Program-made: the position numbers and the translations under genes
The notes under the pieces: model-generated
Database searches by the model: none
Told to the model about the DNA's origin: nothing
What the model saw: the letters and a program-made list of their open reading frames with translations, nothing else
Part shown: positions 1 to 64,000 of the stretch, one piece after another
Numbering within the stretch: position 1 is the stretch's first letter
Layout of the letters: each line of letters begins with the position of its first letter
DNA from: Podarcis liolepis
Taxonomy: Eukaryota
Length of the DNA: 64,000 nt
NCBI GenBank assembly: GCA_965112155.1
Contig: OZ218104.1
Strand: one strand, 5' to 3'

Positions 1-158
1 GACAGAGTCCATTTCAATGATTTCTTTGTCAAACCCACCAGTCCATCCAGCCCATTACTGCGAACTGTGACTGGTTGCACCTGTCCAGAATCTCAAGCTG
101 AGAGAGATTTTCCACACCTACTCTTCAAGATATCTTGTAACTACAGCACCCTCCTTAC

Positions 159-255
159 CGCTTTGCCATATCCACTTCATCAAAGTCCTGCTTGGCTAGT
201 AGTGACCTCACTATCGAGTGAGTCATAGCTGTGTCATCACTGTAGAAGTGGATTC
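159..255 (-). CDS. ADPRS: ADP-ribosylserine hydrolase ARH3, coding exon 2 (97 nt)
   Basis: tgtag|GA ATC CAC TTC TAC AGT GAT GAC ACA...AAG CG|gtaagg gives (G)IHFYSDDTAMTHSIVRSLLAKQDFDEVDMAKR. It contains the ARH (T/S)DDT Mg-binding motif and joins exon 1 in phase 1. Not in the supplied ORF track. Confidence 0.95.
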
Positions 256-906
256 CTACAAGGCAGGAAGTGCAGAAATGTCAGCATACGATGGATAGAC
301 TAGAAAGCACGTGGATGTGTGCCCGTTCGCATCCAGAGGTACCACTGTAGTTCCATTAGTGCAAGGATTTCCATTTGCACAGTGGAACTTCCTCTCCTCT
401 CCTCTCGTCATGCACTCCTCAAATTTGCTAGGGAAAACCCAGAATAAATTTAAGGGGGTTTCAGAGAAAGGAAGGACATGTTTTGTTCCACAGCCAAAGG
501 TTCCTGCACTAATGGAACTACTTGATACCGCCCTCAGTCAATAAAGACTCTTGTGGGATCTTACTCTTCAAGCATAAGAAGAAAGCATTTTTAAAACAAT
601 TTATATCCCTTTCACTGTAAAAAGAATGCTCAGAGCAGCTGTCAAGCAGGGCCGGCCCACTCATGAGGCAAGGTGGGGTGACCACGTTGGGTGGCAGGAT
701 CCACAGGGGCAGCAGATCCAGCATCCAAGGAACACATCACCTGCTGCTACCACCAGAGGGTTAAAAATTCCCAAGGGGCCAGGTGCATTTTGCAACTAGC
801 ACAGGTCCAATTGCAACCACATGGAGATCTCTGGATGCCAGGTTAGCAAATGACATTCAATATAGCTGGCCCCTCCAGCTTTCTTAAGAAGATAAGATGA
901 AGAACT

Positions 907-1103
907 TATTTATTGCATTTTTACCTCACCTTTTTCTCCAAGGAGTATATGGTTCAGTTAATCCCTACAATGATCCTGTGAGGTAGATTAAGTGGCTGTG
1001 ATTGGCCCAAGGTCACCCAGTGAGCTTCATGACTGAGTGGGGATTTGAACCCTGATCTTCCAGGTTCCAGGATGACACTGTAACCCCAACACCACACCGG
1101 CTT
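907..1103 (-). mobile_element. Old tRNA-derived SINE (Squam3-like)
   Basis: Core tggcccaaggtcacccag, shared with the 24.6 kb copy, followed by ...ggatttgaacc (B-box on the minus strand) and an A-rich tail. Confidence 0.6.
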
Positions 1104-1305
1104 CCTAGAGTACTTCTGCTATGGGGCAGCTATATAAATTAAGTAGGTAAATAAATGGGGATAACAAAATGTCACATAGAAGGATTGGAAATATTTTCAT
1201 TAAAGCTTGAATCTGTTTTATTCTGGATCGTTTTATTTGATGTTTTAATGTGTTATAAACTACTTTGAGCTTTTTTCTTTAAAATACAAAGTGGTATAGA
1301 AATGA

Positions 1306-1366
1306 AATTATTATTATTATTATTAATAATAATAATTATTATTATTATTATTAATAATAATAATAA
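1306..1366. repeat. Compound (ATT)n/(AAT)n microsatellite
   Basis: Alternating ATT and AAT tracts seen directly. Confidence 0.9.
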
Positions 1367-1441
1367 ATCTCATGGGGGAAATGGAACCTAGACATTCTGT
1401 TGTGGCAACTGCAACCTATGCTTAAGGTGGAGATTAGTGTA

Positions 1442-1628
1442 CAGTGGTACCTCCGGTTGCGGACAGGATCTGTTCCAGAGCTCCGGTCGGATCCCGAGGT
1501 TTTCGCAACTGGAGGGACCGCTTCTGCGCATGCGCGTAGGGCAAAACCAGAAAAATACTTCCGGGTTTGCCGCGTTCGCATCCTGAAGGATACGCAACCG
1601 GAGGCGTGCGTATCCAGAGGTACCACTG
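1442..1628. mobile_element. Tc1/mariner-pogo-type MITE
   Basis: TIR CAGTGGTACCTC...GAGGTACCACTG with TA on both sides. Relatives at 59103, 62608 and a right-end fragment at ~325-349. Confidence 0.85.
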
Positions 1629-2227
1629 TATATATCTAAGTTTCTAACACTGCTTCCACAGTGGCTGCTCTCCCCAATGCCATCTGTACATCCGGGCGAC
1701 CAAGAGATGTGGCTTGTATCCTCCCATCCCTCTGGAGGAAATGGCAAGGGCTGCCTCTGGGGTCTCCTGGGGTCTGCACCCACCTGGCATGATTCAGAGT
1801 GGGGCTCTCCCCTTGCCTTTGATTCCCACCTCAACCAGCAGGGAAGGCTGCTTTGATTCCCCGCCACTCCACGTTGTCCCTGATGTAGATCTTTACTCAC
1901 CCAAATCTTCCCTATGTGGATCCGTATAACCCCCTTGTTCCTGGTGCAAATCTTCACACGCTCCTTCTTGCCTGGCTGGGGAGGATGTTTTGTGGTTCGT
2001 CTCAGGTGCCATCCTGTCTTGGGCCGGCCGTTCTGACAAGGCATTAAAAATAACCAAAATAAAATAACCAAAATAAAAGCACCTGAGTGTTGTTCATCGC
2101 CCTTTGGATTCTATGCCCCGAATCTGTACAGTGACCATACACAGAGCCAGGAAGCCATTTCTTTCAAAGTTTCCATCAGAAATAAATTCACTTTTCGTCC
2201 TCTGCACCCTCAGGCTTGACTTTCCAA

Positions 2228-2232
<5 letters not shown>

Positions 2233-2263
<31 letters not shown>
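2233..2263. repeat. (CT)n microsatellite
   Basis: Direct observation. Confidence 0.9.
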
Positions 2264-2270
<7 letters not shown>

Positions 2271-2329
2271 CAGCATATACAGCATCTTCTGTTATCTTGG
2301 GTGCTTCCCACCCAACCTGTTTGCTGATT

Positions 2330-3330
2330 TTGACGACGCAGAGAACCCTACTTAATGAGGATTCACTCCGATTTGTCTTGGGAGGAGGCTAGGCGTCGTG
2401 GGGTCAAATCATTCGTTTGCCTTCCCCTTACTGCAGAACAAAAAAACCCCGACGCTCTCGAGAAAGCGGGCTTGTTGAGCAAGACCTCCAAAAAACCAGC
2501 TTCACCTGCGCAAGTTGAATTTGCGGCCTCTGGAGGCCGCCCCTAGCAAGGGGAGCTTCGCAAGGGCTGATAATCCCACGGCACGAAGTCTTCCTCTCGT
2601 GACTGCCCACCGTTTACCGTGGAGAAAATGTCACAGCCCCGACTACACACCGAGGCGTGAGCCGCCCCGACCCCTCGGGAATAAATGTATGTGGGGCGGC
2701 GGGGAAGGGTCGCTTGCCCAAATAAATTGGGGGCTCTCCCTCCCCCCACACACACACCCCGAAAAGGAAGGGCCGCCTCCCTCACCCCTGAGGGTCACCA
2801 TCTGCTGAGGCAAAAGCGGCCCAGCTGACTCCGGAGGCGGCCGAGCCTCCTCAGCCCCTCCTATTTTTACCTTTCTCGGGCGGCTGAAGCGAGCGCACGA
2901 AGCGCAGCAGCTCCGCCAAGTTGACCGTCTCGAAAGCTTCGAAGCCGCCGCCCAAGCAGTCGCCCAGCAGCGCTCCGAGCAGGCAGCCTCGGAACCGGCT
3001 TCGGCTCAGCACAGAAGCCGCGGCGGCCCCACCGCTCCCCACCGCCGCCGCCGCCATCTTGGCTCCTTTCGTTCGAGGCGGGAAGAGCGGCGCCCGGCGG
3101 CCACGTGCCGCCCCCGCGCGGCTGCAATGGACCCGCTTAGCCGCCGACGGGGGGAGGTGGTCGCCGCTTTCGCCGTCCCGATGCCCTTGTGAAAAAACAG
3201 CATTTTGTGTCTCGTTGAGTTTTTCCCTCAGCCGCCCTTTGTTCAGGCAGAGTACGGGGCGGTGTAGAGCATAGCAACAAAACGAAAGAAAAGACGGAAG
3301 AGATCTGAACAATAGAATAGACCGCAGGCA
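2330..3330 (-). promoter_or_regulatory. CpG island / ADPRS promoter
   Basis: Marked GC and CpG enrichment over a CpG-depleted background. YY1-type CAAGATGGCGGC overlaps the ATG (3050-3061), E-box CACGTG at 3102-3107, GC box at 3108-3115. Boundaries approximate. Confidence 0.85.
2871..3057 (-). CDS. ADPRS: ARH3 coding exon 1 (187 nt)
   Basis: MAAAAVGSGGAAAASVLSRSRFRGCLLGALLGDCLGGGFEAFETVNLAELLRFVRSLQPPEK matches the ARH3 N-terminus (RFRGCLxGALLGDC). ATG context AAGATGG; donor AAAG|gtaaaa at 2870. Confidence 0.95.
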
Positions 3331-4669
3331 AATGTAAAAACCCCATTTAAAAATGCCTGGGCAAGCCTAGCATTGTTACAGCACAGCATCAAGAAGAAGA
3401 AGAAGAAGAACTCCTCTTACTCTAAATGAAATAAAAACAACTCTCTTTCTGGAGTAGCGAAATTCCACCGTGGAATAGCTTTGTATACTAAGAAGGGCGT
3501 GTCCTGGAGCTACAACCCTACAGGTGTTTTACCTGACCTTGGGGGGTGTGGGTGTCAGCTACTTTAATAGGAAAAGGGTTTTTTTTAAATCTATATTGGC
3601 ATCTCACATCACTGATGCATTAGGTCACCAGCTCCCTCAGAGCAGTGCTACCTCTGGAGTTAACAGCTTGGCCAGAGTCTTAAGCATGTTGTGCCCAGAC
3701 ACAGGCTCCAAATGTAATTGCGCTTCTTGGCTCCCTGCGAAGCCAGGTAGCAGATTTTAGGTGCCATTTATGAGAGCAACGTGAGAGAGAAAGACAATTA
3801 GATCTGACCTGTAGCCGGCACAGTTCCTAGGAAGTTATCCTGCGGAAGCCTTACCAAAATATTGTACTTATTTCCCAGTAAATTGTGTTCTGTATGGGAG
3901 ATTCCAGATGAGATGTTTATTGAGCATTCATCCAGATACATTCACACCGAAGTGATACAACCAGCTAGTGGTTATCTTACACTTCCCATTTGTCAATTTT
4001 CTGTCAATTTTCTTATCAGACTTCCTGTGATTAGAAAAGTGATGGGATATTTGCACATGTGCAGGATAAGAACCCTTTTTGTGTGTGTGCAAATTAATTA
4101 TCCCGCAAGAAGCAAGAGAGTGCACCATTTGGAGTCTTTTGCCTTTATAGAGGAGGCTAGTTTCTACATACACTCACACGTGCCTTGCTGTCCTCAGTCC
4201 TAACAAGCAAGGTGCATTATTGAGTTACAGCTATGCCAAAACATTTTACACATCATGTGTCAGTCAGGAGTGTGGTCATGGGAGAGTTTCAAGGGCCACA
4301 CAGTTGCCTTGAGCACTGCATTTGATCCCTGGCTTGAGATTCCCCAAATGTACTTCGCCAAACCTTTATTAGGTGTTACAAGTATAGGCCATTATAAAAC
4401 AACCATATATAAAAATTTAAAATATATACAAATAAACAGCCATGTGAAATATATAATGAGGAGGATTTTCATTGGGATTTCTTCCCACTAAAACTCAGCC
4501 ACCCTTGCAGTTACTTCCGGGTTAATGTCTGACAGAATCTGGTATTTTCATTTTGCCATGATGTTACACTACCCAAAAAAGGGGATAGCACGTGTTTGCA
4601 TAGCTGGTTAGTAGAAAAGGATATGTTCTATAGTGTCCGGCACATTCAAAGAACATCCACAATGTCTTA

Positions 4670-4996
4670 AACCACAGAGCCTAGGACTTGCCTATCAGAA
4701 GGTCGGTGGTTCGAATCCCGGTGATGGGGTGTGCTCCCATTGCTCGGTCCCTGCTCCTGCCTACCTAGCAGTTCAAAAGCATGTCAAAGTGCAATTAGAT
4801 AAATAGGTACTGCTCTGGTGGGAAGGTAACGGCCTTTCCGTGCGCTGCTCTGGTTCGCCATAAGCGGCTTAGTCATGCTGGCCACATGACCTGGAAGCTG
4901 TACACAGGCTCCCTCAGCCAATAAAGCAAGATGAGCGCCGCAACCCCAGAGTCATCCGTGACTGGACCTAATAGTTAGGGGTCTCTTTACCTTTTA
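4670..4996 (+). mobile_element. Sauria SINE-like element, 5'-truncated
   Basis: B-box ggttcgaatcc, body tagataaataggtac...catgctggccacatgacc, tail acctttt; flanked by a 43-bp direct duplication. Confidence 0.8.
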
Positions 4997-5166
4997 TCTA
5001 CAGTGTCTGGCATATTCAAAGAAGATCCACAATATCTTATCATTTCTGGGGATGTTTAAATATCTGCCCTTGACAACAGCTGAGGGGGAAACGTTCGGTC
5101 GGGCTAACGTAAAGGCCCTGCGTTGGGCTGGAATTATTAATTTTGATATATCTGTTGTATTTAAAC

Positions 5167-5296
5167 CAGGCATAGGCAAACTCAGCCCTCCAGATGTTTT
5201 GAGACTACAATTCCCATCATCCCTGACCACTAGTCCTGTTAGCTAAGGTTGATGGGAGTTGTAGTCCCAAAACATCTGAAGGGCTGAGTTTGCCTG
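5167..5296. mobile_element. Palindromic hAT-like MITE
   Basis: aggcaaactcagccctccagatgttttgagactacaattcccatca is mirrored by gatgggagttgtagtcccaaaacatctgaagggctgagtttgcct. Decayed relatives near 6.7, 10.0, 20.6, 25.6, 43.7 and 59.4 kb. Confidence 0.75.
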
Positions 5297-5398
5297 ATTT
5301 AAAACACAGAACTTGGGTTCCCCACCAAATTTAAAGTGATGCAAAAATCAAAGCATGAAAGTACTTGATGTGTCAGAAATACTGTCGCTGGGGACAGA

Positions 5399-5404
5399 TT
5401 TATT
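5399..5404 (-). terminator. Probable TEKT2 polyadenylation signal AATAAA
   Basis: First minus-strand AATAAA noticed after the TEKT2 stop, ~240 nt downstream. Confidence 0.6.
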
Positions 5405-5645
5405 GGTTATCACACTTTCTTGGAATACCAAAGCTGTAAACAAGGGGAAGCTTTATACAATCTTTGAGAACAGAAATGGGTCAAAAGGGAGAAGGAAAGT
5501 CATGTCACTCTTAACATGAGACAGATATCATCTGTGCTTGGCATGGAAGCAAGTCACTGGGCGGGGGGCAGGGACTGTCACTCACTTCCCAAGCCAATTC
5601 CTTCTTCAGTATTACTCAAGGGATTATACATCTCATGCCATTATT

Positions 5646-5859
5646 CTAAGCCAGTTCCAGCTGTCGGCACTTGAGGGGTGAAAGAGTGCGATTGGTGGTT
5701 CGGTTGAAGGTGTCCACCTCAGGCACAAATTTTTCAGCAGGGATTGTCAGCTTCCGCCTGACATCCATGCACTTGTTATCCAGCGTCAGGGAGTTCAATT
5801 TGTAGGCGATGTTTGCCTGGATACGGTCCAGGTGTTTGTAGAGAGCATCCAGAGCATCC
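5646..5859 (-). CDS. TEKT2: Tektin-2 last coding exon (214 nt, incl. TAG)
   Basis: ctcag|G GAT GCT... gives DALDALYKHLDRIQANIAYKLNSLTLDNKCMDVRRKLTIPAEKFVPEVDTFNRTTNRTLSPLKCRQLELA*. Confidence 0.95.
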
Positions 5860-6041
5860 CTGAGGAAAGAAGCCAAGGTAAGTTGAGCAGGAGGTTGCCT
5901 CCATTTGCCTTTAAATCAAAGCAAGTCCTTATCCTTTGGTGTGGTTGGTGGTAACTGAATTTCAGCTATGGCACTGGGGGTGGGGCAACACTGATTTTCC
6001 ATTGCAAGGGTCTCATTAATCATTTTTCTATCAGGTATAAG

Positions 6042-6404
6042 CAGGGTCGGATTTAGGTTTGATGAGGCCCTAAACTACTGAAGGTAATGGGGCCCTTTAT
6101 ATGTCCAGCTGTTCTTTGTCAACAACAATTTTTTTGTGTTGAATGTAGGCACCCTATATATAGAAATGAGCAAACCAGTGATATTTTAGGGAGCAGGCTA
6201 GCAGGTGAGGCCCATTACTTACATCATAGGAGCCTACACAACACAAAACACTGTTGCTGTATGTAGGTTTTATTTTATTTGTTTTTATCTTATATTTTGG
6301 AAATTTACATCCAGGTTTTTTTTCCTTTAATTTTTTTTGGGGGCCCCCAAGAGAGTGGGGCCTTAAGCTATAGCTTGTTTAGCTTATACATAAATCCGGC
6401 ACTG
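6042..6404. mobile_element. Non-autonomous hAT element
   Basis: TIRs CAGGGTCGGATTTA / TAAATCCGGCACTG; 8-bp TSD GGTATAAG (6034-6041) and GGTACAAG (6405-6412). Confidence 0.85.
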
Positions 6405-7271
6405 GGTACAAGTTACGCTTATGATGGCAGATTATCTTGGAGAAACAAGGATCTCTCTCCCCATGGCAGGGCCTCCCTGTAAATTGTGTAAGCCTAAGGG
6501 CCGCATTCCCTTCTGAGCAACCTTCCAAGGGCCACATGTGAGAGTAGCGGATGGGATGGGAAGCAAATGTGAGGGAGCCACAAATGTAAATTTTGCCTTT
6601 GTATTATGGTAGGCTAGTTACTACGTACTCCATCTGTCCAACCAACCAAGAGACATTATGAGAGTTCAGGAGCAATGGTCCAGCCAGGCAAAAGCTCTTG
6701 CAGTGCAGTTTCCATCATCCCCAACCACTGGATATGCTGGCTGGAGCTGATGGGAGCTAGAGTTCCAGAACATCTGGAGGGCAACAGATTAGCCACCCCT
6801 GGTGCAAAAGAACAGACTGCGGGGGAAACGTGTCTGACTTCTAAGCTTATGTATTATAAAATATATGCTAAGTCTTGAATTTATTACTGTGGACTTCCTA
6901 CTGGGACCAGATATTAGCAAGTCATCCCAGGCACTGGAATCCAGGAGATGCCATCTTGCATCTATCACCTAAAGATCATGCACAGAGCCCACTATTACCA
7001 GCCTTTGATATAGTAATGCTGTAGTGTGAAAGGCACATTGGTGCTGCATCACAAAAGATTTGGAGATTATGCTCCTAGCCTGTATAAAGTCAGCTTCCCA
7101 TGTTCTGTTTTCACTCATATATCTAAGTGATCCTAGTGAACAGCCATGGCCTTCTGCAACCTAGGCAGCATATGCTGACCCAAGGCCACAACTTGCAACT
7201 GATGCTTACTTAAAAACAGCCTATTCCTTTTCTCTGTTGAATTTTGTTTTTGTTTTTAGGGAGGTACATAC

Positions 7272-7351
7272 TGTAACTGTGCCAGCTTCTGATTCAGACA
7301 AGCAATGGTGCCTTCCAGCTGATGCACCTCATCTGTCAATCCATGCTGAGC
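7272..7351 (-). CDS. TEKT2: Tektin-2 coding exon 8 (80 nt)
   Basis: ttcag|GCT CAG CAT... gives AQHGLTDEVHQLEGTIACLNQKLAQL(Q); donor gtatgt. Confidence 0.93.
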
Positions 7352-7807
7352 CTGAAAGCCAAGGACAAGAGAGGGACGTCAAGCTTCAATACGTCACAAA
7401 TGGTAGCTTAGCCAAGAAAAGTTGGTTACTCCTGGGTTAAACTGTCAGCTCCCCCTAATATTACTGTTATGGTCTGGCTTCTACAAAGAAGCCCAAGAAG
7501 CTGCAAGGCTACCACTATTAGTAATAGTAGTAGCAGTAGTAGTATTTCTATACCACCCTTCAACTGAGGATAACAAGCAGTTTACATTATAAAAACACAA
7601 AAATACATTACACAGTAGCAAAAGGAATAACACCCACCCACCCCCGTGAATAAGCAGTGGGGTGGAGCAGTTAAAGCCTTCTGCAAGCAGCCTTTAAAAT
7701 GTCCTTCATGCCTTCTCTCTGCCTTGCCTTGCCTCTGGTGCACAAGGCCAGCTGTGACTCCTGTCTGCCCACAATTCTAAGCTTACACAGCTAGAGGTTT
7801 GCTGTAC

Positions 7808-7951
7808 CTGGTCACGGCAAAGCTCTGTGTTGGAGCGGTAAGTCCGGGTTTCCAGACGGGTATGAGCCAGTTTCAAATTCACCACCTTTGCCCGGATGTC
7901 GTCCTCCAGGCGCCTGATGTCCTCTTCCATTTCAGCGATTTCTTCTAGGGT
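7808..7951 (-). CDS. TEKT2: Tektin-2 coding exon 7 (144 nt)
   Basis: TLEEIAEMEEDIRRLEDDIRAKVVNLKLAHTRLETRTYRSNTELCRDQ contains the tektin signature loop (RPNVELCRD variant). Confidence 0.96.
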
Positions 7952-8544
7952 CTGAAAAAAGCAAAGACACCATGGGGAGAGAGGCTTAGAATTGGTTGCC
8001 ACCTCTGTGAGGTGGGCCATACAGGAGGAGCACATGCAATGGCAGAGCTTTGCATGCAGGAAGTCCCAGGTTCAGTCCCCAGCAGCATCTCCAGGTTGTG
8101 GGATAACTGCCCTGAGACCTCCAGGTATAGGGTGGTATAGTAATTCAATCAACAAACAAACAAACAAAATACTTAAGTCTAATTAATGCATGAAAGGGTT
8201 AATACAATAGAGTAAGCTGTCCTGCTCAACTTAGCTATGGCTCATCTTTCTCAGGGAAAGGGCCACACTGAAACATAGCCAGCTCTCTGACGGCAGCATG
8301 GCAAAGTGGGTGTGACCCAAGTATGAAAGTGAGTGTGGCAATGATTGCGGTTCTCAAGGCTGCCTTCCAAAAGGGGACCTGCAGAAGCGGTCAGAAACTA
8401 AATGAAATGGGATGAGATGGAATGGAATGGAATACTATTTTAAAGAGAAAATGTGTCACAGACAAATTTGGGAAAGTTTTGGGCCCTAAAAAAAAAAGGC
8501 ATTTAGCAACAAAGTGTCACGGTGAGCGACTTACAGAAGCAGCT

Positions 8545-8686
8545 AGTAAAGAACCATCTGAAGACAGCCCTGTATAGAGAAGGTTTTTTAATGTTTAATG
8601 TTTTAACATGTTTTTATGAATGTTGGAAGCTGCCCAGAGTGGCTGGGGGAACCCTGTCAGATGGGCAGGGTATAAATAATAATAAA
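8545..8686 (+). mobile_element. L2-like LINE 3' end fragment
   Basis: catctgaagacagccctg...gcccagagtggctgggg...ggggtataaataataataa; same family as the 50.6 and 62.1 kb copies. Confidence 0.65.
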
Positions 8687-8959
8687 ATGATGATGATGAA
8701 ATTGGATGTCCCTATTTTCATCAGAGAAATGTTGAAGGGTCTGAAGTAGGTCATGAAAAAAGGCTCCCTACCCCTCCTTCAGGCACTGGGAAAAAAGGAG
8801 ATATCCCCTCCAAGACTGCAGATGATAACACTCTGAATTGTGGAAGAGCCTTAGCATAAACCGAAGGAGACTCTGCACTCAGAACAGATATTCTATATGT
8901 GTCATTTAAAAATAAAAAAAATGTGCAGGGCAGGTCTCCAATGCCAGCCAAAGACTTAC

Positions 8960-9067
8960 ATTCTTCTCTTGCCACCTCAGCTCATCAAGGGCTTGCTCCA
9001 CTTCATGGAGCCTCTTCCGGAAGGCAAATTCTGTGGCCACGCGCTGAGCTTCTAGTTCGTTCTCAGT
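8960..9067 (-). CDS. TEKT2: Tektin-2 coding exon 6 (108 nt)
   Basis: ttctag|ACT GAG AAC... gives TENELEAQRVATEFAFRKRLHEVEQALDELRWQEKN; donor gtaagt. Confidence 0.95.
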
Positions 9068-9084
9068 CTAGAATAGGAAACACA

Positions 9085-9231
9085 CATGGGCATAGCCAGA
9101 GAGGGACAGGGAGGGGCAGCTGCCCCCCTAAATTAATAAAAGGCAATAAAAATACATAGCTAACTGAGGTTCTGCCCCCCTCCCAATGAAAGGCCTGGCC
9201 CCTACTAACAAAAATCCTGGCTACGCCTATG
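9085..9231. mobile_element. hAT MITE inserted beside a TEKT2 splice acceptor
   Basis: TIRs CATGGGCATAGCCAG / CTGGCTACGCCTATG; perfect 8-bp TSD GAAACACA (9077-9084 and 9232-9239). Confidence 0.85.
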
Positions 9232-10166
9232 GAAACACATATAAAAAGTTAGGCCACTATCATATCATAGTTTAATAATTGCACATAGATTGAGAGAGCC
9301 ATCACTTTGCAATGATGTATAGTGGCTTGGCTGTTGGCCAAACAGATTTTACAGGATTTTGAAATGTAGATGGGCACAACGGGTTTTGGAAAGGAAAAAA
9401 AGTTGAACAAGTGTATATGCCACAAACAACGACTCCTCTTTCAAACCACTTTTAATTCTCAAAAAAACAAAATCCCAAGTTGCATCCAGCAAAGTTGTTG
9501 CATTAGCACAAGGACTACTACTTGCACAGTGGAACTTTCCCTCCTGCTTCCCCCCACGAGCTCCCCACATCCATTCCAGGGTTTCCCCAACCCTCTGGAG
9601 CAGATTTGGGGAAGGGGATGAGTGGGAGAGGAGAGGGAGGGGGTTGTTCCATCACACAGGCGATTGCCTTTGAGCTAACAAGGCTGTTGGAATAATCAGC
9701 CTTTAATTAAACAGCCTTTCCTCCTTGCTTCTGCTGCATCCAGTAAAGGTTGGTGATCCTGAGCAAAAAAGTTCCTTCATTTCAACAGTATAATTTTAGG
9801 CTGCAGGGATCCATCTAGTTGCTGCCATTGATAAATCATTAGGCACCAGAAAGGTTTGCCAATCAATGCAAACCACTAAAAGATCTTCCAGCAGATCCAG
9901 ATCAGACATTCAGTAGATTACTTTGAAAACAAGTCACCTTAATTATGGATCTACTCACAGCCTTTGCCAACCTGAAGCCCTCGAAATGCTTTGGACTATA
10001 CTGTAACTCCCATCAGGTGGGAGGTGTGGTACTTCTTAGGACCGATGGGAGTTGCAGTCCAAAATACCTACAAAGCACCAGGTTGGCAAAGGCTCTATAA
10101 CATACAGTAATGTATCTTCTCCATCAAGAGCCTTCCTAGGAGCCAATAGGAAGCCATGTGGTTTAC

Positions 10167-10281
10167 CTGGGCAATGGTGAGGGCCATGGCTTCTCGCAGA
10201 TCTGAGGCTGCTTTCATTTCTGCCTCTGCTCGATCCTTGTTGTATTGAGTGATCTGATCCCATTCCTCTGGAGTGAGAGTT
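10167..10281 (-). CDS. TEKT2: Tektin-2 coding exon 5 (115 nt)
   Basis: TLTPEEWDQITQYNKDRAEAEMKAASDLREAMALTIAQ; acceptor tgtag|, donor |gtaaac. Confidence 0.95.
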
Positions 10282-10981
10282 CTACAACAGGCAGAAGGAA
10301 AAGATGGCCTGGTTGTTAGAATCAATTTTTCACACACACTTTCTCCCTGTATTGCCTTGCATGTTTTTAAACTGTACGTCTGCAGCTTTGAAAGCCAATG
10401 GTCAGAAAAGAGCATACTGTATAAATAAAGTTTAACTCACCCACCCACCCATGCAGTGCACTTAATAAAAGCACACTAAGCTCGCAGTGTGCCAAATATT
10501 TATTCTGCATTTTTTTCTGACCATTCTCCATCAATTAATGAGGAAAGAAATAACATTGGGGAAAATACCAAAGGGGATAGAAAATTCAGTGAAACACATG
10601 GGGCTTTGACGTACTTCCCTTAATTCTGAGGTGGGCAAGTTGCTGTTTGTGTGGCTGAGTGCCCTTCTGTTCATTATACAAATCTTCTCTCAGGCAGTCT
10701 GCACTCTGCAGCACAGCCCCCCCCCCCCCCGCACACACACACCTGCATATCTGTCCTTCCTGAAAACCTCATGAAGTCCTTGGGCTGGGCTTTCCTCTAA
10801 GAACAGAAGGTAAAGCTGCTGCCCCTCCCGGGCGTTGCTTGTTTTAAAAACCAAGACTTTACTTTTAAGGAAATCATTACAGAAAGATTAAAGGTAGAAT
10901 GACATACTTTTAAAGAGGACAAAAGGAAGCACTTTTTAAACAATATCGGTGAACACGTTGATTGCAGGTGCTTGGTAACTG

Positions 10982-11485
10982 CCGTATTTTTCACTCTATA
11001 AGACGCACCCGACCATAAGATGCACCTGGTTTTTGAGAAGGAAAACAAGAAAAGCCAGCAAGAAAAGCCAAAAAGACACGCTCGCTCGGCGTGGCTCTTT
11101 AAAGATAGAGTGGCTCTTGCTGGCTTTTCTGGGAGGTGGGAGAAGGGACTGACTGCCCTCCGTCCATTTTCCCACCTTCCTGAAAAACCAGAGCAAGCTG
11201 CGCAACTATAGCTGAAGCCAGAAGAGCTTGCTGTGGTGGCTTCAGCAATAGCTGTGTAGTGCCTCTTCAGCGAAGCAGAAGGAGGAATGGAAGGGGCTCT
11301 GTAAGGGCTCCCTTCCGTCCCTCATCCTGCTTCGCTGGGAAGCCAGCAGAACAAGAGGCGCTGCGCAGCTCTTGCTCTGCTGACTTCAGCGATAGCTGTG
11401 CAGCCTGCATTCGCTCCATAAGACGCACATTTCCCCTTACTTTTTAGGAGGAAAAAAGTGTTGTCTTATGGAGCGAAAAATACGG
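10982..11485. mobile_element. Non-autonomous Tc1/mariner-pogo-type element
   Basis: TIRs CCGTATTTTTCACTCTATAAGAC / GTCTTATGGAGCGAAAAATACGG; TA on the right and TG on the left. Confidence 0.8.
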
Positions 11486-11961
11486 TACTTTCACCAGTTT
11501 CCTACACTTCAATCAAAGCCGAGGGGAAGACATGATGTTAACTCCGCCCATGGGAGAAGGCCCAAGCAGCTGGGGAGGCTGCGGAGGGCAGGAGAGATGT
11601 TTAATGGGAAGAAAAACACATCCCACCACAACCCACAGTTACCTCACAAGGATGAGACCTAATGCCAAACCTACCAGAAGTGTGAGGAAATTATAAAGCA
11701 CCCTGTGAAAAAGGCAGAAAAACAAAAGCCTCTTTGGTAAGAGAGACAATTTCAAGAAGTTGCAGAGTCATAACGAGGGCGTAGCATAGGCCTCCAGTTG
11801 TCATGCCACCCCCTGCTCTGGGCCTCCAACAGAAAGGTACAGCCAGGGCACTCAGGAAGGGGCACCTCAGCTGCCACATTCTGTCTAACAGGAGGGCTGG
11901 CCCTGAGGTGAAGGTGGAGTTCAAGACCTTTTGATAGTTGCTTCGCAAGACACAACCTTAC

Positions 11962-12105
11962 CCAATCGGCACTCGGGTAGGATTGACTTTATAGGAGATA
12001 TTTGGAGAGTTGATATTGAGGGAAACACAGGTCCGGTCAATCTCCACGGCTTCCGTTTTCCCTCGATGGGCAAAGTTCAGCTGTTGGCGGGCTTCCTGCA
12101 ACAAG
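11962..12105 (-). CDS. TEKT2: Tektin-2 coding exon 4 (144 nt)
   Basis: (C)LLQEARQQLNFAHRGKTEAVEIDRTCVSLNINSPNISYKVNPTRVPI(G); acceptor catag|, donor |gtaagg. Confidence 0.95.
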
Positions 12106-13397
12106 CTATGAATTAAAAGTGGGGGGGGGGGAGAAAGGGCAGCTATGAAGGGATGCAAGAGAATATTCAGGTGGAAGTCTCCAGATTTATTCCCCTTTCA
12201 TTTTGTTTAACAATCAGCAATGAAAACTCCCATAAATTGTTGGCAGTCAAAAAAGTCTCCCCTCTGTAGCAGAATATATTATCACATGATGGTGCCATTA
12301 ATCCTGAACGCAGCACACACCATATACAAGTGTAGCTGTATATTTTGCCTACAACACAAAGCCCTTGTATCACTGCTAGTTCTTTTAAGAAAAACAGAGG
12401 AATTTATAGTTGCAGAGCAATTACAATCCCCCCAAATCACTTTAAATCTAGGATTGTGTAAACAAGACAATCAGATGCTAAAAGTGAGCTGAATATGATG
12501 GGGAATGAGCCCCCAAGTAATTGGGGGGCTTTGATTATCCCATTTCTTTCTCTGCCAAATAAAAGAAGTTATAAACAATGCAATGGCCTTTCTCTTGGGT
12601 ATGTAATACTAGATGGCATTTCAGCTTGCTTTTTTTTAAACTGACCAAGATATAAAAGGTGTTCTACAAGGTACACTGAAAAACTGTTGCAATGTGGGAA
12701 CCTGAGTTGTCAAATGTCCAGCTAAATTCTAATATCAGCCAGTAAATTTATTATTTTGGGTACTAGAGATAATACTGTTTCAGTGATTCTTAAAAAGTCT
12801 CCCCCTATTGTTTTAGTATTGCTTTTATAATATATAACCCTAGAAGACTTTTCAAAAGGCAGGATATTAACTGACAGCACAATCCCAACCAAGCCAACTC
12901 AGAAGTAAATCTTACGTGAATTTAATGGGGCTTACTCTCAGTTAAGTGGAGTTAGGATTGCAGCCAAAGTAAGTAAATAAATGAAGTATGGCATGCCTTA
13001 CAAGGTTGGTGCAATTATTACTGAAAGAATGTATGTGATGCTCAAATGTGGTGGAAATTTGAAATGCACTGTTGCTACAAACATCTAAGTATTGTTATGC
13101 AGTGCTTTTTTTCTAGAAAAAATGGTGCCAGAAATGGCCACTCTCTGCCTCTTCCCACCACACACCACACCTGCCTCCCTCCCTCCCTCGCCCCCGCAAC
13201 CCCCACCCCAATGTGCACCCTACAAGCCCTTCCCTCACTCATGCCTCCCTTCCAAAGGCTGGCTATGTGTCATTCTGCACCATTAAGACAAGGTTTTTTT
13301 GCACCTCCTCCAGCATCCCACATTGCACTTAACTCAGTTTGATGCCTCAGACACAATACCAATACGTTGTACTTGACCACCAAGTCTTTTGACTCAC

Positions 13398-13603
13398 CAG
13401 AGCTGCTCAAAGGCCTCGCTCACTTTCTGCTGAAGATCTTTCGTAGTAGCATCAATCACCTCCACCTCTTTGTGCAGTTCTTCCTCGACAGGATCCTTCA
13501 CCACATCGATGTCTCGGCGACTTTCCCGCAGAGTGAGATTTTCAATGGCCACATCCAGTTGCAAGTTCTTAGCCTGCAGGGCACGCTCTGCCTCCTCCTT
13601 CAT
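13398..13603 (-). CDS. TEKT2: Tektin-2 coding exon 3 (206 nt)
   Basis: MKEEAERALQAKNLQLDVAIENLTLRESRRDIDVVKDPVEEELHKEVEVIDATTKDLQQKVSEAFEQL; donor gtgagt. Confidence 0.96.
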
Positions 13604-14280
13604 CTGAAGGGAATAAGCAAAAATAAGATAAGGGGTTGACCTCACCTTCCCAACTCCCTCTGTGGGCATCTTGTCAAGTGACATAGGTTTGCTAACCAAT
13701 CAGGTTTCCAATGGGAATGCTTTGCAGGTGGGCCAAGCACATTCTGACACATGGAGATGAAAGCTGGGGTGCTCAGCTTTCATCTCAAAGAGGTCACTGA
13801 ATTTCCTTCCATCTTTAGCATCACAGAAACCATTGGTTACATGCCATCTACTGCACAGAACCACCCAAACCACTTTCTCAGCACACCAAAATTGAGTTGC
13901 ATGACCTTTGCCCTTCATTGCACAATTCATATTATTTGTTCTTCTTCGGTGATCACTCGTAGCCGAGTAAGATTGTCTTCCATGCACACGCTTTTAACAG
14001 TGAATCTGTAAGTGCACATGCACGCACACTCAGCCCAGATAAAAGCATAAATAATCCTTACATGCCACAGAAATGCCAGTGGCCTCCGATGACCTTCATT
14101 CCAATGAAGCCAGATCCAAGGCATGTGCTGGGACCCCCTGAGACCTCCCACCCTGAGAGACTAGGGTGCGCCTAACAATACGTTGTGTGAATTGTTTTCA
14201 TACTTCTGTACACTATCCTAGAATCTCCTGGTGAAATTCAGTTTAGGAACACCATAAATGAGTAAGTCTGCACTACATAC

Positions 14281-14406
14281 TTGAGTCAAGGCATAGATTT
14301 CCGCGTCGATGTCCGTGAGGCATTTGTCCAGAGTTTCCTTCGCTCGATTGACGACTTCGATCCGCTCAAGAAGGCGTGTGCGGTTGTCATATTCATCCCA
14401 TTTTGT
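14281..14406 (-). CDS. TEKT2: Tektin-2 coding exon 2 (126 nt)
   Basis: ccag|ACA AAA TGG... gives TKWDEYDNRTRLLERIEVVNRAKETLDKCLTDIDAEIYALTQ; donor gtatgt. Confidence 0.95.
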
Positions 14407-14918
14407 CTGGAGAGGAGAGAGGCAATGGTTTCAAACCCCCCCCCCTTTCAGAGAGGGCACCAGCAGCATGGTTCTTACAGGAAGAAGGAAGGCTAAGCTC
14501 AAGATTGCCCTTCCTTATCTTGACAAGTTCCTGGCCCATTCTTTAGACATGTACATTTCACACAGACATGCTAGTGTGGAAATTATTTGTGAACAACCTT
14601 TCCTTGGTTTTGTGAGGAAAAGCTGAAACTTCCTTCACTCTACCTTCTCAAAAAGACACAAAAAAACCCCCACAAAAACACACACAATAAAAACCCTCAA
14701 ATGATTAAATTTCAGTTACAATTCAGGATGAACCAATCTGCCAATTTTGGTTCCTCATAATTTCAGAATTTGTATTTCTGTTCTGCCTATTCAGCAATGT
14801 TCCCATACCCTCCTTGCCCCATCCTACCACCACCTCCAGATTTCGGACCCCAAATTATCATTTTAGTTTGTTTGTTTTTGTTTGGAAACACAGAAAAGAA
14901 GCTCAAATACTTGCCCAC

Positions 14919-15074
14919 CTGGTTATTTGTTTCATTGCGAAGAACCCGGCCCTCCTGCCTGATCTGGTGGGATGCCAAGCGCTGTCGCTCAGCATTGGTT
15001 GCAATGAGGTCAAAGTGGGTGCGCCAGTCTGGAAGTGTGTACCTCTGGCCGGGCTTCACACTCAGAGTAGCCAT
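14919..15074 (-). CDS. TEKT2: Tektin-2 first coding exon (156 nt coding; acceptor 12 nt upstream of the ATG)
   Basis: MATLSVKPGQRYTLPDWRTHFDLIATNAERQRLASHQIRQEGRVLRNETNNQ; Kozak GCCATGG. The nine coding exons sum to 1293 nt = 430 aa + stop. Confidence 0.96.
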
Positions 15075-16688
15075 GGCAGCAACATTCTAGGAAAGACAAA
15101 AATGAAGGCAACACATTCAGAGATACTGGACTCAGGGGCCAACATGCTTGCTCAACACTAATGAATAGCAGCCTGCTATTCATCACACTTTTTTTCTGAA
15201 TTACAAGCAAAATTTTTTTTGGGGGGTGACGGTGACTTTTATTTTACTTAACAAAATTTATAGACTGCTTAATAAACAAAATCTAAGTTGCTTGCATAAA
15301 ATAATAGAAAATACTAGAACAAAATAATCAAGCTTTCTAACTCTTGTAATAGTCAGCCTAGCCTCCTAGTGAGGTGATAGCCTTGGTGATGGGCCATTAA
15401 GGAGAGCAAAGGAGGGGCTGTGTGGGAGATGGCAAATGGGTGGATAGAATCACCTCCCTCAACCCGCATGGGAGTTAGAAGGGAAAAGCCAGAAGTGTGT
15501 TATGGGAATTGAAGTACAACATCTGGAGAGCCACATGCTCTTCACCCTTGCTGTAAAATTTGTGACCCACTGAGTCAATAACCCTCCTTGTTTTGCTGCC
15601 TAGCACATGCTCTATTTTTATTTCTGCCCGTTCCTCAATGCTGCTCATGATGGAATGCGTTCTGTTATCTGATCCCTTTTATCCTAACAACAGCCCTGTA
15701 AGATAGATTGGAGCAAGACAGCAAGAAAACCAAGCCCACATTTACCCTATGACAATCCAGAGCAGAGTATGGATTGGAACCCATAGTTCCCCAGTCCTCG
15801 TCCAATAAAACCTCTACACTAATCTGAACCAATTGTGGGCAGCAAAAATTATGTCCAAACTGCTTCTTCTGCAGAGGGGAACATTTTCACCTCCACAGAG
15901 ATTTCAAAGGGGTTCCTGTAACTCTAGCTGATAGGTGCTGATAGCATATATTCAGAGAAGGTTGCTGTGACTTTCACAGTGTCAAATACCTGGTGTCATT
16001 ATGATGTCAGGTGACTGACAGGTGGCTGGCCCCACCCACCTGCAAAGCTTTGTTCTGGTCTATCCCACTGTGGGCAGGTCACAGAAGACAGTTGATAGGC
16101 TGCTTCAGGTGACGTGGGCCAGGGTATTAAAATCCAGGGAGAATGAAGAAAAAGCAAAACCTCTCCGCACTCTCTCTGCTCTAAAGAACTATGCTTTCTG
16201 CTCCTCCTGCCCGAGATTGGTGTGTATTCTGCAACAGCTTACTAGTACCCTGCTTATCCCTCCCTGTTAATGTTAATGGCAGCTGATGAGGTTTCTTCTC
16301 CCACCCTGCTCTATTTGCAAAAATATATTTTTTTTTAATTTAAAAAATCACACACTTTGTTAGACAGCAACATGTAGATGTTTTGGTAGAGCCTGTGAGG
16401 AAGGAGGAGGAGGTGGCGGCAGCATTTGGTTTTGCCAAAATTTATCAGGCTAGCCTAATGAATTGTTGTTACTGGTAGGAGAAAAGGAGGGCACTCTGCC
16501 CAGTAGGAAAAGCTGCAGGTTCAGTAGGAAAAGCTGTGGAAAGATTTTGAACGAAATCACTTAAGACAGAAGTGGGAGGTGGAACAGAAAGTTGACAAAG
16601 TGGATGCAGAACACAATTTTGACTTGCATAAAAAGAAAAAGAGAGATCCCCAACAACAACTGTCTCTACCCTTCCATCATCAACTCAC

Positions 16689-16885
16689 CACTCCTCTTCT
16701 CCAGGCAGGCAGTCCTCCTCTCGGCCTCCGCTTCCTACAACTGCTCTTCTATGTTATCAGCCTGGTTGCTAAGCACGCTTTGTGCCTGTTGCCAGGCAGC
16801 CATTCTCAACAGAAGCCAATCAGATAGAATCCCCCTGCAAGTGTTTACAAAGGGGGTGGGGGAGGGGAAAGCCATGGCAACCTGG
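16689..16885 (-). promoter_or_regulatory. Predicted TEKT2 promoter and non-coding first exon
   Basis: X-box-like motifs at 16765-16776, 16788-16800 and 16868-16881; NF-Y AGCCAATCAG at 16814-16823; minus-strand donor TG|GTGAGT at 16688. Confidence 0.6.
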
Positions 16886-17279
16886 AGATCTGAAAAAGAA
16901 AAGGCTTCAAAGGGCTGGTAAAACTGATTCGATCACAGAAGAGCAGGCTGGGTTACTCTCACCCTGCCCATCCAACTCAGAGGTTACAACAAGGAGCAGT
17001 GGATTTGAGAGGGTCTCAGGGCAATAAATGCCTCCCTAAGTGTATCTGGTGGATTGCCCTGCCGTCTTGGTTTAATCTTGCATATGTGTTTTCAAGTTCA
17101 ATGGAATACACCTAGATAGCATTCCCACCTCCAAAAAAATGTGTTCATCTTCTGCAGAGCTAGTAAAGAGGGTATAGTTTTTTATAAGTAAGGCCTATAT
17201 ATTTTTCATAAGCCCTATATTCCAGCAGTGAAATCATCTTCTACCAAAAGAAAGAATCTTATTAAATTAGGCTTTTCTA

Positions 17280-17880
17280 GATTGGTAGCCAGAGAGGATC
17301 TTGAACATCCATCTGCCTGGAAAGACAATGGAGTGCACCTCCAGGGGTGAAGTCAAACTGCTGTTTTAGCAGCACTGAACTGACCTCCCCAGGGCTCAAG
17401 CCTGGGCAGTGGGTATGGAGTCCCAGGCTGCCCAGATGACAAACTCCTCTTCTTGGGCTCACTGATGTGGTCGAAACAAAAAATAGCAATATGCTTGGCA
17501 CCAGCTCAGATGCAGGAGTCACTGGAAGGAGGTGTACATAGTGCCATCCAGCCATCTTAGGGTCTCCACTCTGGATTTGTGTAGGGTTTACTCCTTAGCC
17601 TTTTCTTCTCCTGGAGATCTCCAGCAAGGCAGTGGAGGTTTAGGATCAGTGGAGGTTTAGGATCAGAGTATTCCTTCTCCTAGGTGGGCTCCCTTCCCAG
17701 GTTGACGAGCCCCATCCCTCACTTCCCTCTACAGCACAAACAAAAATTGCCTTCTTCACCGTTGGACCCACTCTTGGTCTGTCCGCTCAATCCTCCAGAG
17801 CCTGTCTTTGCATGCAGGGTAAGACTCTATCTCACACCAAGGGTTAGAGACCCACCAGTTTCCCCTCACCTAGACTATCG
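17280..17880. mobile_element. Decayed LINE-like fragment (RTE/Vingi-like, family uncertain)
   Basis: Resembles recurrent squamate interspersed repeat sequence (aagacaatggagtgcacctccaggggtgaagtcaaac; cccaggttgacgagccccatc). By-eye call only. Confidence 0.35.
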
Positions 17881-18689
17881 CATGCTAACAACTTCTAGGA
17901 ACCACAGGTGAGAGCTGAGTGCAGGGTGCAGACCAAATGTGGATAACTACCAAAGAAAGAGCATGTGTCCTCCACCAGAAGTACTGCTCCCCCTCCCCTA
18001 ACACCCCATATACCCAAGAATTCAGTATTGGTACAGATATCCAGCCCAACATTGCAGGGAGCTGCCAGAGCCTCAAGAGTCACAAATGCCTTTTACACTG
18101 AGACTCAGAGCTGGCCCAGCCATTAGACAGGGCAAGACCACAGCTTCAGAAGGCAGAACACACACACACTCCTGGTGACACCCCTGTAGGCACCCTGTCT
18201 GCCCTGCTGCCTCCACCAAGTTAACAGGCAAGGGTGTCCATTTTGGATGAGAACTTGCCCAGAATTGATGTGATCTTACCTCAAATTGGCACTGATAGCA
18301 ACGGTGCTTCTCCATCAGTAACGGATGTGCTGTGGCGACAGAGCAGGCCGTGTTGGCAGTGGCAGGAGCAGGCAGATGGTGGCGGGAGCAGCAGTAGCGG
18401 CAGGGCAGGATGGCACTTCCCATTTTGCCTCAAGCTAGTGTGACTGATACATCATGTGTGAGCTGGGCATTCAAAAGTGTGCAATATTCCAGTATCAATG
18501 GTGGTTCTGCGTTTGAAGAGGAACACATAGTTCCATGCTAGAGGACATGCTTGCATGCAGGTCCTAAGTTCAGTCTCCAGTATCGCTAGGTAAAGGAGTA
18601 ACAGGTAATGGGGACAAACCTCTGGCGAGCCACTGACAGAGCAGATAGTACTGAACTAGCCAAGACCAGTCCTGCTCCAACTACACTGG

Positions 18690-19100
18690 CTACCAATGAG
18701 TTTCTTGGCCCAATTCAAACTGCAGCTCAGAACCAAATGGTATGCCTCTCCCCACTCTATGTTTTTCATCTGAGGGTCTTCTCTGTGTGCTCCTCCAATG
18801 GAGAGGTTGAGGGTGGTAACAGAAACATGGGTCTTTTCAGTGGTGGCTCCCTGGTTGTGGAATGCTTTCTCCAGGGAGGCATGCCTGGCGCCATCTCTGT
18901 CTTTTGGCACCAGGCAAATACCCTGTTATTCACCTAGGCCTTTGGAGTTTCTTTGCATATTTTTAGCAGGGTGGGGGCAAGCTGGATTTGCCCTTATATG
19001 CATGTTGTGAGTATTTTAGGATAGTTTAATTCTTGTATCATATCTGTCTTTAGGCTTTGTAAGTTGCTTTGTGTTCCTTTTTGAAGAAAAGGTGACTATA
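18690..19100 (+). mobile_element. Old L2-like LINE 3' fragment
   Basis: ggtcttttcagtggtggctccctggttgtggaatgctttctccagggagg...ttgtaagttgctttg is typical of L2 3' ends. Confidence 0.55.
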
Positions 19101-19931
19101 ATTAGTCTTACCTACCAGAAGCCTGCTTCCTTTGTTCCCGATGAGGAAGGATCAGTTATTGGTTGAACCATGCAAACAGCCTACATAATAGTAACAGTCT
19201 GGAGGCAGTCTGTCTTCTCACCCACTCCCATCTGTGATTGTATGCAACATGTCATTTGGGGTTCTGCAGAGCAAAAATACCTTGATGATTATTATAGGTC
19301 ACTGATGTCCTGCAATTCAGTTTTAGCTTCAAAGTGGCTGGGCTACTAATAACACATGCTAATCAATGGGTGATCAAAGAAGGGTATCCTGATGCACATT
19401 CCTGCAGTGTAGGAGAAGGCTGTGAAGTGGCTTGTGAGTTGTGAGGCCAAGAAACCTGGAAAGGGAGCACTTTTGAATCTGGCCAGGAGATGCACCCTTA
19501 AGCTTTTATGGGGCTAGTTGGCAGAAGGTGCAGGTGCACTGATCTGTGTGCTTGCTTCTGCGGCCTTACACTACCTTGACTGAAGATGTATAATATGACA
19601 ACACAGGTTTCTAGCATTCTTCCTCCAAAAGAATACAGATCTTGTGAAAGCATGGAACTTCCCTCCAGTTAGGTGATGGAACACAGCAAGAGCATTTCCT
19701 TCACATTCACTAATGGCTGTGTGTAATGCCATCGTAAGAGCTTATAATTTTTTTATTTCTTTCTTTAACGAAGCAGTTTTCCAGAATTTGGTTGGTGCAA
19801 CTAGGTGTAAATGATGAAACTGAAACTATGAAGTAAAACCTTAGACATTAAAATTTCTTATTGCTTCCCGTCCCTGACAATCACCATAACCAAAGTCTGG
19901 ACACAAACTTGAATTCTGGAGCAAAAGCGTA

Positions 19932-19937
19932 TTTATT
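19932..19937 (-). terminator. Candidate distal AGO3 poly(A) signal
   Basis: Minus strand reads tgcAATAAAtacgcttttgctccagaattcaagtttgtgtccagactttggttatggtgattgtc: a hexamer followed by a GU-rich DSE. Confidence 0.55.
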
Positions 19938-22900
19938 GCAGTTATTAGTGAAAGTTACACTTCAAACTGAAGCAAAGCAATGCTAAGTAATTGTTTTACT
20001 TAAAAAAAAAAACCCACAACATAGAGTCCTTCCAGTATAGAGAAAGTGGACCAAAACAAAACAAAACAAAACATAAAAAGGAGTGGAATCTGTCACAGAA
20101 AAACAACTTTGGGGACAGATTTGGCTCAGGAGTTCCATGACTGAATTATGTACGGTTACATACTTGTAAGCGACAGAACATTAGACAAGAACAGAAAAGT
20201 GTAACTTCAACTGACAGATATGACAATGTGTTTTGTAACACAATGGATTGACCCCAAAAGATATAACTAGCAACAAGTCTGGGAGAAAACAAAAACAAAC
20301 CCTGCTTGTCCAGTCTTTATCTGTACCCTCAAAGTATTTTAAGGTGAATTCATAACCTAACTGGATATTCAAGACATGGTGACAGAATTTCAGAGGCACT
20401 ACCATGATTTGATACAACATAACACATCAGGTTACGCTAGGAATCAGTGGTGTCCAACCTATTTGGCAAGTGTGCCGTAAATCAAAGTATGAGTACGTAC
20501 GTGGAACCAACTTCCCCACTCCCTCTCCCTCTCCCACCCCCCCCTACAGTGCCTAGATGTTGTTTTCCTCTAGACCAGTCTTCCACAATCTGGTATCCTC
20601 CAGCTGTTCTGAACTATGACTCCTATCAGCCCCAGCCAGCACAGTGGGGATGGCTGGGGCTGATGGAAGTCATATTCCAAAACATCTGCAAGGCACCAGG
20701 TTAGGGAAGGCTGGACTAGTCTATTGAACAGAGGAGCACACAGCATCGCAGTGCTGGCTAGAGAGGCAGCAAGGAGTCCAAGTCCAACTGTCTCAGCCAA
20801 CCTGGACTGCTGTCCACATGTGCCACAAACTTCCTCCTGCTTATACCCTAAGTGGCATGCATGCCACTAACCATGTGCCAAGGCCATTTTATTTATGGCA
20901 AACATTGTTATTTCTATGCAAATGTCAGTCCAGGTTGTTGTTTTTTAAGTATATCATTCTCCTTTTTTCCTCTTCTCCCTTAGCTGGAAAAATTGTCAGA
21001 GAAAATTTAGAAAACACACACACGCACACAAAATCACACTGACAAAAGGTTTGGCAGACTAGGTTTGTGAAGTCCCTCAGAATATCTGCTTCTGTGGCAT
21101 TAAAAGATTGAGACCTATGAGAACGTAAGACCCCTGCTGGATCACGCCCAAGGCCCATCTTGCCCAGCATCTTACAGTGGTCAACCAGATACTTGTGGGA
21201 AGCCTGTATGAAGGAACAGAGTGCAACAGCACTCATGATTCACAGCAGCGGGTAGCCAGAGGCTTCCTGCCCCTGACAGTGGATACACTAACCTCCACCC
21301 TGGAAGTCAAGACAGTTGTGGGGTGGGAAGAAATTTATGCCACTAAAAGCAACAAGGACTTGTGTGCCAATTCAAGAACGCTTGGTCCTTAAGTAGTTAA
21401 GATAGGCTTACAAGAGCCATCCTCTTCCAACGAAGTATGTTAAGAGCCAACCCAAGTCTCACAAAGCTGATGGATATGTAACAAAGTTGAAAATTGTAGA
21501 AGATGACAGGCTGATATTTAACCAAACTGGAAGAAAATGCAAAGATAGCTAAACTTTTGGCAAGGGCAGTAAACTTGGCGGGGGTAAGGAGTGAAGGGAG
21601 CAGTGGACACGCTGCTTCTGGGTTAAAGAGTTAAGTTTCTAAAAACATACTGAAATACAGATTTGTTATATATATATGTATATATATATTTATCTATATT
21701 TTATATAAACCAACCCTCCCACCCTATCCCCAAATAGTTGCAGCTCACATTTGCAATACAAAGAGGCACACACGGTCAAGGTGGTTTAATAAGTAAAAAT
21801 TGTGAAGGCTTTTACCAATGCACTTGCCATCCATCTGTCCACCTGCAGGAAGGCTAACTACAATAGTTCAGGTGCAACAAACTTGCTTGACTTCAGCATA
21901 CTTTTGTTAAAGGGGGCGGGGAGAACCTACAAGAACACCCAGAGATTTCAAACTCATCCTATGCTTCTCTCAGAAAGCAAAACGGCAGTGCCCCACAAAG
22001 CAAGAAGTCATCAGAAATTTACAACCAAGGGCCTTAAGCCGAAGTGCAGCACCAACATGTTCCTAGGAGAATGTGAAACTATAGCTGGCCTACAGCTGGA
22101 TTCTTAAGAAATGTGTCCCTGCAATGGCACACAGAAAAGTGTTGACATCACCAACACAATGCCCCACACAAAGGCAAAAGGGCACCTCCAATCTGCCATG
22201 CTATGTATTTCTTATAGCAGACCAATTGCTCAGTGCAGCCCCAAGCACCTGATGGACCCACAGTGAACGGAATGTCTTGAGGATGGAGCTTACATTTGTC
22301 CCCCTAACTACACACACACAATGTTAATACTATACTGTTACACAGTTTAAACTCTGCCTTATTAAGGAAACTGCTTGAAGGGTCATTTCTCTCATGGATT
22401 TAGCTTCCATTCAGGAATACCTTGCATATACCACCTGTCCCCTGTAACACGAGACCAACATGCATAGGTCCATGTGCAGATGCATGTGGAAAGGATGCAG
22501 CGATTGGCAACAGGTTCTCACTGTGTGTGGATGTGGCCAAATAGACACCCGTGTGCTTGTATACATACAATTCTCTTGGACAGAAGGTACCCATACAGTT
22601 AGCAGTCATGCATCAAAGAGCCCTGTGATCAACCTACATGTCACTGCAAGCTGCCTTCTTCCTGTCGCAATGGACCATCTGTGCCAAGCATGCAGAACCA
22701 AAACCTCATCAACCCCTGCCCCTTAGTGTGGACAAACTGGAAGAGCAATCATCTAGGCCACAAGTCATTTTTTAACATGGTCTGCGGGGACAACCTCAGA
22801 AAACTTGCCTGATCACGACTGTGCAATAAAACATAATTTCAGAATCCATTTTAATTTTCAATGTGTATTGGGGATAATTGTCTTGTGAGAATGGTTGCTA

Positions 22901-24590
22901 ATACATACCTCTCAGGTCTGGTGAAATGGCAAAATGGCAGCTTGCTGTTTAAAACACAACAGCCACTCCCCACAGGTAACTTAATGATTCCACATGTGCA
23001 AATAAATTCATACTCAAGCAAGCCATATCCAACCTGGAGTCCAAACTCCTAGATCAAGTCAAAGCTGAGCTGAGAACAAAATACAGTCTCTAAGAAAGCC
23101 AATAGTCAGAAAAAATGACCCTAAAGTCAAAGCTAGAAAAACATTTTACTAGAAATATTCTACTTTAGCATGTACTGAAATCCCTTAACAATGGTCTTTC
23201 ATAAACTTTGATTCAAAACATTTTTGCGATTTTTGTTTCAGTGACTTAAATTGTGATCTAATTTAGCATATCTGGCATGTGTACACAAAAGTATGCCACA
23301 TTAATTTTATGTATTCTATAAACACATTTTCCCAATATTCAAAAGTAGTAAAACTAAACAATTTTAATCAGGAGGGGAAAAAATCATTAACACAGTCATG
23401 TTCCTAGGGATAATCACCTGAAACAAAAACTTAGTTACACTTTGAAACTAGCATTGTAATCATTCATTGTGTTGCTTATTTTATGAAACTGTATTTTGAG
23501 AAACAACATTCTCCAATACAGAGAACATTCCATGGAGAAATGTCCATGCTACATCAGAGTCCCTTCTAATGAGACTTTTTTGCTACTTGAAAAATGAAAA
23601 ACCTATCATATCACAGGCTTCAAGAAGTTCCATCAAAAAAGCTGGAGATTTGCTTCTCCTAAAATGAGATATTGAATAGGTCTGAACTCACCCACCCCTC
23701 AAAGACACACTGCTTCTGGGAGGAGGAGGAGGAACTGTCAATAGTGCTCATGATTAAAAGTGGAATAGTCTTGCCTTCTGCTGCCTGCATTTCAGAGAGT
23801 ACAGCCTGAAACTTTTCTGAACAAAAAGCTCATTCCTTAAATGTAGACAAACAGATATGACTAGACACAGTTAATACAGTGAGTGAGTAAGTAAAATATT
23901 TATGTTGCTCCTGCTCAAACCTGACATTCAGCAAGCCTCTTGGCCTCAGTGCTTAAGTCTGGAGGACCAGGATGCTAGAGATATAATAGAGGAAGGCCAT
24001 ATTCATGTCCTGCTTGTGAGTTTCCCCGGGGCATTTGATGGAAGTAGAATCTAAACTACCGTAAGTGGGCCTCAATCTGCTCCTGCCAAGCAAGTTTTCT
24101 GTGCCTGAATTTTGCTGTACAATCCATCTTAACAATTCCACTAGTTTGACTCCGTGTGCCCATGGAATATGCATCTATTATTCTCAGCCTCTGCTCCTTT
24201 CCTGCAACCAAAGTTTTCTGACTCTACAACAGCTCTCCTTCATCACCCTGCTCCACTATATTCACCACAACATTCTTACAAGTCCTCATAATCCACCTCA
24301 AAAAGACTACCATCAAGCCGAGTGCACAGCAAGCACAAAGGGACCATAAACAAAGGAATCAGTAAAAATGAGCAACATGAAAGAGAGAAGGCAGATTAGA
24401 TCAGTTCAGGTGACTACCATGACTACATGAATTCTTAGGTAATGGACAGCAGTAACTTTAAAGTCACTTAAACAGATACCCAAAAAATTAATGGGCAGCT
24501 ATTTTAAAAAGCAACATTGTGGACTAGGTATAGGTAAACTGAGATAAATTACTTAACGCCTCACACCAAAGTCCAAAGCCACTGAATTCT

Positions 24591-24845
24591 AAGAGAAGAA
24601 GAAGAAGAGTTTGGATTTGATATCCCGCCTTTCACTCCCCTTCAGGAGTCTCAAAGCGGCTAACATTCTCCTTTCCCTTCCTCCCCCACAACAAACACTC
24701 TGTGAGGTGAGTGGGGCTGAGAGACTTCAAAGAAGTGTGACTGGCCCAAGGTCACCCAGCAGCTGCATGTGGAGGAGTGGAGACACGAACCCGGTTTCCC
24801 AGATTACATGACTACCGCTCTTAACCACTACACCACACTGGCTCT
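24591..24845 (-). mobile_element. Full-length young tRNA-derived SINE (Squam3-like)
   Basis: Minus strand shows A-box tggtgtagtggttaagagc, B-box gggttcgtgtc, core ctgggtgaccttgggccagtcac and a (CTT)n tail. Confidence 0.8.
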
Positions 24846-26672
24846 AAGCAGGAAAGCGGCTTGGGGATAATGCAATTACAAAGGCACCAGTTTCTTGCTT
24901 GTCTGAAGTGCTTCCTAGTCTATGCTGTGGAGTGCAGGGAGGAACGAAGCAAGAAACAGGTGCACTGTTCAAAGCACAGAATGGAAAGCAAGACAAGGAT
25001 TTTGCCACCATAGGGAGGATTCTATGGTTTTTCTCCTGTCAACTTCCCAGTCTGAGACCAAGAGGGCTTTAAGCTTTTTCTTAAGAGCATCATCTGTTCC
25101 AAATAAAGGATTGGCATAATGCTCTCCATTAGCTTTTGATTGGCTCTTTTGAGAAACAAATTGTGGACCGAGTACTAGTAAACTGGGAAAGTTATTTAAT
25201 GTTTTGCAGCATACTTTGAAAAGATTTAGTCCCCAAAACTATCTTGGGAAAGTAGGGTTCAGCTCCCAAAGAGCACCTCTGAGTCCAGCACACTTCTGGT
25301 AACAGAAGAAAAGATACCAGGTCAGGAGCCAAACCTTCCTGTCAGGCTTCAGTGCCAGCTCTGCAAAACTCTGCCGTATGGTTTCGGCAACAGGTCATGT
25401 TCAAATCTGCTGCATCTGACCAGCCCAGCTAGCCTGTGCCTCTCCCCTCAACGTTGCACCTGCATTGCATCATCAATGCACATTGGAAAAGACACAGGAT
25501 GTGCATGTGTGCACGCACACACATGGTAAGGCACCATGTTGGCCTGGTTTATAGAGTGTACATCTATGTTTATATGTGTATATAATATAGACATAAACAC
25601 ATTTTTACAAAAGAACCTATAAATGGGGTAGCCAACATGGTACCCTCCAGATGTGCCCTCCCATCAGTCTTAGTCAGCACGGCTACTGTCAGGGATGACG
25701 GATATTGCACTTAAACATCCTGAGGGCATGATTATAGAAGCATGCCACACTTGTCTGGAGAGCTTGGAGTGGGTAGGAAATGATGAGCGTTTTCCTCTCT
25801 CGAAGCTGCAAATAAATTTTTAAAAAAGAGAGAACAAGACATGCGACACCTAGTAAGGTCAGGCCTAGCAAATGGTCTCCACACAACTAATGGTACAGCT
25901 ACTACTGAAGTTAAGCATGTGCGGACCTGATCAGTGCTCTAGATGGAGGATGAATGAGACCCCATCTTAAGAGTGAGGCACACATATGCTTCCCCACCCC
26001 CCACCCCCGCTAGACACGCATAATAAACCAAACACCAAGTAGATTTCCCACTAAAGGAGAGCCTGCAAAATCAGATATAAGTCACCAGGAAGAAGCAACT
26101 CCTCTAATTTAAAAAGCATAGGAAGCTATGTTGGTCCATCTAAAAAACAACAGCAACCCTTTGAAGTCCACAGTTCAATAAAGGTATTAATTATTAATAA
26201 TTAAGGTGTTATTTAATAATAAAATAAAAATGTGTCACTTTTTTTAGACTTTGGGGTCGGTCCCAACAAAAGTATTGCATTCAGAGGTTGCTCCATTCTC
26301 TCCCCCCCCCATTCCCTACAGTTGAAAGTGCATTAGGTTTTGAAATTATTTCTATGATTTAACATTAAAAATAATAAAAGTATTAGAAAAAGTTCTGGAA
26401 GTATCTGTAAACAAATTCTGCCAGAGACCACTTGAAATGGGACAACATCTAGTCTGTTTTCATACATGGCAAAGTCAGAGGCACCTCTATGGTACTTTCA
26501 CAGCACAGTCCAATGCATGTCTACTGAGAAGTAAGCACCAAATAGTGCAAAGGGGTTTACTCCCAGGTAAGCACATATAGGATTGCAGCCTGTGACAATT
26601 CACCTAATTTTTTCTCTTATGGAACATTCATAGTAGGGATGGAAAATGTTCCCGAGGACACTTGGGCAAAAG

Positions 26673-26674
<2 letters not shown>

Positions 26675-26706
<32 letters not shown>
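26675..26706. repeat. (AC)n microsatellite
   Basis: Direct observation. Confidence 0.9.
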
Positions 26707-26708
<2 letters not shown>

Positions 26709-29700
26709 ATATATACATTAAAATTTTAATAAAAGTGCTTATAAAAATTGCAGAGGGTGAGCATAATCTGAAAAGAATCACTTTCCTTTTTCACACAGGA
26801 ATAATGCATTTTAAGATTATGCATGTTATGACATGTGTGCATATGCAAATTTAATTGATCAATTAATTGATTGGCTGAACTTGAACAATTAATAGATTAA
26901 AAGTTGACTGGGTTGTAATTAGAGAGTTTTGCTACTGGAGTAGCATTTGCACCTCTAGAAAGCTAGTACAGTTAAAGCCAATACCACCATATCTTTGGAG
27001 GCAGCCTATTCTAATAGCAAGTCATTCTTATCATTTACAAAAAAAGGTATGTACTTCAGTATCCACCCTTAACTTTCCCACTGCTGTGTATTCAGTATTT
27101 TGCTCAACCCTTTTGGAATAACTAATAGTCAAGAACCCTTGTGCACATTTAAACTAGAACCATACCATATGTGCTATTAAGCTATCAGCTAGGATTGGCC
27201 ACTGGGTCAAAAACAACAGAGCAACTGATTTCGGATTATATAATTCATTTTTTTAAAAAAAAAGTTAGTTCAATTACTATTAGCACAGATGCCGCAGTGC
27301 ATACTGAACAATTTAATACACTGTCTTTGGATAAGGTTATTCAAGAAGGGAACTATATAAACTTATATGCAAAGATTAATGGGCAATGCACGTGTGAATT
27401 AAGGCAGCCATCACTTGGGAGTCACAAAAGCTTCCACACCTCTGGAGAGAGTGGTTGAGAAGGGATCATTCATCCTTAAGTATAGGCAGTCAGCATTATG
27501 GCCATGTAACATGGAGAAGCATGGTGTGAGCATCAGGCAGGCAGGATGTATGTGCAGGCCACAACTCTTACTCTTTCCGATAGCCTGCCTCATAATAAAT
27601 GAAAATAGGCTGTTGCCTAATCCAAATAACATTTTTTCTTTTTGTGCCAAAGCATTAGACTATTGTTCAAATGAACAACTGGCCTCCTCTACAACCCAGC
27701 ATTGCACTGAGAGTTCCAGGATGCCAAAGATGGATATGAAAGTAGGTTTGGATGAGATTATCCTTTGCCCTCGCAGTTCCCCTGAAACCCTGGATTGCAA
27801 AGTTATAGCAAGAACATTATTGTAAAGACAAAGCCTGATAAACTCTTCCATAAAAATGGCAGCCAATAGTCAGGAAAAAGAGATGATGGCACATAAACTA
27901 CAGAGGTGACCAATAATCTAACCACAAAGGGACACAAATCTTCCTTGAAAAATATTCTATTGGTACCATTAAGACCATAACTGGATTTTTTTGCAGGTGT
28001 GTGCAAGTAGTTTTACAGTGTAATCACTACAACTTTTGTTATTATTACTTTTACAGCATTTTGCTGCTACAGAGGTGCAGTGTTTATTAGTTTTTTTCCT
28101 GACTGATAAAAAGCTTAAAGACAAGACTGGCTGTACAGCATTTTTCTTTTAAAAAGGTTTTTTTTTTTATTTCGGGGCAGCAGACTTGCTCAGCACCAAA
28201 AGGCCATGCTGCAAATTTTTGCCATCAACATTTGCCATTGCAACCATGAGGACTAGGGTCCTGCATTTTACAAAAGGTCTACAGTTAAAGCTGGGATTTT
28301 CAGAATTTTAACAACTTTAAAGATACACATATAGCTTCAGGGGCACATGCTGCTTACCACAATTTCATAGTTTGTGGCCTCTGAATAAACATTTAGTGCT
28401 TACAAGTGTCCTGGGCTACTTGCCCTAAAAACCCTAAAGTATCTTAGATCCACACAGTGGATTTTAATCAAGTTATCAGTACCATTACTTCCCCCAAATA
28501 TAGTATGGTCCACTCTTATCTTGGTCCTGATTATTTTGGGGTGGGGTACTACATAGTACTCAACACTACAAGTGATATCACCAAGAACTTGGCGTGTTTT
28601 CACTAAATGCTTCTATCCCCCCATCACCCAGCAATATACAACTTCAGAAAGAAAGAAAAATCTACAGCACCATCTTCTAAAAAGGCACTTTGAGGACTGT
28701 CTTGCTTTGAATGAATAAAACCCTCCAAGTTTCAGATGGCAGAGCTACTTCATTTTTAAATAGGTCTTTATAGTTACATACCTGCCAGAGGTAATTCAGA
28801 CACAATTTTAATATGGAAATGGGACTGAAAGATTCTAGACATGATTCTCGTCTGTCAACATTTTACCTCCTGCAGAGTCAATCCTTCAGTTTAATTTTTC
28901 AAATTGTTCTCCAGTTCCCACTCCAGGGTTTTTCCCCAGTGGTTACTTAGTCATAACCTCTTTAACAGCAAAGTCAAGGTTACAGAGAATAAACTGGCAA
29001 GTCATAAAGGAGGGTCTGGCATCTAACAGCTTTGTCTCTCATCATAGTGAAATCCAAGCATTTGTAAATATGATAATTAACAAGCAGGTATTAGCAGACC
29101 TGCAAAATTCCCCAGGAGTTGTTTAGCTTTCCAAAAAACATAAGGGTCAAGTACATCACAGGATAACTTGAAGCTGAGCATGCCTTAATAGACGTTGCTG
29201 TGCTTGAGGCAATAGTGAAAGCTCTGCCTGGTGTTTAACCCATGATGGCCATTTTCTATATGCCAGACAATGCTTGAGGTTCCATTCACCACAAGCTCAA
29301 TATGCATGGACAAACTGCCCTCAAGTGAAAAGGATGGGAAGTGGAAGTTGATTAAAAAGGTATGTCCTGCTCCCACTTTGCAGACACACAAACAACTCTT
29401 CCAGTTGAAAAGGTAATTGTTCTATCAGTTCATAGCACTAAAAATCTATTCAATGAATCACTTACCTACCAAGTGGGAAAATCTGACAGATTCAGGGTGT
29501 TGCCATCATCAAAAACAGCTAGCAGAAAAGCTATACAACAGGAAGGTTACATGGGTGGTTAATAAGTCACAATAATTTGCATAGGGGAACACACAGAGTC
29601 AAAGGATATCTACAAGCAGATAGACTTTCAGTCTTGCAGAAATATCCCAAAGGAGGCTTTGGGAAGCACCCTTGCCATTATTTTTAACATTTTTCATCTA

Positions 29701-30771
29701 ACACTCCTGAGATCTTTACGTTCTAACATAGTCTCACACACACGTGTGTGTGAAAGACCCCACAGAATGAACCTTTCGGTCTGATGTCTTTTAATAATGC
29801 CCTTCTTAGCAGCTGTTGCTTAGATGATGAAGCTTGGCCAGTAGGACTCTAATGCTTTGTACTACTAGGGTTGCCCAAAAGTCATCAATTCCGCCTTTGA
29901 AAATCCAGCCCTAGCACTACCGACTTGCTGAAATTAATGGGAATTGTACCTGACAGAGAGCAAGCCCAATGGCACAAAAGAAAAGTCCTTACCTACAGAG
30001 GGGCACATTCTGTTAGCTCAGCTTTATTCAGCCTGAAGCTGATGAAAGTTGTAGTTCAAAACATATGGAGAACAATGCACTGTGTTTTCATGGTGGACAG
30101 AACTCAGCACCAAGCAACTCTCAGGTATGGAGTGGTGATGAAGAGAGGACAGTGGCTCTTGCAAGTACAAGTGAGAAATAAGACAACCGAGGTGGGGGGA
30201 GTTACAGCAACCATTCTAGGCAGGAATACGCATACTGAATGAAGAACAAGGCCAAGCTGGGTGCAAAAAACTATTAAACCTACACTTTTGTACCTATATA
30301 GGCTGAACAGACAGCTGTCTTGGCTGTACAGGCAGAAATTTTCATGAAAGCACATTAAAATTCAAGAAAGCTTTTTTAGAAAACAAAAACAGAGAGCATG
30401 TACAAAAATAAAACTCCATATAATCTTGTGAAAAATATACTGGAAACTGCCACCACAGATGAGGTACCGTTTATTTCCTCCCATCCCCACCTCCACCCAT
30501 CCACTGCAAACATCAAAATATATCTTAAGTCTTTCAAAACAAAGGAAGAATATCTGGCTATTTTATAATCTTGGTTAAGACAGCACCCTTTGTTATATCA
30601 CACTGTTAAAATTGCTTTTGAAACAACAAAAATCAGAATACTACTTCTTAAAGTGGATTCCTGTTCACCTGCCCATTTCCTTAGTGCAGTAATTGCCCAC
30701 CTCCATTTAAATAAATATAGCAGCTACAGTACTGTAGTACAGGTGGCCTTCAATGCCAGTACACTGATATT

Positions 30772-31159
30772 GGCCTGGCTCGCAGATAATACTAAGTCAT
30801 TGTTTATTAAACCATAGTTTGTTGTTTGAGCCTCCAAACCCTGCCATCAACCCAACTACAGTTTGTTTAGTGCCTAACCACAACCTGAAGTCATGATTTT
30901 TTTTTGTTGGCTTACAAACCTTCGTTTGTTTTAACTATGGCTTGTTGTTATACCCAAACCCTTCACCCTTCCTTAAACATTTCTTTGGCCACTCCACCCT
31001 CTCACCAAGCTACATAGGCACAAACCAAGAACAGCTGGAAAACCCAAAACAACTCTGAAGAAACAAGTTATGGTTTGTTGATCATCTATGAGACAACCGG
31101 TGGTTAACTTGTGGTTTGTTAATCAAACCATGGCTTAGCATTTAGGTGTGAACCAGGCC
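30772..31159. mobile_element. Old MITE (Harbinger-like) with long imperfect TIRs
   Basis: Left end ggcctggctcgcagataatactaagtcattgtttattaa matches the reverse complement of the right end, ggcctggttcacacctaaatgctaagccatggtttgattaa. Confidence 0.6.
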
Positions 31160-34100
31160 AGTGTATTACAAATTTTATCGGCACTTGACAAAGACAGTTT
31201 CAAAATTAAAATATATTCCGGTTTGTTTTTAAGTTACCATCTCCTCTCCACATGAAAATCAATCACACTAGCACTGTGTACAAGTATTTTAAAGGTGCTT
31301 CTCTGTTGGGCTCTAAATCATTTTCACTTTGGAAGGATGAGAGTGATGGCTGCAGCAAAGGAGGCTTTAGAGCCACCATTCTAGGGACAGGTCAGGAAAT
31401 AAATATTATAGTACATCTTGGTATAAACAGCTAAAAGGTCTTTAAAAGGGGGGGGGGCAGAGGTCCCAATGTTCCACAACTCACTTTTAAAACCGCAATT
31501 GTGAAACACTGAGTAAGAATTCCCACTGGAGCCTTTTAAAGTGACAATCCTTGGAAGAGAAAAAACTTAACATTAATATTAGTGAAGATTTGTTGTGATT
31601 CACCCATATTAGAACCGTTAAACTTGACCTCAAGCTCCAGGGAGGTTTACTAGGCTACCCTGACAACAAGTGGTGTATGTTCTCTTTAGGCGGGGGGAGA
31701 AGGACAAAGGAGGTGAAGTCTGAGTCCATTGGCCACATCATGGGGCCTAAGCAGGCTGGTATTGAACTCCCCGCAGTCATTTCATGCTAGGAATTCAAGC
31801 ATAAGTACAGTGCATGAAGTATCCTCAGCTAGGAAACTTCCAGAAGTTGAAGCATGAAAACAGCCACTTGCAATTCAATTCACTAAGAACTCTTTTGGTT
31901 CTAGCAGTTTCCCCTTTCATCTTAGTGCATACCTCTTCCCAACCCCCTAAGGCAAGCTGCTCCCCATCACAATTATTTCAAGTGCACTTTGATTCTTGCC
32001 CCCAAGAGGTTAAGTGTGCATTGTACCATTTTGCTGAAACTGGGAGTAAACTTCACTAGATCACAAGTGCAGTAAAGCATTTTGAGACACCATGAACAGC
32101 AGCATATGCCTGCACAGGAAAGCATATAAAACACAGTACTTAAGTTTTCTGGTGGGGGTGGGGTGGGGAGAGAAGAAAAAGGAAAGGTTCAGGCCTGTTG
32201 GAGCAAAATGGGCTCAGATTTTTCAGCTGAAAATACAGTAAATTGGCAAATATAGTGGGTCACTTTGAAGACAGCACAATATAAGAAAGATGCTTCAACC
32301 AGTGAAATGGTTTTCATGTGGAGAATGGTTTGTCTGTTTGTTTCAGCAGGGCTAGGTTACTAGCAATGCCCATATGAACCATCTGCAGTATATATCTATG
32401 TATATATACTATAAAACCAGTGCAAAAAAAGCAGTCACAAATGCAGTTCATGTGTTTACAAAGTGCAAAACGCCCCTGAATCCCTGCTACTGAGTTCAAT
32501 GCTCATCTTCATCATCTTGTAAAATACTTTGCTTCAGCTTCAAAGTGGAATGAAAAGAGGCCCATTCATCTGATTCACATTTCAGTGATCTCACTTAAGT
32601 GTATCCCAGCCCTCTGGTAGCTTTATTTGTAAAATGAAATGAAGCACTCAGTTTCAAAAGGAAAGTCTACATGATCAAAAACTGCTTTTAAAAAATCTTC
32701 ATGCCCCCTTTTAGACTTTTGCTCAATGTCATCTGGACAGATCTAAAAACATGAATTTCTTCTGTGCTGGGAAAAACCATGCCCTCCAACCCCAGGGTGC
32801 AGCAGAGCAAAAATCCTGCATTACTAGACAGTATTAAAGCTTGTAGTCTGCTAGCAGCATGAAAGGGTTTGCCTTTTTATGCATTAAAAATGGGAATCCT
32901 CCCTATTACAAGACTTTCCTTTCAAAATTAAGGCTAACTTTGTCCTTTTAAGTGCACAAACATGTCCATTCTCCCACTATTAGTGGTGCAAAATGCTGCT
33001 GATTGTGCACAGCAAAAATGGACAGATTTTTCTCCTTTGCAAAGGCTTATTGCACTAAAAGATAGCAAAAACATTGTCAGTTCTCTAAAACAAAATAGTT
33101 ATGTTTCTAAACATTAAAACTGATGTCGCCAATACACTGACTTAAATTAAAGCATTATTATTACTCTAATAAATATAAAAGAAAAAAGGAAGCTAAACCT
33201 CAAAGTACACGTATATATAGATATATATATGCAATCACATTAAAGTGAGAGGCAGCGAGTCAACTAATATATATTTTTTCATTTTAAAAAAAGAGAGACC
33301 TCAACTTAGTGTCTGTACTTGAATGGATATTACACGTCACCCTGGCAAAACAGGGGAGGAGATCTGCTGTCACAAGAAGCTCAGAAGGTATACACATGGC
33401 ACACAAGATGTAAAATTAGCTGAAACTTCTGGACAAGGAGAAAGCAGCAGCTTCATTAATCTCATCAGGTTGTATCGCTACTGCCAGCATCAACATATAT
33501 GGTTAACTTAGTTATGGTACAGAAACAGACTTGAGTTGAGCAACTCCAAGCAATGAAGACAGACACAAAAGGCAGCAGTTGGCTAAACCACACTGGGATC
33601 AATGGATCTGCAAATGCACTATACACACAGCCTTTCCCACAACATACGCTGTGGAGCTGCTCACTCAAACATACAAACACACTTGCTATGGTCACATTCA
33701 AGTGCTGACAGCCATTGAGGGGAAGCCACCGGCTACCCTCGTAGGGGTACCCAAATGATAAAAACATTTTTGCACATTCTCTACTTCACTTCACTTGCCC
33801 ACCCCAACAATCACCTTTTTGATTGCTCCTGTAAGTTTTAATACCGTAATAATTGTTTCTTTTTTGCAGAAAGAGTTGTGCTGCTGAGCAACTTGAGGTA
33901 AAGGCATAAAAAAGGGTTAACTACAAGAAAAAACACACACAAAGGAAAAGACAACAACGATGACGGCAGCACTTCCCATTGGAGGCTGCTTCAAAAGCAG
34001 TTGGCTGGTTTCATATTGCATAATAAGTGCCGTGTTCTCGGTGAAGTAAACAATCTTCCTTGTGTCAAAACAAGGATAAGGCCCATGCCCCCTCCCATAG

Positions 34101-34237
34101 GATCAGTTTCAGCAGTGGCAGAGGTATCCCCCTCCCCAATGAACTGACCCTTCTTTAAACATACACTGTATGTGGCTTAATTCTGCAGTTCTTCCTTTCG
34201 TGAATAGGCTCCGGTCTCACTGATATTTTTTTTATAG

Positions 34238-34420
<183 letters not shown>

Positions 34421-35559
34421 TTATATTTTTAAGCAACTAAGCTGTAAAAAACAATTCTAATTTCTGCACTGAGCAGCCATTAGTACAGCCTTGTGCTAAT
34501 TCCTTTGCTTCTGAACATCAACCAGGAAGAGAGGTTTAAGAAAGCTGTATTCCGTGTTCTTTTCAGCTCTCAAAAACAATACATTACACTAATGCAGCAC
34601 ATGGATGGACTTTAGTACTAGATGCATGGTTCCCACCACCAATTATTAGTATAGAACAAGTCAGTGGAACACTTCTATGGGCAAATTCACACACTCATTT
34701 AAAATGGCTATCCATAGACATCATGGGAAAGCTTGAAGAAACTGCCCTACAACATGTACAATCAAATGTGTGATGTAGTGGTTAGCATGAACAATGTGCT
34801 ATCTTTTCTCACAAACACATACTTAAAGCACAATGGACTGTTGCAAATAATTTGCGCACCCAATTGCACCTAATAAAAGATTGAAGTTGTGGGTAACCAT
34901 CTATGGGAATCCACGGTTCCCCACCACACCCACAGGGCAACCTTCTAGAATGAATGAATGAATGAATGAGCTGTATGGGAACACTGCAGGAACTCTGAGT
35001 CATATTTATAACAGTGCTAGATTTATAAAGGACAGATTGGCAATCATGACGACTTTAGCTCAATGGACTTCATCGCTAACTGGCTTGCCTGCTGCCATTT
35101 CTGTAGAACTCTGTACACATTTAATCATGCACATTTGATGGTTTGCTAGTTGAGGTGGGAGAGACAGGGCAATGCCCAAAGGGGTCTAATTATGCATGTG
35201 GTCTCCATGGAGCATGCACACACCCCTACTTACCTCTCAAAATCCAATCAGGGTTGCACAAAAAAGTGAAGTTAATGGATCATTCTTGTAAGCTAACTGA
35301 CTATACTCAGTGGTTTCATATGCAGCAGCATGAAACAATGTGCTAGGACTGAGCTAAACAACCAGGCACCCTAGTGCACATGTGTTGACTATACTGTTTA
35401 AACATGTGAAAATGATGTTGACCTTTACTAAAAAAAAAAAAAAAAAATCAAGTTTGGAACAAGTCTGCAATGAGATCAAATGCCATACTTTAAAATAAAA
35501 AATTCTGGCAACTAGCCCAGAGGTCGGAGAAGCCAAGTCATCTGGCAACGCTACTCTTA

Positions 35560-35760
<201 letters not shown>

Positions 35761-36752
35761 CTAGGGAGAATGAAACATCAGTTCAAATTCCCAATTAACT
35801 TTCTGCATCACATTTCTATAAAAATTAAACTGAACAGCAAATGTTTTTGTATGCCAAGGATATTGACTGTGCTCCTGAGAATACAGTTCTTATTAATGTG
35901 AAAAGGGGATTCCATGTTGCTGTAGCCCCACCCTTGCACACTCTTGGCACTGCAGCACATTAGCATCCTGCAGAACACCACCACAGCCCTATCCTGTCAC
36001 TTATTTCAAATGAACACTTCCAAGTGCTAAAATATAGGGCTGTATCATTCACCAGTGCAACGGCTCTTGTGCGACTGGACATGAGAGTTTTAATGCTGCA
36101 CAACAGAGAAAACCCATGCAACAGTTGTGTTAACAACAAACTTACCAGCAACCTGCTTATGCATTCTCTGGTGCAACAATGATCCACTGGCACAAAGCTT
36201 TTCACCAGCTGATCAAGACAAGTGACTTGCTGCTACACTGGATACAGCCCATAATCAGAGGCTGAAGATAGTTTTAAGGAGCCTTGGGGTAACTAAACAA
36301 AGTTACTTTGTAAGAGCTTGATGCCAAGCTGCTTCAGTTTCGAATTTATGAAGCACAGCAATTACATATTTTCTGCAGCTTCCGAAAGGTATATGGGTGA
36401 ATACAAGCACGGAACAGCAAATGCTGGAGCCATAGCAGAGCTTCCAGGGGACAATTCCTAACACATTTTCTGTCTTCAGATGTCACAGAAAAGATTTAGT
36501 GTGTGAGCCAAATATTTTGAGAATACATTCCTGGCTAATATGACATTTTTGTTCCATGGCAAATCTAAAGGGTACAAACTTGGGAAAAAAGCTCAAGTCA
36601 TAAAAAGCTTGCTTTAAGTCAGCCTTGGTTGTTTTAAAAAACTGGTTTAAATAGAAAGCACCCTGCAGATTCACTTATATTACCACTCATGTCTGCTCAC
36701 GAATGGTACCAAACCCAGACTGAGTCAAGTAGGTTTGTGCTTTAGTTCCTAC

Positions 36753-36854
36753 CTGTATTCCTGCATGGCTACAGAGGTAAAAATCAAATTCGTAAGGATG
36801 TGTGATATCCGTATCTACAGTTGTTCCAGCTGGGATGTTCCCACTTCTTCCAAC
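36753..36854 (-). CDS. AGO3: Argonaute-3 exon 17 (102 nt)
   Basis: [34 protein letters not shown]. Confidence 0.97.
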
Positions 36855-37667
36855 CTAGAAAAGAATGCATTTCCACAGGAGAGGAACAAAAATGTTAGCT
36901 TGATAATTATGTAATGAACACATGATATAAAATACTGAAAAATCTGCTTTTATTTGTTTCAACTTTGAACATCAGCTTCTCCTAGTTTTTGTGCATGAAA
37001 GCAAGTCCAGAACTCGGCTGCTGACACCAGGCTTGTAACCTGATGGTGCAAAGAGGCTGGCAGCTGGAATAAAGTCTGTTGTTAACATAGAGGTGAGGTT
37101 CACAACAAAATGAAGTTGGAATGCCATTTTGTATCAGTCAATTTTGCTTGCCTTTGAAATGGAACAGTAAACTTGGAAGAATAGAAACATATAGCTTCCT
37201 ATCAGACCAGACCCATAGGCTCATCTAGCCTGTTATCTAGATACTCAGCAGATTGTCAAGGTCTCGTACAGGGGCTTTAGTAAGCCCTGCTGCTCAAGAT
37301 GTTTTTCACTGGAGTGACGAACTGGGGACCTTCTGCAAGCAAAGTTGTTACTCTGCCATTGTGCTATGGCTCCTCATTGAAGCATTTACAAAGTGGGGGA
37401 ATTCAGCTGTTGTACCGTGCTATAAATCAGGACATCCTCCACTGAAATTTTGCCTCTACCATCATTTGTCAGCCTCTCAATCCCATCTCCGACAGGGGTA
37501 AATCATAATGGGCTATCTTATAGGACTGTTGTAAGGATTACAACAAGATGATTCATCTGAAGTGCTGTGAAAGTTCTAAACCACTATATACATGCTAATA
37601 ATGATAGATTACACTTTCTTCAGTCACCCACTTGGAAGCAACTACACTGAAATTAGACAAGTCTTAC

Positions 37668-37802
37668 CCTTTCTGTCCGATCAGCACAAAACAGCCTTGT
37701 ATGATGCCTCTTCTGAACAACAATATATGTTATGCCAGGCTGGTAATCCTTTTCGAGACTGATACAGGCCTCTCTAATTGCTAGCAGCTCATAATACAAC
37801 AC
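37668..37802 (-). CDS. AGO3: Argonaute-3 exon 16 (135 nt)
   Basis: [45 protein letters not shown]. Confidence 0.97.
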
Positions 37803-39406
37803 CTATAGTGCAGATACAGAACGGTTAGCTTACTCTCAAATAGAAAATAAAACAGGACACTTGAATCAAATTCTTATGTGAAAAGAAACCAAGATCACAA
37901 AGAAAACGGCAACAAATGAGTGGACAGAAAACCTCTCAGAATTTGCTCTAGTAGCAAAACTGATATATTTAAGAATAAAAGGGGAAAGGTAACAGCAAGA
38001 CTTTATGGCACACTGCAAGCCTTTTACTGAACATTCTAGAAAAAACTCATTGCTTCACTGATCTTAATGTTTTGAGGTATAAAGGTATGGATATTATACT
38101 AATTTATGTTATTTTAAGTTAAAAATATGAAATTAGAAATTTATTTCTTGAAACATTAGTAGTCAATGGGTACACTTCAAATTCCTGATCCTTGTTTATT
38201 TGTTGTATTGGTGTATGCTGCTAGTATTCTCCCCCCCCCCGCCCCCGAGTCTTCATGATAAATTAACAATTTTAAAAAATACACACACTACTTAATTCTA
38301 TTGCAGAGACACACACATACATTTGAAGTGTGTCTAACTTTTAAGTCTACTAAAATGTAGAAGACACTATAGTATTTGCTGGTTTAGAACCTCCAAGGTC
38401 TATGTATAGCAGAACTGCAAAACAGACAATATAGATTTATACAGATTTGGGCTGGACTTGCAGTTCAGTCTGGAAGCTAGCATCCTGGTGCAGTTATTAG
38501 AACAAGTGTGTTTAAACAATCAGTATCAAGTCCCACCCATGCGACAGGTCATGTATTTGATATGGTGCTTTGTGCTGGGTAGAAGGAGGGCGATCTCATT
38601 GTGGGGAACTTAATGTAGTTCCATTGTTGTGGATGGATCACTACTTGGTCCTGACACATCAGGGACATAATAGAAACGTCCTGCTGCCAAGCTGACAGCT
38701 CCTCTGCTGGCATGGAGAATGAGGGTCTCGAGGAAGGAGAGCATCTTTCTGAGGAAGAGGAAAACATTCCTTTACAAAGGAAGTATTCCTTGGGTGACAA
38801 ATAAACATCTTCTTGAGCAGAGACTATGCCTCTAGGGCTCCTTGTAATGGTCAATTTGATAATTAGGCATATAGAGAGATGGGTTTTGGTGGGTGCATTT
38901 AATGCATATCAAAGGTTGCAGGCATCACATATTGGCTAGATAGGCTGGGTGGAATCAGTATTGTAGTGCATACTAGCAGCAATGACAATGGGAAATGCAG
39001 AAGTGAAATTTTGCAAGTAAGAATTCTCCCAATTGCTACCTATTTCATGTGCAAGACCACTGGGCATGGGGTGTTAAGGAGTCTCAATATATGAGTGGAA
39101 TGACGTCAAAAGGTGGGGTTTAGATTTGTTAGACACTGAGAAACATTTTGTGAAAAGCCAATTGGCAGGAGGGTCAGGCCAGACACAATCAAGTAATTCA
39201 CATGGTGCATAATTAATTTACTGCCATAAGAGGTGATGATGGCCAGAATCAAGAACAATTTTAAAATGGGATTAGATAGATTCACAGAGGACAGATCTAC
39301 TAATTTGTGCTAATGATAGTATATGCGACCTCCAGGTTACCCTTTGAACTCCAATTACTCAGAGGACTGTTGCCTTCAGGCTCTACTTGCAGGCTTCCCA
39401 GAGTAA

Positions 39407-39408
<2 letters not shown>

Positions 39409-39440
<32 letters not shown>
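39409..39440. repeat. (GT)n microsatellite
   Basis: Direct observation. Confidence 0.9.
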
Positions 39441-39442
<2 letters not shown>

Positions 39443-39674
39443 ACACAAGTCCTGGGCTGATCTTTGGAAAGAATAAATGGCCTGGTGACTAGCACGATTG
39501 CTTTTAATGCCCTCTTCCAGTTAGTGGACTCCAGCCATCTCCATGATTTCCCAAGGAGCTAAGGGCAATAAAGGGAGAAGGGAGATGGACCTGGAAGGGT
39601 CAGAAGACCTGTGACCAGTTCAACCAAACATGTTAGAACATATTATGGCTATTTAAAATATCTAAAGTGGAGTT

Positions 39675-40170
39675 TATTATTTATTAAGTTTATATACAGC
39701 CCTTCATGTAAGGATCAAAGGGCAGTTTACAGTATACAACACAAAAATATTTAACAAACAAAACACAATCCCCACCCCCTGGCAGTTTTAAAAGTAATAT
39801 ATTGTTTAATTAGCCAAAGGCCTGGGAGAAGAGGAGTGCTTTCATCTGGAGCCTAATGAAAGCTCCAGAAGAGCCTCCCTGGGGACGGCATTCCACAAAT
39901 GAGGAGCCCCTGGAGAAAAGGCCCATTCTTACATTGCCACCCTCCGGATTTCTTGTAGAGGAGGCAAAAAAGGTTCCTCAGAGGATGATTGCAGGGTTGG
40001 TTCATATGGGGAGAGGTAGTCTTTAAAAGGTAGAACCATTTAAGGCTTTATGGGTCAAAACCATCTCTTTTAATTGGGCCTGGATACTAAGTGGCAACCA
40101 GTGCAGTAGGGCAAGGATTGGTGTTATATTCTCAAACCATCATGCAACTTGGCCACTGAATTCTGTGGCG
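39675..40170 (-). mobile_element. Old L2-like LINE 3' fragment
   Basis: gcattccacaaatgaggagcccctggagaaaaggcc...aggctttatgggtcaaaaccatctcttttaattgggcc; similar to the 46.9-47.7 kb fragment. Confidence 0.55.
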
Positions 40171-40730
40171 GACTAGGACCTGACTGAAGGGTCCGGTTCT
40201 GAACTGCCCACCTTTCTAAGTATTCCCACTTTGACAGGAGCACCCACCTCTCAAGAACCTTAGGTGACCATCAGGTGACCCATTTTTCCTTTGAATTCAA
40301 GCTGTGCTGCCAAGGAAAATCCCAGGGAATCAAAGCAGAGTTTGACATCAACTCTTGGACTGGCTACACTTGAAAGTTTCCGATACTCTGAAGTGTAGCT
40401 GATCACAGTGAAACTTGAAGCCACTGTGATCAAGCTGACTAGCGCTGTGTTCAAGCTCTGCTTCTGAAAGGGATCAGCTACACTCCAAGCCTTGCATTTG
40501 TTGCCAAATTAAAATGCCAAGGAACTATCAGGAACACATTTAAAGGTTCCCAGTTGCTTCTTTGCAGTCATGTTGTCCCTTCCACACACATGACATCACA
40601 TGTTACATCAGGTGTCACTTGAGGGAAATGGACTTGCGGGTCAAATTATGGTCCTTGTAAAAATAGTTTTATAAGCGCCGTAATCTGCTCTGAGGGCCCT
40701 TTTATGGTAAAAGTTGTGGGACATAAACAC

Positions 40731-40925
40731 CTGTCGAAACTGCCCTTCTGACACTCCATCACGGTAGAAGATTATTCGTGTGGGCTTGAAGCGTGTTGAC
40801 TTGTAGAACTGGATGAGAAGTTCTCGAACCATGGAGGCCAAGTCTTGGATGATCTCCTGGCGGGGTTTTTGAACTCTCACTGTGGCACAGTACCTGCTAG
40901 GATGGGCATCCATACTACCTACAAC
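40731..40925 (-). CDS. AGO3: Argonaute-3 exon 15 (195 nt)
   Basis: [65 protein letters not shown]; catalytic Glu (RQE) and Asp (YRDG). Confidence 0.97.
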
Positions 40926-41367
40926 CTAAAACAAGAGAGGCACATGAAGAAATATGATCGTTCCAGACAGACAACACTTTCTCTAATCTGCGTAAATAGT
41001 TTTTCCCAACAGGAAGCACAAGCCTTCAGAGAGTGACAGTTGCGAAAAGCTGTGAAAACCGCTTATCACTAAATTTTGCTGTATAAAAGCTTGGAAAGTC
41101 ATCCACATTTAAGAATGCAGTAAGTTTTATCCACTGAGGTCTAAACAACTGTGCTTCATTCGCCATGTGAATAATGCATGTCTAATTTGTCATAGACATC
41201 TAGTGGAGCTCTCATGACATACACACAGCAAACACACCCACTTGGACAAAACTGAATCTGATAGCACTGGTGATCCTAATGCATGGGTTAAGAGATCTTG
41301 TGGAATCTGCTTGTTTTTACTATAACCTCAAGATCCACCAACTAGAATTTGGTGTAAAAGACATGTT

Positions 41368-41458
41368 CTTGTTGTTGTTGTCTAGTCATTTAGCCGTGTC
41401 TGGCTCTTCGTGACCCCATGGACCAGAGCACGCCAGGCACTCCTGTCTTCCACTGCCT
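41368..41458 (-). mobile_element. BovB/RTE LINE extreme 3' end
   Basis: (TTG)n then ...ctcttcgtgaccccatggaccagagcacgccaggc, i.e. a BovB-type 3' terminus with (CAA)n tail on the minus strand. Confidence 0.75.
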
Positions 41459-42145
41459 AATTCTGAGTCTAGCAACAGTTTTGAGTATCAGCGCCAAACC
41501 AAGCCTCCCAGATCTTTCACACGCAAAATCTATTTCTGGTTACCCCAAGCTTTCTTCATTTCAGCAGTAATATTTTGTTGGGTGGTGGGTTTCATTCTGT
41601 TGCTGCTGCTGGTTTTGTTAAAAAATGGGGAGTCAGAAATCCTTGCTGATCAACTGCAAATGAATCAGATATATACCAGTTGATCCAGATCTGCCTTCTT
41701 CTCACAGCTATCATGATGTTATTATCTATACGCTGGCTTCATTCACTGAAAATACTAAATGATGATTTAGTGCAGTGGTTTTCAAGCAGTGTGCCATAAA
41801 GGAAGGTGGTCCTTTTCCTCATTGTGCAAGAGGAGAGGGTAGTGTGAAAGCCCTAGGATTTGCTTTGGTTTCTTCCTGTTTGTGCAAAGAGCACTAAAAC
41901 ATGGTGCAGCATTACATATGTGCAAACTGAACCTTGCCTGATTCATAATAATGCTCCATCTGGCGCATGGTTAGCCCTGGAACCCCAAGCAACTGTCATT
42001 TTGTATTAGGGAATGCTTTGATTACATCAGAAAACTAAGCACAAAAGGAGGCAGGGAGAACTAATGAGACAGAGACAAGGGGCCTATTTAAGGCAGTCAA
42101 TCCTTGTGAACATTCTCTCTCATAACTAAGGTATTCAATGATTCA

Positions 42146-42322
<177 letters not shown>

Positions 42323-43145
42323 TCATCTACCGCCTTCCTCAGAAGGGTCCTAGACTATGCACCTCACATTCTAGAAGGTAAGCAACTATTCCTGAAATGC
42401 ATCCACGGAGTCTAGAACTCTTCATACAGAAAATTAAAATGCCAGGGTTTAGTTTTTTAGAACACATAGCAGATTTTGGATGTACCAGACTTCCTCTACT
42501 TAAAATAAATAAAAACAAACACTCCACATTGCTGTAGGAGGCAGAGAAGCTCTGAATACATGGGCTTACTAAAGATGTGCAAGTGAGAGGGCATCTTACA
42601 GTCAGTCTCACATTCCTGTGACTGGAGCTGATGACTCAAATCGTGTGGCCAGAGCGAGGTGGACAATATTGCTCACTGGGAATTATACTGCTCGCTGCAT
42701 AATTCCTCAGGGATAGGTTTTTGAAACTGATTCATGGTACAGTTTATTCTTTGAATAGTGGGGACAAAAACTGTTATTTACTGGATGATAGGAATAATTA
42801 TATTATATATAAGGGATATGGTTGCTATAGTAATCCGGACGGATCAGACAAAAATTATCCTGCGAAATGGGGTCCAATCTCCTAAAATGTACCTTTCAAA
42901 TTGATTGCATGTATTTATTTATTTTTGCAATCTAATCAGTCAGATTTTTATTGATTACAGCCAATTGCCATTACAATATGATTAACACAAAACCATCAAG
43001 AACATCTAAGGTTATCAAATTATCAAAATTTTAAATTATAAAGTTCCCCAAATCACTTAGATTTAGCTGTGTCAAACCCTGTTTCTTATTAAAGTTTTCA
43101 ATAAGATAACAGCTACAAAAAATACAATTATTAATTATGTCTGTA

Positions 43146-43496
43146 CAGTCATACCTTGGATCCCAAACGCCCTGGAACTCAGACGTTTTGGCTCCCGAAC
43201 ACTGCAAACCCAGAAGTGATTGTTCCAGTTTGCAAACATTATTTTGGAATCCAAATGTCCGACGGGGCTTCCGATTGGCTGCAGGAGCTTACTGTAGCCA
43301 ATCAGAAGCTGTGATTTGGTTTTCGAACATTTTGGAAGTCAAACTGACTTCCAGAATGGATTGTGTATCTGAAGAAGTGTGCATGCACACAAAAGCTCAT
43401 ACCAAGAACTAACTTAGTTGGTCTTTAAGGTGCTACTACTAGAAGGATTTTTTTTATTTTGAGAATGGATTCTGTTCGACTTCCAAGGTACGACTG
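43146..43496. mobile_element. Tc1/mariner-pogo-type MITE with a nested insertion
   Basis: TIRs CAGTCATACCTTGGA / TCCAAGGTACGACTG; TA TSDs on both sides. Confidence 0.8.
43363..43461 (+). mobile_element. Short Penelope-type element with a mutated hammerhead motif
   Basis: GTAT-CTGAAGA-A-GTGTGC-AT-GCACAC-AAAA-GCTC-ATAC; 10-bp TSD AGAATGGATT (43353-43362 and 43462-43471). Confidence 0.7.
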
Positions 43497-44109
43497 TACT
43501 TTTGTGATGACCAATGTTGCTTTAGCAAATTAATTTGGCTATCAAATCAAGCACGTAACATTAGTACGGCTATAACTTGGTTAAAAATCACATTCTTAAG
43601 ATTCTTTAAATCAATAAATTAAATCTGAATATGGAAGAATAGCTCTGCAGGAAAAATGTAATTTGCCTTTAGCTGAGGATTGTTGGAACCTGTGGTCCTC
43701 TGGATACGATCAACCCCTGCCAGCATGGCCAGTTGTCAGGGATAATTAGAAGTTCAACAACACCTGGAGGGCCATAGTTCTCCACTATCCCTGTTTTAGA
43801 TTATGCATGTACATGCTGCAGTAGGTGTTTAAGAAGAGGCATTCCCCAAGTATGAAAATTGAGAAACACATTTTCTCAGATGGCACTTGTTATCTGAAGT
43901 TATGACTATATATACTTAACAATTGCAATTAAAAACCATTTTGATTGTCTTAAAGTGCTCTCTGTTACACTTTATGCCAATCAGTGTGGTTTTTAATTGC
44001 TCAATCCAACTGATCATTTCATGCCACATCTGGGGGGAAAAGCAATTCCCTTAAGTTCTACAGAGTACACAATTCTGACAATTGCCTTAACATTAAGGTA
44101 GGATTCTTA

Positions 44110-44352
<243 letters not shown>

Positions 44353-44872
44353 TCACTAAGTCATGCCCAATGCACAGGATGTCAAGAGAAAGGTACAATA
44401 TTAAAAAAGCAGCACAACTCTATATCTTCAGTACAGAATGAGGTCCCCTCCTGATAGGCAAAGAAAACTGGAGAGAATTGAACTCATGCTGACAAGAGGA
44501 GCTGATCTGCTTTTCTTCATATGGAGCTAATCTTCCCTAGCAGCTAATAGGGAGGAAAGCAATGAAGCTTAGCTGGAATGAGAGAGATCAACAGGAGAAA
44601 GAAAACCCAAGACAAAAGTTTCTCCTTCCTTGCAAATATGAATGCAAAGCTCTCTTTCCAGGCAAGAGATTTATTTTATCCTGAACAACATTTCCCCCTC
44701 TTCCAGCTTGTCTATTTCTCAGCCTCACAAAATAGCAAGACACATACAACAAGTCTGACCTATGTTGCATGTCCAACTGGCCATTTCTATGCTAAGATTG
44801 CCATTTGAAAGTTTGAAAACAGAAGCGATCAAACACAAGCTGAACCAAAATACAACTTTAATATTTATTTAC

Positions 44873-45057
44873 CATACACTGGTGTTTTCCCTGGTAGGAT
44901 AACTATGATGAGCTGGAGCCCAGAATATGTGTTTTTAAGGTGTCGGAACATAGGCTCCACACTGTCGGCACCTTGTGCATATTTACAGAAGCATGGTTGA
45001 CCTTGGATTGGCATTCCTGCATCCTTGGAAATTTTGCGCAGCTGGTCTGTAAAACCC
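44873..45057 (-). CDS. AGO3: Argonaute-3 exon 12 (185 nt)
   Basis: [61 protein letters not shown]. Confidence 0.97.
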
Positions 45058-45935
45058 CTGGCAAAAAATGGAAAGCTTTCTGAAGGAGGAATAATGAACA
45101 TCCACCGATAGAAACTAAGAATACCCCACCCCCCAAAAACCCTGAATACCTTTTTCTTCCAATCCCTAAAGTTCTGGGTGCACAGATCACATACTTTCTC
45201 CCTCCAGCTACTTCTTTCTGTAGTGAGAGCCTTCAACAAGATTTATGATTATGATGGTACCACTCTCAAGCCCATTTAAAATGATGTTTCAAGTTCCTGT
45301 TGATCACTGGTTTGCATTACACATGATTAAAAGCGTTGCCAGCACAGCTTTTAACCACACATAAGGCTGTCAGGGGCTGCTAAAGGAGAAACTACACACA
45401 AAGGAGAGGCTTTGTGGCCAATGTTTATGGCCAATGGTTACTGTTTTACTATATAATAAAATCTTAAAATATACTGTCATGCTGCAGTTAAGTTGGCATG
45501 GCCTCCAAGACACTGCAACTGCAGCATAGCGGAACAGCAGGTGGAACAGTTCGAGAAAGCTGAAGAAAAACAAATGAGAACAGCTCCCCAGAAACTGTCC
45601 TGCTCAGGTGCTACTGCCCATCTCACGTCTTTAACCCTTCACTCAGTCCCTCCTTGCCACAATGTCAAAACAACCCCTTGAATTTCAATCATAAACCAAA
45701 AAGTAAAGATGTGAAAAACAGGTTGTCAGCAACAAGGCAGCTTTTGGGTAAATAAATCCCATTTGTGAACAATGTCAGCAGCAAAGGTTGGACAGCTTCA
45801 CACGTTTTAAGGCAGAAGCACAAAACCCATACCCTCTTCTAATCGGTGACCTACCATGCAAAAAAAACCTGTGTAACATGAGGGCAGGGGAAGGAAGGGA
45901 GAAACAGCTCACTGCCTCATTAACAGGTGGCTTAC

Positions 45936-46069
45936 TTCAGTATTTCTTCACGACATTGTCTCTGTGTTGCAAAGCAAGCAATTGCCCACATCTTGATTTC
46001 CACACCAGTATGAAACTGTTTTCCCCGCATATCCCACACACCATGACTTGGTGTTGCAACTGTTCGATT
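45936..46069 (-). CDS. AGO3: Argonaute-3 exon 11 (134 nt)
   Basis: [44 protein letters not shown](K). Confidence 0.97.
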
Positions 46070-46252
46070 CTATGGAAATAAACGGGAAGAAAAAAATTAA
46101 ATTAATGTACTGGTAATTTACAATATGTGCATCAATAAATAATTCCACAGATGTTTAAACTCAGACGGTTCTACGAAGGGAAGAGCTACTAATCAAAGTT
46201 AGAATCCCATCTGAATATTACACCAGGAGGCAAACAAACAAGGGTTTCTTAC

Positions 46253-46375
46253 CCGCCCTCCGTACTGCAACATGGGAGCTGGAAGCACACGCCCTGTCAC
46301 ATGAGCCATCTCATCACGGACTTTAAACTGAAATTCTTGAACAAATGGGTCGGCATCATAATTAGCACTTCTCAC
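46253..46375 (-). CDS. AGO3: Argonaute-3 exon 10 (123 nt)
   Basis: [41 protein letters not shown]. Confidence 0.97.
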
Positions 46376-46859
46376 CTGGCATAAAAGTGGAACCAAAAAA
46401 AGCCATATTGAATACATTTGTTATTGCAGAAGTGCTAATTTAAGGGTTCAATTCCTTTCTCCTCTAAGTCAAAAGTAAACAACGTATTCCAAATGTAGAA
46501 CAAGGTCCTTCTGTGATTCTTCAACACAGACTTGGCTGCCTTAAATTACAAGCCATTTGCAAAAATTTCCACTATTATTTACTATTCATACCTCATTTGA
46601 AGATGCTTAAAAACTTACTAAAGATGGCTGCTCACCAAAAACTATGCCATGCCCTTAAGGCTGAAGCTCAAAGGTTGGCAAAATTAAGGCATGCAAATTT
46701 CCTAGACCAGTGGCACGCAAGGAGAGCACATACCTTTTATCATGCTCCATTTGAGGGGAAGCTGCCCTTTCTTAAGAGAAATCTAAAGCACCTACAACTA
46801 AATATAAGCAGAGTTTCTTCCAAAAGTTCAATCTAAGCCTCAATAGACAATGACATACT

Positions 46860-47790
46860 ATTATTGTTATTTATTGCATTTGTTAGGCTCTTTAGAAAAA
46901 ACAAATCTCAAAGCAACTTAACAGCAAGATGAAATACAAACAAGTAAAATAAACTAAAAGCCAAATTAAAAATTTACATACAATGCAACATTCCTAAAAT
47001 GTTCATCGAACAATAGAATAAGACATCCTACCCATACCTACCGAAGGATGAGCTAATTACTGGCTAATTAATCATCAGAATTAAATACAAACATCTTAGC
47101 CTAGGACCTAAAAAGTGACCATGAAGGTGCCAGGTGTGTTTCCTTGTGGAGAGCATTCCACAAACAGGGAACCACTAGTGAGAAACCCCATTCTCATCTA
47201 GTCACCCTCCACACCTTCCTCAGATGAGGTACACAGAGAAGGATCTTTGAGGGCCACAGGGTCTCAGCTGGTTCAAGTAGGAAGAGGTGGACTTTGGGGT
47301 CCTGAGGATGGTGGCTTTATAGGTCCAAACCAGCACTTTGAATTGAACCCAGAAACTAATCAGTAACCACTGCAGTTGGGCCAGAATTGATTTAATAAAC
47401 TCAGACCTGCTGGTCCCTTTTGGGAATATGGTCACTGAATTCTACAGTTTCCTAACAGTATTCAATGGCAGTCCCATGTTTAATGCATTGCACTAATATA
47501 AATTAGTTTGACCAAACTGCGGGAGGCAGTGCAAGACAGGAGTGCCTGGCGTGCTCTGGTCCATGGGGTCACGAAGAGTCGGATATGACTAAACGACTAA
47601 ACAACAACAACAACAACAAATATAAATTAGAGATTATTAGAGTATAGACAACTGAATTTAAGTTACCCCTGTGCAGACAATGTTGCAACTGGATCACCAG
47701 CCAAACCTCCTAGAAGATGCTGTGCACCACTGAGCACAGCAGCTGAGCCAGAAGTACCCCTAACCTTCAGGGTGAGTACAGCTCCTTCCA
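46860..47790 (-). mobile_element. Old L2-like LINE fragment interrupted by BovB
   Basis: gagagcattccacaaacaggga...ggctttataggtccaaaccagcactttgaattgaacccagaaac; LHWLP-like remnant in ORF 47220-47435. Boundaries approximate. Confidence 0.55.
47507..47618 (+). mobile_element. BovB/RTE 3' end with TSD
   Basis: ctggtccatggggtcacgaagagtcgga...(CAA)n; 12-bp TSD AATATAAATTAG (47495-47506 and 47619-47630). Confidence 0.85.
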
Positions 47791-47845
47791 GAGCAGGTCC
47801 CTTTTGCACAAGGGCATATAACATTTATAGCCTGGCTTGCATAGT

Positions 47846-47992
47846 CAGTGGCGTAGCGTGGGTTGTCAGCACCCGGGGCAAGGCAAGTAATTTGCGCCCC
47901 CTAACCCCTGGATTTGTGCCCCCTAACCCTAACCCCCAGATGTTGCGCCCGGTGCGGCCGGCCCCCCCTGCACCCCCCACGCTACGCCACTG
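47846..47992. mobile_element. Young hAT MITE
   Basis: Perfect 17-bp TIR CAGTGGCGTAGCGTGGG; perfect 8-bp TSD TGCATAGT; CpG-rich. Confidence 0.92.
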
Positions 47993-48377
47993 TGCATAGT
48001 CCCAGGTTTGTACTCACTCCCTACAGACCATAGGCCTAATTAGGCCTGTTAGGCCTCTAAGGTTGGCCCACCAGACAGTTTTGGGCAAATCACACCCAAC
48101 TTTCTCATGCAAATGAAAGAACATACAAAGCATCTTACTGAAGGTTAGAAGAAACAAATTAGCCATAGGTCTTGGTATTTAAAGGTCTTGAAGATGCAGA
48201 GATAATGAGATAAATGTTGCACTAACTTTCATGTTCAAAGCAGATTAACCCAAGTTTTGTCCTCACTAATTGATTTCAAAGGTGGGGATAACTGTTATGA
48301 AGTCAGCAGCAACACACTCTACAACACTAAGCAGAGAAAATGGCAAAAAGGAGGCTGTGGGATTTAAGAATAAACTA

Positions 48378-48590
<213 letters not shown>

Positions 48591-48802
48591 TCAGTCTAAT
48601 GATGTACATTAAACAAATTTGTTGGAATCATTTATGAAGCTAGCATATTGCCTGCCAAAGCAATTTTAGAACTGTCTTCTAGTAATGTGAGTGTTCCTAT
48701 GTGGTAAGAACCTCAGTGCAGTACACGTTTCTACAAAAGTTAGCTTTTCTAAAGCTTTCCTAAAGTTATCAATCTTCCTAAGATTCAGCATAGGAGAAAC
48801 TG

Positions 48803-49058
48803 AATGGCTTTAAAAGAGGATTAGACAAATTCATGTTGAATAAGTTTATCAATGGTTATGTTCTACCTTCACTGAAAGTTGAGGTATGCCTCTGAACATC
48901 AACAGCGGAGAATCCTAAGTGGGAAGAGTGCTATTGGGCCCAGATCCTGCCATCAGGCCTACCTTAGGCTTCTCTACCTTCTCTACCTTAGTGAGAAAAG
49001 GATGTTGAACTAAATGGGCTGCTGTCCTGATTCAGCAGGCTCTTCTTATGTTCTTATG
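48803..49058 (+). mobile_element. CR1-like LINE 3' end
   Basis: ggctttaaaagaggattagacaaattcatg...gcaggctcttcttatgttcttatg tail. Confidence 0.65.
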
Positions 49059-49741
49059 ACAAGTTGATGGAGCCCATACCTTCCATACAGAAGGTTCCAG
49101 ATTCATTCCCTAGCATTGCCAGCTGAAAGATTAACAAGAAGCAAGGCTGGGAAAGAGCCTCTTGCTTGCAATTCTGAAGAGGAGCCACCAGTCAAAGTAG
49201 ACGATACTGGGCAAGATGAACCAACAACCTGACTGAATAAGGTAGCTTCATATGTTCATTGTAATCCACCAGTCAGAGCCAGTTCTTGAAGTGAATAGAG
49301 CTTGCAATCCTTCCACACAAAAACCTACTTACCCCAAACTTTCCTCATTTCAGCAATATTATTTAATGCAGTGTGCAGGGGGGCATTTTATTGCACCAAA
49401 TCCTACCGAGCATCAACCTGGGTGGTGACCTGAAAACAGGTGCATTCCATAACTGTCACCTCCCTTTAGAATGCCTTCTCTCCCAGATGTCTTGTAAACA
49501 ACATATCCTTTTGCCAAGACATTCCTTGATCCATAAAATTAGATCTTGATGTTACTGGATTTGCTTTTTCCATTTTTACACTTGCATATCAGTTTTTATA
49601 TTGCTTTATCTGTTTTTATATTGCTTTTATGCTGTATTTTTATAAACCACTTAAATATTTTTAAATGCAAAGCTTTTAAATAAATAAATATTTGAAAGCT
49701 AGTTTTGTAACATACACACATACACATGCCCTGAACACAAT

Positions 49742-49825
49742 AAAGAGTCCTGTGGGCACCTTAAAAACTAGCTTGTTTATTATGGCATAAGCTTTCATGT
49801 ACTAAAGCTCATTTCATCAGATAAA
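49742..49825 (-). mobile_element. Older Penelope-type fragment with a degenerate hammerhead core
   Basis: Minus strand reads atCTGATGAaatgagctttagtacatGAAAgcttatgcc...taaggtgccc. Confidence 0.6.
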
Positions 49826-50033
49826 TGGAGTTATTCTTAGATGGCAGACATGGCTGTAGAGAATGGGTGTATTTCTTAAAATGTATACATGAAGCTTTAA
49901 CTTTTTTAAAAAATAAGCTAGAAAATCTTTCCTTTATATAAAAAGTTTGGCAAACTGCTTGTACTGCACACAATTAAAACATCTGGTAAATCCTTTTTGG
50001 CTATGCAAAGTAACAGTGTTCTGAATAAATTAC

Positions 50034-50181
50034 TTCAAGAGGCAGATAGGTGTGTTTCTGCTCCTGTCCCACTTGTAGACAAGGAAGATGAGGATATTTC
50101 AGCTGCAGGTTGTATTTTTCTCTGAAGTACTGTGCTACTGTTCTCTCCACAGTCTGACCATTTTCTAACTGCAATGGGAAA
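50034..50181 (-). CDS. AGO3: Argonaute-3 exon 8 (148 nt)
   Basis: [49 protein letters not shown]; PAZ domain. Confidence 0.97.
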
Positions 50182-50570
50182 CTGAAAAGAGAAATTGAGT
50201 TTTAATCAGAGGAGAACTGAGGGAGTTAACTGCCTTCTGGGGAAAAATTAAGTGATTTTTCTGGAAGTTACACAACATTATTTTATGTCAGTCTTATAAT
50301 AATAAATAACTTTTTAAAATTTATATCCCGCCCATCTGGCTGGGTTTCCCCAGCCACTCTGGGTGGCTTACAATATATATAAAAACATCAAACATTAAAA
50401 AACAACAAAATATCCTATATGAGCAACAAAGAAACCAATAAATCAATAGAAACCAATAATAATAATAATGAACAGATTACACTTATACCCAAATTAAAAT
50501 AACCACCAGCCCCAACTAGACATTTTAATAATAGTAATAATAGTAATAGTAGTAGTAGTAATAATAATAA

Positions 50571-50963
50571 TTTATTTATTTATACCCCGCCCATCTGGCT
50601 GAGTTTCCCCAGCCACTCTGGGTGGCTCCCAATCAAGTATTAAAAACAATACAGCATTAAACATTAAAAACTTCCCTAAACAGGGCTGCCTTCAGATGTC
50701 TTTTAAAGATAGGATAGCTACTTATTTCCCTCATATCTGAAGGGACGGTGTTCCACAGGGTGGGCGCCACTACCGAGAAGGCCCTCTGTCTGGTTCCCTG
50801 TAACCTCACTTCTCACAATGAGGGAACCGCCAGAAGGCCCTCGGCGCTGGATCTCAGTGTCCGGGCTGAACGATGGGGGTGAAGACGCTCCTTCAGGTAT
50901 ACAGGACCGAGGTTGTTTAGGGCTTTAAAGGTCAGCACCAACACTTTGAATTGTGCTCAGAAA
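50571..50963 (-). mobile_element. Young L2-like LINE 3' end
   Basis: tttataccccgcccatctggctgagtttccccagccactctggg...aggtcagcaccaacactttgaattg; a shorter copy of the same end lies at ~50320-50400. Confidence 0.75.
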
Positions 50964-51229
50964 TGGAACCAACATCAACCCAACAAAAACAAAACAGAGG
51001 AACCAAAATGAGAACCATTTAAATCATTTTAGCCAATTGCCCCAACCCAAGAGTTGTTCCGGTAATGTCCTCCGGCCTCTAAGGAGCATCTCTTAGGAAG
51101 GACACAAAGTGGCTTCAAATCAGTGTGTGCATCCATGAATACAAGGGAATAATACAAAAATGAAAACAACAGCAACAATGTTTTTTTAAGAATTACTGTG
51201 CAATTTGGGTCTATGGACCACAATAAAGT

Positions 51230-51232
<3 letters not shown>

Positions 51233-51264
<32 letters not shown>
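51233..51264. repeat. (GT)n microsatellite
   Basis: Direct observation. Confidence 0.9.
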
Positions 51265-51268
<4 letters not shown>

Positions 51269-51378
51269 AAAAAACCAATACAGTGTCATGCATTCCAAAT
51301 TCTAGAAAAATTGGATGGTGGATTTTTACTGTGGCCATGTATGCAACATTCCAGTCAATTGTTTAAAACATTTGCTTA

Positions 51379-51630
<252 letters not shown>

Positions 51631-52199
51631 TTACTTTGAATGTCTCATTTCATATGCAAAGCAAGGGAGTCTGGGGGGAAAGAGGGTCCAATAGACCTTT
51701 GGACAGATAATGTCAACTTTCCATTGGGCCCCTTTTGCACGAGCATATACACATGACTTGATCTCATGTTGATAAAGTAACCGGGAGAAGAAGGTACAAA
51801 TGTACAGGAAACTGCATGGCTTGGCACCTATGACATTACCAAAATACATTCACTCTTATATGTAATTGTGTGTCCCAACGAAATCTGGTGAGCTAAGTCT
51901 TTAGGGGTAGTATTGGCTTGTTTTTGTTTTATTATATATTTTGTGTTCTCATTTTGTATTTTTATGTTGTGAACCGTCCTATGATCTTCGGATAAAGGAC
52001 GGTATACAAATTTAATAATCATCATAATAATAGATAATAAATGCATTCTTGCTCTGCTTGCTCTGGGACCTTTACTGTCAAACTGCCATTTGACTAAAAT
52101 AGCATGACATATAAACACGAGTGCATGCTACTACAGGCAAAAATGGCTCTACTATACCACTTTCCTCTAGCAGCATTGTGTGCAGTGATTGAGGTGAAG

Positions 52200-52345
52200 C
52201 CACCCTCCTCATTGGAGGTTTTTAAACAGAGGACTGTTGGCCATCTGTCTTGGATGCTTTAGTTGAGATTCCTGCATTGCAGGGGGTTGGACTAGATGAC
52301 CCTTGGGGGTCTCTTCCAACTCTATGATTCTATGATTTTATGAAT
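52200..52345 (+). mobile_element. CR1 LINE 3' end
   Basis: gggttggactagatgacccttgggggtctcttccaactctatgattctatgatt; CR1 octamer tail. Confidence 0.85.
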
Positions 52346-52890
52346 CTATCAGTCAAAGCTTTCAAATCACCTCTTCATGGCTGTGCCAGAGGAGGGATGC
52401 AGAAGCAGAAGAGCATGAGCTTCTAACTTATACAGGTGCATTTACTAGTGCCAACAGTTCAGTTTGTATGCTGAGAATCTTATTTTGGCAAGCAGCAGCA
52501 CTGTGGTGGCTGAAGGAATACTAAGTGAAAATGTGAAACAAATATTGATGCCAAAAATGGCTAACGGTTATGAGACAAAGATACAATGTTGAAGAAGTAT
52601 GCTCCTAGACAGTATGGCCTTTTGACAAGCCATGTTCTAGTCTCCACAGTTAAGAGGACTAGAGACCTCTTTGTATGATTCTCAGGGGTTGGGATAAAGG
52701 CAACCTTTTCCAGAATACAAATCTCTTACCAGAACATACATTTCATGCAAATTAGTGTATGAGTAGCACAAAAGATGAAGAATCATATGCATTTTAAATG
52801 AACTTAGGAGTGTTCAGGAAGAGCAGAGGAAAGGCTTCTGAGAGCATTATAAGCTTCTCTACATGGATCAGTGCTCTATTTTCTACTTAC

Positions 52891-53025
52891 CCTTTATCTC
52901 TTTGGTGAATTTTACCCGGTGAGAATCAGTCAGAGGTCGTGGCTGTTCGTCAATGTTGTGAATATCGAGAACCTCACACATAAACTGAATTACAGGTTGT
53001 GCTTTGTAGAAGGCAGTGGCAGAAA
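52891..53025 (-). CDS. AGO3: Argonaute-3 exon 6 (135 nt)
   Basis: (V)[44 protein letters not shown]. Confidence 0.97.
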
Positions 53026-54524
53026 CTAAGAGCAGAAAATAGAGCAGTTAAAAAAGTAGAAGTTTTCCAAAGCTTAAAAAGCAAATGAAATGGCTTCTTT
53101 CTGAAGACTAAAATAAAACATTGGTACACAATAATTAGTTCTGTGTATACATTTGAAGAAGAAATAATTAAAATCATCACTATGCTTTGGGACAACAAAG
53201 TGCCATGTAGTACATTTTCTAATTAAAATTATTATCTCATGAATTTAGAGCAAGTTTCCCCAAACTTCTCAGTTTACTGATCCTTTCCACCCTGCAAATT
53301 CTTAGGAAAGTAAATGAAATAAAGTTTAAAAATATCAATATTTAATCAACATTTATTAATCATCAATCACCAATAACAGGAATCATCAAATGTAAAAATA
53401 TATATTAATACAGAGGTTTCTCAATGGCAAGGAAGGTACACTTTGTACATGCCCACATAAATAAAAACAAAAACTAGGGGTGCAATATTAACCACTTTGG
53501 GAAACACTGATTTAGGGGGTTCATACTGAAAACGAGTAATAATTAATCTTATGTAGGGCAATAAACTCATGACTACCAAAGTGAGCAAAACAGTAGAAAG
53601 TAACTCATAGTAAGTTACACAAATAATTATGCACATTTACTCCTATATCACTCTGTCAAATTTCAACCAGCCTAAGTTCTCCTTCTACCCACGAAGAAAT
53701 AGAACACCCGGCATCCATATTTTCATTCTTGCACAAAACGTTAAACTTGCAAGTTAGACTGAAGCCTGAAGTTTTTCCCAAACTAATAAGATCTCCAAAG
53801 CAAGTCCAAAAAAATGCCATTAATCTAGTTTCGGGGGAGGGGAAATAGCAGGCACTCAAATTCACATATAAGGGCACAATTCTATACAACAACCATTTAA
53901 AAAATGCTGAAAGGCACTGGGCTGTAAACAGCAATATATTAGCAAGAAGAAGTTAACAATAGACGAAATATCATTATAATTACAAAGCTTACAAACAACC
54001 ATATGGCGCAAAACAAATGACTATTGTATTGAAGAATGCTCAAAGCAGCTGAGAGGAGACAGGTTTGCAGATAAGGTCCTGTTTCAATGATCTTCGTAAG
54101 ATCATGACACCTCAATAAAGTTTCAAGGTCCTGAATGAGTTTTCACAACTGGGAGGACTTCAGGAATGTTTAGCGCTTCAAATAAATTACTCAATTGCAA
54201 TATGATAATACAACTGCAAGCGTCCAAAATTATTTTTTTCTTCCATATTTTAAACATGATGTCACTGCAAAACATCACTCAAAAAGCATTTAGGGGTATT
54301 TGAGACTTTGCTGGATTATAAAGGCTTACTTAACTTAGGGATGAATTTGTTGCCACCTTTGCCATGCTGTGTGTGCGTGAATGCAAGGCAATACGTTTCA
54401 AATGCTTTCCATACAGCAGAATTACTAGACTGTGAAACAGTTAACGAGGCGTTTTTGAGGTTCCCAGGCCTCAAGTGCACCAAACAGAATGTCCCCATAC
54501 AAATATAACAAAACATTCTTCAGA

Positions 54525-54668
54525 CATGCGTCACCACCAGCAGCCCGCCAACTTCACATGACGCATGCTAGCCGACGCCTACAGATGCTGATTAACTGAA
54601 TGAACACAAATAGCTTGTGTGCATCCCCCCAAAAACCTCAACCTGCTGCAGCTTGTCACCATGGTAAC
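54525..54668. promoter_or_regulatory. Intronic motif cluster (RFX X-box plus two CRE-like sites)
   Basis: GTCACCATGGTAAC at 54655-54668, TGACGCA at 54559-54565, TGCGTCA at 54527-54533; local CpG retention. Confidence 0.5.
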
Positions 54669-55409
54669 CAAACTTGCTACACCAATTAGAAAACATTTTA
54701 TAAGTACTTAGTCCTGGATGGGCAACAATTAAGAAGTTTCAGTGGACCAGGTTTCCTCTTCAAACCACATTACAGAATGAAGTTATCCTGCGCTAACAGT
54801 TTTACTCCTCAAATACAACATTCACACAGGCATTTTAACCTAAATATGAATTAGTATGTTGCTTACAACTTTTAAACCTTGTCTATTCTAGCCATAAGAT
54901 TAAAAGCAAAGCACCTTCATGTCAGAAACTGGGAGGGGGGCATTCTTCAGAACTGCAAGTATTACAAATAATTTCAGTGTTAAGACGCCTTCCCCCATCA
55001 AATCATACCAAAGTCAGTGACCTGTTAGTAACTAACCAACTCAAGTTCTGTCAATGTGATTTTGCTTATGCACCTATCACTGCCTGATGAAAGGCATGGC
55101 TTTTATTAGTAATGCCTGCTTTCCCATCTACCTTGTTACTCTATTTAGCAGACAATATTTCTATCATATGCTCTTGGATTCTTGGGCTTAAGTGTTTCTA
55201 TAATTCAAAACATTATGAAGGAAAATATTTGCAGCACACTTTACACCATCTACAAAGGAGAAAAGCTGGCAGGAACAATATATAGAACAAGACAATTTGC
55301 ATGTTAACTATTTTGATTAGTTATCAAATTTTACAGCGATATATGTATACTATTTCATACTCCGATACAACAGCCGTTTGTAGAGACAACATACTTCTCC
55401 ATGCTCTCA

Positions 55410-55601
<192 letters not shown>

Positions 55602-55743
55602 TTAGATGGTGGGTGCATAGCCAATCTAGGAATGAATCTTTTAAATGTTCCAAGAGTTGCAATTCCATAAGTGGCAGAAGTTATTATGAAAATAAACAGT
55701 CTTGCAAGGTCCTGCTTTTGAAACAGTAACATATATTTACATA

Positions 55744-55854
55744 GTCAAAATAAGAAAAATTCCTTCCAGTAGCACCTTAAAGACCAACTAAGTTAGTTCT
55801 TGGTATGAGCTTTCGTGTGCATGCACACTTCTTCAGATACACAGATATATTCAG
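55744..55854 (-). mobile_element. Short Penelope-type element
   Basis: Near-identical to 43363-43461 in the opposite orientation; 13-bp TSD ATATATTTACATA (55731-55743 and 55855-55867). Confidence 0.75.
55803..55840 (-). ncRNA. Minimal type I hammerhead ribozyme motif
   Basis: GUAU-CUGAAGA-A-GUGUGC-AU-GCACAC-GAAA-GC-UC/AUAC: both core boxes, stem II, stem I (GUAU/AUAC) and a palindromic AGCU in place of stem III. Confidence 0.65.
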
Positions 55855-58590
55855 ATATATTTACATATTTATCTTGGGTCTGAAATTGCAATAGGTAGGG
55901 AAGTGGGATTAAAGGTCAGAGTGTGGAGACTATTTTTTTACAGCATCTATTCCACACTTTTCATGTGAAAGGGTTGGATAGACACTTCCCTGTCAACCTC
56001 ATTTGGGGTTAAAAACGGGAGTCTCATGCTTCAAGCTTGATCCAGGATATTACTGGGCCCGCTGAAATCATAGGAATGATTTGCTGAAGCTGGAAGGCAA
56101 CAAAATATGTTGGTAAATGAGGGACTCTCCAACTTCCCAAGCTGGATTCAAAATACAATGACAAGGAGGATAACCTAGGACATTTGGAGCAGCTTTAATG
56201 TGTTGCCTTCTCAATTACTTAGGAGTAGATATGCTTCTGTTACTCTTTCCTCAAAATTTTGTCCTTTTAATTACAGTACCAGAAGGTGGGACCAACAGAA
56301 GTTGTTCTTTTGTTTTGCAATTTTTACGCAGGAGCTCTTCAATAAATAATTAACCCTTTATTGACTAAACTACCAGGTAGTCAGCCCAATTTTGTGTTAA
56401 ATATTTGCTGGGAGATCCCTCTAAAATCCACAACCAGCAAGGGGTAGCTTTAACACATGGCTTTATTTGGTTTTATGACTTGAAGTTTGCATATTTGTTA
56501 TATTTGGGGTTCCTCGGTGAAAAATAGAATAAAAATTAAGAGTATACAAAAGTTATTTGACTTCATCTTTTTTCCCCTCTGAGAATTCCATCAGAAAATA
56601 ATAGCAAAAACAAAAAGCATGTTTTGATTTTTTACGGCTAAGAAAGATTATAAATGGCCAAGGGCTGTTCTGATTATCATTTTATTTTATTTTAAACTTT
56701 CCATCCCTTTGATGAAAGTGCTGGTTGCAAAGTGAAACTAGCTTGTCTATGCTACTGTGAGAAAAGAATGGGCTCTGATAAGGAGACAGGCAAGTCAAGC
56801 TTTTAAGGCAGAGATTGTAAGATCTTAAGGTGGAGATTAAGTTGTTAATAAGACCAAGAACATTCAGTATGGTAAAACACTGTTGGACACCCCACTGACC
56901 ACTGGCATTGTGCAGCAATTATTGGATGAGCAACTAAAAGAGGTAAGAGCTGAGGTGGATAAGATGGTGAATGAAAATGGACATGGGGAAGATGAGGTTA
57001 AAAAAGACACAGAACCTTTGGAGAACAATATTGATAAAGTACTGTCACAACAGGAGAGTGGAATGGTAAAGGTGGAGACAGTAGATGATGAAATGGAGAG
57101 GACCTTCACACAGGTGCATAGAGAAGTAAAACAGTCAAGCAGTGGACTTATGAATGTTGGAAAAGTGGAATGAAACCATGGACTGAGAGATTGTTCTGAG
57201 TTGGCAGCTAGAGCTGAGAAAGGGTTCTGTGTACAATTTGGAATGAATTTAGAAGAAAAAGCTACCAAGCCTCTGGCAAATCTTCTGGGGGGGGGGGGAA
57301 GCAGAACTGCAAAGATCCCACCCCTAAATTAGGATGGAAAATCACAGCCATAGAAATGGGATCAGAAGATATAGAACTGGGTGTGAATTAATGAATATAC
57401 AATAAGGAAATAACTATGGATTACTGTTTCAATATATGACCACAGTGGAGAGAGTCCTGTGTGAATAAAGATGAAAAGTTCTTGTTCTTCAGCATTGGAA
57501 GTAAAGTTGTTGTGCTAAACTGAAGGAAGACTATTGTGGACATGTACTGATGATAATAATAATTGGAGAACCCCTTTTAGACTTTTTGTGTGGAAGGGAA
57601 AAATGAATGAACTTGAGAAGTCTGAAGACTGGGAAAATATTGCCTAGCAGAAAGAGGAACAACTGGATACTACCCTGGAGTGAATACTGTGAATATTTTG
57701 AATAATCCTTAAATGATATACCTGACAGATGGAGCCCTTTTTATTTCTATCTCTTTTATTATTTTTATCTTCCTGCTTCTTTTTCTTCTTTTTTTCCTTG
57801 CTTTGCTTTTGTTTCTGTTTTGCTTATTTTGGTGTCCTCTAATCTGGGTTACTAAGGGAATTGGACACACATGAAGGTGATGGATGGTTGATGAAGGGCC
57901 CTGTGTGAGAAGTGGGGAAGGAAAGATATCCCAAGGTGGGAAGCTGGGAGAAGAGAAGCTCCAAGGTAAGAGCTGGAAGGGTCCACCTCCTTCTGTGTGA
58001 GACAAGGATTAAAATTTTCCTTTGAGATAGGACTTAGTACTTCCTTTGCTCTTCCTTTCTTTTTCTTTTTCTATTTAGATTAGTTTTTTATTGTACTGTA
58101 TGATGAAAAGATTCAACAAAATTTAAAGAAAAAGTAAATAATAGCAGACTTCTGAAAGCATACATACACAGAAAGTTGCTATAAAACATACAAATGTGGT
58201 TCCACAGTAGTCTTAGTAGATTAGACAAGCAAAAAACTGTCATAGTGTGATTGGTATTCTTTTACTGCTCTGTTGTGGCCATTATCTTACTGCCTGCCAA
58301 TTGCCAACACGAGCAACTTATGTCCTTGATCACTTCTGAACGACCTCATTGTGAAAAGGCTTTCCAATTAACCATTGGTCTTCCAGAAGAATTATGTACA
58401 TGTCTAGAAGTAGCAATGTGCTCAGTGGACAAAACTGAGAAACCTTTACTCATATCACTAATGCAAAATGTGGATGAACCCTTTCTCTCCCTTACCCTGA
58501 AAAATGTGCATAGGAGTGTAAAGAGATCCATTCATAAAGATCAACTTTAAAAGGATAGATAATGTGTTCAGAGAATGACAGGGAACCTAC

Positions 58591-58799
58591 TTCATGGAGG
58601 GTAAGTGTCGTAGCACCACATCAACAGCATGAACAGGGTTAGTGCTGATTGGCTTGTCTAATTCCAGAGGTTCAGGCAAGGTTCGTCCTGTCAGAACCTC
58701 ATGCAGCAAGTGCCAGCTCACCCGGGAAACAAACTTTATTGACACCTTGAAGGGACGATCTTTACCACCTTCTCCAGGCAATGTTACATCCAAATCAAC
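58591..58799 (-). CDS. AGO3: Argonaute-3 exon 4 (209 nt)
   Basis: [69 protein letters not shown]; includes the AGO3-specific N-domain insertion. Confidence 0.97.
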
Positions 58800-59102
58800 C
58801 TGTTAAGGGAAAAAGCCATAGGAGAGGATACAGAGAAGAATAATCCTAAAGTAAGTAATTTAACTGCAAGTGTTACTCTTTTTCTTCCTCTGGCCAAACT
58901 GTACTGAAGGATTTAAACCTATTTTAGCAAATAGAAGACTGAAGAAATGCTAGGCATCTATGTGAATGACAATGAAATGGTATTCCAGATTAATTCAACA
59001 TACGGAAATGGGAAACCAGAAAATCAAGGCCTAATGTTAGTGCCTTTAATCCTTTTACCTCTCATCACCAGTGAAGTTAGAAAATCAAACACATCAGCAC
59101 GA

Positions 59103-59311
59103 CAGTGGTACCTCTGGTTATGAACGTTTCTGGTTATGAAAGCTTCAGGTAAGAGCTCCGCTAACCCGGAAGTAGCTGCTCCTGGTTGCGAACTTTGCCC
59201 CAGGATGCAGCAGGAGGCCCCATTAGTGAAAGTGCGGCTCAGGATAAGAACGGTTTCAGCTTAAGAACGGACCTCCGGAAGGAATTAAGTTCGTAACCAG
59301 AGGTACCACTG
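59103..59311. mobile_element. Tc1/mariner-pogo-type MITE
   Basis: TIR CAGTGGTACCTCTGGTTA / TAACCAGAGGTACCACTG; TA on the right. Confidence 0.85.
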
Positions 59312-60383
59312 TAATCAGATCCTGCATCAGATGCTTGACACAGCAGCTGTCATGGGAATCTCTAAATGTATCCAACCCAGTCTACTGTGGCAAGGGCAGG
59401 GGATCCTGTGGCACCCAGATATTTTTGGACTCCCAACTCCATCAGTCTCAGCAAGCATGGGCAATGGATAGAGATGAGTGTAGTTGGAGCCCAACATCTG
59501 GTGGGTCATTGGATCTCCAACACTGTCTTATGGCCAAACTAGACAATACATTAAGTGTGCGATTACATTTCATGTTAAAAACAACAATAACAAAAACCCA
59601 CAATGTTGGCAGAGAGATCAGGACCACCAAGGTTTAACCCTTTCCTCCCAAGCAACAGATTTAATAAAAGCTGAAACCATTTGCTTCAGAAAGGAAGCTG
59701 TAAGTGGCCACAACAGCAGCTACTGCTAATGTCCTTGAGGGAGAATTCTTTATTCAGACCACAGCATGGGAGGACGTGTTTAACCCCACCTTGCCGCAGT
59801 CACAAACCTGAACTTTTCCCTCCAGTATGGCTGCTCTTTTGTTGTGACATGTTATCACATATTTCAAATGCAATGTAGTTTGGCCCTCAGAGAACACAGT
59901 TCTGCCTGTTTCCCAGGATATGCCAGAGCTCACAGTGAAATTAAGAACTGCATCTAGTGGCTATGATGTTGCAGACTGGAGGTGCATGCACACTCAATGT
60001 ATCTCACCCACACCAGACTGACCATTTGTGTTGCAAGACTGTGTCCAGCGGAAATGTGTCCAACTAACTTGTAAACCTTGTCAATTTCATACACAAAAAC
60101 TCAACTATTTAGTCCTCAATCCCAACTAAAATAAACTCAACTGCATTTGTGCATACTCAACCCATTAATTTCCACTCCTCCCCTTCCCCCTCATCCTGTC
60201 TGTCATTTCTCCCATCGCCCAGATTTAGATTGTAAGGTCCTCCAAGACCTGCCATTCTTTGTAAAAATACCACACAAAGTGGTTGCAACGTACAGTAACA
60301 ATCAATAAAACCTTAACATTTTCAGAAAAGATTTCATTTATCTTACAAACAATTAGAACTTATGGAAGGACAAACTATCTTAC

Positions 60384-60504
60384 CCCAGTTGTTGCAACGG
60401 GGAGCGGATTGGCTGTATAAAGGCTTCTTTTACCATCATAAACAGGTCTGCGGTCCCCAAATATTGTCACTTTAAAATGCTGCACCATTGAATCTACCAC
60501 CTCC
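60384..60504 (-). CDS. AGO3: Argonaute-3 exon 3 (121 nt); most upstream AGO3 exon in the window
   Basis: [40 protein letters not shown]; acceptor cctag|, donor |gtaaga. Confidence 0.97.
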
Positions 60505-62039
60505 CTAGGGAAACAATATATATATAATTTTAAAACAGTATGGCACTAAGAGAGAAAGTAAGAAAAACACTACATTTCAGCCCATTTTAATATTTTCAGC
60601 ATTTAACCAAGTCATTACAGAGCAATTATCTAAAAGAAGCTTCATTGAATTACAATGTCAGAACAAAACAAAGTTTTAAGAGTGTGCATAAGATGGGAGA
60701 GAATGGTTATTGCTTCTTCCTCAGTGCCAAATAAAATTTTAATAAAAAGAACTCAAAATGACAGCTTGCTGCGTGTGTTTAACTGCTACAAGAGAAATGC
60801 TACGCCCCTGTACTTTCCAACACTCTTAATTTCCTTATGCAAAGCTGAGAACAATTCAGTTCTTTACATATTCTAGCGAACATTTCTTGTTACTGCAACT
60901 CCTCTGACTGGTGATGGCAACAATTACAACACAGTGACCTTGTGGCTGCATCTTATCCTGTTAAAAATCACTGTTGTCTTAGGCCACTGAAAACATAAGT
61001 CTTTGTAGAGAAATAATAAGTTACATTGAACTTTCTTCCCAAGTTTAATGCAATAACAGAAGAAAAAACTGCCCATCTCATTGCAAAGAAATTCCCAATC
61101 ACAGTGCAAAAAATCAAATGAAGTTTTTATGGATACTTGAACTGAGGGCAAAACGTTATTGATCTCCCCCCTCCCCTCTGCTTATTTTCCTATATAGCTT
61201 TATTACTGATCTTAGGAAAAACTACTCAATGAGATTTTTTGGCTGAGCAGAGTAAAAATAAAATATTATGATGAGTTATTTTCCAGCCTTAGGATTTTTT
61301 CACACATTATGTAGTCTTAGGTGGATACTTCAAGATTGTAAGGGTACACAACGTGGTACAGTGGGAATGTGTTTGAGAATGCACATATATCAGATTCATG
61401 AGTTTGGCTGTGGCTTCATGTTGAGTATATATTTGATGGCTTAAACAACAGTTTGTTTCTGTGTAGCGATTGACATGGCCCTACACATCATGGGGAATGC
61501 TTCTCAGTGGGAGTGAGGTTTTCAAAGGCGCATCTCTGCATTACCAGTACTGCCAATAAAGTTTTGTTTATTTATTTATGTTATTCCACTTATAGTAAAC
61601 TTTCCTCAAAGTATCTCAAGGCAATTTTTGTGTAGAAACATCAATGAAAACAATTCAGAACAATTCCATATATACAAACCATTTCAAATCCAATACAGAT
61701 ACAGACTGGCTTAGCCACTTAAAAGACTAGTGCATTTAAGAGGAAGGTCTGCAATAGATGCTGAAAAGACAATCGAATAGTGCATGTCTGATAAGTAATG
61801 GAAGCTCCAAAGGTAGGTGCCACCATGCTAAAGGCCTAATTCCTATATCATATGAAACAAACCTCTTGCTGAAATTATATCTGCATGAGACAGATGATCT
61901 GCAAAGCACAGAATCAATTGGGTATATGAGGGTGAAACAGTCTCTGAGGTATCCTGGTCCCAGACTAAATAGGGCTTTGTGCACATAACAAACACCATGA
62001 ACTTAGCTTCACAGTTAATTGGCAGGCAATGCAACTGTT

Positions 62040-62290
62040 TGAGATCCAGCACAGAGGGCCTTCTGGCAGTTCCCTCATTGCGAGAAGTGAGGTTATAGGG
62101 AACCAGACAGAGGGCCTTCTCGGTAGTGGCGCCTTCCTTCAGATGTGAAGGAAATAAGCAGCTATCCTATCTTTAAAAGACATCTGAAGGCAGCCCTGTT
62201 CAGGGAAGTTTTTAATATTTAATGCTGTATTGTTTTTAACACTTGATTGGAAGCTGCCCAGAGTGGCTGGGGAAACTCAGCCAGATGAAT
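62040..62290 (+). mobile_element. Young L2-like LINE 3' end followed by (ATT)n
   Basis: Reverse-complement match to 50592-50856; (ATT)n at ~62297-62340. Confidence 0.75.
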
Positions 62291-62295
62291 AATAA

Positions 62296-62340
<45 letters not shown>

Positions 62341-62607
62341 TAGCAGTGGCATGACATGGTGGTGATTGTCTGCTCTGTGAGCAGTCAAGCTGCTGCATTT
62401 TGCACTAGTTGCAGCCAATCTCAAGGGCAGCTCCACCTAGAATGTATTGCCTCCCTTTTACAACAAACCACTTACCAACACATCAGGTAGGACCATCATG
62501 AAGCTGAGTGAAAAGGGAATTCAGAATACAAGGTGGGAAAACAATTTTATTGATATAGGACTTAAGCTGAAGTTTTGTTTCTTAAAGTTTTCCTTATTTA
62601 TACTATA

Positions 62608-62850
62608 CAGTGGACCCTCCGGATACGAACTTAATTCATCCCGGGGGTCCGTACTTACCCCGAAAAGTCCGTATCCAGAGGCACCACTTCTGCACAAACA
62701 CGCGGTGCGATAGAGCGCTTTTGTGCACGCGCAAAGAGTGCTTCTGCGCATGTGCGTGGGGCGAAACCCGGAAGTATACACTTCTGGGTTTGCCGTGTTC
62801 GTAACTCGAAATTATGTTACCTGAAGGTAATGTAACCCGAGGTACCACTG
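62608..62850. mobile_element. Tc1/mariner-pogo-type MITE
   Basis: TA-CAGTGGACCCTC...GAGGTACCACTG-TA. Confidence 0.85.
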
Positions 62851-63580
62851 TATATGGAGTTACTGTCTGTTTAAGTTACATACCTGACTGTATTTTACTA
62901 CTACAAACTGGAGAATTTTGCCTGAAAGTGGTATAAAAATGTAATTAAATACAGATTGAGCATCTCGTGGTATGGAAGTCTAGTGAAAACAAATGGTGTT
63001 GGTGGAGTATAGCCTTAATTTTCCTCCTCAAATCATCTGTCTCAATTGCACAATGACTGTGTTCAGACCTGCTCTTAGACAAGGAGTTGCACCTATGTGG
63101 CTTGTGGCACTTTCAGTAAAATAGTATTTGATGCTACCAAGAGCAAGATGCTACTGTAGCTCTGCCTCATTATCATTTCCTGAAGGCCAGGCAGACTCAG
63201 TTTGACATCCTTAGGAACACATATCAGGTGTGCACCAACAATATCCTCATTCCCTGTCTTAGCTCAGCTAAATCCTAGAGGCCTGGCTGCTAGACTGGTA
63301 AAAAATATTTTTGTCTCTTCTTTTCACAGATAAGCACAGTATATTAAGCAAGTAAAAGGGAAAACATGTCAAGGTGATCTCCATACTAATCCCAGCACCT
63401 CAGAGGCATCAAATTTTGGCCTCACTCCCCATCCCCCCCACACAACAAAGCAGTATGAAGCCCAGAGGTTCCACGATGAAGTACTCTTGTGGCCCACTTG
63501 GTGTGAAAAGTTGGATGACCCTGCTCTAGAATAAGCATGTATCAGAGGACTAGGTGCACAGCAATGGAACACAATACTTC

Positions 63581-63641
<61 letters not shown>

Positions 63642-63697
63642 TTTATTTATATCCCGCCCTCCCCAGCCGAAGCCGGGCTCAGAGCGGCTAACAACAG
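63581..63697 (-). repeat. (AAT)n microsatellite attached to a retroposon 3' end
   Basis: About 20 AAT units followed by tttatatcccgccctccccagccgaagccgggctcagagcggctaac. Confidence 0.75.
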
Positions 63698-64000
63698 TAA
63701 AATGATACATCATTCTAAAATAATTTCATTATAAACTATGATTTCTCACTGCACATTAGCTAACCCGAAGGTCAAAGTAGATATCTTGAATATACTTGAA
63801 TAGTAGCATCCAGCAACATTATGGGGTCATAGCAAACAAAAATTTAAATGCAAAATAAAGTTATTCTGAGAACTTGGGAGCCATCCACCACCACACTGTA
63901 CAAACACTAGGTGATGAAACTTCTCAGCAGGTATGAAATCATTCAGTTCTAAAAGCATGAGTTCACACCAACTGCATATTGCAGAATCTACTAAAGCTAG

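Follow-up and report, generated by a model that had tools for sequence, protein, structure and literature searches.

A minimal hammerhead motif in AGO3 intron 4 of Podarcis liolepis lies in a short, probably inert leader copy of a young Neptune-like Penelope retrotransposon

Intron 4 of AGO3 in the lizard Podarcis liolepis (assembly GCA_965112155.1, contig OZ218104.1) contains a 111-bp insertion that is very probably a 5′ leader copy, lacking a promoter, from a young Neptune-like Penelope-like element (PLE), likely to have landed in this gene by chance and likely to be inert. The insertion carries a motif with the sequence features of a minimal type I hammerhead ribozyme, here in a solo leader fragment of the element. 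It spans approximately the predicted transcription start of the element to one base before its start codon, and thus includes neither promoter nor ORF. Positions of the features discussed are collected in Table 1; the window is the whole stretch of 64,000 nt that was analysed, and comparisons with published systems follow the available portions of the sources cited.

Table 1. Features of the AGO3 insertion, its hammerhead motif and related copies nearby (window coordinates unless marked as extended)
Feature	Position	Strand	Basis or detail
AGO3 coding exon 4	58591..58799	-	70/70 residues identical to human AGO3, PDB 5vm9
AGO3 intron 4, 3,030 nt, GT...AG	55561..58590	-	Exon positions; numbering from first coding exon
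Insertion, 111 bp: 5′ leader copy (a portion of the pLTR) from a probable Neptune-like Penelope retrotransposon	55744..55854	-	Identity to sibling copies
5′ junction stutter, 12 nt	55843..55854	-	Match to native copies begins at insert nt 13; stutters alike in other copies
Target-site duplication, 5′ side of element, 13 bp, AT-rich	55855..55867	+	ATATATTTACATA
Target-site duplication, 3′ side of element, 13 bp	55731..55743	+	ATATATTTACATA
Minimal type I hammerhead motif	55803..55840	-	Sequence, fold, 9,879 exact genomic copies
Hammerhead stem I, 4 bp	55840-55837 with 55806-55803	-	Sequence
Hammerhead CUGAAGA box	55836-55830	-	Sequence
Hammerhead extra A	55829	-	Sequence
Hammerhead stem II, 5 bp plus 4-nt loop	55828-55815	-	Sequence
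Hammerhead GAAA box	55814-55811	-	Sequence
Hammerhead palindrome AGCU	55811-55808	-	Sequence
Hammerhead C17	55807	-	Sequence; predicted cut 55807/55806
Second leader copy of the family, lying antisense in a later intron of AGO3, GAAA changed to AAAA	43363..43468	+	
Inverted pair in AGO3 intron 1 (L095): antisense arm intact, sense arm without CUGANGA box	72,608-72,805 (extended)		
Intact sense hammerhead copy in intron 1 of neighbouring AGO1 (L099, G000:C7)	113,386-113,423 (extended)	-	

The coding exons of AGO3 were placed by short motifs on the window and the neighbouring stretches of the assembly, and are located at 78881, ~65.6k, ~60.5k, 58.8k and 55.56k in extended window coordinates. The 3′ splice site of intron 4 follows ~245 nt downstream of the predicted hammerhead cut. 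The insert was also considered as the source of a cryptic 3′ splice site; this was rejected, as the upstream CAG of the element is missing from the AGO3 copy. Examination of the family insertions of the gene revealed no second intact sense copy within AGO3, and the intact sense copy in AGO1 belongs to an inverted pair with a threefold 5′ stutter. Elsewhere in AGO3 intron 4, a 110-codon stop-to-stop open frame (56841–57173, plus strand, antisense to the gene) is acidic and has a strong G skew.

Nucleotides 13–111 of the insert are identical to copies L023 and L024 at 99 of 99 positions, and the insert matches the leader of the full-length copy L086 except for a 2-nt length difference in the T tract. 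Aligned to the element leader, it runs from −2 (where +1 is the first base of stem I) to one base 5′ of the ATG. The 12 nt that precede the native match are not element proper; they are built from short bits of the first bases of the element and of the target, and may have arisen by template switching during 5′ joining. Four nucleotides of the 13-bp duplication that adjoin the insert on its 3′ side (TATG) also fit the continuation of the element. This microhomology makes the 3′-side border ambiguous by 4 nt. Several claims of the first-pass annotation are thereby confirmed: the sense orientation of the motif inside AGO3 intron 4, by the exon and intron positions; and the perfect 13-bp target-site duplication, with one border carrying the ambiguity just described. 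A recent Penelope-like insertion bearing a minimal type I hammerhead is supported, as the parent element was found and 99 of 99 nt equal two other copies.

On the minus strand, 55840–55803 reads GUAU CUGAAGA A GUGUG CAUG CACAC GAA AGCU C AUAC, in keeping with the motif and the predicted cut that the same annotation had described. The CUGANGA, GAAA and UH boxes and the G10.1–C11.1 pair are all present in sequence and fold. Relative to the available description of minimal hammerheads (PMC4209133), the motif also has the unpaired base between 9 and 10.1, a palindromic 15.2–16.2 and a helix I within the 4–5 bp expected. The stem II with its loop (55815–55828) forms a perfect 14-nt palindrome. The covariance-model check that had been proposed did not favour the assignment: no Rfam family, hammerhead included, matched the motif region at gathering score, and the three weak matches at E<=10 were none of them related to hammerheads. 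The bare core pattern occurs in the window at chance level (7 matches against 5.0 expected), and folding z-scores for motif and insert are unremarkable (−0.44 to +0.94), so that fold energy gives the hammerhead no support.

The parent of the insert is a 3,008-bp tandem unit with the order ORF end, ~145 nt, TATA box, hammerhead, ATG, ORF. In the element numbering, a TATATAG begins at −33 and the A of an initiator-like TCAGT stands at −3; the hammerhead occupies +1 to +38 with the cut at +34/+35, and the ATG is at +97. The single ORF of 910 aa combines a reverse transcriptase (RT), a CX4CXXC linker and, at the C terminus, a GIY-YIG domain; Pfam recognizes RVT_1 (E 1e-11) and GIY-YIG (E 2e-5), and a PDB search with the ORF returned weak RT matches alone (E >= 0.045). 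The linker is kept in all six relatives aligned. In a protein search in which 150 of 908 candidates were scored, several lay in 926-codon open frames with the 3,008-bp tandem period. Within L086–L093 the hammerhead motif stands at both ends of these frames, and thus sits in the pLTR of an autonomous PLE; longer copies link the motif to the end of the GIY-YIG frame. Full-length units (L086, L088, L089–L093) retain intact 910-aa ORFs and often form tandems paired head to head. The family shows partial tandems, inverted 5′ copies, an optional tail of 30–40 nt and short target duplications. Three full ORFs are 100 % identical when rounded, and this near identity suggests that the hammerhead-bearing family is young and probably active. 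The nearest named relatives of the parent ORF (L086:3819-6548) are turtle proteins at 66–70 % identity, with most others listed at ~50 % or less. A CX2-5CXXC linker is given as a mark of both Neptune and Nematis elements (PMC8557442); the Neptune-like placement is by this linker motif, shared with Nematis.

Among known systems, the closest counterparts of the motif are the minimal hammerheads of metazoan PLEs (Cervera and de la Pena 2014, PMC4209133), with which it shares the core boxes, the G10.1–C11.1 pair, the extra base between 9 and 10.1, the palindromic 15.2–16.2 and a 4-bp helix I. Those hammerheads are likewise located in pLTRs, occur as thousands of solo dispersed copies and are known from turtles and snakes. 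The present motif differs from them, as far as they are described in the available text, in a 5-bp helix II within a perfect 14-nt palindrome, although a closer reptile motif may exist. Its family is also nearly invariant, as in a recent burst, whereas theirs are heterogeneous. Neptune-clade elements with an endonuclease (EN+ PLEs; PMC8557442, PMC3846280) resemble the parent in having a single RT and C-terminal GIY-YIG ORF, a CX2-5CXXC linker, partial tandems that form pLTRs, inverted 5′ copies, an optional tail of 30–40 nt, and a TATA box with initiator in the pLTR, whereas the AGO3 locus holds the leader alone. The Poseidon element PAc of Anolis carolinensis (Frangieh et al. 2024, PMC11167929) is similar in its two 3′ ends ~30–40 nt apart, both-strand insertion, AT-rich targets and uncleaved RNA template. 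However, the PAc ORF starts inside stem II, so that the cut falls in coding sequence, whereas in the present element the 5′ leader contains the entire hammerhead, 62 nt ahead of the ATG; the protein here also has the Cys linker, which Poseidon lacks according to the available text of that paper. Intronic type I hammerheads are known in amniotes (RECK, C10orf118/CTCL, DTNB), but those have been conserved in different species and show cleavage in vitro (PMC6155905, PMC10761166), whereas the present family is high-copy, very young and without stem III. Non-LTR retrozymes are also non-coding, hammerhead-bearing and derived from PLE pLTRs, yet they are tandem repeats with at least two ribozymes (bioRxiv 10.64898/2026.07.22.740005), and the AGO3 locus has one unit with a target duplication. 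The insert was for this reason, a single hammerhead unit at the locus, ruled out as a retrozyme. In the green anole, insertions of Neptune and Penelope elements are documented as polymorphic (PMC7561263).

The ends of short copies were scored in the first C1 matches to the 22-mer at +56 to +77, a sample of 60 loci and 91 distinct pieces (the last 9 of 100 listed places were left out) drawn regardless of 5′ structure. The 5′ ends are strongly clustered: 28 pieces extend beyond −8, 34 end in −7 to +4, 15 in +5 to +33, none in +34 to +36 and 14 in +37 to +55. Thus 77 of the 91 pieces span the cut site and none starts at it (+34 to +36). Expressed as loss per nucleotide, this is 7.2 % in the 11-nt interval −7 to +4, against 0.75 % downstream and 0.34 % upstream. 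Exact genome-wide counts anchored at +26 follow the same course, with 14,666 copies from +5, 8,744 from −2, 6,073 from −3 and 4,776 from −7; 67 % of hammerhead-bearing copies are lost across the 11-nt interval at the predicted TATA/initiator start, and 31 % in the step from −2 to −3 alone. The 22-mer at −14 to +8 occurs 5,405 times in the genome and the TATA 22-mer 3,791 times. A genome-wide search for ends at the cut site, with a pattern requiring foreign bases directly before +35, gave 73 junction-type matches against 62–70 expected from background truncation, i.e. no excess. Fourteen of the 73 make up seven perfect palindromic head-to-head junctions centred there (e.g. L200/L201, L204/L205, L219/L220 and L223/L224), which possibly reflect a small or rare fraction of cleaved RNA, or AT microhomology. 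An apparent pile of 5′ ends at −92/−93 is spurious, arising because the reference copy differs there by subfamily; these pieces were scored simply as extending upstream. In 9 of 11 pieces that start at −2, a T replaces the element's A at −3, by non-templated addition or microhomology (L031–L060, L100–L129, L160–L199).

At the other end, with pieces scored as having a tail or none, 47 of the 91 have their 3′ end in or close to the T tract that precedes the ATG, like the AGO3 insert, and 44 have a tail of ~30–40 nt. Target duplications of at least 8 bp flank 52 of 65 insertion clusters (mode 12–13 bp), and 39 of the 65 are head-to-head inverted. These 3′-end classes, duplications and inversions fit the biochemistry reported for Anolis Poseidon, namely priming inside uncleaved RNA at two sites and on both strands (PMC11167929). 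The family signature of 12–13 bp duplications, inversions and T-tract 3′ ends also supports the origin of the AGO3 insert as a leader copy.

The pile-up of 5′ ends suggests that the short copies are run-off cDNAs of an uncleaved mRNA leader and not random truncations, the transcription start being one predicted from sequence and the exact 5′ end being blurred by microhomology with inverted partners. In the literature searched, with Repbase and most subscription journals outside its coverage, this run-off reading of solo pLTR copies was not found. TATA and initiator motifs in the pLTR have been described for rotifer Penelopes (PMC3846280), and an internal promoter for the Penelope of D. virilis (PMC2377424). 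A less probable though substantial alternative is that the pile-up marks something other than an RNA start: either a 3′ splice site at the TTTCAG upstream of stem I, or self-priming on an antisense template. The sequence before stem I does fit a pyrimidine tract with CAG, and in D. virilis Penelope an intron ends at helix I (PMC4209133). Antisense self-priming has been proposed for head-to-head palindromes (PMC3846280), and many −2 junctions here show GTGT microhomology with the inverted partner. By eye, however, of the 19 pieces with ends at −4 to −1 not one runs into a shared exon upstream on the same strand; one of them, L169, runs into its own target duplication. Both versions of the alternative also have to contend with simple, non-inverted insertions, which likewise start mostly at −4 to +7, and with the TATATAG placed 30 nt before the A at −3. 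Thirty nucleotides is the usual spacing from TATA box to initiator.

The first-pass annotation called the RNA of the AGO3 copy potentially self-cleaving; that it is likely to cleave itself is not supported: stem III is absent, stem I is rare in context, the active dimer is disfavoured, and none of the 91 sampled pieces starts at the cut. In fold predictions, stem I has a pairing probability of 0.01–0.21 in four intron contexts, compared with 0.7 for the bare 38-mer alone. Predicted energies are −11.1 kcal/mol for the double-hammerhead dimer, −30.6 for the stem II duplex dimer and −6.8 for each monomer; the stem II duplex dimer is thus the more stable of the two dimers by ~19 kcal/mol, and the active dimer is weaker than two monomers as well, in a nearest-neighbour prediction that omits protein help and tertiary contacts. 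Published results point the same way: no cleavage was detectable for the minimal monomer, with low activity in dimers (PMC4209133); one of nine Xenopus dimers cleaved (bioRxiv 10.64898/2026.07.22.740005); and the Anolis Poseidon hammerhead cleaves only with the protein of the element, is dispensable for insertion and, in the available text, has no RNA-seq reads ending at its cleavage site (PMC11167929). Self-cleavage of the AGO3 copy is therefore modelled as unlikely, given the missing stem III, the rare stem I, the palindromic stem II duplex and the lack of an excess of ends at the cut site. The caveat of the earlier annotation, that a lone monomer may be only weakly active, is the decisive one.

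The stem II palindrome is a peculiarity of the young family; it is absent from older hammerhead families of the same genome, and a strong RNA–RNA duplex is predicted for it. Such a predicted duplex could join element transcripts into dimers or stand in the way of the active fold. At least two such older, decayed families exist, with a 6-bp stem II of the GTGGRC...GTCCAC and GAGTTC...GAACTC types (L130–L159). Copies of the young family are almost invariant in the motif, and are uninformative on covariation of the stems. A degenerate pattern with a 14-nt spacer, 2 longer than that of the young family, recovered the older relatives together with five indel variants of the young family. In the older relatives stem I is paired at 62 % against 48 % when shuffled, and the free positions of stem II at 71 % against 54 %, above all shuffles, figures that use 30 of 40 matches, have the core and G10.1–C11.1 fixed by the pattern and are inflated by related sequences. 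Pair swaps are seen between T-A and C-G and between A-T and G-C in stem I, and between A-T and T-A in stem II. Subject to the same caveat of relatedness, such compensated stems support a real structure in the lineage, and purifying selection on the motif within an active lineage is plausible.

The genome of 1.57 Gb contains 9,879 exact copies of the 38-nt hammerhead (4,999 forward, 4,880 reverse; none for the reversed control), or one per ~160 kb, and leader pieces of the family number more than 16,000 (16,473 matches to the 22-mer at +56 to +77). At the mean density the probability that a gene of 44.7 kb contains a sense copy is 13 %; therefore ~13 % of genes of the length of AGO3 would hold one by chance. 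Given this abundance, the meaning previously attached to the AGO3 location is not supported, and neighbouring AGO1 has a sense copy too. The first 114 kb contain four exact 38-mers at three sites, above the genome mean in a post hoc comparison (P = 0.006); against the first 5.8 Mb of C1, where the density is 17 per Mb, the same local density of four motifs gives P = 0.13, and density is uneven. Vertebrate AGO3 is an Argonaute of the miRNA pathway, not a PIWI protein, and for that reason an anti-transposon angle on the insertion is weak.

Two further readings would give the copy a function. It may be a conditional ribozyme, silent alone and cleaved when element protein, or abundant element RNA pairing through the AGCU, is present (e.g. 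in the germline), so that AGO3 and many other pre-mRNAs are cut in bursts of element expression. Its core is intact, many copies hold intact parent ORFs, protein-assisted cleavage was demonstrated for the Anolis Poseidon hammerhead (PMC11167929), and retrozyme sequences are depleted from Xenopus introns (bioRxiv 10.64898/2026.07.22.740005). The Anolis protein, however, needed RNA extending 172 nt into the ORF (PMC11167929), and if this requirement transfers across clades the AGO3 copy stops short of it. Moreover, even the element's own RNA leaves no excess of ends at the cut site, and a trans dimer is disfavoured relative to the stem II duplex. Co-transcriptional splicing, in addition, often tolerates cleavage that falls well 5′ of the branch point. 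Such conditional cleavage is accordingly rated improbable. The alternative of a domesticated regulatory ribozyme of AGO3, comparable to the intronic hammerheads that amniotes have conserved in RECK and C10orf118/CTCL, is favoured by the intronic, sense-strand position in an amniote host, and such cases are known (PMC6155905). It has almost nothing left of its probability once the sibling copies are considered, as the motif is identical to thousands of dispersed copies, high in copy number and not single or low, and lacks the canonical stems of RECK-type ribozymes. The perfect duplication and the absence of any difference from siblings in 99 nt make the AGO3 copy too young for domestication. 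Counted against an inert copy are the intactness of the motif and the presence of an intact sense copy in both AGO3 and AGO1. A broader version, in which latent hammerheads left by an active Neptune element in the order of a thousand introns, those of AGO3 and AGO1 included, are switched on by element protein or RNA and cut host pre-mRNAs, among them those of the silencing machinery, is a highly improbable conjecture.

Under the preferred reading of a chance, inert leader copy, the protein of the element would have nicked an AT-rich site with a 13-nt stagger. Reverse transcription would then have been primed inside uncleaved element RNA beside the start codon, with a 4-nt microhomology, and the cDNA would have run ~100 nt to the RNA 5′ end and been joined there by template switching. 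More generally, a capped transcript primed within its first pLTR would yield run-off cDNAs of 100–135 nt, like the insert in the window. The AGO3 copy would presumably be transcribed only within AGO3 pre-mRNA; it would not adopt the active form, and splicing of the intron would proceed as usual. The active form is not expected because the copy has no stem III, no second sense copy within the gene and no downstream ORF RNA of the kind needed by the Anolis protein.

As a property of AGO3 the insertion carries little weight, being an ordinary event for so abundant a repeat. The family, in contrast to the single copy, is of wider use: young, with intact full-length copies and ~10,000 identical motifs, it offers a well-powered test of whether the minimal hammerheads of PLEs cut in vivo. 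If they do, introns should be poorer in intact sense copies than in antisense copies or in those with a broken core. The sharp clustering of 5′ ends at the predicted start, with none at the cut, adds genomic support from a second PLE clade to the view that priming is internal and uses uncleaved RNA; run-off products of this kind would account for the mass of solo pLTR fragments.
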